Origin: Cryomorpha ignava
Lineage (GTDB): Bacteria; Bacteroidota; Bacteroidia; Flavobacteriales_D; Cryomorphaceae
Assembly (NCBI RefSeq): GCF_010686655.1
Contig: NZ_JAAGVY010000014.1
Location: 1 to 64,000 of the forward strand
Reading direction: 5' to 3'
Length of the DNA stretch: 64,000 nucleotides
Shown: positions 1 to 64,000 of the stretch, in pieces
How the letters are laid out: each line of letters starts with the position of its first letter
How positions within the stretch are numbered: position 1 is the first letter of the stretch
Notes under the pieces: model-generated
What the model was told of the DNA's origin: nothing
Database searches by the model: none
The model's input: only the letters and a program-made list of their open reading frames with translations
Made by a program: the position numbers and the translations under genes

Positions 1-2
1 CA

Positions 3-176
3 CATATACCCATGAAAGCGCAAGTAGCTGTGCAACGAAAACTACTCATTCTTGTTTATACGCTTTGCAAAAAAGATCAAGAGTATGAACCAGACTATTT
101 TAATAAAAAAATAGCCCAAGCAGAAGCTCAGGCTACACAGGATAAACTCAAGAAGAGTCTTCCTTTGGAAGTGTAA
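3..176 (+). CDS. 3' partial IS110-family (DEDD) transposase, C-terminal fragment
   Basis: The frame is open from the window edge to a TAA at 174-176. The translation ...KAQVAVQRKLLILVYTLCKKDQEYEPDY... matches the conserved C-terminal 'KvALVAvARKLL...' tail of the IS110 Transposase_20 domain. Confidence 0.5.
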   Translation, partial: HIPMKAQVAVQRKLLILVYTLCKKDQEYEPDYFNKKIAQAEAQATQDKLKKSLPLEV

Positions 177-225
177 ATATACGACATAAAAAAATGTCGA
201 AATAAATTTGGATTTTTACACAGTA

Positions 226-256
226 CCTGAAAGGGTGACATAAATCAACGAGTAGA
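226..256. repeat. REP-like subterminal hairpin motif (cctgaaagggtgacataaatc...) flanking the IS200-like gene
   Basis: 27 of 30 nt match 57066-57095. An inverted copy lies at 931-951 on the other side of the transposase pseudogene. Confidence 0.5.
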
Positions 257-299
257 GAAAGCAAAGCGAAACTGCGTCGTAAATCTATTAAAAACACGC

Positions 300-736
300 C
301 TAATCCCACAAATACCTTTCATCATACTCAACATTGTCTCTCTCTAAAATTCTCAAAAACTCTTCTTTAAACGTAACATTCAAATGATGTTCATGCTGAT
401 TTGAAATATATTCTACAACTCCAGCAACATGACTGGGGCTGACAGAAAATGCACCATATCCATCTTGCCAGAAAAAATTGTAAAACGGATCGCCTTTTTC
501 TTTTATCCATTTTGAAGAGTGAGATTTAAGCTCTTGAAGGAATTTTTCCAATGTGATTTTCTTCGATAACATACAAAGTACATGAACATGATCGAGGTGC
601 CCACCAATTTTAATGGTTGTACATCCCAGATTGTTACAGATTCCGCCCAAATAACTGTGCTAAAAATGATGTGGGTGTATTGATTTACGAGTGACTGTCC
701 CAAGGTTGTATATTTTAGATGAAATAGTAATGACAA
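300..736 (-). pseudogene. IS200/IS605-family Y1 HuH transposase (RAYT-like 'transposase IS200-like' of Bacteroidota), frameshifted
   Basis: Two overlapping minus-strand ORFs (503..736 and 300..650) together give a Y1-transposase. The N-terminal part reads ...YTHIIFSTVIW. After a frame change near 640-650 the other frame reads ...GGHLDHVHVLCM (HuH motif) and ...FWQDGYGAFSVSPSHV (catalytic-Tyr region). Neither frame alone is full length. Confidence 0.6.
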
Positions 737-930
737 TTACAATTGAATTTACAAATTATAATTAATTACCAGAATAATAATTCGATCAAAAAACAAAATT
801 CTTGTTGATGCGATAAAACATTGCACAAATTAGATGGAGAGATGCCGCCCTTTTGACGGAAAGGAATTCGTATGGACAGGGCTTTACCTGGTGGGGAATT
901 TTATCGATGGGTTGCACCCATCGCTTTTAA

Positions 931-951
931 ATATCGCCCTTTCAGGGCTTC
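931..951. repeat. Inverted copy of the REP-like hairpin motif (gaagccctgaaagggcgatat on the minus strand)
   Basis: On the minus strand it matches 57059-57079 (aaagccctgaaagggcgacat) at 19 of 21 nt. gccc-tgaaa-gggc forms a small hairpin. Confidence 0.5.
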
Positions 952-1222
952 AATTTACTTGAGAATCTGTATAGCTGATTTCTTTCATCTCTTTTATATG
1001 TCACTCTTCTGACCGACGACTTTGAGGGAATGCCTATGCAAGGGAATCCATATGGATTATTTAAATATGTAAGCGCTTTAAAACTAAAGTGTGAAAACAC
1101 ACAATCAAATCTACTTATATAAAAGACCCAACTCACGCCTTAACTATTTTTAGAGGCGACGAACATTATGCCAGTATTAAATCTGCTATGAACTAAATCT
1201 TCGCTGTCTTCATTTTCATCAT

Positions 1223-1876
1223 CTACTTCCCCAACAAACCTTCCATCGCAATCTCCAACTTATTCAACCTTTCTTCAATAGAAAAAGTAGAAATGGCATT
1301 CATCTCTTCAATTTTTTGAAAAACTCTAAAAAGCCTTTTGGTCTTCGATTTCGTAATTTGATTCCCGTTTTCTATTGTGGTTATTTTCTTATCAATACTT
1401 AGATATACCCCGTTTTCTGAAATGATATTCTGTTCGGTGCACAGTAAAATAGTGCCGGAATGAAGGTTGGTATTTATGTTTTCATTTACTTCAATTGCCA
1501 GTTCTCCTTGCACAAAGTGCTTTGGGAACTTGAAGGTTGGAAAGTTTGACATGCTCTCCTTCTTTAAAAAGCTATCCCAGTTGCGCGCAGATACAATAGG
1601 TATGGAAACGGTTTCTAGAGCAGAATTATTCACAATAAAATTCTGTAAGTTGAATTTTGCATACTCATTTACGGTAAGTTCCATTGTAATGAGCTTTTCG
1701 AGCGGAATGTTGAAATATTTAGCAATTTTAATCGCCACATCCATCTTGGGTTCTGCTCTATTTTCTTCATATGCACTTATACTAGCGCGAGTCAAGTCAA
1801 ATAAGTTAGCAAAGTCAGACTGACTCAATCCCTTGATTGTTCGTATCTTTCGAATATTCTTCCCTATTGAACTCAT
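1223..1876 (-). CDS. XRE-family HTH transcriptional regulator with uncharacterised C-terminal domain
   Basis: MSSIGKNIRKIRTIKGLSQSDFANLFDLTRASISAYEENRAEP... is a Cro/C1-type HTH. The start is set at the internal Met at the HTH. The C-terminal ~140 aa has no S24 peptidase motif. Confidence 0.6.
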   Translation of the reverse strand: MSSIGKNIRKIRTIKGLSQSDFANLFDLTRASISAYEENRAEPKMDVAIKIAKYFNIPLEKLITMELTVNEYAKFNLQNFIVNNSALETVSIPIVSARNWDSFLKKESMSNFPTFKFPKHFVQGELAIEVNENINTNLHSGTILLCTEQNIISENGVYLSIDKKITTIENGNQITKSKTKRLFRVFQKIEEMNAISTFSIEERLNKLEIAMEGLLGK

Positions 1877-2069
1877 AATATTGCTAATAATTTGTACATT
1901 TGCTAAAAATGTGTTAATATTGTCACGTAAAATTAGCAACAAGTATATGGAAAAATAAAAAAAGAATCAAAAACTTAACTCTCTGACATAATATTATTTG
2001 CTTTCCTTTAGGGAAATAATAAATTTACAGCATAGAGAGTAATCAAACTAAAATTTAAAACGATTAATA

Positions 2070-2465
2070 ATGAAAGACGATTTCAATAAAGTAAAAAACT
2101 ACATTCTCGATCTGGGTCATTCCATCACAAAGGAAGATGAAGCGGATGGTTTATTGGTAATAGACGACGAAGGTTTGGGAATTAAAAATCTCGTAATAGG
2201 CCTTGCCGATTCTATATTGATAATGGAGCAGTACATTTTGGAGCTAAAACATGCGCCAAAAGAAACGTACATCGAATTATTAAAGAAAAACAGGGACATT
2301 ATTCACGGAGCCTTTGTATTGGATGAATCAGGTCAAAAGTTGATTTTCAGAGATACACTTCAAATGGAGAATCTCGATCAGAATGAACTTGAAGGCTCTA
2401 TCAATTCACTTACTTTATTGCTTTCAGAATTTTCAGAACAGCTTATTGGCTACTCTAAACACTAA
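2070..2465 (+). CDS. Small acidic cytoplasmic protein, first gene of the Psp/flotillin cluster (possibly YbjN-like)
   Basis: A 131-aa ORF sits 11 bp upstream of the PspA-family gene on the same strand. The family assignment is uncertain. Confidence 0.45.
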   Translation: MKDDFNKVKNYILDLGHSITKEDEADGLLVIDDEGLGIKNLVIGLADSILIMEQYILELKHAPKETYIELLKKNRDIIHGAFVLDESGQKLIFRDTLQMENLDQNELEGSINSLTLLLSEFSEQLIGYSKH

Positions 2466-2476
2466 AACGTTAAACG

Positions 2477-3190
2477 ATGAATTTTTTAAAAAGATTATTT
2501 AAAATAGGACAAGCCGAAACACATTCGGCAATAGATAAATTGGAAGATCCAATTAAACTTACAGAGCAAGGTATTCGCGATATGAAGGAAAATCTTTCTA
2601 AGAGCTTGCAGGCTTTAGCAGAAGTTAAAGCAATGGCTATTCGCGCCAGAAACGATAATGAAACTTATACTGATAATGCAACGGACTATCAGGAAAAAGC
2701 AATGCTTTTGCTTCAACGCGCTGAAAAAGGAGAGCTTGAAGGTGCAGAAGCAGATCGCCTGGCAACTGAAGCTTTGATGAAAAAAGCAGAAAACTCGAAA
2801 ATGGCAGAGACTTCACTTACTGAAAAAGATAGATTTGAAAAGTCGGTTGTGCAACTTGAAGGAAATGTAAAGACCATTAAAACCAATATTGGCAAATGGG
2901 AAGCTGAATTAAAAACGCTGAAAGCACGCGTAAAAGTGAGCAACGCAACAAAGAGTTTAAACAAGCAATTGGCTCAAATTGACTCTACCGATACGGTTTC
3001 TTTGCTTGAGCGCATGAAAGAAAAGGTAGCTCAGGAAGAAGCTTTGGCAGAATCTTACGGCGAAATTGCAAATGAAAGCAGAAGTATTGATGAAGATATC
3101 GACAAAGCGCTTGAAGGAAGCGTGGCCAGTAAAGCTCAAGATGAATTGGCAGATTTGAAAGCAAAAATGTCAAAAGGGAAGTTAAATTAG
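2477..3190 (+). CDS. PspA/IM30 (phage-shock protein A / Vipp1) family protein
   Basis: 237 aa, all alpha-helical coiled coil. The N-terminus MNFLKRLFKIGQAETHSAIDKLEDPIKLTEQGIRDMKENL is typical of PspA/IM30. Confidence 0.8.
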   Translation: MNFLKRLFKIGQAETHSAIDKLEDPIKLTEQGIRDMKENLSKSLQALAEVKAMAIRARNDNETYTDNATDYQEKAMLLLQRAEKGELEGAEADRLATEALMKKAENSKMAETSLTEKDRFEKSVVQLEGNVKTIKTNIGKWEAELKTLKARVKVSNATKSLNKQLAQIDSTDTVSLLERMKEKVAQEEALAESYGEIANESRSIDEDIDKALEGSVASKAQDELADLKAKMSKGKLN

Positions 3191-3229
3191 AATGAGCTTA
3201 GAAAAAGGTAATCTTAATTATAAAAAAGC

Positions 3230-3877
3230 ATGATAGAATTATTCCATGCTACCTTTTCGCCTGTGAATATCATTCCGGCCATTATACTCACTTTCGTGGT
3301 GTGCTATTGGTTACTGATCATTTTCGGTGCCTTGGATATTAATTCCTTTGATGTTGAGGTTGATCTTGATGCCGATATGGACATTGATGCCGATGGTGGC
3401 ACGTCAGAATTTTCGGTTTCGTGGTTAAACAACGTTTTGTCATTCTTCAATATCGACAAGATTCCATTGATGATTTTTCTGACTTTCACAGCCATTCCGC
3501 TTTGGGCAATAGCAGTAATGGTCAATCATATACTGGGTAACGAATCGTTTTTGCTATCGCTGCTTTTCCTTATTCCAGAGTTTATTCTCAGCGTTTTAAT
3601 CGCAAAGCCGTTGACCATTCCGTTTGTGAAAATATTTAGCAAACTGAATGAACCGACTGAACAAAATGCAAATTTACTTGGGAAAATGGGCAAAGTGGTT
3701 ATTAGTGCATCAGATTTGAAAATGGGACAAGCTGATGTGAATATCGATGGATCGAGCTATCGCTTGAACATCAAAACAAAAAATGGAAAAATAATGCGTG
3801 GCGAAAGTTTGCTTATCGTCAATTTCTCAGAGCTGGACAAATGCTACATAGTTGAGCCTTATGAATCAATCAATTAA
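3230..3877 (+). CDS. NfeD-like / YqiJ-family inner-membrane protein (OB-fold C-terminus)
   Basis: N-terminal TM helices, an acidic DVEVDLDADMDIDADGG stretch, more TM segments, and a C-terminal beta-rich segment (GKMGKVVISASDLKMGQADVNIDGSSYRLNIKTKNGKIMRGESLLIV). It lies immediately upstream of the flotillin gene, as in yqiJ-yqiK. Confidence 0.6.
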   Translation: MIELFHATFSPVNIIPAIILTFVVCYWLLIIFGALDINSFDVEVDLDADMDIDADGGTSEFSVSWLNNVLSFFNIDKIPLMIFLTFTAIPLWAIAVMVNHILGNESFLLSLLFLIPEFILSVLIAKPLTIPFVKIFSKLNEPTEQNANLLGKMGKVVISASDLKMGQADVNIDGSSYRLNIKTKNGKIMRGESLLIVNFSELDKCYIVEPYESIN

Positions 3878-3887
3878 AAAATAAAAA

Positions 3888-6029
3888 ATGGAAATGTTAG
3901 GTAATATCGGCTTCGGGATAGTCATCTTAGTCGTAATAGTCATCATCGGAATTATCGTGATGATTTCAAGATGGTACAAAAAAGCATCGCAAGGACAAGC
4001 GATTGTGAGAACCGGGGTGGGTGGAACAAGAGTTTCCTTCAATGGAATTTTAATCGTTCCCGTTTTGCACCGAATGGAAACAATGGATATTTCATTAAAA
4101 GCCATTCAAATCGAAAGAGCCGGTGCGGCAGGATTGGTTTGTAGAGATAACATCAGAGCCGACATCAAGGTTGCGTTCTTCATCCGTGTAAACAAAACGC
4201 TTGAAGATGTAATTCAGGTGGCGCAATCTGTAGGCTGTATTCGTTCGTCAGATCCCGCAGCACTAAACGATCTTTTTGACGCAAAATTTTCGGAAGCGCT
4301 TAAAACCATTGGTAAGAAGTTCGATTTTGTTGACTTGTACAATAAACGCGACGAATTTAGAGAAGAGATCGTCAATATTATCGGTACCGATTTGAATGGT
4401 TTCATTCTCGACGATGCCGCGATTGACTATTTGGAACAAACGCCGCTTTCGCAAATGGATGAAAGTAATATTCTCGACGCGGAAGGTATCAAGAAGATTA
4501 TCAGCATTACGTCGCGAGAGAAAATTCAGTCGAACCAAATTGAGAGAGACAGACAAAAAACAATTAGAAAGCAAGATGTTGAAGCGCAAGAAGCCATTCT
4601 GGAGCTCGACAAACAACTTGCAGAGAAGGAAGAAAAGCAAAAACGGGAAATTGCGAATATAAAATCGCGCGAAGAAGCCGAGATTGCTAAAGTACAGCAA
4701 GAAGAGACTCTGAAATCGGAAAGATCGCGCATTATAACCGAAGAAGAAATTCAAATTTCGGAACAGAATAAAGAGCGTGAAATAATTGTAGCATCAAAGA
4801 ATAAAGAAAGAACTTCCGCTGTTGAAACAGAGAGAATTGAGAAGGACAGATTGCTGGAAGTTACCGAGAGAGAGCGTATTGTAACGCTGGCGCAGATTGC
4901 GAAAGAGAAAGCAATTGAAACCCAGAAGCGTGATATTCAGGAAGTCATTCGGGAGCGTGTGGCGATTGAAAAAACGGTGGTTGATGAAGAAGAAAACATC
5001 AAGGACACTCGTGCAAGAGCTCTGGCCAATCGCGAGAAATTAGTCGCTGTCACCAAAGCGGAAGAATCTGCGGAAGCGGCACTTGTAGAGAAAATTAAAG
5101 CAGCTGAAGCAGCCAACCAGGCGGCAGAATTTACGGCAAAGCAAGTCATTATTGAAGCTCAGGCCGAAGAAGAATCTTCCATAAAGCGTGCAGCAGCCAT
5201 GAAAACCATGGCCGATGCCGAAGCGGCCAGGGAAGCAGCTCACGGAATAGCCGAAGCACAAGTAATGGAAGCGAAAGCCACTGCAAGACAGAAAGAAGGA
5301 GATGCGGAAGCCGCAGTAATTGAAGCACGCGCTATGGCTGAAGCCAAAGAAATTCAAGCGAAACAACATGCACGAGCCATTTCCGATTTGGAAATAGGTA
5401 AAGCCGAAGCTGAAGTAATCGAAGCAAAAGCGGTAGCCGAACAGAAAAAAGGACTTGCAGAAGCTGTGGTGAGCAAAGAGAAGTACGATGTGGAGGCAGA
5501 AGGAATTCACAAGAAAGCCGATGCCATGAAAAAATTGGACGGCGTTGGAAAAGATCACGAAGAATTCAAGTTGCGATTGGATAAAGAGAAATCGGTTGAA
5601 TTGGCTCAAATCAGCATCCAGAAAGATATAGCAGATGCTCAGGCCGAAGTTATTTCGAATGCGTTGAAAACTGCAAAAATCGATATTGTTGGTGGTGAAG
5701 CTGTATTCTTTGATAAGATTATTAGCGCCATTTCAAATGGAAAATCGGTGGAGCGTATGATTGACAACAGCGGTACTTTGGGTCAATTGAAAACCCAATT
5801 GCTTGATGGTATCGATGGCTCTACATTGAAAGAGAAGATTGGAAGTTTGGTAGATCAGTTTGGAATTTCATCTGACGATTTGAAGAACCTTTCGGTAAGC
5901 GCATTGATTTTTAAAATGATGCAAGAGAATAGCGATGATAAGCAGCAAGGGGTTTTAAACTCGTTGCTTTCGGCGGCGAAGGCCGCGGGAATTGGTGAAA
6001 AGACGCCGCATAGTTTGGGGATTAAGTAA
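3888..6029 (+). CDS. Flotillin-family (SPFH/band-7) protein, YqiK-like, with long E/A/K-rich coiled-coil tail
   Basis: N-terminal TM segment, then an SPFH core (QAIVRTGVGGTRVSFNGILIVPVLHRMETMDISLKAIQIERAGAAGLVCRDNIRADIKVAFFIRV). This is followed by ~400 aa of EA-rich heptad repeats. Confidence 0.85.
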   Translation: MEMLGNIGFGIVILVVIVIIGIIVMISRWYKKASQGQAIVRTGVGGTRVSFNGILIVPVLHRMETMDISLKAIQIERAGAAGLVCRDNIRADIKVAFFIRVNKTLEDVIQVAQSVGCIRSSDPAALNDLFDAKFSEALKTIGKKFDFVDLYNKRDEFREEIVNIIGTDLNGFILDDAAIDYLEQTPLSQMDESNILDAEGIKKIISITSREKIQSNQIERDRQKTIRKQDVEAQEAILELDKQLAEKEEKQKREIANIKSREEAEIAKVQQEETLKSERSRIITEEEIQISEQNKEREIIVASKNKERTSAVETERIEKDRLLEVTERERIVTLAQIAKEKAIETQKRDIQEVIRERVAIEKTVVDEEENIKDTRARALANREKLVAVTKAEESAEAALVEKIKAAEAANQAAEFTAKQVIIEAQAEEESSIKRAAAMKTMADAEAAREAAHGIAEAQVMEAKATARQKEGDAEAAVIEARAMAEAKEIQAKQHARAISDLEIGKAEAEVIEAKAVAEQKKGLAEAVVSKEKYDVEAEGIHKKADAMKKLDGVGKDHEEFKLRLDKEKSVELAQISIQKDIADAQAEVISNALKTAKIDIVGGEAVFFDKIISAISNGKSVERMIDNSGTLGQLKTQLLDGIDGSTLKEKIGSLVDQFGISSDDLKNLSVSALIFKMMQENSDDKQQGVLNSLLSAAKAAGIGEKTPHSLGIK

Positions 6030-6178
6030 TGTCTGTCCAGAAAGCCCGCTATCGGCGTTGCACTTGAATTGAAAACAGTCATTGACAAATGTCAACTCCT
6101 TGCTTTTCAATTCTGCGTGCGCCTTGCTATCGAACTTTCTGACTCAGACATTTGAGTGCGTTGACATACCCAGAAATT
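6028..6178. mobile_element. MITE-like element, copy 1 (5' terminus aatgtctgtcc...; 3' end degenerate)
   Basis: About 150 bp that align with 56702-56928 over both arms. It contains the internal hairpin attgacaaatgtcaa. It starts at or overlapping the TAA stop of the flotillin gene. Confidence 0.6.
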
Positions 6179-6289
6179 AGACTGTAGTGAGTAAGTTATT
6201 TAAGGTAAAGTGTTTCAAATTTCGGAATACTTTACCCTTTATTATTCGGATTAGAATTCGTGAAAATCAATATTTAGTGAACTAAACAA

Positions 6290-9200
6290 ATGCAAGAAGA
6301 GCAAGAAAATACAGAAGAGCCGGGCACCGTTTTAGAGCAGGGAACTTACGAGATCATCAAAGATCGACTGTTAAAGCAGGGCGATATTTTACGTTCGAAG
6401 CTGGATAAGCTCAACGAAGCCAGAAAAGATGTGTTTGGTGCTATTGAAACGACTTTGCTCACCACAGAGCGCATTACCACAGAAAACAATTGTGTACCAC
6501 GGGACATGGTTGCGATAGCCGATAATTTCATTTTTGGCTATAACGTTTTTATGGGCTTGAAATCGGTTACGCTTTTAACGGATGTTTTTAACATTTATGA
6601 ATATAAAGACCGGAGTTTTATTAAGAAGGACTTGGAGCTGATTAACAACCAGTCTTTTATTCGCGACTTTGAAAATCTATACAAATACTATAAGCAAACA
6701 CAGTTTGCAAAGTTCGCTGTAACCGGCCCGTTTCTCTACATTATTTTTAAAATTGGTGACAACGAAACCGACATCAAAGTTTTTAAATGGCAGATTGATG
6801 GCAATGCTTTAATTTATTCGGAAGATAGGGCTGCGAATGAATTTAGTTTTCCCGATCAGCAGCAGTTTCGATGGAAGAAAACGACGCGCGATATGTTTCG
6901 TGACGGGCTACACCCGCATATTTCTATTGAAGATCAAATTTTCGTAGAAACCGTTGGCGGCGATTTGACTATTAAAATAGAAGACAATACTGAAGATGGG
7001 AAGGGGATTTTTAACGAGCCGGTTGAATACAAAGACCAGGTGCTGCACGATGCTGAAATTCTTTACTCTATCGTTGGAAATTTGATTTTTCTGAAGATCA
7101 AACCTTATAAGGAAAACACGTTTCGGTACATTATATACAACAAGAAAATTCAGCAGGCTATGCGTGTTGATGATATTGAGAATGCGTGCGTTTTGCTGCC
7201 CGAAGACTATGGTGTGATTTTCCCGAAAGGATATTATTTACAAACCGGCGAATCCAAAATATTCAATACCGATTTGAATTCGATGCTTTACGAAAAGACC
7301 ATTGAATCGCCCAACGGAGAAGATTTTCTATATATTTTTTACAATAGAAAATCGGGAACTTACATTTTGCTTTCGTATAATTTAATTTCGCAAACTGTTG
7401 CCAACCCTGTTATTTGCCACGGCTATTCCATTTTCGGCAGTGGCGAGATGTGCTATTTTAAGGGCGAAAATGAAGCTCAGAAACATCATGCTATTCAGAT
7501 TTGGCAAACACCTTATTTATTAGATGTTGCCGACTTTGTTGGAAAAGAAGATTCCTTTTTATCCAAAATTGGAAATAAGGACATTGTGAAGGGAATGGCG
7601 GAGAGTAATGAAGTGCTAAGCCTGATACATAAAAAGGACTCTTACGCCAATCTTTACATCGATATTGTAAGGAAAGTAACGGGTATTGTCGATTCGTTTT
7701 ATTGGCTTGATAAAAAGGAAGCGTTTAATTTGAGTGCTACGCTTGCTGAAATCAGAACCGTTGCAGATTCTGCCATTAATGAGTTTGAGAAAGTCATTAA
7801 AATCAAGAAGAATACGCAAGAAGAATTTAAACGTGTAGAAGTGGAGGTTACCGCTTTGATGCGCGCGTTGAAAATTGCGAAATTCAAGGATATTGATGAA
7901 TTTGTGAAGCTCTTGGCTGAAATTAGAAACATTCGCGGACAGGTAATGAGCCTGACCGATTTGCGCTATATAAACGAAGCGGCCATTGAGAATTACGAAG
8001 AAAAGCTAAAGGCCGAAAATGAGAAGCTCTCGCAGAAATGCGTCAAGTTTTTGTTGAAAAAGGAAGCTTTATCTTATTATGAAACCAAGGTGAAAGAGCT
8101 AAGCGATTCTGTTCATAAACTCACCAAAGTAGTTGAAGCCAATGAGCTGGAAGAAGATGTATTGAAAACATCGAAAGAGCTTGAAATGCTGATTGAGATT
8201 GTGAGTAATCTCAAGATCGAAGATGCGACCCAAACTACTACTATAATCAATAATATTTCAGAAATATACGCTTCGTTCAATCAAATAAATGCCGCACTTA
8301 AAAGAAAGCGAAAAGAGCTGTTTTTGGTGGAAGGCGAAGCCGAATTTCATTCCCAGTTAAAACTAATCAGCCAGGGAATCATCAATTATCTCGACATTTC
8401 TGATACTACAGAAAAGTGTGAAGAATATTTAACCAAGCTGATGATTCAGCTGGAAGAGCTTGAAGGCAAATTCAGTGAATTTGATGAATTTTTAGATAAG
8501 ATAAGCGAGAAGCGCACAGAAGTTTACAATGCCTTTGAAGCGAGAAAAGTGCAGCTCATTGAGAAGAAAAACAAGCGTACTTCTGCCTTGCAGGCTTCTG
8601 CCGATAGAATTTTGGCAGGAGTGAAGCATAGGCTGGAAGGAATGGAAAATATGGATGCCATTAATGGATACATGGCGTCTGACCTGATGGTAGATAAGTT
8701 GCGAAATATTGTTCAGGAATTGATTGGCCTTGGCGATACCGTGAAGGCAGATGAAGTGCAAGGAAAGCTAAAGTCAACACAAGAAGATGCCATTAGACAG
8801 CTTAAAGACAAGACTGATCTTTACGATGGCGAAAACCTTATTTCTTTCGGAAAGCACAAATTTTCGGTCAATAATCAATTGCTCGACCTTACGATTGTGC
8901 CGCGAAGTAATGCCATGTTTTACCACGTAACCGGAACCAACTTTTTTGAAGAGATTAAAGATCCGAAGTTCCTGGCTACCCGTGAAGTCTGGGATCAAGA
9001 GTTGATTTCTGAAAATAATACAGTGTATCGATCAGAATATTTGGCCTTATTACTTTTTAATGCCATTTCAAATTCAAAAAACTTTACGCTAAAAGATGCT
9101 GCACGCTGGCCAGATGAGCGGATGGAAAGTTTCATTGCTGAATTCGTTGCTCCGCGCTATGACGAAGGCTACAGCAAGGGCGTTCACGATGAAGACGCAG

Positions 9201-11182
9201 CTCTTATTTTGTGGGAACTCTTAGACATGACCACCAAAGGCGGCGTGTTGAAATACGATCCAAAAGCCAGAGTAGGAGCTATCTATTTCTGGAATTTATA
9301 CTTGAACAAAGAAAAAAGACAAAGCTTAAACAGCGAAATAAAGGGCGCCGGAATAATCCTGAAAGCTTTTCCAAATTCGAATGCGTTTAGCGACTTGATT
9401 GGAAAAATTGAAAGCTTAATGATTGACTTTTCAAATCAGCAATCTGTTTTCCTTCAGGAGAATGTAAAAGATGCAGCCAGTTATTTATTTGCCGAATTAG
9501 CTGACAACGGCATTTTTAGCGTTAGCAAAGGCGCAAGCGATTTTAAAACCGAATTTCAAAAGAACTTAAAAGAGAACAAGCAGGAGAAAAACTATCAGGA
9601 TTCGATTGATTCCATAGATTCTCCAGAAGGGAAATTTACGCTGATAAGAAGTTGGTTGCTCGCTTTCGCGGAAACGCAAACAGGTAATTTTGACACAATT
9701 ATTGATGAAACAGCTCTTGTTTTGGCCGAAAGCGATCAGGAATTCAAATTGGTTGATGCGTCACTAAACGTTTCTATCGAAGGCATTCAAGGTGAGCACT
9801 CCAGAATTGCTAATGGCGAATTAATCGTTGATTACCATAATTATAATAATCGATTAAGAAATTTTCATGCTAAAACAGTACCAGCTTTTCAGCAATTTAA
9901 GGAATTGAAAAAAGAATTAATTGATACTTATCGTGAAGAGCTGAAGCTAAATGAGTTGAAGCCGCGAGTGATGAACTCTTTTGTACGCAATGAATTGATC
10001 AATAAGGTTTATCTGCCAATGATTGGCGATAACCTGGCAAAGCAAATAGGAACGGCCGATGCCAATAAGCGAACAGATTTGATGGGTATGCTGCTACTGA
10101 TTTCTCCGCCGGGATATGGTAAAACCACGCTGATGGAATATATTGCCAGCAGGCTGGGTGTGATTTTTCTGAAAATTAACGGCCCGGCAATTGGGCATGA
10201 AGTTACATCGCTCGACCCAACAGATGCGCCCAACGCGGGAGCGCGAGAAGAAATTGAAAAGCTGAATCTCGGTTTGGAAATGGGCGATAATGTGATGATT
10301 TATCTCGATGATATTCAGCATTGCAACCCCGAGTTTCTACAGAAGTTTATCTCCCTTTGCGATGCCCAGCGAAAGATAGAAGGCGTTTACAAAGGAAAGA
10401 GCAAGACCTATGACTTGCGCGGAAAGAAAGTCTCGGTAGTAATGGCCGGAAATCCATATACCGAAAGCGGCGACAAATTCAAGATTCCGGATATGCTTGC
10501 CAATAGAGCCGACATTTACAATCTGGGCGATATTCTGGGCGGAAACAAACGGGCTTTCGAATTGAGCTATATTGAAAACAGTTTGACATCGAATTCCACT
10601 TTGCGCAAACTGTCCGGAAAGAGCCAGCAAGATCTCTACACATTTATTCAGATCGCCGAAACCGGCGAGAGTGAAGGACTTGATTTTGAGTCAAACCACT
10701 CTGCCGAAGACATTGCTGATTATGTGAACACTTTAAAGAAGCTCATTCAAATTAGGGATGTCGTTTTAAAAGTAAATCAACAATACATTCAGTCGGCAGC
10801 GATGGAAGAGCAATACCGTATGGAGCCTTCGTTTAAGTTGCAGGGCTCGTACCGAAATATGAATAAAATGGCCGAGAGAGTCGTACCGATAATGAATGAA
10901 GATGAGCTGAAAACGCTCATCATGAACAACTACGAAAACGAATCTCAAACATTGACAACCAGCGCCGAGGCAAACTTATTAAAATTCAAATCGCTTATGG
11001 ATTGGCAAACACCAGAAGAAGAAAAACGCTGGCAAGAGTTGATTGCTATTTTTCTGAAAAATCAGAAGATGAAGGGTTTTGGGGGTGATAATCAGATTGG
11101 TTTGATTTTGAATCAGATGGAGGCGCTTTCGGAGGGGCTGTTTGGTATTAAGAATGTGCTGGCTAAGGGGAAGGGGGAGTGA
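6290..11182 (+). CDS. Giant (1630 aa) multidomain protein: N-terminal beta-rich region, ~450-aa coiled-coil, C-terminal AAA_5/MoxR-like AAA+ ATPase domain
   Basis: Uninterrupted ORF. Walker A LLISPPGYGKTT, Walker B VMIYLDDIQH and sensor-1-like VVMAGNPY sit in the last ~350 aa. The central region is heptad-rich and K/E-rich. No match to a named family could be made by eye. Confidence 0.8.
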   Translation: MQEEQENTEEPGTVLEQGTYEIIKDRLLKQGDILRSKLDKLNEARKDVFGAIETTLLTTERITTENNCVPRDMVAIADNFIFGYNVFMGLKSVTLLTDVFNIYEYKDRSFIKKDLELINNQSFIRDFENLYKYYKQTQFAKFAVTGPFLYIIFKIGDNETDIKVFKWQIDGNALIYSEDRAANEFSFPDQQQFRWKKTTRDMFRDGLHPHISIEDQIFVETVGGDLTIKIEDNTEDGKGIFNEPVEYKDQVLHDAEILYSIVGNLIFLKIKPYKENTFRYIIYNKKIQQAMRVDDIENACVLLPEDYGVIFPKGYYLQTGESKIFNTDLNSMLYEKTIESPNGEDFLYIFYNRKSGTYILLSYNLISQTVANPVICHGYSIFGSGEMCYFKGENEAQKHHAIQIWQTPYLLDVADFVGKEDSFLSKIGNKDIVKGMAESNEVLSLIHKKDSYANLYIDIVRKVTGIVDSFYWLDKKEAFNLSATLAEIRTVADSAINEFEKVIKIKKNTQEEFKRVEVEVTALMRALKIAKFKDIDEFVKLLAEIRNIRGQVMSLTDLRYINEAAIENYEEKLKAENEKLSQKCVKFLLKKEALSYYETKVKELSDSVHKLTKVVEANELEEDVLKTSKELEMLIEIVSNLKIEDATQTTTIINNISEIYASFNQINAALKRKRKELFLVEGEAEFHSQLKLISQGIINYLDISDTTEKCEEYLTKLMIQLEELEGKFSEFDEFLDKISEKRTEVYNAFEARKVQLIEKKNKRTSALQASADRILAGVKHRLEGMENMDAINGYMASDLMVDKLRNIVQELIGLGDTVKADEVQGKLKSTQEDAIRQLKDKTDLYDGENLISFGKHKFSVNNQLLDLTIVPRSNAMFYHVTGTNFFEEIKDPKFLATREVWDQELISENNTVYRSEYLALLLFNAISNSKNFTLKDAARWPDERMESFIAEFVAPRYDEGYSKGVHDEDAALILWELLDMTTKGGVLKYDPKARVGAIYFWNLYLNKEKRQSLNSEIKGAGIILKAFPNSNAFSDLIGKIESLMIDFSNQQSVFLQENVKDAASYLFAELADNGIFSVSKGASDFKTEFQKNLKENKQEKNYQDSIDSIDSPEGKFTLIRSWLLAFAETQTGNFDTIIDETALVLAESDQEFKLVDASLNVSIEGIQGEHSRIANGELIVDYHNYNNRLRNFHAKTVPAFQQFKELKKELIDTYREELKLNELKPRVMNSFVRNELINKVYLPMIGDNLAKQIGTADANKRTDLMGMLLLISPPGYGKTTLMEYIASRLGVIFLKINGPAIGHEVTSLDPTDAPNAGAREEIEKLNLGLEMGDNVMIYLDDIQHCNPEFLQKFISLCDAQRKIEGVYKGKSKTYDLRGKKVSVVMAGNPYTESGDKFKIPDMLANRADIYNLGDILGGNKRAFELSYIENSLTSNSTLRKLSGKSQQDLYTFIQIAETGESEGLDFESNHSAEDIADYVNTLKKLIQIRDVVLKVNQQYIQSAAMEEQYRMEPSFKLQGSYRNMNKMAERVVPIMNEDELKTLIMNNYENESQTLTTSAEANLLKFKSLMDWQTPEEEKRWQELIAIFLKNQKMKGFGGDNQIGLILNQMEALSEGLFGIKNVLAKGKGE

Positions 11183-11264
11183 TGATTTTGAGATTTAGAG
11201 CGTGGATTTTTACTAATGTTAAAGACGATTTCAAAAATGTGGAATTGATCCTTAATTTTAAAAA

Positions 11265-11651
11265 ATGAGTAGACCATTAAACTTAAACAGTCAAGGAGAA
11301 GTAGTCAACTTAAAAGAAGGCAGATACGGAGTTTACATACTTGGTGGATTTGGAATTAGTCTTGGTCATTTCTCAATTTCACTTAAACATATAGGAAAAA
11401 ATGAAGAGATTAAAAGTGTGAAAGCCTTTTGGCCAGTACAAACTTTTGTCAATGGAGAAAGAGCGAAAAAAATATTTATTATAAATGTGATTAAATCAGG
11501 ACAATATGAAGTGATATTCCATAATCCCAAAACTGTAGAAGTGAAAAGCTCAAATTTACTAACTAGTTCGTTTTTCAATAGCCCATTGTTAAATGATAAT
11601 TTGGAAGTAATATTTACAAAAAAGCTGGTGCCTTTCGGTTTCGTAAAATAG
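11265..11651 (+). CDS. Hypothetical protein (128 aa) inside the inserted segment
   Basis: An ORF with no recognisable motifs. It lies between the giant gene's stop and the decayed island genes. Confidence 0.35.
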   Translation: MSRPLNLNSQGEVVNLKEGRYGVYILGGFGISLGHFSISLKHIGKNEEIKSVKAFWPVQTFVNGERAKKIFIINVIKSGQYEVIFHNPKTVEVKSSNLLTSSFFNSPLLNDNLEVIFTKKLVPFGFVK

Positions 11652-11736
11652 AAATACACATACTTGTCTTTCAACTTGATGGAATATGGATTTAGAACGC
11701 TTTTTACAGAAATTTCGAATCTAAGTTGAAAAACTA

Positions 11737-11976
11737 TTGACCAAGGTAAAAAACATATTACTGATTGTCCTGCTTATTATAATCGGTATTCCTTTGTTTA
11801 TTCTGGCAATTCCGTTTATGATCCTAGTTGTTATTATTGGATATTTTCAACGGAAAAAATATTCGAAGTTTTTAAGTGACAACAACGGTAAAAATTTCTT
11901 AAACTCGATAAACCTAAAATACGGATATTCTACAATAGACATCAGATCACCAAAAGAAGTTACACATGGAGACTAA
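11737..11976 (+). CDS. Hypothetical small membrane protein (79 aa, two TM helices)
   Basis: ILLIVLLIIIGIPLFILAIPFMILVVIIGYF is a hydrophobic hairpin followed by a basic stretch. Confidence 0.35.
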   Translation: MTKVKNILLIVLLIIIGIPLFILAIPFMILVVIIGYFQRKKYSKFLSDNNGKNFLNSINLKYGYSTIDIRSPKEVTHGD

Positions 11977-12250
11977 TAAAAAGCCAGGCAAAGAATTTCA
12001 TGCCGTGGAATTTATGAGACAGGTACGTGAAGAAATGACCGAACAGTTCATTGAAGACAGACAAAAATACTTGGAGTATTTGAAAAAATCGATCGCAGAT
12101 TTTAAAATCAGGCAGGCTAAAGCATTCAATAAGGAAGGGCTATAGACAATGAGGCAATGGTTTAACGTAATGACGAACTAAGTCACAAGACATTCATTAC
12201 GAAATAAGATAAAGTAGCGATTGAGAGAGATGAATAATTTGACTTTTTAT

Positions 12251-12285
12251 AGCAAATCAGGCTCAAGAGTTAAATCTTGGTTTCA
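12251..12285. repeat. Direct repeat of the 3' end of the HTH gene (tagcaaatcaggctcaagagttaaatcttggtt); second copy at 13270-13304
   Basis: An exact ~34-bp duplication. The downstream copy encodes the C-terminus (LANQAQELNLGYE) of ORF 12851..13309. Confidence 0.6.
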
Positions 12286-12391
12286 AATAATTCAATTATT
12301 TATAGAGTTAAGACACTTCATGCAGCCGAGAATAATCTTATGAAACGGGTAGTTTAAATCTTTGCCGATTTTTATCTTTATTTCAAATCAG

Positions 12392-12705
12392 ATGGCAAAA
12401 GGAAGAACATTACAGGTAAAAGAATCTGCAATTACGCTTATCACTCAAACCGAAATCGACTATATCAGCTTGACCGATATGACTTCGACTTTTAGAGTGG
12501 ATAGCGGTTTAATTGGGAAATAAGATTACCAACAAAAATACGTTGGAAAATTTGGATGTTTGGGAACGCGTAAATAACCAAAGTTTTAATTACCCTGCCA
12601 TACGGCATTCCTTCGGTCGTCGGGGTAATTGAAATGGAAGCCGGAACAAATAGATTCATAATGTCTGTGCGGCAATGGATTAACAGAGTACAAGCAATTG
12701 GATAG
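12392..12705 (+). pseudogene. KilA-N domain protein, multiply frameshifted remnant
   Basis: Three consecutive frame pieces resemble the common Bacteroidota KilA-N protein. They are MAKGRTLQVKESAITLITQTEIDYISLTDM..., then ...NTLENLDVWERVNNQSFNYPAIRHSFGRRGN*, then MEAGTNRFIMSVRQWINRVQAIG*. These match MAK..ISLTDIARY..TIDFLGLWE..NP.F...EAGSNSFTMSPSQWIE.TGAVG, but no single frame is intact. Confidence 0.55.
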
Positions 12706-12850
12706 ATTACGACAAATTGAAGCTAAAGCCCCCGTAAATCACTTTTTATGCTTTTTGACATAAGCTGACTTCTAGTAGCGCTATCGAATATTTCGTTCGT
12801 TTCGTCTATTTCGTTTCAAAATTATTCGTATTTTTGGTAAAAGAAAGATT

Positions 12851-13309
12851 ATGGAAGCAATAACAGAACAAACTACAAAGGCGGATCAAAAAATTGCTCT
12901 TAACTCTTTGGATGCGTTACTAAATGTTTCGAATAGAGTAAAAGCATCACGAAAAACAGGCGTGAAAATTAAAGTTCAAGAAACTGGTGAGTTCATGACA
13001 ATACCTAAAAAAGCCTTGGAGCTTCTTTTTTCTATTGTTCAGAACATGTCTGAGGGAAGATCTATTTCTTTAGTTCCTTCTGATTTGGAAGTAAGTACCC
13101 AGCAAGCAGCAGACATGCTAAATGTTTCGCGACCTTACTTAGTGAAGTTGATAGAGTCTGGTAATATTCCTTTTAAAAAAATTGGAAGCCATAGAAGAAT
13201 TCTATTACAAGATATTATTGCCTATCAATCGAAATTAGCGTGCGAGAGAGAAAAACAACTTGATTTTTTAGCAAATCAGGCTCAAGAGTTAAATCTTGGT
13301 TATGAATGA
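12851..13309 (+). CDS. HTH (excisionase/MerR-like HTH_17) putative antitoxin partner of the PIN gene
   Basis: DMLNVSRPYLVKLIESGNIPFKKIGSHRRILLQDIIAY is a helix-turn-helix excisionase-family motif. It overlaps the PIN ORF start by 4 bp. Confidence 0.5.
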   Translation: MEAITEQTTKADQKIALNSLDALLNVSNRVKASRKTGVKIKVQETGEFMTIPKKALELLFSIVQNMSEGRSISLVPSDLEVSTQQAADMLNVSRPYLVKLIESGNIPFKKIGSHRRILLQDIIAYQSKLACEREKQLDFLANQAQELNLGYE

Positions 13310-13876
13310 TTCACTCACCAGTCTTGACGGTTGTGATAGATGCATGTGTTTTGTATCCAGCCCCTATTAGAGACGTTTTACTTTCAATGGCTTTTGAAGG
13401 CTTATTTGAACCTAAATGGTCTAGAGCTATTCAGGACGAATGGACAGGAAACCTTTTAATTAACAGGGAAGACTTAAATAAAAAACAACTGGATGGAACA
13501 ATTCAAGCAATGAATCGTGCTTTTCCTGATTCAAATGTTCTAAATTTTGAAGAGCTTATTCCGAGCTTGTCATTACCAGATAAAGATGATAGGCATGTTT
13601 TAGCTTGTGCAATAAAATGCAAGGCAGATTTGATTACAACGTTTTAATTTAATAGATTTCCCATCTAAAACAATTGAGAAGTATGGTATTCAGATTCAAA
13701 ATCCAGATGAATTGATTTGTAATTTGATTAATATGAACGAAAAAATAGCTTGCAAGGCTTTTGCAAAAATGATTAGTCGCTTAAAAAATCCGCCTAAAAC
13801 AAAATTTGAAGTGGCAGCAACTTTGAAAAAATGTGGATTGACGAAAAGTTCAAATCGATTGAAAAACTTATGCTGA
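13306..13876 (+). pseudogene. PIN-domain (VapC-like) toxin gene with +1 frameshift in a T4 run
   Basis: Frame 0 reads MIHSPVLTVVIDACVLYPAPIRD...DRHVLACAIKCKADLITTF*, with the stop at 13645-13647. The canonical PIN continuation FNLIDFPSKTIEKYG... is in the +1 frame and reads on to a TGA at 13874-13876. Removing one T from tttt (13642-13645) restores ...ADLITTFNLIDFP... Confidence 0.55.
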
Positions 13877-13932
13877 CCGCTAAGGCAAGCACGCTCACGA
13901 CCGCCGACCGAATGAAGTCCACATGGAGCCTT

Positions 13933-13998
13933 CGTTTAATTTGCAGGGTTTGTTTGGGATTAAGAATGTGCTGGCTAAGGGGAATGGAGATGAGCGAA
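13933..13998 (+). repeat. Internally deleted duplicate of the 3' end of the giant ATPase gene (footprint / att-like repeat)
   Basis: 13933-13960 matches 10819-10846 (atggagccttcgtttaa[g/t]ttgcaggg). 13958-13998 matches 11138-11178 (ctgtttgg.attaagaatgtgctggctaaggggaa.gg.ga). The junction falls at a shared gggct microhomology, which suggests loss of ~290 bp between the two parts. Confidence 0.65.
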
Positions 13999-14060
13999 GT
14001 GAATGAGATAATGGTATACAATAAAAACCTTACAATCAATTATTTAGTTGAAAACAAAAA

Positions 14061-14609
14061 ATGAGATTTAATCCATTTCCCGAAATTAAAACCAAAAGGC
14101 TTTCACTTAGAAAAATTCTAGAGTCAGACTGTGACGAAATTCTATTCTTACGTTCAGATAAAACGGTCAATGCATACATTGAAAGAGCTGAGAATAGAAA
14201 AACTAAGAATATATCTGATGCAATAAAATTCATCAAGAATACAGCTGAATATCTCGAAACAGGCCGGTCAATCGCTTGGGGAATAACTCTAAATGGCGAC
14301 TCAGAAATTATTGGAACAATTTGTTTGTGGAATTTTTCTGAGAACAATAAAATTGCCGAAGTTGGATATGATTTGAACCCTAAATTTCAGGGGAAAGGTA
14401 TTATGAGTGAGACTCTCAGGAAGGTTATCGACTTTGGTTTTAAAGAATTAAAACTTGACAAAATAGAAGCATTCACAAACTCTGAGAATGTACGTTCTAC
14501 AAAACTGTTAGAAAATAACGGCTTTCGCTTAAACGGGGATCGAAAAGATATAGACAATGACTCAAATATTATATTTGAACTTGATAATACCAGTAGCGAA
14601 AATGGATAA
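14061..14609 (+). CDS. GNAT family N-acetyltransferase (RimJ/RimL-like)
   Basis: 182 aa with an acetyl-CoA binding region ...KFQGKGIMSETLRKVIDFGFKELKLDKIEAFTNSENVRSTKLLENNGF. Confidence 0.75.
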   Translation: MRFNPFPEIKTKRLSLRKILESDCDEILFLRSDKTVNAYIERAENRKTKNISDAIKFIKNTAEYLETGRSIAWGITLNGDSEIIGTICLWNFSENNKIAEVGYDLNPKFQGKGIMSETLRKVIDFGFKELKLDKIEAFTNSENVRSTKLLENNGFRLNGDRKDIDNDSNIIFELDNTSSENG

Positions 14610-14682
14610 GAATAATTAGGCAGTTTGGCTGTGATGTTAAGTCACTAAGCTGCAGTTAAATCACGAAATAAAACAAAAAACA

Positions 14683-15084
14683 ATGATCGGATTAGACGAC
14701 AAAAAAGGCCACATAGCCGCATTAATAAAATTGGCAAAAGCCGATGGTGTCATTTCACAATACGAATCGAATTTAATTAAAATGATTGCCATAAGAATGG
14801 GAATCTCAAGCAACGATTTTAATGAAATCGTAATCAATATCGAGAGTGTCAATTCTTTACCGCCATCAAAAAGAGAAGAAAAAGAAGTGTATTTATACAA
14901 CCTTTTTATGCTGATGAAGATTGATTTGAAAACCGATCCTGACGAACAAAAAATGTGCGAAGAGCTTGCGCTACGCTTGGGCTTTGGCGTCGATGAAGTA
15001 AAAAGATCCGGAGAGTTTATGACAGCGAATCTAAGTGAAGTGACTGATTTTGATGATTTTATAAACGTTTTAAATAACAAGTAG
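14683..15084 (+). CDS. TerB-like (tellurite-resistance TerB / DjlA N-terminal-like) domain protein, paralog 1
   Basis: HIAALIKLAKADGVISQYESNLIKMIA...DEQKMCEELALRLGF. It is paralogous to the next ORF. Confidence 0.55.
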   Translation: MIGLDDKKGHIAALIKLAKADGVISQYESNLIKMIAIRMGISSNDFNEIVINIESVNSLPPSKREEKEVYLYNLFMLMKIDLKTDPDEQKMCEELALRLGFGVDEVKRSGEFMTANLSEVTDFDDFINVLNNK

Positions 15085-15087
15085 AGC

Positions 15088-15540
15088 ATGAATTATTGGG
15101 AAAAGATAGTTGCGTTATTTAGGAGTGAAGACAAAAAACCGCCCATTCCGGGCATGGACGATAAAACATCATTGATTTTGCTCTTGATTAAATTGGCGCA
15201 AATAGATGGGCATGTAAACCACTTTGAGCAGATGAACATTCACATGCTTTCAAATACGCTTGGAGTTGACATCAGGGATGTGAACAAATGGCGCGATCAG
15301 TTGGAAGATGTGGTATTGGTTTTACCCAAAACCAAAATAGAACGTGTAGATTATTTCTGGCGATTTGTTACCATGATGAATATGGATTTAAATGCCCACC
15401 CGAAAGAGCAGAGAATGTGCGTAGAACTTGCCGATGCGCTTGGCTTTAGAAAAAGTAGGGTAGAAGAAGCTATGGCTTTTGCGCTTGATAGGAGAAATGG
15501 AGCCATTAAATTTGACGATATGAAGGGAATTTTGGTGTAA
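15088..15540 (+). CDS. TerB-like domain protein, paralog 2
   Basis: LLLIKLAQIDGHVNHFEQMNIHML...KEQRMCVELADALGF. It follows paralog 1 with a 3-bp gap. Confidence 0.55.
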   Translation: MNYWEKIVALFRSEDKKPPIPGMDDKTSLILLLIKLAQIDGHVNHFEQMNIHMLSNTLGVDIRDVNKWRDQLEDVVLVLPKTKIERVDYFWRFVTMMNMDLNAHPKEQRMCVELADALGFRKSRVEEAMAFALDRRNGAIKFDDMKGILV

Positions 15541-15830
15541 TATGTTTTCTTAATCCCGCAACTCAATTCATAAAATATATAGGATATCTGAATCTCATCA
15601 ATCAAGAAATAAATATCATAGCTAAGCCTTGATTGCTGAAAAAATAAGATCAATTCTTAAAAAAAGAAGAACCATGCTCAAAAAGCGTCGTGGAAAAGCA
15701 TTTCTGAATTCTCAAACCCATTAAGCGAAGAAATAGAAGTAAAACAAGCATCCACTACTTGATATCACCAAATTTCGGCCAAAGTAGTCTTCAAGATTGA
15801 ACGGCTCTATGCTCTACTGCTGCCTGAATT

Positions 15831-16331
15831 TCACTTCACAACCTCCCGTTTCGGAAAATCCATATATTCCATTTTCCCTGTGTGGGCAGATACTTCGGCC
15901 CAATCGTCAAAATCAAAAGTAATTTTACAAATACCGCAGGTGGGAAGATTCAGTATGCCGGCACCAGTTAAATAATCTGCCAAATCAGTAAATCCGGGAT
16001 TGTGACCATACATAATCACGGAATTATAACCGTTGTCAAGCCCATTTACTATTATAAGCAATTCGCGTACATGTGCTTCATAGATTTTTGGCTCTTCTTG
16101 TATGTCATCAACTGCATAACCCAATTCCTGAGCCATCAACTTTGCTGTAGTAATCGCTCTTTTGGCCGGGCTGCTAATTATCAAATCTATTTCGTGATCG
16201 CGTTCAGCAAGTCTTTTGCCCATCATAGGCGCATCATGCATGCCACGTTTGTTAAGCGGTCGATCAAAATCATTCATTTGGCTATCTCCCCAGTCTGATT
16301 TTGCATGTCGGTTTAAAAACAAGTGTTTCAT
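15831..16331 (-). CDS. Histidine phosphatase family protein (SixA-like phosphohistidine phosphatase)
   Basis: The N-terminal LNRHAKSDWG (RHG-type catalytic motif) and ~160 aa size fit branch-1 SixA-like histidine phosphatases. Confidence 0.7.
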   Translation of the reverse strand: MKHLFLNRHAKSDWGDSQMNDFDRPLNKRGMHDAPMMGKRLAERDHEIDLIISSPAKRAITTAKLMAQELGYAVDDIQEEPKIYEAHVRELLIIVNGLDNGYNSVIMYGHNPGFTDLADYLTGAGILNLPTCGICKITFDFDDWAEVSAHTGKMEYMDFPKREVVK

Positions 16332-16399
16332 TATTTCAAATTATGGCGGTGAACTAAAAGGAATTGAAAGTAAAAACTTTCTCTTTATAAATATACCAC

Positions 16400-16441
16400 A
16401 AAAAAAAGCGCAGCACTGATAAAAACAGCAACTGCGCTTAA
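16400..16441 (-). terminator. Putative rho-independent terminator downstream of clpB
   Basis: On the minus strand: aagcgcag-(loop)-ctgcgctt followed by a T8 tract (plus-strand A8 at 16401-16408). Confidence 0.45.
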
Positions 16442-16469
16442 ATGTTTATTCTTGAAAACCTATTTTAAA

Positions 16470-19091
16470 TCAGGCTATCAAACTATCCATCTCTTCTTTA
16501 AGCGGTTTTCTAAAAACCACTTGACCATCAAAAACATCCATCACCAGAGGTTCATCCCTATCTACATCACCGGCTAATATTTGTTTGCTCAATGCATTTA
16601 GCACATCTTTTTGAATAAGTCTTTTTACCGGCCTTGCGCCAAATTGCGGATCATAACCTTTCTCTGCGAGATAGCTTATCGCATCTGGACTTGCGCTGAA
16701 ATCTATATTTCTGTCAAGCAATCTTTCTGCGAGTCTTTTCAATTGAAGTATGACAATGTTCTCGATATTTTTTCGAGTCAATTGTCTAAACATTACCACT
16801 TCGTCTATTCGATTTAAAAACTCGGGGCGAACAGATTTTTTAAGCAAGGCAAAAACTTCATTCTTAGTTTGTTCAGCCATTTCGTCTGAAAACCCCTCTC
16901 GTGCACTTTCGAAATTCTCTTGAATAATATCAGAACCAATATTCGAAGTCATGATAATAATGGTATTCTTGAAATTTACTTTCCTTCCTTTATTATCAGT
17001 CAATGTACCTTCGTCGAGTACCTGAAGCAAAATATTGAACACATCGGGATGCGCCTTCTCAATTTCATCAAGCAACACCACAGAATAAGGTTTTCTGCGA
17101 ACAGCTTCTGTAAGCTGGCCACCTTCTTCGTAACCAATATATCCGGGAGGTGCACCCACAAGTCTGCTTACGCTGTGACGCTCCTGATATTCGCTCATAT
17201 CAATACGTGTCATCGCGTGCGGATCGTTAAAAAGGTATTCGCTCAAGGCTTTGGCTACTTCAGTTTTACCAACTCCTGTAGTTCCCAGAAAGATAAACGA
17301 ACCTATCGGGCGCTGCTCATCCTGTAGTCCGGCTCTACTTCTACGTACTGCATCAGCAACAGCTGTAACCGCCTCATCCTGACCCACAACTTGTTTGTGA
17401 AGCACGGTTTCGAGGTGAAGTAATTTTTCACGTTCACTTTCAAGCATTTTGCGCACTGGAATCCCTGTCCACCTGCTCACTACATCAGCTATTTCTTCTT
17501 CGTCAACTTCCTCCTTAATCATCTTGGAGTTTTTCTGCTCATCAACTAATTGACGCTGGAACTCTGCAATTTTCTCTTCGCTCTCTTTTACTTTTCCATA
17601 GCGAATTTCGGCTACACGGCCGTAATCGCCTTCGCGTTCTGCTTTTTCGGCTTCAAATTTCAACTGCTCCACTTTTTCTTTTTCCTGCTGAATGCTCTCA
17701 ACGAGATTTCGCTCAGTTTGCCATTTAGCCGACAAGCTATCGCGCGTTTCTGAAAGGTTAGCAATTTCCTCGGCAAGATCCTGAAGTTTTGCCTGATCCT
17801 TTTCGCGTTTTATTGCCTCACGCTCAATTTCAAGCTGCATAATTTTTCGCTCTATCTCATCGAGCTCTTCAGGCTTAGAGTTTATCTCCATGCGAAGCTT
17901 AGAAGCTGCCTCGTCTATAAGATCAATAGCTTTGTCGGGAAGAAATCTGTCTGTAATATACCGTTGAGATAATTCTACCGCTGCTATTATTGCCGAATCT
18001 TTGATACGCACCTTGTGGTGAGCTTCGTATTTATCTTTGATACCGCGAAGAATGGAAATGGCCGCTTCACGATCGGGCTCATCTACCATTACCTTTTGAA
18101 AACGCCTCTCAAGGGCTTTGTCTTTTTCAAAATATTTTTGGTACTCATTAAGAGTGGTAGCTCCTACTGCGCGCAATTCTCCACGAGCAAGTGCCGGTTT
18201 CAAAATATTGGCGGCATCCATAGCTCCTTCACCACCACCGGCACCAACGAGAGTGTGAATCTCGTCTATAAACAAAATGATTTCGCCCTCTGCAGCAGTT
18301 ACTTCCTTAACAACTGCCTTGAGACGTTCCTCAAATTCACCTTTGTACTTCGCCCCGGCTATAAGCGCCGCCATATCAAGGCTAAAAACTTTTTTGTCGC
18401 GCAGGTTATCGGGCACATCTCCAGTTACAATTCTGTGTGCAATACCTTCAGCGATAGCTGTTTTCCCCGTTCCAGGCTCTCCAATTAAAATAGGATTATT
18501 TTTTGTCCGTCTGGTCAAAATTTGCAGCACTCTGCGTATTTCTTCGTCGCGACCTATTACAGGGTCTAGCTTACCTTCGGCTGCCAGTTCGTTCAGATTT
18601 TTGGCGTATTTATTTAACGCATTATACGTTTCTTCCTGGCTTGCGGAGGTTACTTTTTCACCTTTCCGTAGCTCAAGAATCGCCGCTTTTAAATTCTTTT
18701 TGGTGATTCCCTGATCCTTTAGAATGCGCGAACCTGAATCATCACCTTCAAGTACTGAGAGTAAAAGATGCTCGAGCGAAACAAATTCATCGCCAAACTC
18801 TTTTAGCAATGTGAATGATCTGTTTAGAGCGTCTCTCATTCCGCGACCCATTTGCACTTCGCCACCGGTAACTTTAGGGTAAGATGCAATTTGCTTGTCA
18901 AGCATCTGGTCAAAGAGATCCGTATTTACAGAAAGCTTTTTGAGTAAATACGGTACCACATTCTCGTCCACATCTATCATTGCTTTTAGCAAATGCGGAG
19001 TTTCCATTATTTGCCCTCCCGCTGATGCAACAATTTGCTGTGCACTCTGAATGGCTTCCTGCGATTTAATTGTAAGTTTTTGAAAATCCAT
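16470..19091 (-). CDS. clpB: ATP-dependent chaperone ClpB
   Basis: 873 aa. N-domain, two AAA+ modules ([13 protein letters not shown]... and [15 protein letters not shown]), a long M-domain coiled coil and a C-terminal ARPVKRLIQ motif. Confidence 0.95.
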
Positions 19092-19298
19092 TATATAGGG
19101 TTTAGTTTTTTAGAATCAAATGAACAGCTACGCCGGGTCAAATTTTAAGCCATTAGAGTAATTCGATACAAACGACCAACATAAGCGCTAAAATGGCAGT
19201 GGCATAACAATTATAATGACATTTTGGCTCGAAGGGTTTGTTAAAGATTTTAAATGTTTATTATTATCTTTAGTCAAATTATCAGAGATTTATAGGTT

Positions 19299-22200
19299 AT
19301 GAGATTGATGTTAGTCCTTTTATGTACTTTTTATTTTGCCTCACTATCAGCGCAAACCTATTGGGCAAAAAAAGAGGCAGGGTCAAACGTAGATGAAACA
19401 CTAGCTGTAACCGGCGACAATCTCGGCAACACTTATACCACCGGATACTTTAGCGGTTTAGCATCTATTGACGGTGTTACAAAAGTTGTAAGTGGGCTTA
19501 CTGATATTTTTATTTCCAAAATCAGTGCCAATGGTACAACTACCTGGGTGGTTGCCGCAGGCGGAAGTTCTTCTGACAGAGGTCTGGGAATTGCTGTTGA
19601 CAACGATCAAAACGTTATTGTCTCTGGCTTTTATAGCGGTACAATAAATTTTGGAAGTGGAATCTCTATTTCTTCAAATGCGGGTTCACAAGACGCGTTC
19701 GTTGCAAAATACGCTTCATCGGGCACTATAATCTGGGCAAAATCTGGAGGTAGCAGCGGCAATAGCGATCGGGCAAATGCGGTAGCTGTTGACAATAGCG
19801 GTAACATTTTCATTACAGGCCAATTTAACGGCGAAGCCTCCTTTGGGAATCTTAGCCTTTCAAGTTTAAACAATTCTATTGACGCCTTTATTGTGAAGTA
19901 CGATGCAGCCGGAAATGAACTTTGGGCAAAAAAGGGGAGTGGAACCGCCATTGACCGGGGTCTTTCTATTACTACCGACAATTCAGGAAGCGCTTATGCC
20001 GTGGGGCAGTTTAGCGACGATATTACTTTCGATAATCTCTATTCCAATACCATTCTCAACGCACTTTTTATCATTAAATATTCCTCTTCGGGAAGTGAAG
20101 AGTGGTTTAGATATGCCGGTGGCAGTGAGCAAAGCATCGCAAACAGCGTAACTTCAGATGGCTCGAACATATTCCTAACCGGAGATTTTGGAAACTCAAT
20201 TACCTTTCTCGGTTCGGGAAATTCTACCCTTAATTCGGGCTACGCCAATGCTGTTTTTTTAGCGTCATACTCTCCGTCAGGCAGCTTATTATGGAAACAA
20301 AGTCAGGGCAGCTCTAGTGCTGTCTCGGCCCGCGGCATTTCCATAAATAACGGTCAGATAGGCGTGGCCGGCTGGCATGAATGTACCTTTGAATCGCTAA
20401 GCGATATATACGGTGAAGCGACTTTTAACTCTCTGGGTTATAAAGATGTCTTTGTAATGCGTTATTCTTCGTCCGGAGCGTTTGATTTTGCACGAAATTT
20501 CGGATCGCCTACTGATGAAATAGCAACCGGCATCCACGTCCAAATAGATGGAAAAGAGGTTATTACGGGTGTTTATAGAGAGAAACTCTACATTCCCGTT
20601 GGCAGCGCAGTAGTAGCGGGGCTTACTGATGTTATTGGATCTCCAAATGTGGGCTTAACATATTGTGGCGATTCTAATTACGGACGGTTTGGCAAGCTGG
20701 AGTCAATGTCCGGTTTTGCAGAAGATGGATTTACCATTAGAGCGATTAACCCAAACCGAGCGCCTCTGGATATGTACAAACGCTTCGGATCGGGGTGTGA
20801 CCTATCCATTCCAGATGCATGTATCGGTAGGCCTGCAACGCCATTAAGCTATACTTGCGAAGACTTGCTGATAGGATGCTCACCATTCCTGGTTCATGCA
20901 ATCAATTTTGTTCCCGTAAATTCAGAAATTGGGTTCATGTCAAATTATTCCTGGTCTCCGCCTAATAATATTTCTTATTTCAGTGTAACCCAACCGGGTG
21001 ATTTATCTGTTACAATTACAAGTAAAGACGGATGTTACACTTCAACTGCATCGGTGGTGGTTGATATTTATCCCGCAGCTATAAGTCCACTACTCAGCGA
21101 TGATGCCGGTGTAAATAATTTGGCCTCAAATCCGTCTCCCATATTTTTATGTCCTGGCGATGAAGTAGATCTTTGGTGTGAATATGAGCCCGGTTATACA
21201 TTTTTCTGGACTGGTCCAGGCATTGACGTTACAGGGCAAACAAACAATGAAACTGTAACAGTATCGCAACCTGGAGTTTATCACTTTAATGTAGTAAGTC
21301 CGGATGGATGTAGCAAAGGCGTTGCCGTTCAAGTATTTTTTATTCAAGTTCCGCCAGAAAATTTGGAACCATATCTAAATTTTGGAATTCCCGGCGATAC
21401 GGTATTGATATGCGGATCTGCCACCGCCAGTGTAGCAGCTTACGACTATTTAACAGACGATCTTATTCCGCATCAGCCATACGATTTTACCTGGTCAATT
21501 ACTCCTCCCGGCGGAATTTTTGGAACCACAGCCTTGGCTTCTATAACCATTTCAGAGAGCGGCTGGTACACCATTACCCTAGAAATTGAGACGGAAGATA
21601 ATCCCTGTCTGGACGAACCTCAGATCTATACAGTCAGTGACTCTGTTTATGCACTTTTAAGGCCTGTACCCGTTGTTGAATTTACCCTCACAGGACCCGG
21701 CTTTACTTGTCCCGGTGACACCATCACCCTCTATACTGAATATTCGGAAGGTACCCCGACTTTTAATTTTAATGTAATCGAAGATTTTGGCGACAGCCTC
21801 TACGTTTATGGAGACGGGAATTATAATGCAAGCCTCACTATTACAAATGAGTTTGGCTGTTCAACAACAAAAATTCAGACGCTTGTTATTACAACAGCGC
21901 CTACACCTTCCATTATTATGTTACCTGAAACGGGTGCGATTTGTCCCGGCGACAGTATCTTGTTGGTTGCCAGCTCAGCAGGCACGCCTCAGTGGCAGGG
22001 ACCCTCAGGAAACTTAGGCAATCAGGATAGCTTGTATGTTTCTGAAGCTGGCCTTTATTATGCGGAAGTAACTTTTTATGCAGGCTGTGCATTGGTGTCA
22101 AATACGGTTCAGATTTCAGAATATTCTACCCCCTTTCTCGAAGGGAGCGGAGGGGTGCTTTGCCAGGGCGATACCATTGAAATAAGCATTGTAAGTACTT

Positions 22201-23531
22201 CTATTACAAACATCTCATGGCAAGATCCCTTTTCAGGGTCAGATACAAGTCAGGTGGTGACCCAGCCCGGAATTTATACAGTTCAAGTTACCAGTTGCAA
22301 TATTGTTTCCGAAATTTCTATTGAAGTGAGTGCAGATACCAATTCAGTATTTATCCAACAACCCGATTTAACTCCGGTTTGCGAAGGAGATAGCATTTTA
22401 ATAGAAGCTATACCAGCTGATTATCCGCAATACTCGTGGACTCAACCGGGCAGCGACTCTGAAATTTATGTAACCAGTCCTGGTACTATTCAGGCCACAG
22501 TTATCGATGAGTTTAACTGTACACTTTTATCAAATGTAATACAAATCGATTTTGAACCTATTCCGCCATTGCCAGTTTTTCAATTCGCGCCAATATGTGA
22601 GGGCGAAAACCAAATAGTGAATATTGCCCAGCCATATGCGGTAAATTACACAGATGGCCTTAACGGTGCTGTTTTACAAAACAATCCTCAATTTACTATT
22701 CCCTCATTTTATGGTGATACAACGCTTTTTGCTTACCTGAACTCACAATATTGTATTGGACCCGCTGATAGTATTACAATAAGCGCAAAACCTTATCCCG
22801 ATGAGCCCATTCTCGTCACTGATGCTCCCGTGTGTACGGGCACCTCACTCAATTTGGTTGTTATAAACTCAGAGCCAAATGTGGTTTATCAATGGCTTTC
22901 GCCAACAGGGTCAATATTTACAGGAAATGATGTGGACTACGGAGTCTCTAACCTGGATGATGAGGGAATTTACTATTGCCACGCAAATTTAGCTGGATGC
23001 ATAAGTGATACTGCACTCATTGAAGTAGCACTTTTTGAAACCAGAAGAGTAATATTACCACCTGATACAAATATGTGCTATAAAGCCGATTTCTCTGTAA
23101 AGCCTACTGAAACCTTTGCCACATACCTTTGGCAGGATGGCTCAGAAGCGGCATTCTTCAAACCGTCCGAAAGTGCTGATTTATTCTTGATAACGACAGA
23201 TGAAAATGGATGCCAATCGGTTGACGAGATGCGTATCAATATTGTAGATTGCACCGTTACTATTCCAAATATTTTTACCCCTAATGGCGATGGCTATAAC
23301 GATGGGTGGATAGGAACAACAGAAGATCCTTTATTTTACAAAGTAGTAGTTTACAACAGATGGGGACGAATAGTATTTGAATCAAACAGTGTGAATAACG
23401 CCTGGGATGGCACACATTATAAAACAAATGAACCTTGCTCTGAAGGAGTTTATTTTTACATTTTAAGGCTCAATAATTTTGAGGGAATGGCATTTGAACA
23501 AACTGGAAATGTGACGCTTATCAGAGAGTAA
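19299..23531 (+). CDS. Large secreted beta-propeller-repeat protein with T9SS type-B (gliding-motility-associated) C-terminal domain
   Basis: Signal peptide. The N-terminal half has repeated ...DxGxxIAVDNSGNIxITGxFxGxxxFG... units (SBBP-like beta-propeller). The C-terminus IPNIFTPNGDGYNDGW...VVYNRWGRIVFES...WDG is the T9SS type-B sorting domain. Confidence 0.8.
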   Translation: MRLMLVLLCTFYFASLSAQTYWAKKEAGSNVDETLAVTGDNLGNTYTTGYFSGLASIDGVTKVVSGLTDIFISKISANGTTTWVVAAGGSSSDRGLGIAVDNDQNVIVSGFYSGTINFGSGISISSNAGSQDAFVAKYASSGTIIWAKSGGSSGNSDRANAVAVDNSGNIFITGQFNGEASFGNLSLSSLNNSIDAFIVKYDAAGNELWAKKGSGTAIDRGLSITTDNSGSAYAVGQFSDDITFDNLYSNTILNALFIIKYSSSGSEEWFRYAGGSEQSIANSVTSDGSNIFLTGDFGNSITFLGSGNSTLNSGYANAVFLASYSPSGSLLWKQSQGSSSAVSARGISINNGQIGVAGWHECTFESLSDIYGEATFNSLGYKDVFVMRYSSSGAFDFARNFGSPTDEIATGIHVQIDGKEVITGVYREKLYIPVGSAVVAGLTDVIGSPNVGLTYCGDSNYGRFGKLESMSGFAEDGFTIRAINPNRAPLDMYKRFGSGCDLSIPDACIGRPATPLSYTCEDLLIGCSPFLVHAINFVPVNSEIGFMSNYSWSPPNNISYFSVTQPGDLSVTITSKDGCYTSTASVVVDIYPAAISPLLSDDAGVNNLASNPSPIFLCPGDEVDLWCEYEPGYTFFWTGPGIDVTGQTNNETVTVSQPGVYHFNVVSPDGCSKGVAVQVFFIQVPPENLEPYLNFGIPGDTVLICGSATASVAAYDYLTDDLIPHQPYDFTWSITPPGGIFGTTALASITISESGWYTITLEIETEDNPCLDEPQIYTVSDSVYALLRPVPVVEFTLTGPGFTCPGDTITLYTEYSEGTPTFNFNVIEDFGDSLYVYGDGNYNASLTITNEFGCSTTKIQTLVITTAPTPSIIMLPETGAICPGDSILLVASSAGTPQWQGPSGNLGNQDSLYVSEAGLYYAEVTFYAGCALVSNTVQISEYSTPFLEGSGGVLCQGDTIEISIVSTSITNISWQDPFSGSDTSQVVTQPGIYTVQVTSCNIVSEISIEVSADTNSVFIQQPDLTPVCEGDSILIEAIPADYPQYSWTQPGSDSEIYVTSPGTIQATVIDEFNCTLLSNVIQIDFEPIPPLPVFQFAPICEGENQIVNIAQPYAVNYTDGLNGAVLQNNPQFTIPSFYGDTTLFAYLNSQYCIGPADSITISAKPYPDEPILVTDAPVCTGTSLNLVVINSEPNVVYQWLSPTGSIFTGNDVDYGVSNLDDEGIYYCHANLAGCISDTALIEVALFETRRVILPPDTNMCYKADFSVKPTETFATYLWQDGSEAAFFKPSESADLFLITTDENGCQSVDEMRINIVDCTVTIPNIFTPNGDGYNDGWIGTTEDPLFYKVVVYNRWGRIVFESNSVNNAWDGTHYKTNEPCSEGVYFYILRLNNFEGMAFEQTGNVTLIRE

Positions 23532-24288
23532 AACGCTTTATGAGTCTCAGTTTATGCGAATATGCTTTTATATCTTCATTGTAAATCCCCTGATGATCTA
23601 AGGTGTCAATACGCACCGATCCGCTGGCATGGATAATTTTACCGTTTTCAAGAATAATTCCTACATGAGTAATCCGTCCTTCACTATTGTCAAAAAATGC
23701 GAGATCACCAGGCTCGGTTAAGTCAATAAAATCTACTGCTTCACCTTTTTCGGCTTGCTGCCAGGCATCCCTAGGCAACGATATTCCTGCGCAAGCAGTA
23801 ACTACCTGCGTATATCCAGAGCAATCAATCCCCATAGCGGTTTTACCACCCCAAAGATAAGGGGCATGAAGTAGCCTGCGTGCATGGCGAATTATGCTTT
23901 CTGAATCGTGCCGTGCCACTCTGCCATCAAATTCAAAATGCGCTCCATTAACTTCAAATCTACCTTCGTGATAGGCGGGCAGGGGAGAGCCGCAAGGAAT
24001 AAAAAAGCGCTTCCCGACTTTGTCTGTAATTTGACCTATCGCATCACCACATCTCTTAATAGATTGAAATTCAGCTTCTTTCAACTCACCTTCGCTCATT
24101 TCACTATGCTGCTTCCGGTCTATCCAGCATTGGTAGCTGTCGGCTTCAATCTCTATCAATAGCCACTTTTTTTCAGTTTCAAGTACGCGATAGGTCTCAC
24201 CAAACAAGACTTGGGTAACCATTTCAGCTTTATCTGATGGCTCTGCCCTTCCGGGAATAATGGGATGTTTTGATGTACCGAAACTCAT
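23521..24288 (-). CDS. C40 family (NlpC/P60) peptidase with N-terminal SH3-like region
   Basis: Catalytic-Cys context LWGGKTAMGIDCSGYTQVV and a downstream ITHVGIIL His region. Confidence 0.8.
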   Translation of the reverse strand: MSFGTSKHPIIPGRAEPSDKAEMVTQVLFGETYRVLETEKKWLLIEIEADSYQCWIDRKQHSEMSEGELKEAEFQSIKRCGDAIGQITDKVGKRFFIPCGSPLPAYHEGRFEVNGAHFEFDGRVARHDSESIIRHARRLLHAPYLWGGKTAMGIDCSGYTQVVTACAGISLPRDAWQQAEKGEAVDFIDLTEPGDLAFFDNSEGRITHVGIILENGKIIHASGSVRIDTLDHQGIYNEDIKAYSHKLRLIKRFTL

Positions 24289-24303
24289 AAATTTGCTTTT
24301 AGA

Positions 24304-25146
24304 TTACGGAATCCACTTAATGTTTTTAAAATTTGGTTTTCTCTTTTCCAGAAATGCATTTCTCCCTTCCTTAGCTTCATCTGTCATGTAAGCGAGTCTG
24401 GTTGCTTCACCTGCAAAAATCTGCTGTCCCACCATCCCATCGTCAGTGGCATTAAAGGCAAACTTGAGCATTTTTATAGAAGTAGGCGATTTTTCTAGAA
24501 TTTCCTGTGCCCAGGCATATGCAGTATCTTCCAATTCTACATGTGGAATTACGGCATTAACCATTCCCATATCAAAGGCATCTTGTGCACTGTAATTTCT
24601 TCCAAGGAAGAATATTTCGCGGGCACGCTTTTGGCCAATCATTTTAGCGAGATACGCAGAACCGTAACCTCCGTCAAAACTCGTTACATCTGCATCAGTC
24701 TGTTTAAAAATAGCATGTTCTTTACTGGCAAGTGATAAATCGCAAACCACATGCAAGCTATGACCGCCACCAACTGCCCAACCCGGAACAACGGCTATAA
24801 CAACCTTCGGCATAAACCTTATAAGCCGCTGTACTTCAAGGATATTAAGACGCGGCATCCCGTCATCATCAACATATCCCTGGTGGCCTCGGGTGCGCTG
24901 ATCGCCACCACTACAAAAAGAATAAACACCATCTTTTGTTGAAGGCCCTTCGGCCGAAAAAAGGACAACGCCAATTGAAGTATCTTCACGAGCATCTAAA
25001 AATGCCTGGTACAATTCGCCAACAGTTTTTGGTCTGAAGGCATTTCTTACATTCGGTCTGTTAAAAGCTATACGAGCTACCCCATTACATTTTTTGTAAG
25101 TTATATCTTCAAATTCCTTTACTGTTTTCCAATCAGGTGATTTCAT
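24304..25146 (-). CDS. menB: 1,4-dihydroxy-2-naphthoyl-CoA synthase
   Basis: Crotonase fold with the MenB signatures FCSGGDQRTRG and AVVPGWAVGGGHSLHVVCDLSLAS, ~280 aa. Confidence 0.9.
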   Translation of the reverse strand: MKSPDWKTVKEFEDITYKKCNGVARIAFNRPNVRNAFRPKTVGELYQAFLDAREDTSIGVVLFSAEGPSTKDGVYSFCSGGDQRTRGHQGYVDDDGMPRLNILEVQRLIRFMPKVVIAVVPGWAVGGGHSLHVVCDLSLASKEHAIFKQTDADVTSFDGGYGSAYLAKMIGQKRAREIFFLGRNYSAQDAFDMGMVNAVIPHVELEDTAYAWAQEILEKSPTSIKMLKFAFNATDDGMVGQQIFAGEATRLAYMTDEAKEGRNAFLEKRKPNFKNIKWIP

Positions 25147-25182
25147 GTATTCAATTATTCAAGGTGATTTGATTCACCGGTG

Positions 25183-25809
25183 TTAAGACTGCTTTTGTCT
25201 GCGTCTATTCAGCACTTCTTCCCTCGGTAAACTATAAAGCTGATCAATGGATGATTTTAGATTTTCGCGTTCCGCGTCTGTCATTATTGCCTCTAATCTT
25301 GCTTTGTCAGAATCTGATTCTGATAAAGATGCGGCAAGTGCAACATTCATTATTAAAGTGTTGCGCTTTAATCTATGATCCACTTTCATGGTATCAATAA
25401 TGCTTATAAATCCGTCTATTGATTCGCTATATTTTTTATTTGCTTCATCTCTTTTTCCCTGCAATTCATATTCCATACCGAGCTGAAGCGTTGAATAAGG
25501 ATCTTTTAAGTTTGAACCATCTAATTGTTCAAGTATTTTAGAAACATTTTCAAAATCGCCTGACCTAGAATATATATTCATTTTAGCGTTATAGAAATTT
25601 TTATTATCAGGATCGAGAGCAATTGCCTGATCCAGCAATGCCAAACTTTTTTCGATACTGGTTGCATCTTTGTTTTGGGCTGCCATTTTAACCGCAGAAT
25701 CGCGCAGAGCAACCGCCTGCTCTTGTGGAGTTTTTGTTGTTTCTGTAGGTTCATTATTGCTACAGGCGGCTATTACCAAAATAAGGAAAGCGTATTTAAT
25801 CTTGTTCAT
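25183..25809 (-). CDS. TPR-like lipoprotein, function unknown
   Basis: Lipoprotein signal (LILVIAACSNNE) followed by TPR-like helical repeats. Confidence 0.5.
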   Translation of the reverse strand: MNKIKYAFLILVIAACSNNEPTETTKTPQEQAVALRDSAVKMAAQNKDATSIEKSLALLDQAIALDPDNKNFYNAKMNIYSRSGDFENVSKILEQLDGSNLKDPYSTLQLGMEYELQGKRDEANKKYSESIDGFISIIDTMKVDHRLKRNTLIMNVALAASLSESDSDKARLEAIMTDAERENLKSSIDQLYSLPREEVLNRRRQKQS

Positions 25810-26223
25810 AATCTTCTAGTTGAATTTCCTGCAAAAATAAGAGATATCTCATGTGATACACGTTTGGATCAACATAGTTTTTAACGATCGGAATTTAAAC
25901 AGCAAAAAAGAACGGAAAAGGACGAAAAATATCAAGTAAGACTATTTCTATATAGTTGCTAAGCCAAAAGTTTCAAAGACTAAAGTGAATTATTAGGCAA
26001 TAATTATAGTTAATTCAGAGCAAATGGAAAATTTATTTTACGAAAAAAAGGCTTTATCGAAATATCCAGTGACTAGCTTACAGAGTTTTATGGAAAGGAT
26101 GAGTATTGTTATATTATTTTACCACATTTGTAACTAGAACTTTTACAAACGATGCTGCGTAAAGGAATTACTAAGATTTACAACCTGCAACTGTAAATTT
26201 AAAAGAGGAAAGGAGCCCAATAA

Positions 26224-28743
26224 GTGAATTTAGATATTCAAACTCCATTAGTAAGCGTCTTGGTTGTTCAGGGCCTTGCAGAGAGAGGTGTGCATAAGAA
26301 TTTTTTAGGAGAAGGCTACGAAATTAGTTTTGCCGATACCCTTGGAGAATCAAAAAGTTTAATTGCATCAAAAGCATTTGATATTGTTTTACTCGATTTA
26401 AATCTATCAGACTATAAGGGAATAGACGCTTTAAAAAGTCTGCTGAGAGAATTGGGATCAATTCCGGTTGTAATTATACTTCAGGAAGAAGACGATGAGC
26501 TGGGAGTGGAGGCTATGCACCTTGGCGCTCAAGATTACTTGCATTATGCTGATCTGGCAAATGAGAATATTCTAAAGCGCATTATTCGGTATTCTATCGA
26601 GCGAAATAAGCATATTAAAGCGTTAAAAGTTCAGGAAGATTCGCTCAAGCTTGCACAGGATATTTCTAAAATTGGATCGTGGACGTGGTATCCCGAAAGT
26701 GATAAATTTATTCCCTCAGCAGCATTTATTAAGATTTTCGCAATACCTGAATTAACCGCTCAAAACTCTTTTATTACCTTTCTTAGAAATGTGCACGTTG
26801 ACGACAGGCAAAAAATAAAGGAGGCACTACATGTACATACAATTAGGCTGGAGTCGTTTTCTTTAGAATTTCGGATATTTACAAAAAGCAAGAACCTACT
26901 ACATATACATCTCAGTGGTAATCTTCTCGAAGAAACGGGACAAACTGAACCTGTATACTATGGTACAGGTCAAGATATTACAGAATTAAAAGCTACACTC
27001 GAAAACTTAAATCAGAAAGAGCGATTTCTTGACTTGAGCGGAGAAATTGCCTTGGTTGGGGGATGGGAGTTTGACTTAAAAGAAGAAAAATTATACTGGT
27101 CAAAGGCCTCGTACGGTATTCACGGCGTGCCCGAAAGCTTTGAGCCCACATTTACAAATGCTCTCGAGTTTTATGGGGCTGAAGATCGTGTTAAAATGAG
27201 CAATTCATTCTATAAATCGCTTTCGGAGGGAAAACCCATTTTTCTGGAAGCTCCTATACAGATAGATGGAGCAAACCGGTGGTTGCAATACAATGGAAGA
27301 ATTATTAAAGATGGTTCCACACCCGTAAAGGTTGCTGGTGTAGTGCACGATGTTACAGAGTCGAAAAGAAATTTGAAGCGACAGGAGCTTAGAGGTATGA
27401 TGCTTGACACTGTGCGGGAAGCAGCTGTGGCAGTTGATAAAAATTGGAATGTTATATTTTGGAATAAAGCCGCTGAAAACCTTTTTGGGTATAAGCGATC
27501 TGAAACTATTAACCAACCAATAGCGTCATTCAATATTTTAAAAATTTCAAAAGAAGATTTTGCAAAGGACTTTAAGAAATTTAAAAAAGGGAAAAGTGTT
27601 GCCGGGGAATATACTTTAATAAGGCGTGATGGTAGAGAGTTTCTTGGATTTGCATCTAATTCTGTAATTATAGGTCAGGAAGGAAAAATAGAAGCCCTGC
27701 TTACTATAATTCGCGACATTTCAAAAGAAAAGGAACATCTGATTAAACTCGAGCAGAGTGAAACACGCTTTAGAAAACTATTTGAACACTCTGCTTTGGG
27801 CATTGGTCTTGTGGATATGAATTCAAAAAAGTGGCTTGACTCAAATGATACATTGTTAAAATTACTTGGATATTCTAAAGATGAATTTACGGAGCTAACT
27901 TATGTGGACATTACACCTCGTGAATACCGAAAGGTAGATCATGAGCAGTTTCACAAAACTATGCAAAAGAACACGTTCGGCCCATATCAAAAAGAATACA
28001 TTAAAAAGGATGGCTCACGGGTAAAGGTTATTTTAACCGGATTTACCATCGAAAATGGGGAGGAAGGCAAGAAACTGGCATGGACACACGTGCTTGATAT
28101 TACCGAACTGGAAGAGAAAACAGAATCACTTAGACAAAGTGAGGAACGGTTTAGAGATTATGTAGAAAACTCAACCGACGTAATTCTCACTATAGATGAT
28201 AATAGTATTATTACGTATATCTCTCCAAATGCCAAAAACGTTTTCGGTTTCGATTATACCGAAATTAGAGGGGTTTCACTTCTTGAATTTTCGCATCCCG
28301 ATGAAAAAGAGATGGTAAGTAACGACATTGCTGAAGCATTTAATGATGAAAATGGTTTATTAAAAGCAACAACCCGAATCAGGCATAAAGATGGACACTA
28401 TCTTTGGATTCAATCTGAAGGGACAGTTAGAATAACTCCAGAGGGCAAAAAATACGGTATTATTGTTTCGCGAGATATTGATAAAGAACGTAGATCTGAA
28501 TTACAGATACGTGAGCAAAACAGAAAATTGAAAGATATTGCCTTCATTCAGTCTCATATTTTGCGGCGGCCTTTGGCAAATATTTTGGGATTATTGGCTA
28601 TTAATACATTAAGTGATAATCTACCGGCAGAGTCTTCACGCCTGCTTAATCTTATCAAAACAGAAGCAGAAAATATGGACGATATCGTTTATGAAATAGT
28701 TGAGAAATCAACAGAATTAACAAATTTATCAAGCTATGAATAG
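26224..28743 (+). CDS. Sensor protein: N-terminal REC-like domain, multiple PAS domains, C-terminal HisKA-like phosphoacceptor segment, no HATPase_c
   Basis: GTG start. A CheY-like fold (DIVLLDLNLSDYKGIDALK) and about four PAS/PAC modules. An H-box-like IAFIQSHILRRPLANILGLL sits near the C-terminus. The protein ends without N/G1/G2 ATP-binding boxes. Confidence 0.7.
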   Translation: MNLDIQTPLVSVLVVQGLAERGVHKNFLGEGYEISFADTLGESKSLIASKAFDIVLLDLNLSDYKGIDALKSLLRELGSIPVVIILQEEDDELGVEAMHLGAQDYLHYADLANENILKRIIRYSIERNKHIKALKVQEDSLKLAQDISKIGSWTWYPESDKFIPSAAFIKIFAIPELTAQNSFITFLRNVHVDDRQKIKEALHVHTIRLESFSLEFRIFTKSKNLLHIHLSGNLLEETGQTEPVYYGTGQDITELKATLENLNQKERFLDLSGEIALVGGWEFDLKEEKLYWSKASYGIHGVPESFEPTFTNALEFYGAEDRVKMSNSFYKSLSEGKPIFLEAPIQIDGANRWLQYNGRIIKDGSTPVKVAGVVHDVTESKRNLKRQELRGMMLDTVREAAVAVDKNWNVIFWNKAAENLFGYKRSETINQPIASFNILKISKEDFAKDFKKFKKGKSVAGEYTLIRRDGREFLGFASNSVIIGQEGKIEALLTIIRDISKEKEHLIKLEQSETRFRKLFEHSALGIGLVDMNSKKWLDSNDTLLKLLGYSKDEFTELTYVDITPREYRKVDHEQFHKTMQKNTFGPYQKEYIKKDGSRVKVILTGFTIENGEEGKKLAWTHVLDITELEEKTESLRQSEERFRDYVENSTDVILTIDDNSIITYISPNAKNVFGFDYTEIRGVSLLEFSHPDEKEMVSNDIAEAFNDENGLLKATTRIRHKDGHYLWIQSEGTVRITPEGKKYGIIVSRDIDKERRSELQIREQNRKLKDIAFIQSHILRRPLANILGLLAINTLSDNLPAESSRLLNLIKTEAENMDDIVYEIVEKSTELTNLSSYE

Positions 28744-29131
28744 AAAATGTGTATGGGTAGTTGACGATGACCCTATTTTTAGATTGATTTTTTCAATCAC
28801 GTTGAAAAAGTCTTTTGACAATTTTACTATTATTGAACATGAAAATGGAAGGCTGGCCTGCGATTCGCTTTATGATGGCCTTGAAGGAAATACAGATCTT
28901 CCGCAATGTCTTTTTATGGATATAAATATGCCGGAAATGAGCGGCTGGCAATGCATGGATAAGATATTGGAACTTATGCCTTCTTCTTTAGCGTTTTTCC
29001 CTAAAATTTATATTGTAAGCTCAAGTATTAATACTGACGATGAGCAGAAAGCTTACTCATATCCATTTACATCAGGCTACCTTACTAAACCAATTTCAAT
29101 AGAAAAATTTCAAGAAATTCTCTCTGTTTAA
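28736..29131 (+). CDS. Single-domain response regulator (REC)
   Basis: VWVVDDDPIFRLI...LFMDINMPEMSGWQCMDKI. It overlaps the sensor gene by 8 bp, which suggests translational coupling. Confidence 0.75.
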   Translation: MNRKCVWVVDDDPIFRLIFSITLKKSFDNFTIIEHENGRLACDSLYDGLEGNTDLPQCLFMDINMPEMSGWQCMDKILELMPSSLAFFPKIYIVSSSINTDDEQKAYSYPFTSGYLTKPISIEKFQEILSV

Positions 29132-29134
29132 GCT

Positions 29135-29937
29135 TTAATGATCTATTTGAGTCATGCTCGCTTTCAATCCTTTAATTAAGGCCGAGCTAAATCCGTTGTG
29201 TTCCATTTCGTTAAGTCCTGCGATTGTGCATCCTTTTGGGGTAGTAACTTTATCTATCTCACTTTCGGGATGCGTTTTTCTTTCCAATAATAATGTCGCT
29301 GCTCCTTTTACAGTGTGTTGAACAATATTACCTGCAGTTTCTGCATCAAAGCCAATTTCAATTCCGCCTTGTACCATTGCCCTTATAAAACGCATTACGT
29401 AAGCAATACCACATGCTCCCAGTACTGTGGCAGAATTCATTAGCTCTTCTTTAATTATAATCGTTGTGCCAAGTGCATCAAAAATTTTAAGTGTTAATTC
29501 TACCTGATAATCCTCCACTCCATTGTGGCAAATACATGTAAGTGATTCTTTTACATCGGCAGCAGTATTGGGCATAGCCCGTATAATCGCCATTCCAGAA
29601 GGCATCTTGGCGGCAAGTGTTTCTATTGATACACCTGTAATTACAGATACAACCAATTGCCGCAAAGGATCAATATCATCGTATATTTCATCTAGAACTA
29701 CTTGATAGTTAAACGGTTTTACACACAATAGAATAACGTCGGCCTGCTTTACTGCAAATCTATTATCGGTTCCGGCATGTACCCTTAGCTTTTTAATCTC
29801 TTCGAGCTTATCGCCATTTCGTCTGGTAGCATAAATATTTGTGGCAGGCACGCCGCTCTCTATTAGCCCGCTTACTAGTGCATTGCCCAAATTTCCAACT
29901 CCTATTACAGCTATTTTTAGCGTCTTGATATCCATAA
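29135..29937 (-). CDS. proC: Pyrroline-5-carboxylate reductase
   Basis: Rossmann motif IAVIGVGNLGNALVSGL and ProC-family length. The start is placed at the internal MDIKTLKIAVIG rather than the longer ORF (29135..30025). Confidence 0.8.
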
Positions 29938-30051
29938 AGCAATCTTTACAGCAAAAGTAAGCATCCATGTTATTAATTAACCGATAATATTTAAAACTTC
30001 TAAAGCAGCATGGGCTAACTGCCAATTACTTATTTTATGTTTGAATAAATT

Positions 30052-32967
30052 ATGGATGCAATGATTTGGAAGGAATTAAGTCAAAAAATTGAGGGAGAGC
30101 TTTCCTTAAGCAATCTGTCTAAACTGGCCTATAGCACAGATGCTTCCATTTATAAAAAAACACCTATTGGTGTAGTTTATCCAAAACATACCGCCGACTT
30201 ACAGCAAATTGTAAAATTCGCAAGTGAAAACCAAATCGGTCTCATTCCTCGTGCCGGCGGTACTTCGCTTGCCGGTCAATGTGTAGGCGATGGCCTGGTA
30301 GTTGATATTTCAAAACATTTTACACGTATCTTAAATTTAAATATCGAAGAGGGATGGGTTGAAGTACAGCCGGGCGTAATTCGCGATGAACTAAACCGTT
30401 TTCTAAAACCGTACGGGTACTTTTTTGGACCAAACACATCTACTGCTAGCCGCTGCATGATGGGCGGAATGCTGGGCAATAACTCCTCGGGAACCACCTC
30501 CATCAAGTACGGCGTAACTCGCGATAAAGTACTTGAAGTCGAAGCCGTTTTGCGCGATGGCAGTGTGGCTTTATTTAAGGAGAAAAAGCTTGATGAAATT
30601 TCTGAAATTCTCAATTCCGGATCTAAAGAAGCTGAAATTTACAACGGAGTTATAAAATTGCTCTCGCCCAAAGAAGTGCAGCAAGAGATACTAAATCGAT
30701 TTCCTCCTGCAGATATACACCGCAGAAATACCGGCTATGCGGTAGATGAGCTTATTAAGTTTTTGCCTTTCGGCGAAAGCGAAAACAACCTGAATCTCTC
30801 AAAATTACTGGCAGGATCGGAGGGTACCTTGTGCGTGACTACCAAAATCAGATTTTGTATTGATAAGTTGCCGCCAGAAAACGAGGCTGTTATATGTGCT
30901 CATTTTAAATCTGTTATTGAAGCTATGGAGGCTACCGTGGCCATTATACAATTTAAGCCATTCGCCTGTGAGCTAATGGATAAGACCATTTTGGATCTAA
31001 CCAGGGGCAATATTGAACAAGCCGAAAATCGTTTTTTCGTAGAAGGCGATCCTGGTGCTATTTTGGCTATTGAAGTTAGAAGCGATACACCTTCCGGACT
31101 TGAAGATGAGATTGAAAAAATCACCAGCACACTAAAAACGAAAAATCTCGGATTCGCTTTCCCAGTTGTTCGACCTCCGCAAACCGCCATGGTTTGGAGT
31201 TTGCGCGCCGCCGGCCTCGGTGTTTTAAGCAATATGCCTGGCGATGCAAAACCTGTGGCATTTGTAGAAGATACTGCAGTTTCAATTTCTGATTTGCCAG
31301 AATATATCTCAGAATTTGAATTGTTAATGGATAGGCACGGTCAAAAGGCTGTTTATTACGCCCATGCGGGTGCAGGCGAGCTACACTTGCGGCCGGTTTT
31401 AAATCTGAAAAGTCAAAAAGGAATTAAAGACCTACGAGCAATTGCAGAATCGAGCGCCCAACTGGTAAAAAAATACAATGGTTCCCTTAGTGGTGAGCAT
31501 GGTGATGGGAGAGTGCGTGCCGAGTTTATCGAACTTATGGTAGGTCCCAAAAATTACGAGCTTTTTAAAGCCATAAAAAACCTCTGGGATCCAAAACATA
31601 TTTTCAATCCGGGTAAGATTGTGTTTCCGGATAAAATGGATGAAGATCTCAGATATTCAGAAAATCAAGCACCATTCAGCACCCCTACTTTTCTCTTTTT
31701 TGGCAAAAATGAAAACATGCTCCAAGCCGCCGAGCGTTGCAATGGATCGGGCGATTGCCGCAACCCACATACATCAGGCGCTACAATGTGTCCCAGTTAT
31801 CAGGCATCGCGCAATGAGCTTGACACTACGCGTGCAAGAGCTAACGTATTACGCGAAGTGCTCACCAATCCAGCAAACTCAAACTATCCATTAGATTCTC
31901 TAGAAGTGAAGGAGGTTCTCGACTTATGCTTGAGCTGTAAAGCCTGCAAGCGCGAGTGTCCGAGTAGTGTAGACATGGCAGCGCTAAAAGCGGAGGCGAT
32001 GTATCAGTACCAACAAAAAAATGGTGTTTCGAGACGTACGGTTTTTTTCGGTAATTTTCATAAGTCAGCAGGTCTGGCAACAAGATTTTCGTTTCTGGCC
32101 AATCTTATTTTGGCTTTAAAGCCGATAGAAAACTTTATTAAATCGCATTACTCAATTGCTAAACAGCGCTCAATACCACAATTTTCGCGGAAGCGTGCTT
32201 CAAAACTCATCCAAAAATATGGAAGCTCCAATTCACCGGAATTTGTGCTGTACATCGATGAGTTTACTGAATTTCAAGATGCCGAAATTGCTCTTGCTGC
32301 CGCAAAATTATTCCAATCGCTTGAATTTAGCTTTCAAGTTGTTTATACCGCATCCGGTCGCGCTGCAATATCAAAGTCAATGCTTCCGCTTGCGCGCGAA
32401 TGTGCGCACAAGGCTATAGAAAAGCTCAAACCATTTATCGAAAAATCAATACCCATAGTAGGTCTTGAACCCTCTGGAATTCTGGGATTTAGAGATGATT
32501 TTTTAAAGCTTGTAGAACCGGCACAGCGCGAAATAGCTAAAAGTCTCGCTCAAAATGCACTTACATTCGAAGAGTTTCTTTACCGACATATAGAATCTGG
32601 ACGAATTCACTCCGGTCAATTTACCGAAATGGTTGAAAATGTACATATTCATTTGCATTGTCATCAAAAGGCAATGTCGCATATAAAATATAGTAAAGCG
32701 GTTTTATCGCTTCCAAAAAACTACAAGGTTCGCGCTATACCCTCGGGTTGCTGTGGCATGGCAGGAAGTTTTGGCTATGAAAAAGAGCATTTTGAAATGA
32801 GCAATAAAATAGGGGAGTTGGTGCTCTTTCCCCATATTCGTGAAAACAAAGATGCGCTCATTGCTGCGGCTGGTACAAGTTGCAGACATCAGGTAAAAGA
32901 TGGCTTGAAAGTCAGGGTCTACCATCCGGCAGAGATTTTACTTCAAGCGTTAATCAAAACCGAATAA
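30052..32967 (+). CDS. FAD-linked oxidase with C-terminal Fe-S/CCG domains (YdiJ-like; D-2-hydroxyglutarate/D-lactate dehydrogenase-type)
   Basis: N-terminal FAD_binding_4 (GLIPRAGGTSLAGQ), FAD-oxidase_C, then 4Fe-4S cysteine motifs (CLSCKACKRECPSS) and CCG-type cysteines. ~970 aa, as in E. coli YdiJ. Confidence 0.8.
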   Translation: MDAMIWKELSQKIEGELSLSNLSKLAYSTDASIYKKTPIGVVYPKHTADLQQIVKFASENQIGLIPRAGGTSLAGQCVGDGLVVDISKHFTRILNLNIEEGWVEVQPGVIRDELNRFLKPYGYFFGPNTSTASRCMMGGMLGNNSSGTTSIKYGVTRDKVLEVEAVLRDGSVALFKEKKLDEISEILNSGSKEAEIYNGVIKLLSPKEVQQEILNRFPPADIHRRNTGYAVDELIKFLPFGESENNLNLSKLLAGSEGTLCVTTKIRFCIDKLPPENEAVICAHFKSVIEAMEATVAIIQFKPFACELMDKTILDLTRGNIEQAENRFFVEGDPGAILAIEVRSDTPSGLEDEIEKITSTLKTKNLGFAFPVVRPPQTAMVWSLRAAGLGVLSNMPGDAKPVAFVEDTAVSISDLPEYISEFELLMDRHGQKAVYYAHAGAGELHLRPVLNLKSQKGIKDLRAIAESSAQLVKKYNGSLSGEHGDGRVRAEFIELMVGPKNYELFKAIKNLWDPKHIFNPGKIVFPDKMDEDLRYSENQAPFSTPTFLFFGKNENMLQAAERCNGSGDCRNPHTSGATMCPSYQASRNELDTTRARANVLREVLTNPANSNYPLDSLEVKEVLDLCLSCKACKRECPSSVDMAALKAEAMYQYQQKNGVSRRTVFFGNFHKSAGLATRFSFLANLILALKPIENFIKSHYSIAKQRSIPQFSRKRASKLIQKYGSSNSPEFVLYIDEFTEFQDAEIALAAAKLFQSLEFSFQVVYTASGRAAISKSMLPLARECAHKAIEKLKPFIEKSIPIVGLEPSGILGFRDDFLKLVEPAQREIAKSLAQNALTFEEFLYRHIESGRIHSGQFTEMVENVHIHLHCHQKAMSHIKYSKAVLSLPKNYKVRAIPSGCCGMAGSFGYEKEHFEMSNKIGELVLFPHIRENKDALIAAAGTSCRHQVKDGLKVRVYHPAEILLQALIKTE

Positions 32968-33093
32968 TGATGTGATCCCCGTCACTTATAAACAGTGAAT
33001 TAGACAAACATAATTACATTTTGAGGAATTAATCTGTAACGTTATCTGATCAATTTTTTGTACATTCGTTCAACTGATAAATAATATTATTAT

Positions 33094-33555
33094 ATGATAG
33101 CTCAAAATAAACGAAGAAATACAGATCGGTATAATCATTTAATAAAACTATTGGGCAAGAAATACATTAAAACAGACATTGAAAATCCTCTTGATTTTAT
33201 TTCAGTTGCGTCTAGAGGAGTTGAAGCGGGCATTATTATAAACTTTAGAAATGCCTTTAATATTCCTAGAGATTTTGCAGCTGAAATGTTGAATATTTCT
33301 GAACCTACTCTTTACAGATGGATTAAAGAGGACAAAAAGCTTCAGAGGAATTATGCCATCCAGCTATTTGAGTTAACTGATTTGTTTCTCTTTGGGAATG
33401 AGGTGATTGGAAGCCAGAAAAACTTCTTTAAATGGATGGAACTGCCCAATCTGTCCTTGGGAGGATTGGAACCCAAAGAATTACTGAATATTCCCTGTGG
33501 CATAGATAAGGTTAGAAATTTGCTGGGGCGTGTTGATCATGGCGTTTACAGCTAA
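33094..33555 (+). CDS. Xre/MbcA/ParS-type antitoxin (HTH + DUF2384 toxin-binding domain)
   Basis: The C-terminal FFKWMELPNLSLGGLEPKELLNIPCGIDKVRNLLGRVDHGVYS is the typical RES-antitoxin DUF2384. It lies 2 bp upstream of the RES gene. Confidence 0.65.
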   Translation: MIAQNKRRNTDRYNHLIKLLGKKYIKTDIENPLDFISVASRGVEAGIIINFRNAFNIPRDFAAEMLNISEPTLYRWIKEDKKLQRNYAIQLFELTDLFLFGNEVIGSQKNFFKWMELPNLSLGGLEPKELLNIPCGIDKVRNLLGRVDHGVYS

Positions 33556-33557
33556 TT

Positions 33558-34013
33558 ATGAAAATTTACCGGATTGCTAACCGCAGGCACGCCAAAAATA
33601 TCACTGGTGCCGGGGCTTCTTTTTATCCCGGCCGTTGGAATAATATCGGAACTCCCGTTCTATATACAGGAGAAAGTATTGAAATCGCATTATTAGAGAT
33701 ACTTGTACATATACCTGCATTGCTAGTGCCCGAATTAGATGTTTTAATATTAGAGATTCCTGAAAACTCAATCAAGGAAATAAAAATTAATGATTTACCC
33801 TCAAACTGGAATCAGTTTCCGGCACCCACTATACTATCTGAAGTAGGACAACAGTGGGTAGAAAATAACCAATCACTGGCAATGAAAGTACCAAGCAGCA
33901 TAATTGAGTCAGCCTTCATTTTCGTTTTAAATTGCGACCATAAAAGGTATTCCGAAGTGAAGATTATTGATCACCATAAATTCTCCTTTGATTCCAGGTT
34001 GAGAAAATCCTGA
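33558..34013 (+). CDS. RES-domain toxin
   Basis: MKIYRIANRRHAKNITGAGASFYPGRWNNIGTPVLYTGESIEIALLEILVH carries the conserved R...Y...S (RES) residues. Confidence 0.75.
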   Translation: MKIYRIANRRHAKNITGAGASFYPGRWNNIGTPVLYTGESIEIALLEILVHIPALLVPELDVLILEIPENSIKEIKINDLPSNWNQFPAPTILSEVGQQWVENNQSLAMKVPSSIIESAFIFVLNCDHKRYSEVKIIDHHKFSFDSRLRKS

Positions 34014-34060
34014 TAGTTTATAACCTCCATAAATTCAGAAGCCGTGCAACGTACACAATT

Positions 34061-34100
34061 AAAAAGGCCCTTTTCAAAATATGAAAAGGGCCTTTTCGTT
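34061..34100. terminator. Bidirectional rho-independent terminator between convergent genes
   Basis: Perfect palindrome aaaaaggcccttttc-aaaatatg-gaaaagggccttttcg with U-tracts on both strands. Confidence 0.7.
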
Positions 34101-34113
34101 TTGACTTACAATT

Positions 34114-36846
34114 TTATTTAGCAATAACAAATCGTCTGGTCTCAATCTGATCTGCACTGCTTAGTTTAAAGAGATATACTCCTGAAGTAAGGTTCGTAAC
34201 ATCAATAAATCCGGTAACCGTACCACCAGCATTATTGAGTTCTTTTTGAACAATGATCTTCCCATTAATGTCCATTATTTCAACAGTTTGCACATTATTA
34301 TTCAAAGAATTGAAACGCATATTCAATTGATCTTTTGTTGGGTTTGGCCACAGAGAAAGATTGGTAATAGATTCCGTTGCAGTTAAGCCCACTGAAGCGC
34401 CATCGCCAATCACATTGATTGTAAAACCCCCTTCACTTGAGGTAAAACCGGAGCCATCTGCCATATCTCCGGTAAGTACGACGCAATAAGTTATTGAGCA
34501 GCTGCTGCCATCTGGCGAAGCAAAGGTTGCTGTAAGGCACAAAGTAAAAGGGCCATCGCCAAAGTACTCGTGACTGGGGAAAAGATCTGTACTTGTAGTT
34601 CCGTCGCCAAAATCCCAAAGAACTTCTACTGCAGCCAGGATGTTGGCCGAAGGCACAATCCATATTACATCTTCGCCAGTTGAATCTGGAATTACAAAGA
34701 AGTCAATGCTGCAATCAAATTGGTAAATGCAGCTACCATCGTCTTCTGTAGCTTCCGGATTGTAATTATACGCATTTGGGTCGGTGCATCCGTAAATGAC
34801 ATTTGTGGAGTCACATCCTGAACCAACCTCGAAACTTACTGCCTGAAAAGACCCAATTAAACCTTCAGCAATAGGCATACTATCAACAAGAACGGTATAA
34901 TATCCAAGCTCAAGTGTATCGCCCCAAATACCAATAATCTCAAGAGAGTAGCATCCGTCTTCCAAACATTCATCAATAATTGTAACATTTTGATTTTGCA
35001 TAGCACCGGCTAATGCATATCCATCAGTAGAAGTTATTAACCACTCCGTATAAGGAACATTATATCCATCTATGATTATTGTTACCGGAGTGCAATCAGA
35101 ATCATACATACAAGATCCATCGTCTAATATTGCCTCAGGGTTGTAATTTACTGCTCCTGGGTCTGTACATCCATAAATCGGTAGCGTGTTAGCACATCCT
35201 TCTTGATTAATTCCAAAGGTTACAGCTCCATAATTGAAATTGCTCAATGCTCCCGAAGCGAGGATGTCGCCATCAAGAATCACTTCAAAGTTGGCGCCAT
35301 TCCATCCATCGCCAAAACTGTCAAACATCTGAAACGTATAACATCCATCTGAAAGACACCATTGCGAAACGTATTCTAGATTATCGGAATATCCGTTTCC
35401 AGTGGCAACTATTATACTATCAGCGTTCACCAAATTCCAAGAAATCTCATTCGCCCAAGTTCCAGTATTTATGACAACCTGAATTTCGTTAAGCTCACAA
35501 ATTGTTGCGTATTCGCAAGAACCATCATCTTCTGTAGCTTCTGGATTATAATTAATTGCTTGCGGGTCTGTGCAGCCTAATACTTCTGTGGTGCAAGTTG
35601 AATCTACTTCATATTGTAAGAAACAGGTTCCTGCGTCTCCATAATATCCATCTATCATTAATATATAAGTCGTGTTCTCGTCCAGTACCCCACATTCAAA
35701 ATCGAGTGCCGACATAAGGCCTTCACCTGCATTTCCATCGCAATAGATCATTTCTCCACCGCACTCTTCAAATATCCCGAACTGTGTATCTGTTAATGTG
35801 TTAGAGCCATCATACAACGCTTCAAGATGAATGCTTGCAGGATAAAGGGGCGTAGTAAACGTGTACCAAACACTGGTTTGCTCACCTTCTCCCTGGCCAA
35901 AGCCCCAGCACTCGCCCCAGATTCCTTCGTTTTGAAAAGCAGTAGAGTTATTTATTAATATTGTGCTTCCGGGAATCAGTGGAATAGCATTGGCGCAAAG
36001 ATCATTTTCTGTAATTGTGGCGTATTCGCAAGAGTTGTCATCAATTGTTGCAAAGGGATTGTAATTTAGAGCCAACGGATCAGTGCATCCAGAAACAGGA
36101 GGAGTTTCAATGCAACCTTCCTGATTAATCCCAAATGAAACCGAACCGTAATTGCCGGAAAGCAATGTGCCGCTTTGAATAACAAGTCCATCTACCACAA
36201 CTTGAAAAGTGGATTCATTCCAACCGTCGCCAAAAGTGTCGAACATTTCAAAAGTATAGCAGCCATTTTCCAGACACCAGTTAGAGCTATAAGTATTATT
36301 GCTTTGATATTTTCCACCGCCTGCAACACTTGTACTATCGAGCAACAGATTCCACGATACTTCTTGACCCCATGACTGAGTTGAGATGCTTACAATAACA
36401 TCATTTAATTGGCAGGTAGTTACGTATTGGCAGGAGCCATCATCTTGGTTTGCTTGTGGATTATAATTGATGGCTAAAGGATCTGTACATCCGTAAAGCG
36501 TTGAATCTGCACAGTAATTAAAATTAAGTGGAATATCAATTAAATCATCAAATTCACTGGCATTCCAGCTTTGGAAAGTATAATTACCCTGACAATTATA
36601 ATAGCCCGCTCCAATAAACTGTATTGATTCTCCCGAAGGCAAATCAATCCACTGGGTCTGGATATTGCCTGATGGCTCGGTGAATAATAGCACCGGCGTC
36701 ATGCTACTGTCTCCATAAATCGAAACATCGATTTGTACCGGACTTGCAGGCGCATTTGCCATAAAGCCATATAGATAAACACCGTTTTGAGAAAAGGATG
36801 AAACGCTAAGCGCAATCGAAAAGAGGAGAGATAGAAGTAATTTCAT
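34114..36846 (-). CDS. Secreted modular repeat protein (5 x ~130-aa modules, PKD-like domain) with T9SS type-A C-terminal domain
   Basis: Signal peptide. Five copies of G-C-T-D-P-x-A-x-N-Y-N-P-x-A-x-x-D-D-G-S-C-x-Y, each followed by a ...SWNL...FGDGWN...F.V..DG... module. A PKD-like VLWDFGDGTTS segment. A C-terminal Por_Secre_tail (...VTNLTSGVYLFKLSSADQIETRRFVIAK). Confidence 0.8.
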   Translation of the reverse strand: MKLLLSLLFSIALSVSSFSQNGVYLYGFMANAPASPVQIDVSIYGDSSMTPVLLFTEPSGNIQTQWIDLPSGESIQFIGAGYYNCQGNYTFQSWNASEFDDLIDIPLNFNYCADSTLYGCTDPLAINYNPQANQDDGSCQYVTTCQLNDVIVSISTQSWGQEVSWNLLLDSTSVAGGGKYQSNNTYSSNWCLENGCYTFEMFDTFGDGWNESTFQVVVDGLVIQSGTLLSGNYGSVSFGINQEGCIETPPVSGCTDPLALNYNPFATIDDNSCEYATITENDLCANAIPLIPGSTILINNSTAFQNEGIWGECWGFGQGEGEQTSVWYTFTTPLYPASIHLEALYDGSNTLTDTQFGIFEECGGEMIYCDGNAGEGLMSALDFECGVLDENTTYILMIDGYYGDAGTCFLQYEVDSTCTTEVLGCTDPQAINYNPEATEDDGSCEYATICELNEIQVVINTGTWANEISWNLVNADSIIVATGNGYSDNLEYVSQWCLSDGCYTFQMFDSFGDGWNGANFEVILDGDILASGALSNFNYGAVTFGINQEGCANTLPIYGCTDPGAVNYNPEAILDDGSCMYDSDCTPVTIIIDGYNVPYTEWLITSTDGYALAGAMQNQNVTIIDECLEDGCYSLEIIGIWGDTLELGYYTVLVDSMPIAEGLIGSFQAVSFEVGSGCDSTNVIYGCTDPNAYNYNPEATEDDGSCIYQFDCSIDFFVIPDSTGEDVIWIVPSANILAAVEVLWDFGDGTTSTDLFPSHEYFGDGPFTLCLTATFASPDGSSCSITYCVVLTGDMADGSGFTSSEGGFTINVIGDGASVGLTATESITNLSLWPNPTKDQLNMRFNSLNNNVQTVEIMDINGKIIVQKELNNAGGTVTGFIDVTNLTSGVYLFKLSSADQIETRRFVIAK

Positions 36847-37019
36847 TTCTGATTAGGTTAAATGACTGTTTGGATTTCACCTAATTGACTTTTTATTTTT
36901 TAGAAAGTTGCCTAAAGCTTTTTGAAAATTTCCCTAGTTTTATCATCCCATTCCAATTCAGGCTCTCTGGCCTAACTAAGAAAGTAAATATCATAATTTT
37001 AATGTTATTTTAAAAAATA

Positions 37020-39017
37020 CTACCGCAGGATTTGAACATATCCATTTTCGGTTTGCACCTCAAGGCTCTCGTTAAACTTTTCGCCCCAGCGATAAGTAAT
37101 TCGGTAAAAATAAATACCTGGTTCGACAAAGTATCCATCGAGCCCTCCATTCCAACGCGTTTCCAAATCTTCACTTTCAAATACGATTTTTCCCCAACGG
37201 TCAAAAATCTGCATATTAAAATTTGAAATAGGGCAGGAGGGTACTACAACAAGCAAGTCATTAAGTCCGTCTCCATCGGGAGTCATGGCATTTGGAATGT
37301 ACATATCGCATGGGCAATCATCGCCAATCTCGAGATAAGAAACACCAATTTTAAAATCGCGATCAAGCCTGCAACCACGCCCATCTTCTACAGATAAATT
37401 GTAATCGCCGGCACCGAGCCGATCATAAAAACCTTTATCAGACCGATTACCCTCATTGAGTTGCCATTTTATTGGCTCTTCTCCACCCGAAAGCAAAACG
37501 TCAATTAATCCATTATCGAATAGGGGACAATTTACCGGATGTACCGACCTGATTACAAAACTCAAATCTGTATCATCGCCAATAGTAACATCAAGAGATG
37601 GTGTGCATCCCGAGGCAGTTTGTGCAAGTACTGTATATTCTCCTCTCGATAGGCTTGCAAAGTAGGCAGTGTCTTGCCATCCGGAAACACCCTGGATACT
37701 GTACTCAAAGTCAGCATCATACTTAACTTTTACGATAAGGCTTCCAGAATTGTCGCCGCAGAAAGAATTTTTTGAAGAAACGAGTTCCATTTGCGGAGTA
37801 TCACGCGCAATTTCAACGCTATCTATAAATTCACAACCTTGCTGATCTATGATGTTTAAAAAGTATTTACCTTGTATTATATTATTAAAATCCGGGTTTT
37901 CTGAATCTGTAACACCATTTGTAATTGAATAGATATAAGGCTCCGTACCACCACTTGCCTGAAAAATTATCCGACCGTCATTTCCTTCACACGTTTCATT
38001 GCTACTTTGAAAACTAGCTTCAAAATTTATGCATGCTGCATCTTCACATTTTGTGGTGGCATTGTTTAATAGAGTTTGAAGAGACGTATTTACATAAGCT
38101 GTTAGCTGGTCTGTTTGACCCTGAGAAAACATATACAAACAGGCATCGTCGCAATAATCCATATATGAAGGCCACAAAATTGGATCGGTACAATTAATAA
38201 GCTCTTCGCCTATGGCATAGCAGCCATAAGTAGCGGCATTTGTAATAGGCGTATCGGCAATTCCATCACCGTCAATAGCGCAATCGGGATTGTTAAAAGG
38301 ATGATTTAAAGAAAGATAATGACCGAGTTCGTGCGTTACGGTTCTTCCCATATTATAGGTTGCCATAAGTGTATTTCCACCGCAGCTTACCGATCCAAAA
38401 GAGGTGATGCCGCAAACTACGCCATCTCCATTTCCATCGCCCCCAAGAGGTGAATACCCAAGAACACCGCCATTCATATTACGCACAAAAAAGTTAATAT
38501 ATCCCGACCATTGAGGTATATCATCTATTGGGCCATACTCATTTAAAGTAACTGCATAGTCGCCTTCGGCAATGCCAGAGCCGGCTGGGTGATTTAAAGT
38601 GGCAAGACAGAACTCCACGCAACTTTCACCATTTTGAATTTGCGGCCAGCGAATTGTTCTTCCTTCCGTCCATTTATTAATATCTGGATTTGTACCACCA
38701 TAGTCTTGATTGATGGATTCTACCTGACTCAAAGCCATTTCAAGCGCACAAGCATAATCAATACCTACATCTTGAAAGTGCACTGCCACCGGCAAATAGA
38801 GAATCTCATCGCAATCGGCCTTCATCTCACTATTGTGACTCTTTAAATACGTTTCAATTTTTTGATTCTTTTCAGCAAATTGAGCTGCATAGGCAGAATC
38901 TTGCATTAAAATTTCATGCCGTTCATCAGTGCCGCATCTTATAATCCCGTTATTATTTTGAGAAAAAGCTGTAAATGAGAATAACAATAAGAAAGTGAAA
39001 ACAGAAAATAGTTTCAT
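37020..39017 (-). CDS. M43 (pappalysin/cytophagalysin-like) zinc metalloprotease with T9SS type-B C-terminal domain
   Basis: Signal peptide. Zinc site TVTHELGHYLSLNHPF with downstream GIADTP (M43B signature). C-terminal YIPNAMTPDGDGLNDLL...IFDRWGKIVFESEDLETRWNGG. Confidence 0.8.
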   Translation of the reverse strand: MKLFSVFTFLLLFSFTAFSQNNNGIIRCGTDERHEILMQDSAYAAQFAEKNQKIETYLKSHNSEMKADCDEILYLPVAVHFQDVGIDYACALEMALSQVESINQDYGGTNPDINKWTEGRTIRWPQIQNGESCVEFCLATLNHPAGSGIAEGDYAVTLNEYGPIDDIPQWSGYINFFVRNMNGGVLGYSPLGGDGNGDGVVCGITSFGSVSCGGNTLMATYNMGRTVTHELGHYLSLNHPFNNPDCAIDGDGIADTPITNAATYGCYAIGEELINCTDPILWPSYMDYCDDACLYMFSQGQTDQLTAYVNTSLQTLLNNATTKCEDAACINFEASFQSSNETCEGNDGRIIFQASGGTEPYIYSITNGVTDSENPDFNNIIQGKYFLNIIDQQGCEFIDSVEIARDTPQMELVSSKNSFCGDNSGSLIVKVKYDADFEYSIQGVSGWQDTAYFASLSRGEYTVLAQTASGCTPSLDVTIGDDTDLSFVIRSVHPVNCPLFDNGLIDVLLSGGEEPIKWQLNEGNRSDKGFYDRLGAGDYNLSVEDGRGCRLDRDFKIGVSYLEIGDDCPCDMYIPNAMTPDGDGLNDLLVVVPSCPISNFNMQIFDRWGKIVFESEDLETRWNGGLDGYFVEPGIYFYRITYRWGEKFNESLEVQTENGYVQILR

Positions 39018-39312
39018 TTTTTCGATTTACGGCTGTTAACATCTGTGTATAAAAAATAAACAGACCTGTTAATCAGCTCAATGAATTAATTTAACCTTGC
39101 AGGGTTTTAAATTTTAAAGCGCATTTCAATTATTGACGCAAAACAGGCTGAATAGATGCATAAAAAGATGCTTTTATTTTCACTTTTTATCATTTCAAAA
39201 GACTTCAAGTAATAGAGGAATTTGTGAACTGGATAAAGTTCATCCAAAAAACCCTTTCCCCAATTGTTCATTCAGAAATTAAGCTGAACAAGGTCATCTG
39301 GTTTAAAGGAAA

Positions 39313-40377
39313 TTAAATCTTTAGTATCGAGCATGTTTGATCAAACTCTGCCTCTTCTGTTTGTGGATTATCCGGATCTGTTATAATTTCTCCATCTACA
39401 ATAAAACGATACAGGTACTTTCCGGAGGAAAGATAAATTGGGAAATTCCAAGCTCCATTTTCATGATTCATTTTAAAGTTTTTCCTGGCCCAGTCAGTAA
39501 ACGTGCCGGTTACGATTACTTCAGCGGCTGTTTCAAATTTGTCTAATTTGAACACATGATTAGGTTTTATGCAAATAAGGCTATTAAAACCCTCATTGCG
39601 CTCTACCCGATAAGGATTGTTTGGGTCCAAAATCCATTCATTGTCCACAACATATTTATACTCGTACATGCCGGGAGCTAAGGCATAATGCAGTTCCCAC
39701 CCGCTAGGTGTACGTAGCATTTGCAATTCAGTATAGTTCCATAAATTAAAATTCCCTGCTAGTCGAACTTCAACCGCGTCGAGATTGCCATAAAGTTTAA
39801 ACACGCTGCAATCGCCAATTGACAAATAAGAATTATAATTTCCGGTGCCATCAGGACGTACTGCCGGGTTGTCAGGATCTGTAATCCACTTTCCATCAAC
39901 AATAAACTTATAAGCGTACGTGCCGTCTGGCAAATAAAGAGGAAGTTTCCAGATATCTCCTTCGCGTTTCATTTCTAATTCACCCACAGTCCACCCGTTA
40001 AAATTTCCAGCAACGAAAATCTGAGAAGCCTCATCATGCTCTCCCAATTCAAAAACATGATTTTCAATAAAGAATATCGAGGCACGGCCTAGTTCATGAT
40101 GTTGGCCTTTTAGAAGATTCTGCTTGTCGAGAGTTTCTTTGCCATCTACAATAAACTTATAAAAGTGTTGTCCCGGCTCAATGCGTACATAGGTTCTCCA
40201 ACCTGAATCGATCTTGTCCATTTTAACTTTATCACAAAAGCTACCCTGAAGTAAGACCTGCTTTGCCTTTATATTGCCCGAAAGGAAAAAACAAATTTCG
40301 TTATTGTCAGAAGCGGAGATCGATTTTCCGGTTAGGTTATTTATACCATATTGTACGTAGTGTTTAAGTGCTTCCAA
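39313..40377 (-). CDS. Protein of ~4 tandem CBM48/E-set (glycogen-binding, AMPK-beta-like) domains, no catalytic domain
   Basis: Repeated ...VAGNFNGWT...W.L.L.L..G.YEYKFIVDG.W..DP.NP... units. Confidence 0.6.
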   Translation of the reverse strand: MEALKHYVQYGINNLTGKSISASDNNEICFFLSGNIKAKQVLLQGSFCDKVKMDKIDSGWRTYVRIEPGQHFYKFIVDGKETLDKQNLLKGQHHELGRASIFFIENHVFELGEHDEASQIFVAGNFNGWTVGELEMKREGDIWKLPLYLPDGTYAYKFIVDGKWITDPDNPAVRPDGTGNYNSYLSIGDCSVFKLYGNLDAVEVRLAGNFNLWNYTELQMLRTPSGWELHYALAPGMYEYKYVVDNEWILDPNNPYRVERNEGFNSLICIKPNHVFKLDKFETAAEVIVTGTFTDWARKNFKMNHENGAWNFPIYLSSGKYLYRFIVDGEIITDPDNPQTEEAEFDQTCSILKI

Positions 40378-40389
40378 TGTTTTAGATTT

Positions 40390-41802
40390 TTAGAGTAGCT
40401 TCTTTAGCCAGCTTAGTTTCGATTGGTTAAAAGGCGGGTATTTTAGTGCCGGATCAAACCAGGTTTTACTAATCACCAGACTTTTGGCATGGCTAAAGCA
40501 CTCAAAACTATGCCAGCCATGATAGTGTCCGCTACCGCTACCCTGCACCCCTCCAAAAGGCAAATCAGGATTTCCGAGATGCACCAAGGTGTTGTTCACG
40601 CAACCGCCTCCAAAAGATAGTTGGTTTAATATCAATTCTTTAAATTCTTTATTGGATCCAAAATAATAACATGCCAAAGGATATCTGTTGCCTCGCACAA
40701 TTTCAGAGATTTCGCGACTGTGTGTAAAAGGTATAATTGGCAAAACGGGTCCGAAAATCTCATCGCGCATCACAGTACTGTTTAAATCAACATTATCCAT
40801 AAGCGTTGGTTCGATATACAGCTTTTCTTTATCTGTTTTGCCCCCATAAACTATGTTGCCGTCTTTGAGAAAATTGGCTACGGCACCAAACCGTTTTTCG
40901 TTGATCATTCTGGGGTAATCAGCTGATTTTCGCGCATCAGTTCCATAAAATTCCTGAATAGTTTCAATCAATAAACCGGTAAATTTTTCTTTAATTTTGG
41001 ATTCTACCAATAAATAATCCGGTGCTACGCAAGTTTGACCGGCATTGATAAACTTACCCCAAATGAGACGTTTTGCAGCGACTTTAAGATTGGCGGAGCT
41101 ATCGATAATTGCAGGACTCTTGCCACCAAGCTCAAGGGTAGTGCTTACCAGATTATCTGCTGCTTGCCTGGCAATATTTTTTCCAACTCCCGGGCTTCCG
41201 GTGAAAAATATATGGTTGAAAATATGCGTTTTAAGCAGGTGAGGAACCACTTCGCTTCCCACTCCCTGAACGACGCTAATGTATGCCGGATTGAAAATTT
41301 TTGAAATAATTTTTTCTGTAATTGCCGCAGTGGCTGGAGCTTCTTCAGAAGGTTTGATTACCACTGCATTACCGGCTGCGATAGCTCCTACAAGTGGGTC
41401 GAAAACCAGATTAAACGGATAATTCCAGGGTGCTATAATCAATACAACCCCTTTCGGCTCGTACCGCAATTCACTTTTTGAGGGCTCAAAAGCCAATGGA
41501 GTAAACCGCCTTTTTGGTTTCATCCATTTCTTTAAATTTTTGAGGGCAAAGTCTATTTCGGCTTTCACAATCCCGATTTCTGTAAGGTAGCTTTCAGTCT
41601 CAGATTTCCCTAAGTCGGCATTTAGAGCCTTGAAAATTTCGTCTTCATGATCTTGAATACCAACACTTAACTTTTCGAGCATTTCTTTTCTAAAAGAATA
41701 CGAAAGTGTATTTCCCTTATCAAAAAAGCGGCGCTTTTCATCAAAGAGTGCCTTTATTGACGTGTGATTTCTTGCAACTTTTATTTCATTTGTCTCTTCC
41801 AA
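40390..41802 (-). CDS. NAD(P)+-dependent aldehyde dehydrogenase (ALDH3-like)
   Basis: LELGGKSPAIID and the catalytic-Cys region INAGQTCVAPDYLLV, 470 aa. Confidence 0.9.
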   Translation of the reverse strand: MEETNEIKVARNHTSIKALFDEKRRFFDKGNTLSYSFRKEMLEKLSVGIQDHEDEIFKALNADLGKSETESYLTEIGIVKAEIDFALKNLKKWMKPKRRFTPLAFEPSKSELRYEPKGVVLIIAPWNYPFNLVFDPLVGAIAAGNAVVIKPSEEAPATAAITEKIISKIFNPAYISVVQGVGSEVVPHLLKTHIFNHIFFTGSPGVGKNIARQAADNLVSTTLELGGKSPAIIDSSANLKVAAKRLIWGKFINAGQTCVAPDYLLVESKIKEKFTGLLIETIQEFYGTDARKSADYPRMINEKRFGAVANFLKDGNIVYGGKTDKEKLYIEPTLMDNVDLNSTVMRDEIFGPVLPIIPFTHSREISEIVRGNRYPLACYYFGSNKEFKELILNQLSFGGGCVNNTLVHLGNPDLPFGGVQGSGSGHYHGWHSFECFSHAKSLVISKTWFDPALKYPPFNQSKLSWLKKLL

Positions 41803-41806
41803 AATA

Positions 41807-43360
41807 GTGAATTATGATTTTTATAAATATAGCAATTCAAAATCAATTATCTTTCGCTCAATTTTAAAATTAGGCATGAGCGAGGAAAATATTGAGAAAC
41901 CGGATTTAATAGATCAGGCGACTTTAGATAAGGATAAGCGTGTAGAGCAAAGTTCGCAAAATATCAAAAGACGTTTTAAGATTTTGATTCAAGAACTTTT
42001 AATTTTCTTTCGCGAACTTCTTGCCCTAAAGGATGAAACTGACTACGAGCAGACACGTACCGGAATTATTCGTGACGTTACTTTTCGGGGTCCTACAGTA
42101 TACATCCTTATTTGTTCCATAATTATTGCATCTGTTGGCTTAAACCTAAATTCACCGGCAGTCATTATTGGTGCGATGCTTATTGCTCCTCTTATGGGGC
42201 CAATTTTGGGTGTCGGTCTCGCCTTCGGCACCAATGACTCGCCATTGCTTGGCAAAGCGCTCAAGAATTTTGGAGTAATGGTAACTATAAGTCTATTTAC
42301 CAGCACGTTATATTTTCTTCTCACTCCGCTGGTAGAATATCAACCTGAGATTTTGGCGCGCACCACCCCGACGACCTTGGATATTCTCGTTGCTATTTTT
42401 GGGGGTATTGCCGGAGTGGTAGCAGGTAGTAGAAAGGAAAAAAGCAATGTAATTCCCGGTGTTGCCATCGCCACAGCGCTTATGCCACCCCTCTGTACTT
42501 CCGGTTTTGGATTGGCTACAGGTAATTGGCATTTCTTCTTGGGCGCTTTCTATCTCTTTATGCTTAACAGTATTTTTATTTGTGGTGCTACTATAGTTGG
42601 AGTTCGGTTTTTGGGATTTCCATTAAAGAAATTAATCAACAAACAGCGCGAGCGAAAAGTGCGCAACTGGATGGCCGCCATTATGATTATCATGATTTTT
42701 CCGAGCTTTTGGATTTTTTATGGTGTTGTAAAAGAGTCGTGGTTTAAAAGCCATGCAGATAAATTCGTAAAAGAAGTGATAAAGATGAAAGGAGCGCGTC
42801 TGGTTGATACAAAGTTTATTTATGCCGATACTGTTCCATCCATTGAGCTGTTTATGATCGGTGTGGAAATTCCAGATGACACAATTAAGAAATGGCAAAA
42901 CCAGATGGCTGGCTACGGATTGGAGAATTCCCATCTGGATGTTTATGGAATTGGTGAATCTAATAAAGATCCCGATTTTGAAATTTTAAGTGGGAAATTG
43001 AAAGAAACAATTCAGGCAGACGTGGTAAAGCAGTTTTATTCATTTAGTCAAGAAGAGATACAAAGCCACGAAAAGCAGATTGAATTTTTGCAAAATGAAT
43101 TGCTTAAACTTAGACCGAGAGATGTCAAAATGGTTAATTTGGCGAAAGAAATGAAGATCCAATTTGAAAATTTGGAAAGAATCTCATACGCAGATGCTAT
43201 TGAGAGCGATTTTGGTAATAAAATTGATACCATTCCAACCATTCTTGTAAAATGGCGAAATGGTATCAATAACAATCAACTTAAAAAAGATGAAATTAAA
43301 ATTCAGAAAATAATGCAGTTAAGACTCGAATTAGATACGGTAAGAGTTATACAGTATTAG
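41807..43360 (+). CDS. DUF389-family polytopic membrane protein with C-terminal soluble extension
   Basis: GAMLIAPLMGPILGVGLAFG and repeated TM helices. The exact start is uncertain. Confidence 0.6.
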   Translation: MNYDFYKYSNSKSIIFRSILKLGMSEENIEKPDLIDQATLDKDKRVEQSSQNIKRRFKILIQELLIFFRELLALKDETDYEQTRTGIIRDVTFRGPTVYILICSIIIASVGLNLNSPAVIIGAMLIAPLMGPILGVGLAFGTNDSPLLGKALKNFGVMVTISLFTSTLYFLLTPLVEYQPEILARTTPTTLDILVAIFGGIAGVVAGSRKEKSNVIPGVAIATALMPPLCTSGFGLATGNWHFFLGAFYLFMLNSIFICGATIVGVRFLGFPLKKLINKQRERKVRNWMAAIMIIMIFPSFWIFYGVVKESWFKSHADKFVKEVIKMKGARLVDTKFIYADTVPSIELFMIGVEIPDDTIKKWQNQMAGYGLENSHLDVYGIGESNKDPDFEILSGKLKETIQADVVKQFYSFSQEEIQSHEKQIEFLQNELLKLRPRDVKMVNLAKEMKIQFENLERISYADAIESDFGNKIDTIPTILVKWRNGINNNQLKKDEIKIQKIMQLRLELDTVRVIQY

Positions 43361-43366
43361 AATTAA

Positions 43367-43975
43367 TTATCTATTAATCAATATCTTACCCGTTTGTATC
43401 TGTTCGTTTTCTTGCGTGAGCACAAAAGTGTAGAGTCCTTCGCTGTAGCCTGAAACGTCGTGGCTCGATATACCATTCATTAAAAATTCAGCTACCTTTC
43501 TGCCTTGAGTATCATAAATAGTCATATTCGCATCGGGAAGAGGAGTATTGTCATTCCATTTCCATGAAAGTTGATTCACAACCGGATTGGGAAAAAACGC
43601 GAAATATGCAGGTTTTTCTGCTTCTGTAATGCCAACTGTAGAAGCTGAAACTATTACAGAACCGGTCATTCCCTCATGCACATCACATCTATATGAGTAA
43701 GTACCTGCTATCGTAAAAACAAACTCATAAGTCCACCCGGCAGGACCAGTTTCATTTCCGAATGAATCAGGATTATTGGGGAAATCTATTGCATTTCCAT
43801 TTACGTTGTGAAAACCCAGCGAATTAGTCCACACAACAGTATCGCCCACGTTAATTTCGAGTTGAGAGGGACTAAAGACATTATTGGAGACATTAACATT
43901 GTAATGAGTTTGTGCCAAAAGTGAGCCGGAAGCGAAAAGCGCTATAGAGGCTAAAAGGGTGTAAAGTTTTTTCAT
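43367..43975 (-). CDS. Secreted cupredoxin (plastocyanin/azurin-like blue-copper) protein with T9SS C-terminal domain
   Basis: Signal peptide. The cupredoxin ligand arrangement ...GFHNV... and YSYRCDVHEGMTGSV (C-x2-H-x2-M). The C-terminus ...NMTIYDTQGRKVAEF...GLYTFVLTQENEQIQTGKILINR resembles Por_Secre_tail. Confidence 0.7.
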   Translation of the reverse strand: MKKLYTLLASIALFASGSLLAQTHYNVNVSNNVFSPSQLEINVGDTVVWTNSLGFHNVNGNAIDFPNNPDSFGNETGPAGWTYEFVFTIAGTYSYRCDVHEGMTGSVIVSASTVGITEAEKPAYFAFFPNPVVNQLSWKWNDNTPLPDANMTIYDTQGRKVAEFLMNGISSHDVSGYSEGLYTFVLTQENEQIQTGKILINR

Positions 43976-44189
43976 GTTACAATTTGATTTAGGGGGTTAG
44001 TTCATAATTATACAAAGGTATGACGCTCGAAATTAATAAATGTTGTAAAAGGTTGGTTAATTGAGTAGGGAGTAGAGCGTAGAGCGTATTTTGTATAAAG
44101 TAGGTTGTAGCGAGAATTTGAAACTCGTTTATTTCCTACAAGGCCGCAATAAATTGTTAAAAGCGAGGCAATCTCAAGGCAGCATCATA

Positions 44190-44276
44190 GCCAGTTGCTT
44201 ATTGTCTATTGCCAATTGCTTATTGCCTATTGCCAATTGCCAATTGCTTATTGCCTATTGCATCATTGCCAATTGA
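44190..44276. repeat. Degenerate tandem repeat (attgcc / attgct / tattgc units, ~14 units)
   Basis: ttgcttattgtctattgccaattgcttattgcctattgccaattgccaattgcttattgcctattgcatcattgccaattg. It lies in the 5' region of the minus-strand cupredoxin gene. Confidence 0.7.
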
Positions 44277-44294
44277 AATTGACTTCTAATACAT

Positions 44295-44771
44295 CTAAAA
44301 GCCACTTCTTCTATCGGGTACTTCGGGCGCATCAGAGCGTTCTACCCCGGTAATGAAGTATTTAGTTTCTCCGCGCCAGGGCAGTGTTACATATTTTTCT
44401 TCGTAACGAAGTCTTACGCGCTCTCCAGTTAGTGAAACTTCTTCGAGTTTACCAAAAACTTCCTTGTCATTTTTCTCAACCGAAAATAAAAAAGTTTGTG
44501 AGAGACTATTGGCGCTTTTTACTGCCCCAAAACTCATTACATCCATTTGACCTTCATAGGTTTTAAATAATGCTCCGCGTTCGCTAACTTCTATAATTAC
44601 TCCAGATTTCACTCCTTTGCTCAAGGTGGCATAATAAAAGAAAAACATTAAACCGATTCCTATAATAAGCAGTAGGATGGCCAGCTTCTTAAAAAATCTT
44701 TTAGCACTGTTTGTGGCATTCGTCGTTTTCTCGGAAAAAGTAGTCATATAAAATACTTGATTTTGGGGCAA
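44295..44771 (-). CDS. Hypothetical membrane-anchored protein
   Basis: 158-aa ORF with a single TM helix (LAILLLIIGIGLMFFFYYATL). Confidence 0.45.
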   Translation of the reverse strand: MPQNQVFYMTTFSEKTTNATNSAKRFFKKLAILLLIIGIGLMFFFYYATLSKGVKSGVIIEVSERGALFKTYEGQMDVMSFGAVKSANSLSQTFLFSVEKNDKEVFGKLEEVSLTGERVRLRYEEKYVTLPWRGETKYFITGVERSDAPEVPDRRSGF

Positions 44772-44881
44772 AATTAATCATTTCCAATTAAGAAAGTGAT
44801 GTTCTTTGGGCTAATTCAAAATCCAATCATATCAATTCAATTCCTTATAATTCCAGAGCGACACCTTGAAAATCGCATTAA

Positions 44882-46018
44882 GTGAAATTATTCTGCGATA
44901 TTTGTCCAATGTGTGCTTTGAAAATATTACAGCTAAGTTCAGAACAGAGCTGGCGCGGTGGTGAGCAGCAAATAGCCTATCTTATTCTCTATCTCAAAGC
45001 GCAGAATGTAGATGTAGTAGTATGCACGCGCAAAAATTCAGCTTTTTCGGCATGGTGTAGAGAGATGGAAATACCCTTTTATGAACTGGGTTTTATAAAT
45101 GGAGCAGACATTAAATCAGCGCTCAAAATCAAGAAAATCGTAAAAAGGGAAGGTATTGATATAGTAAATGCGCACTCCGGCAAGTCGCATAGCCTTGCCT
45201 ACCTTGCTTTAAGGCTTGGTATGAATAAGCCGCTCATTGTACATCGTAGAGTAGATTTTCCGCTAAAAACACGTGGTTTTTCGCTTGCAAAGTACAATCA
45301 TAAAAATGTAAAAGGAATTGTCTGTGTATCTAAGGCCATAGCAAGGCTTGTGAAAAGAGCAGTGGAAAATCCAGAAAGGGTCAAAACGGTTTATAGCGGA
45401 ATAGATCCGGCGCGATTTTCAGACAATAAACCCAATGGATATATTCACAAAGAATTTAATATTGATAAAAGTAAAAGACTGATTGCCAATATTTCTGCTA
45501 TTGCACCTCACAAAGACTACCAGACATTTCTGCACACGGCAAAGCGCGTAACTGAAAGCCGTGACGACTGCCATTTTTTGATTGTTGGTGAAGGAAATCT
45601 TCGTCATGAAATACAAGAATTAGCCAAATCGCTTAAACTAACGAATTCAGTGAGTTTCACCGGATTTAGAAATGATATTCCAAATCTCTTCCGCGAATTA
45701 ACACTGTTTTTAATCACCTCGGACACCGAAGGTCTGGGCACTACTGTAATTGATTCTCTCTGCAATGGGATACCTATAATTGCCACCAAAGCAGGCGGAA
45801 TTCCTGAACTGGTGCGCGATGGAGAAGAGGGATATTTGTGTGCTATTGCAGATTCTGAATGTCTGGCGGAAAAAGTGAATCTGCTTCTCAATATGGAAGA
45901 AGAACGACAAAAAATGAGCAAAAAAGCAATTGAGCGGGCAAAGCTTTTTACAAATGAACAAATGGGAGCAGGGGTATTGGAAATATATCGTCAAATTAAA
46001 ACGGGTTCAACACTTTAA
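44882..46018 (+). CDS. Glycosyltransferase family 4 (Glycos_transf_1) protein
   Basis: C-terminal EGLGTTVIDSLCNGIPIIATKAGGIPELV (E-x7-E region). The exact start is uncertain. Confidence 0.8.
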   Translation: MKLFCDICPMCALKILQLSSEQSWRGGEQQIAYLILYLKAQNVDVVVCTRKNSAFSAWCREMEIPFYELGFINGADIKSALKIKKIVKREGIDIVNAHSGKSHSLAYLALRLGMNKPLIVHRRVDFPLKTRGFSLAKYNHKNVKGIVCVSKAIARLVKRAVENPERVKTVYSGIDPARFSDNKPNGYIHKEFNIDKSKRLIANISAIAPHKDYQTFLHTAKRVTESRDDCHFLIVGEGNLRHEIQELAKSLKLTNSVSFTGFRNDIPNLFRELTLFLITSDTEGLGTTVIDSLCNGIPIIATKAGGIPELVRDGEEGYLCAIADSECLAEKVNLLLNMEEERQKMSKKAIERAKLFTNEQMGAGVLEIYRQIKTGSTL

Positions 46019-46944
46019 TCTATCTCACTATCTCCTTGTTTTGCATCATTTGAAATATAGGGGTTTCCCAGATGGGTTTGGAAGAGGAATTCTTCTGCCA
46101 ACATCTTCACATTTAGTTGATCGAATTCGCCTATCACCTCGCCATCAGCCTGCAAAAATTGTGGATTGGAAAAGCTTATCACAGCCTTTTCAGTAGTAAT
46201 AATCCTGCTGACATTTTGAGGAGTATATAGTTGATCAATTGCAGAAAGCCCTGCTTTGAGAATTGTCCCCAGGTTTATTTCTTCTACGATTACAATTTCA
46301 AACACACCATCAAAAGGATTTCCGAATTCGGTGATAGAAACACCGGTGCCAAATTTTCTGCCATTCGCAATAATGATCATTACACAGTGGCCGCTTATTG
46401 TTTCTCCATTTGCTTCTACTGAATACTCAATTCGCTCCATATTTTGAAGCTCCCGTGCGAAATACTTTCCATAAGTGAGCATACCCCGGTTCTCATCTTC
46501 CTCAAAAGCTTTCACCACACGAGCGTTTACTCCAATGTCAGCAAGGTGGATAGATTTTACCGAATGGTTTATGCAAAGCATATCCATCTTTCTAGCGATT
46601 CTTGATTTTAGCAAATCATCAAAGGCCATATTAGGATCTTGATTGACTCCAAGTTCTTTTGCCATTCCGTTTGCCGATCCAAAAGGAATAATTCCAACAG
46701 AAGTTTTACCATTTGCTGAAGCTAGAGCGGCAAGTGCAAATGTTCCATCTCCGCCAACAGCCATAATTAAATCAAACGAATCGCTCTTTAAAAATTTCGC
46801 CAATTTCTTTAAATCGTTGGTGCCTGTGGTTTCAAAAATGGCGGTTTCAATTCCATAAAAGCTTGAAGTTTCCTTAAAGTACTCAATAAAGTCGTCCTTA
46901 TCATTTCCACCAGAAATGGGATTAAGAACTGCGACTATTTTCAT
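46015..46944 (-). CDS. Diacylglycerol-kinase catalytic-domain family lipid kinase (YegS-like)
   Basis: MKIVAVLNPISGG...DLIMAVGGDGTFALAA is the DAGK_cat signature. Confidence 0.8.
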   Translation of the reverse strand: MKIVAVLNPISGGNDKDDFIEYFKETSSFYGIETAIFETTGTNDLKKLAKFLKSDSFDLIMAVGGDGTFALAALASANGKTSVGIIPFGSANGMAKELGVNQDPNMAFDDLLKSRIARKMDMLCINHSVKSIHLADIGVNARVVKAFEEDENRGMLTYGKYFARELQNMERIEYSVEANGETISGHCVMIIIANGRKFGTGVSITEFGNPFDGVFEIVIVEEINLGTILKAGLSAIDQLYTPQNVSRIITTEKAVISFSNPQFLQADGEVIGEFDQLNVKMLAEEFLFQTHLGNPYISNDAKQGDSEID

Positions 46945-47836
46945 GTATTAATTTATTTATATCAGTTTGAATGTCGGCATAATCATCATAATAATGAACA
47001 GGAATTTTCCCGTCAGGCATTTCCCAAGTTACATTTTCCGATTTTGAAGATTTCAGGCTTCCGGTTTTACGCAAATAAACACTGTGGATTCGATTTGGCA
47101 ATTTTTGAGCTACTTCACCAAACACAGTAAAATCTTGTTGTGAGTCATCGCCAAACAAAACTATTTTCTTATCTGGAAAATGTCGCAGCAATTTCATGAT
47201 CCGATTTATTTTATAGTCCTCTCTTTCAGTTTTAACAAAAAGATTTTTGAACTCCTGATGTGGGCGCAGGTAAATGGGGCCTGGCGGCAATTTGTGAAGA
47301 TGTATAAAAGTTGAGACCAAAGAGAAAAGGTTGTATTCACTGGCAGAAACGTAGGCAAAAGGAAAGTTATTTTTGCTCAATTCACGGTAAGCCAATTCAC
47401 TTTCTTCAACCGTTTTCCGTTTTGGAATTGGCTTGAAAAGCATGAGCCAGAGCTTTGAAAAGAGCCGTGCTGAATGCGAGACCAGTATGGTGTCGTCAAT
47501 GTCTGAAATAATCAGAAATTTACTTTTATGGTAGGAATAATATCGGTTTTCACTCTGAAGCACATCCAATTGTTCTGATGAAGCCGAATGAAGGAATTCT
47601 ATTGTTTCAATCCGTTCCAAATCAAGTGTCATTTCAAAATTACCATTATTATCAGTTACTACAGGGTAAATTTCCCCATTGATCTTCAAATCTATATTTC
47701 TTCTCCCTGCCGAATCATAAAAATAGGAGCGAAGTATTTTCCAAAAAAGTTTTAAGGCTCCATCATTTTTGTCTATAAATTTTGGATGTCCGTTAATTGC
47801 AACTCCATTTAGCAGCCAGCCTCGTTGCGACTGCAC
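46922..47836 (-). CDS. App1-like phosphatidate phosphatase (DUF2183)
   Basis: FLIISDIDDTILVSH is a HAD-like DxDxT motif in an App1-family context. It overlaps the lipid-kinase gene by 23 bp. Confidence 0.65.
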   Translation of the reverse strand: MQSQRGWLLNGVAINGHPKFIDKNDGALKLFWKILRSYFYDSAGRRNIDLKINGEIYPVVTDNNGNFEMTLDLERIETIEFLHSASSEQLDVLQSENRYYSYHKSKFLIISDIDDTILVSHSARLFSKLWLMLFKPIPKRKTVEESELAYRELSKNNFPFAYVSASEYNLFSLVSTFIHLHKLPPGPIYLRPHQEFKNLFVKTEREDYKINRIMKLLRHFPDKKIVLFGDDSQQDFTVFGEVAQKLPNRIHSVYLRKTGSLKSSKSENVTWEMPDGKIPVHYYDDYADIQTDINKLIHENSRSS

Positions 47837-47969
47837 TGCCTGATAAGTCCAAATAGATAAAGGTCGCGAAATAGTAATGGGTTTTATAGGTTTAGAAAGA
47901 TAGCAGTTTCGAATCGAAATTGTTTAATTTAAAAGCTTCATGTAAAGTCTATTTTACAGAAACACATTT

Positions 47970-48479
47970 TTATTTGTCCCTCATCACTTCTCCAAAGTCA
48001 AAGTAATTTAGCCATTTCTGTTCTTGAGCATTTTGAATAATTTTGATGAATCGATTTTCTGAATCGACTAATAATCCATGATACTTGGCATGATTTACGG
48101 CTTGCTCAAAAGAATTGAGCATACTTTTGTAAAAAGATTCTTGATTTATGGTTCGCTGAAAAGTAAAGGCCTGTGCTGTCTCAATATTAAAGAGCATCGC
48201 ATCAAGCAGGAGGGAGGGTTCTACTTCAATGGTTATAAAATGCTTAATGAGTTTTTGAGCAACAGAACGTCGCATTTTTGGTTTTCTTTTTCCAGGAGGG
48301 AAATATTCTTTTCCAACCCGGGTTTTAAAATCATCTATTAACTTGTCTTCCTGCGGATTGAAAGCAAAATCGTAATAAACTTTTACATCCTTAAATCGTT
48401 CGTAAAGATCTAGGATCTGTTCGTTAAGTTGTTTTTTGGTAAGATCCTTTAGGTAATTCTGTAAATCGCGTTTCGACAA
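47970..48479 (-). CDS. Hypothetical protein
   Basis: 169-aa ORF, helical, with no recognised motif. Confidence 0.45.
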   Translation of the reverse strand: MSKRDLQNYLKDLTKKQLNEQILDLYERFKDVKVYYDFAFNPQEDKLIDDFKTRVGKEYFPPGKRKPKMRRSVAQKLIKHFITIEVEPSLLLDAMLFNIETAQAFTFQRTINQESFYKSMLNSFEQAVNHAKYHGLLVDSENRFIKIIQNAQEQKWLNYFDFGEVMRDK

Positions 48480-48480
48480 A

Positions 48481-49083
48481 TTATTCGATTTTGGTGTCTT
48501 GAGAATTCCCGTTTGACTTTTCCAGAGTTAAGTCTACTCTAGTAAAATCCCACGCCAGCATTAAGTTCAGCGGATCTCTCTCAAACTCTATTGTAAGCTG
48601 TTCGTAAACCATAAAATTTCTCATGGGTCTCACGGTAGCAGTTACTACATCGAGCTCGGGCTGCCGAGCTGCTTTCTCATCCCAGTCAACGCCCCAGCCG
48701 GGATGGCCGCTGTTAAAAATTATTTCCCATTCTGTAGGTTTCGGAATTGTCCAGAGGGTATATTTTCCTGCCGGAAGCTTCTGACCCTGAATTACTAAAT
48801 CTGTTGCTGTTACGAAAGTAGTGGGCTCGTTGGCACCGGTACGCCACACTTGGCCGTAAGGCACTAAACCCCCAAATATATCGCGGCCTTTTTTAAACGG
48901 GCGACTGAAGGTGATTTCAACATCGTATCCATTATCGGTATAGGTAATCGTTTCTTCGGGGCTGTGTTTTTTGGTTTGGAATTTCATCACCTGCAAGCTG
49001 CCGAAGGCAACGACGAACAGAATTACAATTCCAATTAAAAACCATTTAAAAAATTTATTCATGGGTTTCAATTTTGGTTGCAA
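48481..49083 (-). CDS. Exported protein, possibly DUF2911 family
   Basis: N-terminal TM/signal anchor and a YGQVWRTGANEPTTF motif. Confidence 0.45.
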   Translation of the reverse strand: MQPKLKPMNKFFKWFLIGIVILFVVAFGSLQVMKFQTKKHSPEETITYTDNGYDVEITFSRPFKKGRDIFGGLVPYGQVWRTGANEPTTFVTATDLVIQGQKLPAGKYTLWTIPKPTEWEIIFNSGHPGWGVDWDEKAARQPELDVVTATVRPMRNFMVYEQLTIEFERDPLNLMLAWDFTRVDLTLEKSNGNSQDTKIE

Positions 49084-49126
49084 GTTAGTAAGTATTGATC
49101 AAATTCTGCTGCAGACGGCCTAAGTT

Positions 49127-49834
49127 TTATTCAATGTCAAAATCAAAATATGTGTCGGGAAAGGGTTCGTTACGCAGTGTAAAATGCCACCATTCTGTTT
49201 CTATTGGTTTAAATCCGGCAAGCATCATAGCATTTCGGAGAATCAATCTTTTATCGCGCTGATCTTTTGGTAGTGCCTGATATTTAGAAGCCGATTCCGG
49301 CCCGAAAAAATCAAAGCTTGTTCCCATTAGAACTATCTCTCCGTTAGAGATGTAAACAAGACCTAAATCTATTGTACTTCCCCGTGAGTGGCCACTTTTG
49401 GATGCGATGTAACCCTGCTTGAAAAGATTTTTTTTGGAAACATCGGGATAGAAAGCTTGCTTGTTAATTGTATCATTTAACAACCGGCTCCAGCTTACAA
49501 ACATGTTAACTGCTTTTTGTGGTCTGTAGCCATCGTATATAATAATTCCATAACCCAAACGATTCAAAAGTTCAATTGCTTTCTCTAAAGAATCAGCGGC
49601 CGCCCTGGTAAGCAAAATCTTTTCTGCATTATAGCCGTTTATACGTTTTCCTACAAAATTATTGGATGTTGCATATCTGACATCTATGTACACGTTAGGA
49701 GGTCTGGACTGTATTTCAATGAAATCTGAAGGAATATTTGAGTCAAATTGACTCCTCTCAATTTTCTCTTTTACAGGATTTAGACTGATGGTAATCAGCG
49801 CATAAATCAAAAGATTAACTAAATAAGTGCCCAT
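49127..49834 (-). CDS. M15 family D-Ala-D-Ala dipeptidase (VanX/DdpX-like)
   Basis: Zinc/catalytic motifs SGHSRGSTIDL and EWWHF. There is a signal/TM sequence at the N-terminus. Confidence 0.75.
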   Translation of the reverse strand: MGTYLVNLLIYALITISLNPVKEKIERSQFDSNIPSDFIEIQSRPPNVYIDVRYATSNNFVGKRINGYNAEKILLTRAAADSLEKAIELLNRLGYGIIIYDGYRPQKAVNMFVSWSRLLNDTINKQAFYPDVSKKNLFKQGYIASKSGHSRGSTIDLGLVYISNGEIVLMGTSFDFFGPESASKYQALPKDQRDKRLILRNAMMLAGFKPIETEWWHFTLRNEPFPDTYFDFDIE

Positions 49835-49961
49835 ATTAAATCAATTTATGGCATATAAGATAGAATTTTTTTGTGTTAATCATTTTCTTGAACTTTAAAA
49901 TCAAGTAAAGTGTTGTACCTTAAACCCGTTAATCAAATCTCTCACAACCAAATTTCTCCTC

Positions 49962-50378
49962 ATGGAGTTCAAATATTACATAGATAAAGAACAGAAAATA
50001 GTTGTGAGATCTTTTCATGGTGAAGTTTCTCTTGAATCGCTGGAAAAATCGCTCGCTGTGGTTTGGGTAGATCCAGATTACAGTCCCCTTTACAGTGGAG
50101 TTGCAGATTTTAGAGATAGTAAGCTTCTTTTTTCAAAAGTTATGCTTTACAAAATTATCAAAACAGTGTCAGATAATTCCATGAGTTTGCAAGGTAGAGT
50201 AGCCATACTTGTTTCGGAGCCTCTTTCTGCAGCAATGGCTACTATTTATGGTGAGCAATTGAGGAATATGAGCCAAGTGGAGATTTTTTGTTACACGTCA
50301 GTGGCAGCGAAGTTCTTAGAAGTTGACACGAATATTCTGGATTGCTTAAGCGATGTTAAGCCAATTTATGTGGAATAG
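49962..50378 (+). CDS. Hypothetical protein, paralog A of tandem pair
   Basis: MEFKYYIDKEQKIVVRSFHGEVSLESLEK...GRVAILVSEPLSAAMATIYGEQL. Confidence 0.55.
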   Translation: MEFKYYIDKEQKIVVRSFHGEVSLESLEKSLAVVWVDPDYSPLYSGVADFRDSKLLFSKVMLYKIIKTVSDNSMSLQGRVAILVSEPLSAAMATIYGEQLRNMSQVEIFCYTSVAAKFLEVDTNILDCLSDVKPIYVE

Positions 50379-50481
50379 GGTAGGCTTTATCCACTCAAAT
50401 ATGAGATGGGGATTTTTCTAATTTTCAGAAATAAGAAATGTTTTCTATCTTTCTAGCCGTCAATTACACTTTCAATCCTAT

Positions 50482-50910
50482 TTGTTACAACCCATGGAGT
50501 TCAAATTTTTTATAGATGTAGATCAGAAAGTGATTCTAGAAACTTTTTATGGTGATATTTCAATATCAGACATTGAAAAGGCTATTCCACATATATTTAA
50601 TCATCCCGATTATAATAAGCACTTTGATGTTGCTATTGATTTTAGAAAAGCGAATAGCAAGTATTCAAAGCAAGCTTTACAAGATTTTATAAAAGGCTAT
50701 GTGGAAAATGATCAAAAAGTGCTCGGGAGGGTAGCCATTTTGGTCTCTGAACCTACGTCGGCAGCTATGGCTACTTTGTATGGTGAAGAGATGAAGGAAA
50801 TTCATACCCTTGGGATATTTTGTTCAGAATCGGAAGTTCATCGTTTTTTGCGTATTTCACCAGAGATATTTAAAAAAATTGATGCTCTGGAAACAATATC
50901 ACTGGAATAA
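50482..50910 (+). CDS. Hypothetical protein, paralog B of tandem pair
   Basis: MEFKFFIDVDQKVILETFYGDISISDIEK...GRVAILVSEPTSAAMATLYGEEM. About 35-40% identical to paralog A. Confidence 0.55.
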   Translation: MLQPMEFKFFIDVDQKVILETFYGDISISDIEKAIPHIFNHPDYNKHFDVAIDFRKANSKYSKQALQDFIKGYVENDQKVLGRVAILVSEPTSAAMATLYGEEMKEIHTLGIFCSESEVHRFLRISPEIFKKIDALETISLE

Positions 50911-50921
50911 ATATTGAATTC

Positions 50922-52376
50922 TTAGTCGGGAATATAAAGCAATTTTTTATTCGCAAAATCATAAAGCGTAAGTCTGCGCAGATCGAAATAGGCTATCCAA
51001 AAATCGCGTAAAGCTTTCGTATATGATCGCTTGGCCGCATCTTTTTCATTTAAGGCAATATTTAAATCAGTAATTCCCACTTTCCCTGTCAAGTATCTGT
51101 TTTGAGCTACCTTATAACGTTCATCAGCTACCTCATCCGATTTTTTTGCAATCTGAAGCTGATTACGCAATACCTCAAACCGCCTCACGAGCGTGATAAT
51201 CTCCTGCTCAAAATTTTGGATATCCTGTTCGAGTACGTATTGATTTAATTGCTGGTTTGCCAAAGCTGTTTGAATGCGCGCTTTGTTTCTTCCCCAATCC
51301 AAAATTGGCACTGCAAGACCGATATCTAATCTTTGCTGATCATTTGGATTTGCGTAAGCATCATCAAAATCATCGCTTGCCGTATTTAGTCCGTACGAAG
51401 CAACCAAATTGGCTCCGAAACGTTGTTTGCGCGCTTCGGCGACATCTCTTTCAGCTTCTATTCTGCTGCGCTCAAATTCGATGTAGTCAGATCGATTCAT
51501 TTTGGCATACATCAATGCATCTTGCATTAAAATGTCAAATTTCGGAATACTTTCGGGCAAAATCAGCTGTAGGGTATCGCTTGATTTAATGGCGAGATAG
51601 GCGCGAAGTTTCTGACTGGCTGTTTGCAAATCAAGCTGTGCCTGGGTTACATCTTGTTGCGACCTAAGTAGCTGAAGTTCCACTTGAAGTAGTTTATCTT
51701 TTGATGTGGTTCCAATATTGTAACGCCCTTCTTCAATCTTGTAAATAGTGTCGTTATTCGTTAGATTAAAATCAGCAATTTGGTAATTTATTTGGGCATC
51801 GAGAAAATCAAAAAAATACCGCACAGATTCGCGACTTACAAATTCCATTTGCTCTACGTAATTTCTCTTGCTCTCTTCGTAGCGCAAAGGTTCGGTGCGT
51901 CTATCCCATTTTAGCGGGTTGTAACCAAATATTGGTTGATCTAATTTTATGTTTACAAGGGTGGTATTAAAACGATCTAAATCTTGCTGAATATCATTGA
52001 AATAATTGAGATTGGTATTTACAGAAAGGTTCCCTCCGGTAAATGCAATGGGCTGATTTAATCCTAAATTCAAAGTTGAATTGATCTGCTCGCGCGATTG
52101 AAATACAATGCTTCCATCATCAAGTCTATTACTAAAATAATCACGATTGTACCCCGGCAAATTTCCCCTCAAGACTAGTTGCGGATTGTAGTTAGATTTA
52201 TATGTTCTGTACTGCCAATAGCTGTTTTTCTTTCGTGTCTCTGCCTGTTTCGATGCGGGCGACTGCTCACGAGAGAGCATAATTGCATCTGTGAGAGAAA
52301 GTATGTTTACATTTTGACCATTTGCCGAAAAGGCGAACAAACCTATTATAAAAAGCAGAAAAATTATTTTATTCAT
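50922..52376 (-). CDS. TolC-family outer-membrane efflux protein
   Basis: Signal peptide MNKIIFLLFIIGLFAFSANGQ (start set at the internal Met rather than 52433). Two-repeat OEP architecture rich in Q/L heptads. Confidence 0.8.
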   Translation of the reverse strand: MNKIIFLLFIIGLFAFSANGQNVNILSLTDAIMLSREQSPASKQAETRKKNSYWQYRTYKSNYNPQLVLRGNLPGYNRDYFSNRLDDGSIVFQSREQINSTLNLGLNQPIAFTGGNLSVNTNLNYFNDIQQDLDRFNTTLVNIKLDQPIFGYNPLKWDRRTEPLRYEESKRNYVEQMEFVSRESVRYFFDFLDAQINYQIADFNLTNNDTIYKIEEGRYNIGTTSKDKLLQVELQLLRSQQDVTQAQLDLQTASQKLRAYLAIKSSDTLQLILPESIPKFDILMQDALMYAKMNRSDYIEFERSRIEAERDVAEARKQRFGANLVASYGLNTASDDFDDAYANPNDQQRLDIGLAVPILDWGRNKARIQTALANQQLNQYVLEQDIQNFEQEIITLVRRFEVLRNQLQIAKKSDEVADERYKVAQNRYLTGKVGITDLNIALNEKDAAKRSYTKALRDFWIAYFDLRRLTLYDFANKKLLYIPD

Positions 52377-53709
52377 AACGCAATGAATTAATGGGGTTTT
52401 GCTTCGCAGCGCGTTGAGCAGGGGTAATGCCAAAAATCAATCCTATAGAAGCGGCCACCCCAAACGAAATGAAAATTGAAGACAAGGAAATAACTGTTTT
52501 TATATTGGCGAAATGGCTAACGACATAGGCCAAAGTTATTCCCAGAATAATTCCTAAAACACCACCTGTAATGCTAATAAGTACAGACTCAAACATAAAT
52601 TGATAAACGATATCGCTTTTTTTTGCGCCAAGCGAGAGGCGGAGACCAATTTCCTTAATTCGCTCTAATACAGAGGCAAGCATAATATTCATAATACCAA
52701 TACCACCTACTAAGAGAGATATACCGGCTATAGCACCAAGCACGTAATTAAACAATTCATTGCTGCGTCGCTGTTGCTTTAAGAGCAATTCTGGTATTTC
52801 GATCTGATAATCTACTACACCGTAATGTTTGCGCTCCAGCAAACGCGAAACAACATCAGAAACCGCTCCAAGCAGCTCGGTTTGATCTACCTGAAGTACC
52901 ATTCTATCAATCTGATGATAATTTGATGGTGCTTTAGCAGTGCTTACTTCCTCTTCGTCATTGCCACTGGAATTGGCAGTTCTAATCATCTGTTCGGTAA
53001 TTAAATCACGATTTTCGTATCGCACCAAAACGGTTTGAAGAGGAGCGTAAACATCCATATTGTAATCGCGAATGCCAAGGTTGCTCTGGCTTTGATCGCT
53101 GATAAGTCGTTGCTCAAGCACACCAATTACTTCAAGCCACTGCACACCAACTTTGAGACGTTTGCCAATAGGGTTCTCGGTAGGGAAGAAGCGATTTTTG
53201 ATTGATTTTCCGATTATGCATACAGCCGACCCTTGTTCAATCTGTTTCTCATTAAACATTTTTCCATCCGAGAGATTGAAATTGAAAATCTCGAAGTAAA
53301 CGGGTTCAACACCTACGAGCTTTGCCGACCTGCGTATGCCGTTATTGATAATATAGGTATCAAAAATTATCTCGGGGCTTATTTTTTGAATATTCGGTAT
53401 GATTTGGCGAATGGCTTCTGCATCCTCAAGGCGCAAGCCAGGCGAAAATTTCTCTTTTTCATTTGCAGCGTTTTCAGTATTTACCGTTTCTTCCTTTTGC
53501 TCTATGATTGGAGTTATTACCACATTGTTGACTCCTACAAGCTTCATTTGCTCATTGAGCTCTTGCTGGGTGCCATTTCCAATGGCGAGCATTGCGATAA
53601 CAGCTGCTACGCCAAAAATAATTCCAAGAGCAGTAAGAAGCGATCGCATTCTATTGCTTATCAAGGCTTCAAGAGCAATAGTAAAATTAGCCATTAAGCG
53701 TTCGTTCAT
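52369..53709 (-). CDS. ABC transporter permease, MacB/FtsX-type (MacB periplasmic domain + FtsX), no ATPase domain
   Basis: N-terminal TM, a large periplasmic domain, and a C-terminal four-TM FtsX region (...LRLSLGAKKSDIVYQFMFESVLISITGGVLGI...). Confidence 0.8.
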   Translation of the reverse strand: MNERLMANFTIALEALISNRMRSLLTALGIIFGVAAVIAMLAIGNGTQQELNEQMKLVGVNNVVITPIIEQKEETVNTENAANEKEKFSPGLRLEDAEAIRQIIPNIQKISPEIIFDTYIINNGIRRSAKLVGVEPVYFEIFNFNLSDGKMFNEKQIEQGSAVCIIGKSIKNRFFPTENPIGKRLKVGVQWLEVIGVLEQRLISDQSQSNLGIRDYNMDVYAPLQTVLVRYENRDLITEQMIRTANSSGNDEEEVSTAKAPSNYHQIDRMVLQVDQTELLGAVSDVVSRLLERKHYGVVDYQIEIPELLLKQQRRSNELFNYVLGAIAGISLLVGGIGIMNIMLASVLERIKEIGLRLSLGAKKSDIVYQFMFESVLISITGGVLGIILGITLAYVVSHFANIKTVISLSSIFISFGVAASIGLIFGITPAQRAAKQNPINSLRYE

Positions 53710-53711
53710 AT

Positions 53712-55073
53712 CTACGACGCTTTACGTTTTCTCTTAAACTCGCCACCTGCCGAGTCTTTTCGTATAGTATCCGGCACGTTTGGCTTCGACCCTTCTAATT
53801 TCTCTTGTTTTCGCTTCCCATTTAACTCCGGTAAGAGATTAACATCCGATTTTTCCATTCCGCTTACTTTGTTTAGATAAACCTGATCGTCTTCTTCTAA
53901 TCCCATTTTCACAATTACCTCGTTCCGGTTAGACTCACCAACCTCTATTTCTTGTTTCACGGCATTTAGGCCTGACTTTTTGTAAACATATGTTATTGAA
54001 TCGGCCAGATTAAAGAGCGCCTCAAGAGGTACAAATAGTTTGTTTTCAGCCTTTTCGGTAATAATTCTATTGCTTGTAGTCATTGATGGGCGTAGCAAAT
54101 CGTCTTTTTCATTTACTTCAATACTCACTTTAAAAACTTTGGCATCGCTGTTAGGTCTTTGCTCTCCTACATTGGCCACGCGTAGTACCTTACCGGTAAA
54201 TCTCTTTTCAGGAAAAGCGTCTAATCCAATTTCAACCATCTGGCCAGCCTCAACTCTCCTGATATCTACTTCATTTACATAAGTTGCAGAGATCATTGTT
54301 GAGAGGTCGGGTAAAGTAGCCACTACTGGATTCCAAGCATTAATTTGAGAACCAGTTTTGGTTGCACGGCCATTGTAGTCTTTGATGTAAATCAGCATTC
54401 CATCTTCAGGAGCTTTAATAGTAAAATCTTGAATAAGATCTTTCATTCCATCAAGGTTGCGCTGCTCTTTTAGCCTGTTAAGCGATACCTCTTGCATTTT
54501 GGCAATATTCTGCTGTCGCTTAATTTTGTAATTCTCTTTTGCCTGCTCAAGTGATCGGCCGGCTTTCTCAACATCTATTTCTGCCTGGCGAATGGTGGCG
54601 GGTGGCTCGTATTTGCTTTGATCTAATACCAGTTGCCTTTCATCAACAGCATAAGCCAGATTTATAAGTTCGTCACGTGATTTTCGCATGTCGAGAGAAG
54701 TATCAAGTTTTGTTTGAATGAATTTAGACTCTATTTTTTCTAATTCCAGCTGCGAATCTTTCAACTTGTTAGTCAATTCAGAAGGATCTATAGTTGCCAC
54801 ATAATCTCCTTTTTTAACGAGTGTTCCCTCATCTATTATATCCTGAATGGTCATATTCCAAATACGGTAGTCGCGCGTACCCTTGGGACCCAGAATTTCT
54901 ACCGAATTTTTAGCTTCAAGCTCTCCGGTTGTAGTAATGTCAATAACAAACTCACCCTTTTTTACCGACACCAGTATTCCGGCTGACTCTGCAGAACTCG
55001 ACGATGTAAAATAATATATAAGGATTATCGCAGCAATAGCTCCAATAATTCCAATCCAAATCTTTGATTTCAT
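53712..55073 (-). CDS. Efflux periplasmic adaptor (HlyD/MacA-like membrane fusion protein)
   Basis: N-terminal TM anchor, coiled-coil hairpin, beta-barrel/lipoyl segments, and a K/R-rich C-terminal tail. Confidence 0.8.
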   Translation of the reverse strand: MKSKIWIGIIGAIAAIILIYYFTSSSSAESAGILVSVKKGEFVIDITTTGELEAKNSVEILGPKGTRDYRIWNMTIQDIIDEGTLVKKGDYVATIDPSELTNKLKDSQLELEKIESKFIQTKLDTSLDMRKSRDELINLAYAVDERQLVLDQSKYEPPATIRQAEIDVEKAGRSLEQAKENYKIKRQQNIAKMQEVSLNRLKEQRNLDGMKDLIQDFTIKAPEDGMLIYIKDYNGRATKTGSQINAWNPVVATLPDLSTMISATYVNEVDIRRVEAGQMVEIGLDAFPEKRFTGKVLRVANVGEQRPNSDAKVFKVSIEVNEKDDLLRPSMTTSNRIITEKAENKLFVPLEALFNLADSITYVYKKSGLNAVKQEIEVGESNRNEVIVKMGLEEDDQVYLNKVSGMEKSDVNLLPELNGKRKQEKLEGSKPNVPDTIRKDSAGGEFKRKRKAS

Positions 55074-55180
55074 TAAATTGTATGGAATAAATATATTCGC
55101 GCTAAAGCTAAAACCTTCAAGCTGTAGGGCGACTTTAGGTGTCGTTAAGGTATGTTAAGGTTAACCAGCTATAACAGCTC

Positions 55181-55390
55181 TTACTTATTTTTCTGCTTTC
55201 GGAAATAATAATATCCAATAAGCACTACGAAAAGGCCAAGAATGGGAATGATAAATTCGGGTTGCTGATATATACTCACCGGTTTTTCGTTTTGGCCGGG
55301 GTCAATATGGGTTGGTATTTGGCCATGAACACTAAGTACACTTAGCAAACAAAACGCAAAAATCGCCGGTTTTTTTTTCAGAAGTTTCAT
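55181..55390 (-). CDS. Small exported protein with C-terminal TM helix and basic tail (paralog 1)
   Basis: MKLLKKKPAIFAFCLLSVLSVHGQIPTHIDPGQNEKPVSIYQQPEFIIPILGLFVVLIGYYYFRKQKNK. The start is set at the internal Met of ORF 55181..55462. Confidence 0.5.
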   Translation of the reverse strand: MKLLKKKPAIFAFCLLSVLSVHGQIPTHIDPGQNEKPVSIYQQPEFIIPILGLFVVLIGYYYFRKQKNK

Positions 55391-55556
55391 ATGTATTAAA
55401 TCAGGTTGGTGAATATATGACAATAAGCACTGTGTTTTGTTTTGAAATAGAAAATGCCTCAATTAAATTGAAAACCTAGAGTTTTTTCGTTGTCCGACTC
55501 TTAATATTTCTGCACGGCTTAATTTTTGGTATTTTTTAAAATACAACACCACCGTT

Positions 55557-56315
55557 ATGAAATATCACTACTTCTCTGCTGCGCTAATAATAAGCCTATC
55601 ATCTTGTACTTCATATCAGTACGTATCGCTTAAAAGCGAATTAGATCAAACTACAGAATCAAAACACTATTACTATCAAGAAAATGTATATGTCGATTTT
55701 GATTTTTCAGGGGCTAATTTTCCGATGAGTATTTTTCTTGAAAATATTGGAAGTGAGCCACTATATCTCGATCTGGAGAAAACTCTATTTTTAGAGAATG
55801 ATGTGATTTTGCGAAACGGCATTCCCGGTAATACCGGAAATATTTCAACATTTATAAAATACGAAGGGCAGGTGAGTGGCGTCAAGAGCTCCGATGAATA
55901 TCCTAACATCCTATACATCCCTTCAGGTGAAAAAATTTCCATGTTCTATGATGTATTTGGTTTTCCATACAATGAAGTTGTGAAATTAAACAGTACTCCC
56001 AAAAAAGAAAGGGTTGAAGGCTACAATTACAGAGTTAAATCTCTTGAACTTCCTAAAAATCAATCTCCCGATTATGAAATTGATTTCTATTTCTATACGG
56101 ATTCTACTCATGAAGACGGATATGATGTAATCGCTACGTTTTGGCCGGATAAGATTTATACCAAGAATACTAAGCCTACAGAGTTTCCATTTAGAAACCC
56201 CAATACATTTCATACATCCCAAGTAAATGAAGCCGCGCAGACGGCAGGGTATCTCACAATTATCGGTTTGCCCCTCACTGCATTAGTGCTCATACCTGAT
56301 TTTGAGGAGGAATAA
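55557..56315 (+). CDS. Hypothetical lipoprotein
   Basis: Lipobox LIISLSSCTSYQ. 252 aa with no recognised domain. Confidence 0.55.
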   Translation: MKYHYFSAALIISLSSCTSYQYVSLKSELDQTTESKHYYYQENVYVDFDFSGANFPMSIFLENIGSEPLYLDLEKTLFLENDVILRNGIPGNTGNISTFIKYEGQVSGVKSSDEYPNILYIPSGEKISMFYDVFGFPYNEVVKLNSTPKKERVEGYNYRVKSLELPKNQSPDYEIDFYFYTDSTHEDGYDVIATFWPDKIYTKNTKPTEFPFRNPNTFHTSQVNEAAQTAGYLTIIGLPLTALVLIPDFEEE

Positions 56316-56332
56316 AAAACTTAATACAAATC

Positions 56333-56551
56333 TTATTTTTTACTTCGCTTTTGCCAGAAATAAAAAGCAATTGCGAGAATGATAAATACCACAATGGGTA
56401 TAATATATTTTGGCTGCTGATAAATGCTAACCGCTTCGTCGCTCTGGCCTGCATCAACACCATCAGGCAATTGTGCGAAAGCAGTAATTGAAGAAGCGAT
56501 CAGACAAATTACAGTAAATATTGCTGCTTGAATAGAATTATAGATTTTCAT
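56333..56551 (-). CDS. Small exported protein with C-terminal TM helix and basic tail (paralog 2)
   Basis: MKIYNSIQAAIFTVICLIASSITAFAQLPDGVDAGQSDEAVSIYQQPKYIIPIVVFIILAIAFYFWQKRSKK. It shares SIYQQP(E/K)(F/Y)IIPI plus the TM helix and basic tail with 55181..55390. Confidence 0.5.
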   Translation of the reverse strand: MKIYNSIQAAIFTVICLIASSITAFAQLPDGVDAGQSDEAVSIYQQPKYIIPIVVFIILAIAFYFWQKRSKK

Positions 56552-56701
56552 ATTTCGTAAGTTTAACTGGTTTTATTATTACAAAATTCATTAGGTTTTT
56601 GTTTTGAGATAAGATGAAGTTCTTGTTAGTTTAGGATTTAGGATTTAGGATTTCAGATTGGAGCGCACGATGTAATGGAATGATTCAAAAAATTAAACTA
56701 T

Positions 56702-56928
56702 TTAGTGTCTGTCCATAAAGTCCGCTATCTGCGTTGCACTTCATTTGCAAACAGTCTTTTCGACTCATCTCGACTCATCTCGACTCCGCTCTATGACCAC
56801 CGCTCGATAACCACCGCTCAAGGCATCGCACTGACAAATGTCAACTCCTTGATTTCTAATTCTACGTGCGCCTTTCTATCAAACATTCTGACCGAGACAC
56901 TAGAGTGTATTGACAGACACTAATTTAG
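56702..56928. mobile_element. MITE-like element, copy 2 (perfect terminal inverted repeats ttagtgtctgtc / gacagacactaa)
   Basis: A 12-bp perfect terminal inverted repeat. It aligns with 6028-6178 across both arms. It carries an extra internal block with 3 x tcgactcatc tandem units and a ttgacaaatgtcaa hairpin. Confidence 0.65.
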
Positions 56929-57003
56929 AGATTACGAAGCAATACAATATATATCGTTTGTATATATAAGTACTATTTTATATCTTCGCGAAATAAATAA
57001 TAT

Positions 57004-57141
57004 AGGGTTACCCCTTTAGATCGCGAAGCGTCTAAACCATTAATTATTAACGGAATACAAACCAAAGCCCTGAAAGGGCGACATAAATCTACGCGAGGTG
57101 CGATGAAAACTACATGTTTCGCGATCTAAGTGGGTAACCCT
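57004..57141. mobile_element. Second MITE/REP-like element: 24-bp imperfect terminal inverted repeats (agggttacccctttagatcgcgaa / ttcgcgatctaagtgggtaaccct) enclosing the IS200-end-like motif
   Basis: The terminal repeats match at 22 of 24 positions. The interior contains aaagccctgaaagggcgacataaatctacgcgag, which matches 226-256 and, inverted, 931-951. It is flanked by ataatat on both sides, which could be a target duplication. Confidence 0.6.
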
Positions 57142-57158
57142 AAAATAATATTTCATTT

Positions 57159-57386
57159 ATGGCATCGAAACAAATGGCATTCCGGTTTGACGAGGAATTA
57201 ATTAGACAAGTTAAGATCAAGGCGGAAGCAGAGCATAGAAGCTTGAACAATTATATAGAAGTATTGATGCTTAGAGATATTGGTAAGATTCCCAACGCAG
57301 AGACCAAAAAAGCAATTGACGAGGTAATGTCCGGAAAAGAACTGGAAGAGATAGATGACATTGACGAATTTATGGATTCTTTGTAA
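57159..57386 (+). CDS. dinJ: DinJ/RelB-family RHH antitoxin
   Basis: A 75-aa ribbon-helix-helix protein (AFRFDEELIRQVKIKAEAEHRSLNNYIEVLM). It lies 9 bp upstream of a YafQ-type toxin. Confidence 0.7.
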   Translation: MASKQMAFRFDEELIRQVKIKAEAEHRSLNNYIEVLMLRDIGKIPNAETKKAIDEVMSGKELEEIDDIDEFMDSL

Positions 57387-57395
57387 TGGTAGCTG

Positions 57396-57674
57396 ATGTA
57401 CAAACTTGTTATTTCAACAAAATTCAAAAAAGACCTTAAAAAGATTAAGAAAGATCCTCTTAATCACGCTTTAACGAGAGCCATTTTAAAAATCTTAAAA
57501 GAAAAAGGTGCTGTTGGCATTCCAGTGAATATGAAGCCACACCGACTGTCAGGAGGATACAAAAACAGCTGGGAATGCCATATCCGGCCAGATTTACTAA
57601 TTATTTGGTTTCAGATAGAAGACCCGCAAACTATTAAGCTCATTCGTATTGGATCACATTCGGATCTGTTTTAA
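57396..57674 (+). CDS. yafQ: YafQ-family type II toxin (RelE/ParE superfamily mRNA interferase)
   Basis: KFKKDLKKIKK...HRLSGGYKNSWECHIRPDLLIIWFQIEDPQTIKLIRIGSHSDLF. The C-terminal GSHSDLF and CHIxPD(W/L)LLI motifs are YafQ hallmarks. Confidence 0.8.
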   Translation: MYKLVISTKFKKDLKKIKKDPLNHALTRAILKILKEKGAVGIPVNMKPHRLSGGYKNSWECHIRPDLLIIWFQIEDPQTIKLIRIGSHSDLF

Positions 57675-57781
57675 AACATTGATTTTACTTTTTTCTCTTG
57701 GCCTGATCCAAAAAGTTTTGTTGATTTTCTGTACCCTGTATGATCTTCTGCTGAAATCTTCGCCACAATTTATATATGAGC

Positions 57782-57868
57782 GGTTTCGTAATTAACTTAT
57801 TCGTAATTACTTGCTTCGCTTCGTGAGCGCTACGCTAAGTTCGTAATTAACTCATTCGTAATTAACCC
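57782..57868. repeat. Cluster of 4-5 direct copies of ttcgtaattaac (one variant ttcgtaattac) in the intergenic region between yafQ and the helicase gene
   Basis: Read directly at 57785-57796, 57800-57810, 57840-57851 and 57855-57866. Confidence 0.6.
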
Positions 57869-57873
57869 GCAAC

Positions 57874-60141
57874 CTACTCATTTGCTTGCAAAAGCACCTG
57901 CACCATACGCAACTTGCCATAAGAGTATTTACCCTTAAAACTTGCAAAAACATCGCTCATTGACTTTTCTTCAGTTGATTGATAAGCCTTTGTGATTTCG
58001 TCGATTTCGTCGGGTTTTAAAAATTTCAGAACGTCAACCTTTCCGGCAGCAATGCCTTTGGCTACATGGCCTTCTATGGTAGATTCGGCCATAGAGCGCT
58101 TAGCAGCAATTTGCTCTACAGAAAGTCCGTCTTTTATCAATTGATAAGTCTCTTCATACGTAGCGCCTACCTGCGCTTTTCCCTTGGTTGTGCCGGTTTT
58201 TCGCTTTTTACCTGTTTTTGTCGTTCCCTTTCGGGGATTTTGGCGTATGTGGTTTTCTATTTTTGATAAGAATGATTCGCGTTTGGCGTGGCGTGTACGA
58301 CGCTCTTCATCACCATTTTCAATTTCTTTGCCACTCAATACACTTTTGGTGAGTCGCTGTGCCTTTTGCAAATCTGATATTTTACGCATTATAAGCTGGT
58401 CTACTTCGGCAACTGCATTTACGTAAGTCTTTGAACGCGCAAAACTAGCTGCCTCTTCTTTGTGCAGAAGTATTTGATAAAGCATATCATACAGGAAATT
58501 CAAATAATAAGCACTCCCTTTTTCCACACGCACTTTCAAATCCTCATACCCTTCGGAGTGAAGCAAGTTTGTAATTTGATTTCTGAATTTTCGGGCATTG
58601 TCAAATTCAGAATTAACATTTTGACGCACGTTTGGCAAAGCATTCTGCAAATCTGCGTCTTCAAATTCCATTTTCCCGGCCACTTTACGTTGCACATAGT
58701 CAATTTGATCGGCTATTGGCTCAAAATTAAAAGTGCTGTGCAGGGCATCATGCAAATACACAGCCTGACCAGTTCTTAGCAGTTGTTTTAAATCGCCTTG
58801 TTCTTGTCGCGATTTTTGAAATTCAATTACCTTTTCGTCGCTCGAAATGGCAGAAGTGTTAATTTTGGTGCGCAAAATCAATCCATCAAGCGAGCGCAAT
58901 CGCGAAAGCGCAACATATACCTGACCCGGTGCAAATGCCTGACCTACATCTATTACCGCTTTATCGAAAGTAAGCCCCTGACTTTTGTGAACCGTAATTG
59001 CCCAGGCGAGTTTAATAGGGTAGTGGCTAAAAGTTCCGGCCACTTCTTCAGTAATTTCCTTGTTGTCATCAACGCCGTATTTTACATTGTCCCATTGCAT
59101 TTTATCAACCGACAGCTCACGGTCTTCACCTGACATGGCAACCTCTATATGATCGCTACTTATATCAATCACCTTGGCGAGTTTGCCATTAAAAAACCGA
59201 CCTTCCGGATCATTTTTAATAAACATTATCTGGGCACCTTTTTTCAAAACCAACGTTTCCGGTAGGGGAAATAATTGTTCTGGAAAATCGCTTTTAACTT
59301 CGGCTTTAAACTTGAATTCTTTTTCGGGAAGTTCTTCAAGAGCCTTTTGGTTAATGCTGTTTGCCTGATAGTTATGCGTGGTAAGCGTTACTACTCCCTC
59401 AAGCTTGTCAATGGTTGGTTTATAATGCGAATTGAGGGTGGCGATATCCTGGGCAGTACATTCATTATTACGCAGATTATTGAGAATATCGATAAAAGAA
59501 TTATCTGTTTGGCGAAAAACTTTATCGAGCTCCACAAATACGTAGCCCTCTTTACGCAACGCCTGCGATGAGAAGAAATGCGGGGTGGGGTAGTGGTGGC
59601 GCAAAACATTCCACTCATGGTCTTTAACTATTGGTGGCAGCTGAAACAAATCGCCAATTAATAGAAGTTGTACACCACCAAAAGCCTGTCTGTGATTTCG
59701 CCTGGCTGTGCGCATGCGGTGGTCTATAGCATCGAGCAAATCTGCCCGAAGCATGCTCACTTCATCAATTATCAGCAAGTCGATATCGCGCAGCACCTGC
59801 TTGCGAACACTATTGAGTGGATGTCTTCTTACCAGTTCTTTGGCGTTGTAAAACCGCGCATTTGAATTAGGTTCGTAGGGGGCGTGTTCATCGGGATTGA
59901 AAGAGCCAAAAGGCAATAAGAACTGCGAATGAATTGTCACACCACCGGCATTCAGCGCTGCAATTCCGGTAGGGGCTACAATTAAATGTTTTTTATGTGT
60001 AGCGACTGCCAAGTTGTGCAAAAAGGTGGTTTTTCCGGTGCCTGCTTTTCCCGTAAGGAAGATATGACGCGAAGTGGAGTTAACGAAATTGGCAGCAATT
60101 TCGATTAAATCAGTGGATTGAATAGGTGTTTTAGACTCCAT
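57874..60141 (-). CDS. Pif1/RecD-like SF1B DNA helicase with C-terminal sigma-70-region-4-like HTH domain
   Basis: Walker A FLTGKAGTGKTTFL, Walker B LLIIDEVSML, and the Pif1-family motif LVGDLFQLPP-like (LIGDLFQLPPI). The C-terminal ...GLSVEQIAAKRSMAESTIEGHVAK is an HTH, as in Bacteroidota Pif1 homologues. Confidence 0.8.
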   Translation of the reverse strand: MESKTPIQSTDLIEIAANFVNSTSRHIFLTGKAGTGKTTFLHNLAVATHKKHLIVAPTGIAALNAGGVTIHSQFLLPFGSFNPDEHAPYEPNSNARFYNAKELVRRHPLNSVRKQVLRDIDLLIIDEVSMLRADLLDAIDHRMRTARRNHRQAFGGVQLLLIGDLFQLPPIVKDHEWNVLRHHYPTPHFFSSQALRKEGYVFVELDKVFRQTDNSFIDILNNLRNNECTAQDIATLNSHYKPTIDKLEGVVTLTTHNYQANSINQKALEELPEKEFKFKAEVKSDFPEQLFPLPETLVLKKGAQIMFIKNDPEGRFFNGKLAKVIDISSDHIEVAMSGEDRELSVDKMQWDNVKYGVDDNKEITEEVAGTFSHYPIKLAWAITVHKSQGLTFDKAVIDVGQAFAPGQVYVALSRLRSLDGLILRTKINTSAISSDEKVIEFQKSRQEQGDLKQLLRTGQAVYLHDALHSTFNFEPIADQIDYVQRKVAGKMEFEDADLQNALPNVRQNVNSEFDNARKFRNQITNLLHSEGYEDLKVRVEKGSAYYLNFLYDMLYQILLHKEEAASFARSKTYVNAVAEVDQLIMRKISDLQKAQRLTKSVLSGKEIENGDEERRTRHAKRESFLSKIENHIRQNPRKGTTKTGKKRKTGTTKGKAQVGATYEETYQLIKDGLSVEQIAAKRSMAESTIEGHVAKGIAAGKVDVLKFLKPDEIDEITKAYQSTEEKSMSDVFASFKGKYSYGKLRMVQVLLQANE

Positions 60142-60448
60142 AACCGTCCGAAGTTAGTAAATATTGAAAATCTATAAAATGAAATCAGTGAAATTTAAAT
60201 TCGCCCTTTCAATTTTTAAGACCGAATTCACTTAATTTTTAGGTCGAAAGTTAAGTTACGACTGCCCTAAGTGATTCAAATCAATAACATTTTGTAGGCG
60301 TAGTTTTTAAATAAACTGATAAAATTTAGACGCTAATACTGAATCTGCTTGCAAAACAATTGCAAACCCTTATTTTTGCGCTGTACAATTATTTCGGGCT
60401 TTGGCATTTTATTTGTACTTAGACATCCGAAATATAAAAACCTACTTA

Positions 60449-61585
60449 ATGAAACGTATCTTATTTTTCTTATTTCTTATTGCCACTACTGGCGTTATGG
60501 CTCAAAGTTCAAAAGTCGTATCTGCCTACAATGCCAGAAAAGATGGCGATTACAAAAAGGCTTTAGAATACATTGACGAAGCCGCTAAAAATGAAAAAAC
60601 GATGGCTGATCCCAAAACATGGGTTTACCGTGGGCAAATTTATCAGCAGATAATATTGAGTGAGGAAGATTTCGGTGTGGATAAAGTAACCGCTATAAAG
60701 GAAGGACTTGCCTCATTTAATAAAGCCAAAGAATTTGACAGCAAGGATAAATGGGCAGAGGATATCGATTCAGGAGTTTTGGTAATGAAAACTTTCGCCA
60801 GCAATCTCGGGATACAGGCTTACAATGAAAAGCAATTTGAAAGTGCACGCGACTATTTCCTTATCGGAGAGCAAGCTGCTGCTGAAGCTGGAGAATTTGA
60901 CACACTTGCGGTTTATAATGCTGGTCTTGCAGCAGAGCAGGCCGGCGATATGGAAACTGCCATTGAGCAATATAAGAAGGCTGCCGGTGCTCAATATCTG
61001 GGTGCTAATATGTATATCTACATGGCAAATCTTTACGAAAAAGAAAAAATGCCGGAGAAATATCTGGAAATTGTAAAAGAAGGGAGAAAGGCATATCCGG
61101 ATAATTCAGACTTGATCGTGTACGAGCTTAACTATTACTTGAGGAACAATAAGTACGAAGAAGCTGAAAACAACCTCAAACTAGCGATTGAAAAAGAGCC
61201 TGACAATAAGCAATTGCAATTCTCATTGGGTGTTGTTTACGATAACTTAGGCCGTAGAGATGACGCCAAAGTGGCTTACGAAAAAGCGATAGCCATTGAC
61301 CCTGAATACTTCGACGCTATTTTTAACCTCGGTGCAATGTACTTTAACCAGGGAGTAGAGATGAATAACGGTGCAAATGAGATTACCGACAATAAAAAAT
61401 ACAACGCCGCCAGGGCAGAAGCTAAGAAAGTGTTTGAAAAAGCGAGACCATATCTTGAAAAAGCGCATGCGTTAGAGCCTGGCGATGTAAGCGCTATAGT
61501 ATCATTATCACAATTGTATGCACTAACCGGCGATAATGAAAAGTACAAAGAAATGAAAGCGAAGGAAGAAGCTTTAAAGGAATAA
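60449..61585 (+). CDS. Secreted TPR-repeat protein
   Basis: Signal peptide MKRILFFLFLIATTGVMAQ (start set at this Met, not at 60401). Multiple TPR units (AKVAYEKAIAIDPEYFDAIFNLGAMYFNQG...). Confidence 0.7.
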   Translation: MKRILFFLFLIATTGVMAQSSKVVSAYNARKDGDYKKALEYIDEAAKNEKTMADPKTWVYRGQIYQQIILSEEDFGVDKVTAIKEGLASFNKAKEFDSKDKWAEDIDSGVLVMKTFASNLGIQAYNEKQFESARDYFLIGEQAAAEAGEFDTLAVYNAGLAAEQAGDMETAIEQYKKAAGAQYLGANMYIYMANLYEKEKMPEKYLEIVKEGRKAYPDNSDLIVYELNYYLRNNKYEEAENNLKLAIEKEPDNKQLQFSLGVVYDNLGRRDDAKVAYEKAIAIDPEYFDAIFNLGAMYFNQGVEMNNGANEITDNKKYNAARAEAKKVFEKARPYLEKAHALEPGDVSAIVSLSQLYALTGDNEKYKEMKAKEEALKE

Positions 61586-61616
61586 TCATCTTGGGCATCA
61601 AAATATTATGTTAATT

Positions 61617-61650
61617 AAACCCGAAGAAAGCTCTTCGGGTTTATTTTTGG
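61617..61650 (+). terminator. Rho-independent terminator after the TPR gene
   Basis: aaacccgaag-aaagctc-ttcgggttt followed by atttttgg. Confidence 0.65.
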
Positions 61651-61684
61651 AATAACTCGAGTAAATCATTGAATAATTAAGATC

Positions 61685-62038
61685 TTGCATAGAATAATTT
61701 TAGTCGTTATAGTTTCTGTCTTTTGCTTTGGCTGTAGCCAAAAAAGCGAAGTGGAAAAGAACATAGAAGGTATAGACAAAGTAATAGAAGGCATAGAAGA
61801 TCGGAGCGCGGTAGAAAATCGCACTATCAGCCAGGAATCAGAGTCTCTAGAAATTCTACGTTCAAATTTCAGAAAAGCAAATTCAGATGGAATGCGCGAA
61901 AAAGTTCAGCGCGAGATTCGGCTTAAAGAAGCTGTCATAGAAAAATCGAAAAATAACCGTGAGAATCAGGATAAGATATTGGAAGAGCTACAGGTAAAAA
62001 AGGACAGCCTTGTGGAGATTCTGCATAAAGAGCAATAA
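61685..62038 (+). CDS. Small coiled-coil lipoprotein, hypothetical
   Basis: Lipobox VFCFGCSQK, then an E/K-rich helical sequence. Confidence 0.45.
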   Translation: MHRIILVVIVSVFCFGCSQKSEVEKNIEGIDKVIEGIEDRSAVENRTISQESESLEILRSNFRKANSDGMREKVQREIRLKEAVIEKSKNNRENQDKILEELQVKKDSLVEILHKEQ

Positions 62039-62646
62039 TTTGAGTAAAGTTGTGAATGTATATTTGCTCGATTCAGGTTTCATTAGAATCGCGTGGAAGG
62101 GATGATTGTGATTTAAATTTTAAATACGGCAAGGAAATGGAGGTGATGGGTTTGATTTGGATTGTGATAATTCGAATCTGATAGAGATCTAAGAAAGTAT
62201 TGTTTGAATTGATTAGTGGGGGTTCTTTTATTTTCTGGTTAACATAATGTAAATTATCGGACTTTTAAATTGTACTTGGATTAGAGAGGGTTCATTAGTT
62301 CTATAAGCTTTTGTTAAACTCTTCTAATTCATCAACTTTAGAGAAGATTAGTTCCATATCCAAACTATTAAGAAATCCTTCGACTATGAATCGTGAATGT
62401 TAAATCTATTTCAATTGTTAATCAATAAATAATCTCAGATACATTATCATGGAAAGATACGCAAGTCTATAAGTCTTTTGAAATTCTTGTAATATTTTTT
62501 TAAAGGCTATAATTACGAAACATTACCGATATCGATTACCACTTTTTGTACGCATAAAATTCACCAAAATATAAGGATTAGTTCCTTATCAAAATATCCA
62601 AATTTAGCTCCCTTGTGAATGTGAAGGAAGCACAATTTTCGATTGC

Positions 62647-63450
62647 ATGGACTTAAATGCTAATATCGGCGACATTTGTGATGATAATAATGCAGAAACT
62701 GAAAACGATGTGATAACAGAAGATTGCCAATGTGTTGGAACACCTGTTCACGACTGCCCTGATTTGGAAGCAAACATTGGTGACCCTTGTGATGATGGAA
62801 ATGAAAATACTGTTAACGATGTAATTACTGATATTTGTAATTGTGAGGGAACTGCAAACTACGACTGTGAGGGCGTATTGAATGGAGATGCAGTTCCCGG
62901 TAGCATTTGCACCGTGGGTGGTGTTAATGGATTCTACAATGAGTCGTGTGAATGTGAGATCATTCCATTTGGAAGTATGACAATTCAGATAGAGTGGAAT
63001 ACGGAATGTGGTAGTAGAATTGTGACAGTGATAATTTCAAATCAGAATATTCCATCGCTAAGTCAGGTTGTTGAGACAACTATTGGTGCTAATGGTAATA
63101 TTGTATTACCGCAATTACCGACTGGGACATATGATATTAGTATAACTGTAGAAGGATATCTAACAAAATCTGTTCTGAATATGGAAGTTGTTGAGGGAAT
63201 GAATTATCTCGCCATCGGTGCTCTTGTTTCCGGTGACCAAAATGGAGATAACGTTCTCAATTTGGCTGACATTTCTGCTATGAATTCAACTTTTGGATCA
63301 AATTCGAATGGTTCAGCCTATAACTGTCTGGCAGATTTAAATTGCGATGGAAATATCAATATTATAGATATATCAATCATAAATATGAATTTCGGATTGA
63401 CTGGAGATGGTATAAATGTTCAAGGGTTTTCTATTGGTAATAGGTATTAA
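62647..63450 (+). CDS. Cys-rich protein with C-terminal dockerin-like calcium-binding repeats; no N-terminal signal peptide
   Basis: GDQNGDNVLNLADISAMN and DLNCDGNINIIDISIINMNF fit the D-x-N-x-D-G-x-(I/V)-N dockerin repeat. The N-terminal half has repeated ...ANIGDxCDDxN..T.NDVIT..C.C.GT... units. The first ATG follows a stop only 13 codons upstream. Confidence 0.45.
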   Translation: MDLNANIGDICDDNNAETENDVITEDCQCVGTPVHDCPDLEANIGDPCDDGNENTVNDVITDICNCEGTANYDCEGVLNGDAVPGSICTVGGVNGFYNESCECEIIPFGSMTIQIEWNTECGSRIVTVIISNQNIPSLSQVVETTIGANGNIVLPQLPTGTYDISITVEGYLTKSVLNMEVVEGMNYLAIGALVSGDQNGDNVLNLADISAMNSTFGSNSNGSAYNCLADLNCDGNINIIDISIINMNFGLTGDGINVQGFSIGNRY

Positions 63451-64000
63451 AAACTGAAAAATAGCATCTTTTTAAATTACAGCAAGATTTGTATAAAATC
63501 TTGTTGTAATCTTTCTTACCACTGATCGGAATGCAGCCGAGGAAGATATCTTTATTTTTGTTGCAAATCCATACTCTCCTACTATAAGAAAGTTGGAACA
63601 AAATAAACTATTCAATAGGAATGAAGTAGCTAATAACAAATACTCGGATCAATAATTAAAGACTACCCTGCTTCCCACAAAATTTATTAGTTCGTTGCCA
63701 CCAGATAATTTAGGGACTTCGATAAGTCGAAATTTTACAGAATATTTTTGATGTAATTTTCTTTGCTTTATATTGAGCTGCTGTTTTTACTGTGATATTT
63801 TTTTGTTCTTTGCAGAAAGTACTCATTCAGCAACAATTCTCCTACCTATACTGTTACTCTATTTACGAAACGAAGAAAAAAAGTCAACATCAAAATTCCA
63901 TTTTCAACATATTGCCCCGTATTCCTGCTCGTTATCCTAGTTGCTACCTCCCCTATACCGGCAAATAGCCAATCCACAGAAACTTCTGAACCAAACACCC

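Follow-up and report, generated by a model that had tools for sequence, protein, structure and literature searches.

A candidate fossil of a Y1-associated two-hairpin repeat within a MITE-like palindromic unit of Cryomorpha ignava

In the IS200/IS605 insertion sequences and the gene-less PATEs, sub-terminal hairpins serve as recognition elements for Y1 (HUH) transposases. In IS200/IS605 elements the left end differs from the right, terminal inverted repeats (TIRs) are absent, and the whole element is present in multiple copies; because both hairpins are read on one strand, the two ends are not inverted repeats of each other. TIRs with an abutting direct repeat are the hallmarks of insertion by a DDE-type transposase. 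To our knowledge, HUH/Y1 transposition leaves neither TIRs nor target duplications, as is established for IS200/IS605. Classical REPs are lineage-specific. In the REP/REPIN-RAYT systems, or REPtrons, a Y1 HUH gene, RAYT, that belongs to class 2 and is reported to be low-copy (Quentin et al. 2018) is bracketed by inverted hairpin repeats. Gene-less copies of these repeats lie between genes as singles, doublets and clusters, and a short conserved tag, 5′ GT[AG]G, is found at the hairpin foot. In the TIRtrons, tyrosine transposase genes (TIRYTs; subclass 2.1, about 238 aa, with C-terminal HTH domains) are flanked by long inverted repeats, which form repeat families in some genomes (Di Nocera et al. 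2013, PMC3733652).

Also relevant to the locus described here is the Acido-Lenti-1 motif, Rfam family RF01687. Weinberg et al. 2010 (PMC2864571) based their description on 89 representatives, from Acidobacteria and Lentisphaerae only, and judged the motif "probably RNA" on the basis of covariation. They regarded it as probably a trans-acting sRNA whose function was unknown, found "sometimes near group II introns". The motif has been an orphan since 2010; a 2026 preprint states that of its function "little is known", and its annotation as an ncRNA persists in genome papers. No transposase link is stated for the motif in Weinberg et al. 2010 (PMC2864571), and neither IS200 nor COG1943 occurs in the first 200 of the 438 supplementary files of that paper.

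We analysed a palindromic unit in a 64-kb stretch of C. ignava DNA (hereafter the window), which also carries a Y1 transposase gene at its start. As the best explanation, to which we assign a probability of about 0.6, we propose that the unit holds a fossil copy of a two-hairpin repeat once serviced by a Y1 enzyme, enclosed in a MITE-like shell. The link between enzyme and module in this explanation rests on gene neighbourhood and on analogy. The coordinates of all features are collected in Table 1, in which the two hairpins of the module are designated HP1 and HP2.

Table 1. Features of the palindromic unit and of the Y1 locus, in window coordinates.
Feature	Position	Strand	Basis and remarks
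Palindromic unit, MITE-like form	57003–57142	.	140 bp including terminal TA/TA; imperfect TIRs, 76-nt interior
Left arm TAGGGTTACCCCTTTAGATCGCGAAGCGTCTA	57003–57034	+	Repeat search, imperfect extension
Right arm, reverse complement of left	57111–57142	−	2 mismatches over 24 nt, 5 over about 32 nt
Direct repeat AAATAATA, left copy, possible target-site duplication	56995–57002	+	Letters read directly
Direct repeat AAATAATA, right copy	57143–57150	+	Letters read directly
Decayed two-hairpin module, one copy	57064–57110	− (Rfam orientation)	RF01687 partial match and alignment
HP1 of unit copy, GCCCTgaaAGGGC	57067–57079		
Tag of unit copy, GACAT	57080–57084		
Linker of unit copy	57085–57092		
HP2 of unit copy, GCGAGGTGC	57093–57101		5′ arm alone remains
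Near-complete module upstream of Y1 pseudogene	905–949	+	HP2 CGATGGGTTGCACCCATCG, 12-nt linker, HP1 GCCCTTTCAGGGC; RF01687
Probable second HP1 upstream of pseudogene	841–887	+	ATGCC-GCCCT ... AGGGC; about 24 nt inserted in loop; read from letters
HP1 and tag CCTGAAAGGGTGACATAAATC downstream of pseudogene	226–246	+	Inverted relative to 905–949; stem weakened to 3 bp
Y1 (HUH) transposase pseudogene, TnpAY1 subclass 1.2, 150-aa type	300–703	−	Pfam PF01797 and three-frame translation
HicB/Arc-like antitoxin (57159–57386) and YafQ/RelE toxin (57396–57674)	57159–57674	+	Context only

A preliminary description of this DNA had marked a 138-bp unit with 24-bp near-perfect TIRs, and our analysis bears this out. 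The TIR AGGGTTACCCCTTTAGATCGCGAA at 57004–57027 returns as its reverse complement at 57118–57141, over 24 nt with two mismatches; it has no further copy within the 64-kb window, and two matches were obtained in none of 100 shuffles. The arms (TAGGGTTACCC...) extend imperfectly to 37 nt with 81% complementarity (56998–57034 and 57111–57147), and the unit folds into one long hairpin both as DNA (−27.6 kcal/mol, z −5.2) and as RNA (−55.8 kcal/mol, z −8.4). The flanking duplication ataatat that had been suggested for the unit is not adjacent to its right end, but when the ends are taken as TAGGG...CCCTA (57003–57142), the 8-bp sequence AAATAATA forms a perfect direct repeat that abuts both ends. 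Identical 8-mers at the same offset occur at just 5 of 63,840 window positions; AAATAATA itself consists of A and T only and is a single instance.

Of the features by which DDE-type MITEs are recognized, the unit has TIRs, as the 24-nt repeat, and a possible target-site duplication, as the abutting AAATAATA. Since these are the marks of DDE-type and not of HUH/Y1 transposition, we read the outer layer of the 138–140-bp unit, known from a single copy, as a MITE-like palindrome. Judging from its letters, this layer appears to be separate from the hairpin module, and the unit would be a MITE-like shell around a fossil module that the unit either captured or received by insertion. With its 140 bp, TIRs of 24–32 nt, 8-bp repeat, long hairpin and a gene just downstream, the unit resembles the bacterial DDE-type MITEs Nezha, ERIC, RUP and NEMIS. 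It differs from them in that one complete copy of it is known and no parent IS was found, and in its interior repeat, which is part of another (Y1) system.

A solo 28-nt arm, TAGGGTTACCCATTTAGATCGCGAAACA, with neither a partner arm nor the hairpin, was found in four metagenome contigs that share common flanks (L119–L122); no second arm was found in these four contigs. No further arm copies were detected in the window, the 139 fetched loci, the loci of relatives, viral contigs, plasmids or phages, and the same searches gave no parent or cognate IS with the ends of the unit, so that one complete copy of the unit is present in everything searched. The unit might be an ordinary DDE-type MITE, in which a fragment of a Y1 flank is incidental and the hairpin never had a role. 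The TIRs, the 8-bp direct repeat and the solo arm elsewhere agree with such a reading, as does the truncation of the module copy, but the presence inside the unit of a repeat from 56 kb away is left unexplained by it, and neither further copies nor a parent IS were found. As an explanation in its own right we consider it unlikely; it is compatible with our best explanation, whose outer layer it overlaps, and is folded into it.

The interior motif CCTGAAAGGGYGACATAAATC is present on the plus strand at 57069–57089 and at 226–246, with 0 occurrences expected by chance. The interior string CCTGAAAGGGCGACATAAATC is found again at 226–246 with one change, and the hairpin core GCCCTGAAAGGGC lies at 57067–57079 (+) and, inverted, at 936–948 (−). 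The recurrence of the motif at the window start and, in inverted form, on the other side of the Y1 gene had been noted before, and it is real (226–246 and 936–948). The matches also stand out from the background, two of them being obtained in none of 100 dinucleotide-preserving shuffles, and chance is excluded as the source of the motif match. Alignment of the unit copy with both Y1-flanking copies revealed homology across about 45–50 nt. With the Y1-flanking copies and with those of Prevotella and Flavipsychrobacter it can be aligned from HP1 through tag and linker to the 5′ arm of HP2; the 3′ arm of HP2 is missing from the unit.

The interior motif corresponds to the 3′ half of RF01687, the orphan candidate sRNA. 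This family membership had been missed in the preliminary description. On the unit copy (57067–57088, −) the covariance model scores 19.6 bits over model positions 24–45 of 46 (E 0.048), below the gathering score of 37, which makes this copy a truncated relative and not a scoring member. The copy at 905–949 is matched over the full length of the model, 1–46, with 36.4 bits (E 2.7e-6). As this is 0.6 bit under the gathering score of 37, a scan of the whole window at the gathering threshold returned no match, and the family was seen through E-value scans of the unit and of the Y1-flank regions.

The palindromic form of the unit and the Y1-associated hairpin that it carries had suggested a REPIN, and true inverted doublets of the module do exist in other genomes, e.g. 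in a Thiotrichales metagenome-assembled genome (MAG). In the strict form of this idea, the whole 138-bp unit would be an inverted REP doublet mobilised as one piece by the Y1 enzyme. The anatomy of the unit largely refutes it. The unit contains a single HP1, as part of one half-decayed module, and RF01687 finds nothing in the arms at E ≤ 10; the arms, 24–32 nt long, bear no relation to the hairpin and have no sequence in common with the Y1-flanking copies. The 8-bp direct repeat that abuts the unit is, moreover, unlike the outcome of HUH/Y1 transposition. We therefore regard the unit as a REPIN only with very low probability, and retain the description of it as a MITE-like shell around a decayed module.

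At the window start, the 116-aa ORF at 300–650 (−) matches Pfam Y1_Tnp (PF01797, E 3.2e-17). The gene retains its last 118 codons intact. Its first 16 (LGQSLVNQYTHIIFST, up to 703) are read in a different frame, the start codon has disappeared, and an internal deletion of about 50 bp has left it about 17 codons short of its 150-aa homologues. Because of the missing codons and the change of frame, we consider it a pseudogene with an internal deletion and a frameshift, in agreement with the earlier view that the gene is disrupted. Its product is 54% identical over 118 aa to the homologue in one fetched locus (L068) and at most 72% identical to 150-aa homologues. The homologue family comprises more than 4,800 clusters at E ≤ 1e-10; among 120 listed, almost all are exactly 150 aa long, and no intact C. 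ignava paralogue is present among the best 120 of these more than 4,800 clusters.

The assignment of this gene to the RAYTs in the preliminary description does not hold. The window protein carries DHVH, WQ and YISNQHEHH (Y---Q--HH), the signature that Quentin et al. 2018 give for TnpAY1 subclass 1.2. With the NCBIfam model REP_Tyr_transpos (NF047646, cut-off 80), the window fragment scores 19.2 and, among three intact homologues, one scores 30.2 and two give no match, whereas the IS200/IS605 model (NF033573, cut-off 55) yields 61.4–66.8 for the three intact homologues and 39.4 for the window fragment alone. The nearest solved structure is that of IS608 TnpA (E 9e-6), and there is no RAYT structure among the PDB matches, that of the E. 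coli RAYT included. Judged by its sequence, the enzyme is an IS200-like TnpAY1 of subclass 1.2 and not a RAYT. Subclass 1.2 is listed without REPs by Quentin et al. 2018, whose automatic REP search demanded the GT[AG]G tag, a tag that the module described here does not have. According to Table 1 of the same paper, the gene is low-copy: genomes carry 1.7 copies on average, with 36% identity, i.e. divergent paralogues.

The copy at 226–246 is in complement orientation to that at 905–949 (+), and the pseudogene is thus flanked by an inverted repeat. By analogy with the inner HP1 of intact loci, 841–887 is probably a second HP1; the inner hairpin that lies just before the start codon in intact loci is absent at the pseudogene locus of the window. 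We read the window start as a decayed REPtron-like locus, composed of the pseudogene, the module at 905–949, the probable HP1 at 841–887 and the weakened HP1 at 226–246. The motif is not enriched in the window, where it has three copies per 64 kb, two of them beside the pseudogene, and is otherwise at chance level.

Two ideas on these sequences were dropped. The first was that the hairpin at 226 had been cut by an element encoded by the ORF at the window start, which we took to be of IS110 type; the same weakened outer stem (AGT-CCTG...) is found in Flavipsychrobacter without any IS. The ORF has no Pfam match, and no relatives of it were found in the fetched loci. The second idea concerned the arms of the unit, considered as a collapsed HP2 (TAG+GGGTTACCC being comparable to TAG+AGGGT-gca-ACCCT), for which the covariance model gives no support.

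In order to follow the module in other genomes, we scanned one genome per species for the exact 19-mer CCTGAAAGGGYGACATAAA. It was found in at least 118 eight-kb blocks under at least ten phylum-level names, as given in the record titles: Bacteroidota, Pseudomonadota (Thiotrichales, Coxiellaceae), Acidobacteriota, Planctomycetota, Verrucomicrobiota, Cloacimonadota, Calditrichota, Omnitrophota, Neomarinimicrobiota and "Deferribacteres". Among the blocks listed, 20 came from one Thiotrichales MAG and 11 from one Cloacimonadales chromosome. The sites are biased towards extragenic DNA: open frames of at least 150 codons make up 78% of the bases and contain 14 of the 129 sites, so that 89% lie outside. 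The modules occur as singles, in arrays and as inverted doublets, the latter having the form GCCCTGAAAGGGCGACATAAA-N8-25-CGCCCTTTCAGGGC in the Thiotrichales MAG. Dispersed standalone hairpin units, named in the preliminary description as part of the REP/REPIN-RAYT organisation, are found in other genomes, where they are mostly extragenic and multi-copy. A point against a REP-like reading is that, in contrast to classical REPs, the 19-mer is almost invariant across phyla, which could point to another constraint, e.g. a conserved RNA or a protein-binding site.

Comparison of the sites defined the grammar of the module. HP1 is a 5-bp stem with a GAA triloop (257 of 282 sites), the stems being GCCCT/AGGGC, ACCCT/AGGGT, ACCCC/GGGGT, ATCCC/GGGAT, ACCAC/GTGGT and others. 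It is followed on its 3′ side by a tag G-N-C-A-T, which is GACAT at 176 of the 282 sites and GGCAT at 52, with GAAAT also seen, and which reads 5′ ATGYC on the other strand. A linker of about 8–12 nt, A/T-rich and ending in TAG, leads to HP2, which is present at a subset of sites and has a stem of 6–10 bp with a GGGY...RCCC core and variable outer pairs. The pairing of HP1 was assessed at sites anchored on GAA and GNCAT, without selection for pairing. Where such N5-GAA-N5-GNCAT sites had a non-canonical stem, 52 of 186 were fully Watson-Crick paired, against an expectation of about 0.1%, showing that the HP1 hairpin is under selection and is kept through compensatory changes. A hairpin of at least 6 bp lies 2–10 nt past the tag at 17.5% of sites, compared with 1.6% of random positions in the same loci (an 11-fold excess). 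GAA triloops closed by C-G (C-GAA-G) or T-A (T-GAA-A) are notably stable DNA mini-hairpins, which fits a role of the module at the level of DNA.

A subclass-1.2-type Y1 gene is present in 10 of the 118 listed blocks, and each of these genes is bracketed by inverted modules. Since these loci had been chosen through the motif, a motif-blind test was run, in which four 150-aa homologues were collected by protein search alone (from Antarcticibacterium flavum, an Aquiflexum-type protein, Marivirga and a metagenome protein) and seven loci were read. All seven have GCCCTgaaRGGGC at −23 to −29 nt from the start codon, on the sense strand, and an inverted (antisense) HP1 at +19 or +20 nt after the stop codon. 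Most of them also have, at a greater distance from the gene, HP2-type hairpins (AGGGTgnaGCCCT; at about ±62 in the clearest cases) and an outer HP1 near ±90–100; the spacing in one locus (L133) is different. The rest of these 5-kb loci contains almost no such hairpins, with the exception of a 1.7-kb array in the spacer beside the A. flavum gene. Inverted modules thus surround subclass-1.2 Y1 genes at nearly fixed distances.

RF01687 is found in both sets of loci. The 20 motif-fetched loci gave 19 matches at or above the gathering score (37.5–57.7 bits), in Bacteroidota, Acidobacteriota, Planctomycetota and Cloacimonadota, and three motif-blind Y1 loci scored 26.7–36.8 bits. The orientation of the best match relative to the Y1 gene varies between loci. 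The module shares its two-hairpin architecture and its sequence with RF01687, all 46 model positions being covered by the copy at 905–949. It differs from the published description of the family in occurring under ten phylum-level names, in being extragenic and multi-copy and in bracketing Y1 genes, and the copy in the unit is a half match.

The organisation proposed in the preliminary description, that of REP/REPIN and RAYT, is therefore partly supported: we find inverted hairpins at a Y1 gene, and dispersed extragenic copies in other genomes, yet the gene belongs to a non-RAYT subclass that was reported without REPs, so that the likeness is one of kind and not of membership. The unit, moreover, is not a REPIN. 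Inverted bracketing of a low-copy Y1 HUH gene, gene-less copies between genes and a short conserved tag at the hairpin foot are shared with the REPtrons. In contrast to the class 2 RAYTs, however, the enzyme is of class 1, subclass 1.2; the 5′ GT[AG]G tetranucleotide (GTAG) is absent from the hairpin foot, where ATGYC/GRCAT is found instead, beside the GAA-triloop hairpin with its 5-bp stem; two hairpins make up the module; and HP1 is near-invariant across phyla. With the TIRtrons the locus has in common a tyrosine transposase gene flanked by long inverted repeats, and the GGGGWSAS motif of TIRYTs bears a loose resemblance to the GGGGTGAC variants of HP1 and tag (PMC3733652), but TIRYTs differ in subclass, length and HTH domains, the TIRs being compared here by their description only. 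The enzyme is of the same protein family as that of the IS200/IS605 elements (Y1 HUH, IS200 type), and hairpins again appear in the position of recognition elements. The flanks described here are, however, symmetric inverted sets, and the gene is reported to be low-copy (Quentin et al. 2018), whereas IS200/IS605 are multi-copy as whole ISs.

As copies of it bracket such genes in this window and across many phyla, the "RNA motif" RF01687 is probably a REP-like DNA repeat serviced by the 150-residue IS200-like Y1 enzyme. We also lean, with somewhat less confidence than in our best explanation for the unit, towards a broader proposal: Acido-Lenti-1 would be the single-stranded DNA substrate of subclass-1.2 Y1 enzymes and not an sRNA, and the pair would make up a REPtron-like system of pan-bacterial range, seen so far under at least ten phylum-level names. 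The recognition hairpin of such a system, GCCCT-GAA-AGGGC with GACAT, would be near-invariant; we know of no REP/RAYT pair with such conservation.

A competing view is that the module is a small structured RNA, that its adjacency to Y1 genes reflects regulation or co-transcription, and that the unit acts as a leader or insulating terminator for the toxin-antitoxin operon. It would follow the verdict "probably RNA" that Weinberg et al. 2010 (PMC2864571) drew from covariation, but this covariation fits DNA hairpins equally well. The unit has a strong RNA fold (z −8.4) and ends 17 nt before the antitoxin start codon, and HP1 with a T-rich run on the minus strand scores as terminator-like; no promoter-like site was found in the region, by a scan for sigma-70-type sites that may not apply to Bacteroidota. 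Against an RNA stand the occurrence of the module in both orientations, its symmetric inverted sets around the gene of a DNA-hairpin-processing enzyme, and its long tandem arrays, e.g. that of 1.7 kb in A. flavum, as is usual for REP-like DNA but not for the gene of a trans-acting sRNA. We consider the RNA view improbable and prefer the REP-like DNA repeat.

How such a repeat might be serviced can be sketched from the precedents of IS608 TnpA and E. coli TnpA-REP, which are summarised in PMC6006769. The Y1 enzyme would bind HP1 as a hairpin in single-stranded DNA, the ATGYC tag next to HP1 would serve as a guide or cleavage tag, and cutting and rejoining near the tag would copy or move gene-less modules. 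If this mechanism is true, the module belongs among the REP-like DNA elements, and any role as an sRNA would be secondary. In C. ignava the system is in decay, with a resident Y1 gene that is a pseudogene, eroded flanking modules and the copy at 57067–57101 that has lost half of HP2.

A 755-aa helicase encoded in the window shows 100% identity to a protein of C. ignava. The setting of the unit was compared with that in three relatives, in which this helicase is 83–91% identical. The whole segment 56610–57885 is absent from them, and the neighbours, namely the helicase, a 72-aa ORF, a 252-aa ORF and the YknX/MacB/OEP pump, are retained. The missing 1.28 kb contains an inverted-repeat element (56702–56923), the unit, the antitoxin and toxin genes and a pair of 25-nt direct repeats, and with this content the region appears to be an insertion-prone spacer. 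As the entire 1.28-kb segment is missing from the relatives, none of them offers a clean empty site of the unit by itself. The antitoxin gene starts 17 nt past the end of the unit. The unit probably does not transpose now, and at most its long hairpin may influence transcription into the toxin-antitoxin genes. In itself the 138-bp unit is of local interest only, its module copy being a fossil.

Rfam already lists the motif, and the protein subclass is known from Quentin et al. 2018. We found no description of their association, or of the REP-like reinterpretation, in the open-access literature, where a full-text search for the motif string returned no paper; a prior description may exist. If the proposal is correct, it would provide a function and a partner protein for an orphan Rfam motif, and a REP-like repeat for a Y1 subclass listed without any. 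The conservation of the hairpin would then mean that enzyme and repeat either spread horizontally with high frequency or have a conserved function in their hosts. As the hairpin is near-invariant, the pair would be attractive for testing how HUH enzymes read DNA hairpins, with one oligonucleotide serving for many orthologues. In genome annotation, RF01687 matches near 150-aa "IS200/IS605 family transposase" genes would be read as repeat DNA, and such repeats may explain why many of these genes are found on contigs of about 1 kb.

The two-hairpin module is found in multiple copies elsewhere. In Antarcticibacterium flavum (CP040812), some 35 of its hairpins (HP1/HP2), in both orientations, fill the entire 1.7-kb spacer that adjoins the Y1 transposase gene (positions 2953-4716 of the fetched locus, L129). 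Locus L107 of the Cloacimonadales chromosome carries the motif five times at a spacing of ~260 bp, and in another Cloacimonadales locus (L113) two Y1 genes lie less than 3 kb apart with their own hairpin variants at each. Many of the proteins tabulated as homologues of the 150-aa Y1 protein are on contigs of only ~0.6-1.5 kb, which is the expected outcome if flanking repeats break metagenome assemblies. Several of these proteins are named differently by the databases, as 'REP element-mobilizing transposase RayT' at JGI versus 'IS200/IS605 family transposase' at NCBI.

Another organism, with a higher G+C content, carries a solo 28-nt copy of the arm of the palindromic unit, TAGGGTTACCCATTTAGATCGCGAAACA. 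This copy lies at positions 203-230 of the metagenome contig L119 and is also present in L120-L122; it is 27/28 identical to the right arm and is intergenic, downstream of an 887-aa gene. In these four contigs it has neither a partner arm nor the hairpin motif. The string GACAT-N13-ATAG precedes the solo arm, a loose echo of the tag-linker grammar of the module.

In the window, the palindromic unit is one of two small repeat elements in a 1.28-kb segment (56610-57885), which also contains the toxin-antitoxin pair HicB/YafQ and direct repeats. This segment is missing from three related genomes, where 117 bp or other short spacers are present instead. Its other repeat element belongs to a ~143-bp family with the inverted ends GTGTCTGTCCA / TTGACAGACAC, which had no match in an Rfam scan and is distinct from and unrelated to the palindromic unit. 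Copy 2 of this family is interrupted by a 73-bp insertion that holds tandem copies of CGACTCATCT. The ~143-bp unit is probably what the preliminary description counted as the first non-autonomous element.

The open reading frame that runs in from the window start found no match in a Pfam search; it may resemble the C-terminus of IS110-type transposases. The direct repeats of the ~11-14 kb region probably represent duplications of spacers or of the ends of genes.

Coordinates of genes and repeats in the window and in the Cloacimonadales locus L113
Feature	Location	Strand	Remarks
ORF running in from window start	window 3-176	+	includes …HIPMKAQVAVQRKLLILVYTLCKK…
Terminator-like hairpin, then T-run	window 106-161	-	inside ORF 3-176 on opposite strand; weak SorY-like match
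~143-bp repeat unit, copy 1	window 6030-6172		directly 3' of stop of ORF 3888-6029
~143-bp repeat unit, copy 2	window 56705-56923		~80 bp upstream of palindromic unit
Direct repeat pairs, 45-51 nt	window 11128-11178 / 13940-13990; 10820-10864 / 13923-13967; 12245-12294 / 13264-13313		80-90% identity
Direct repeats TTCGTAATTAACTyATTCGTAATTA	window 57785-57809 and 57840-57864		within segment 56610-57885
Two divergent subclass-1.2 Y1 genes	L113:223-672 and 3162-3611		Cloacimonadales OY782781; 49-53% identical to the Y1 homologue L068
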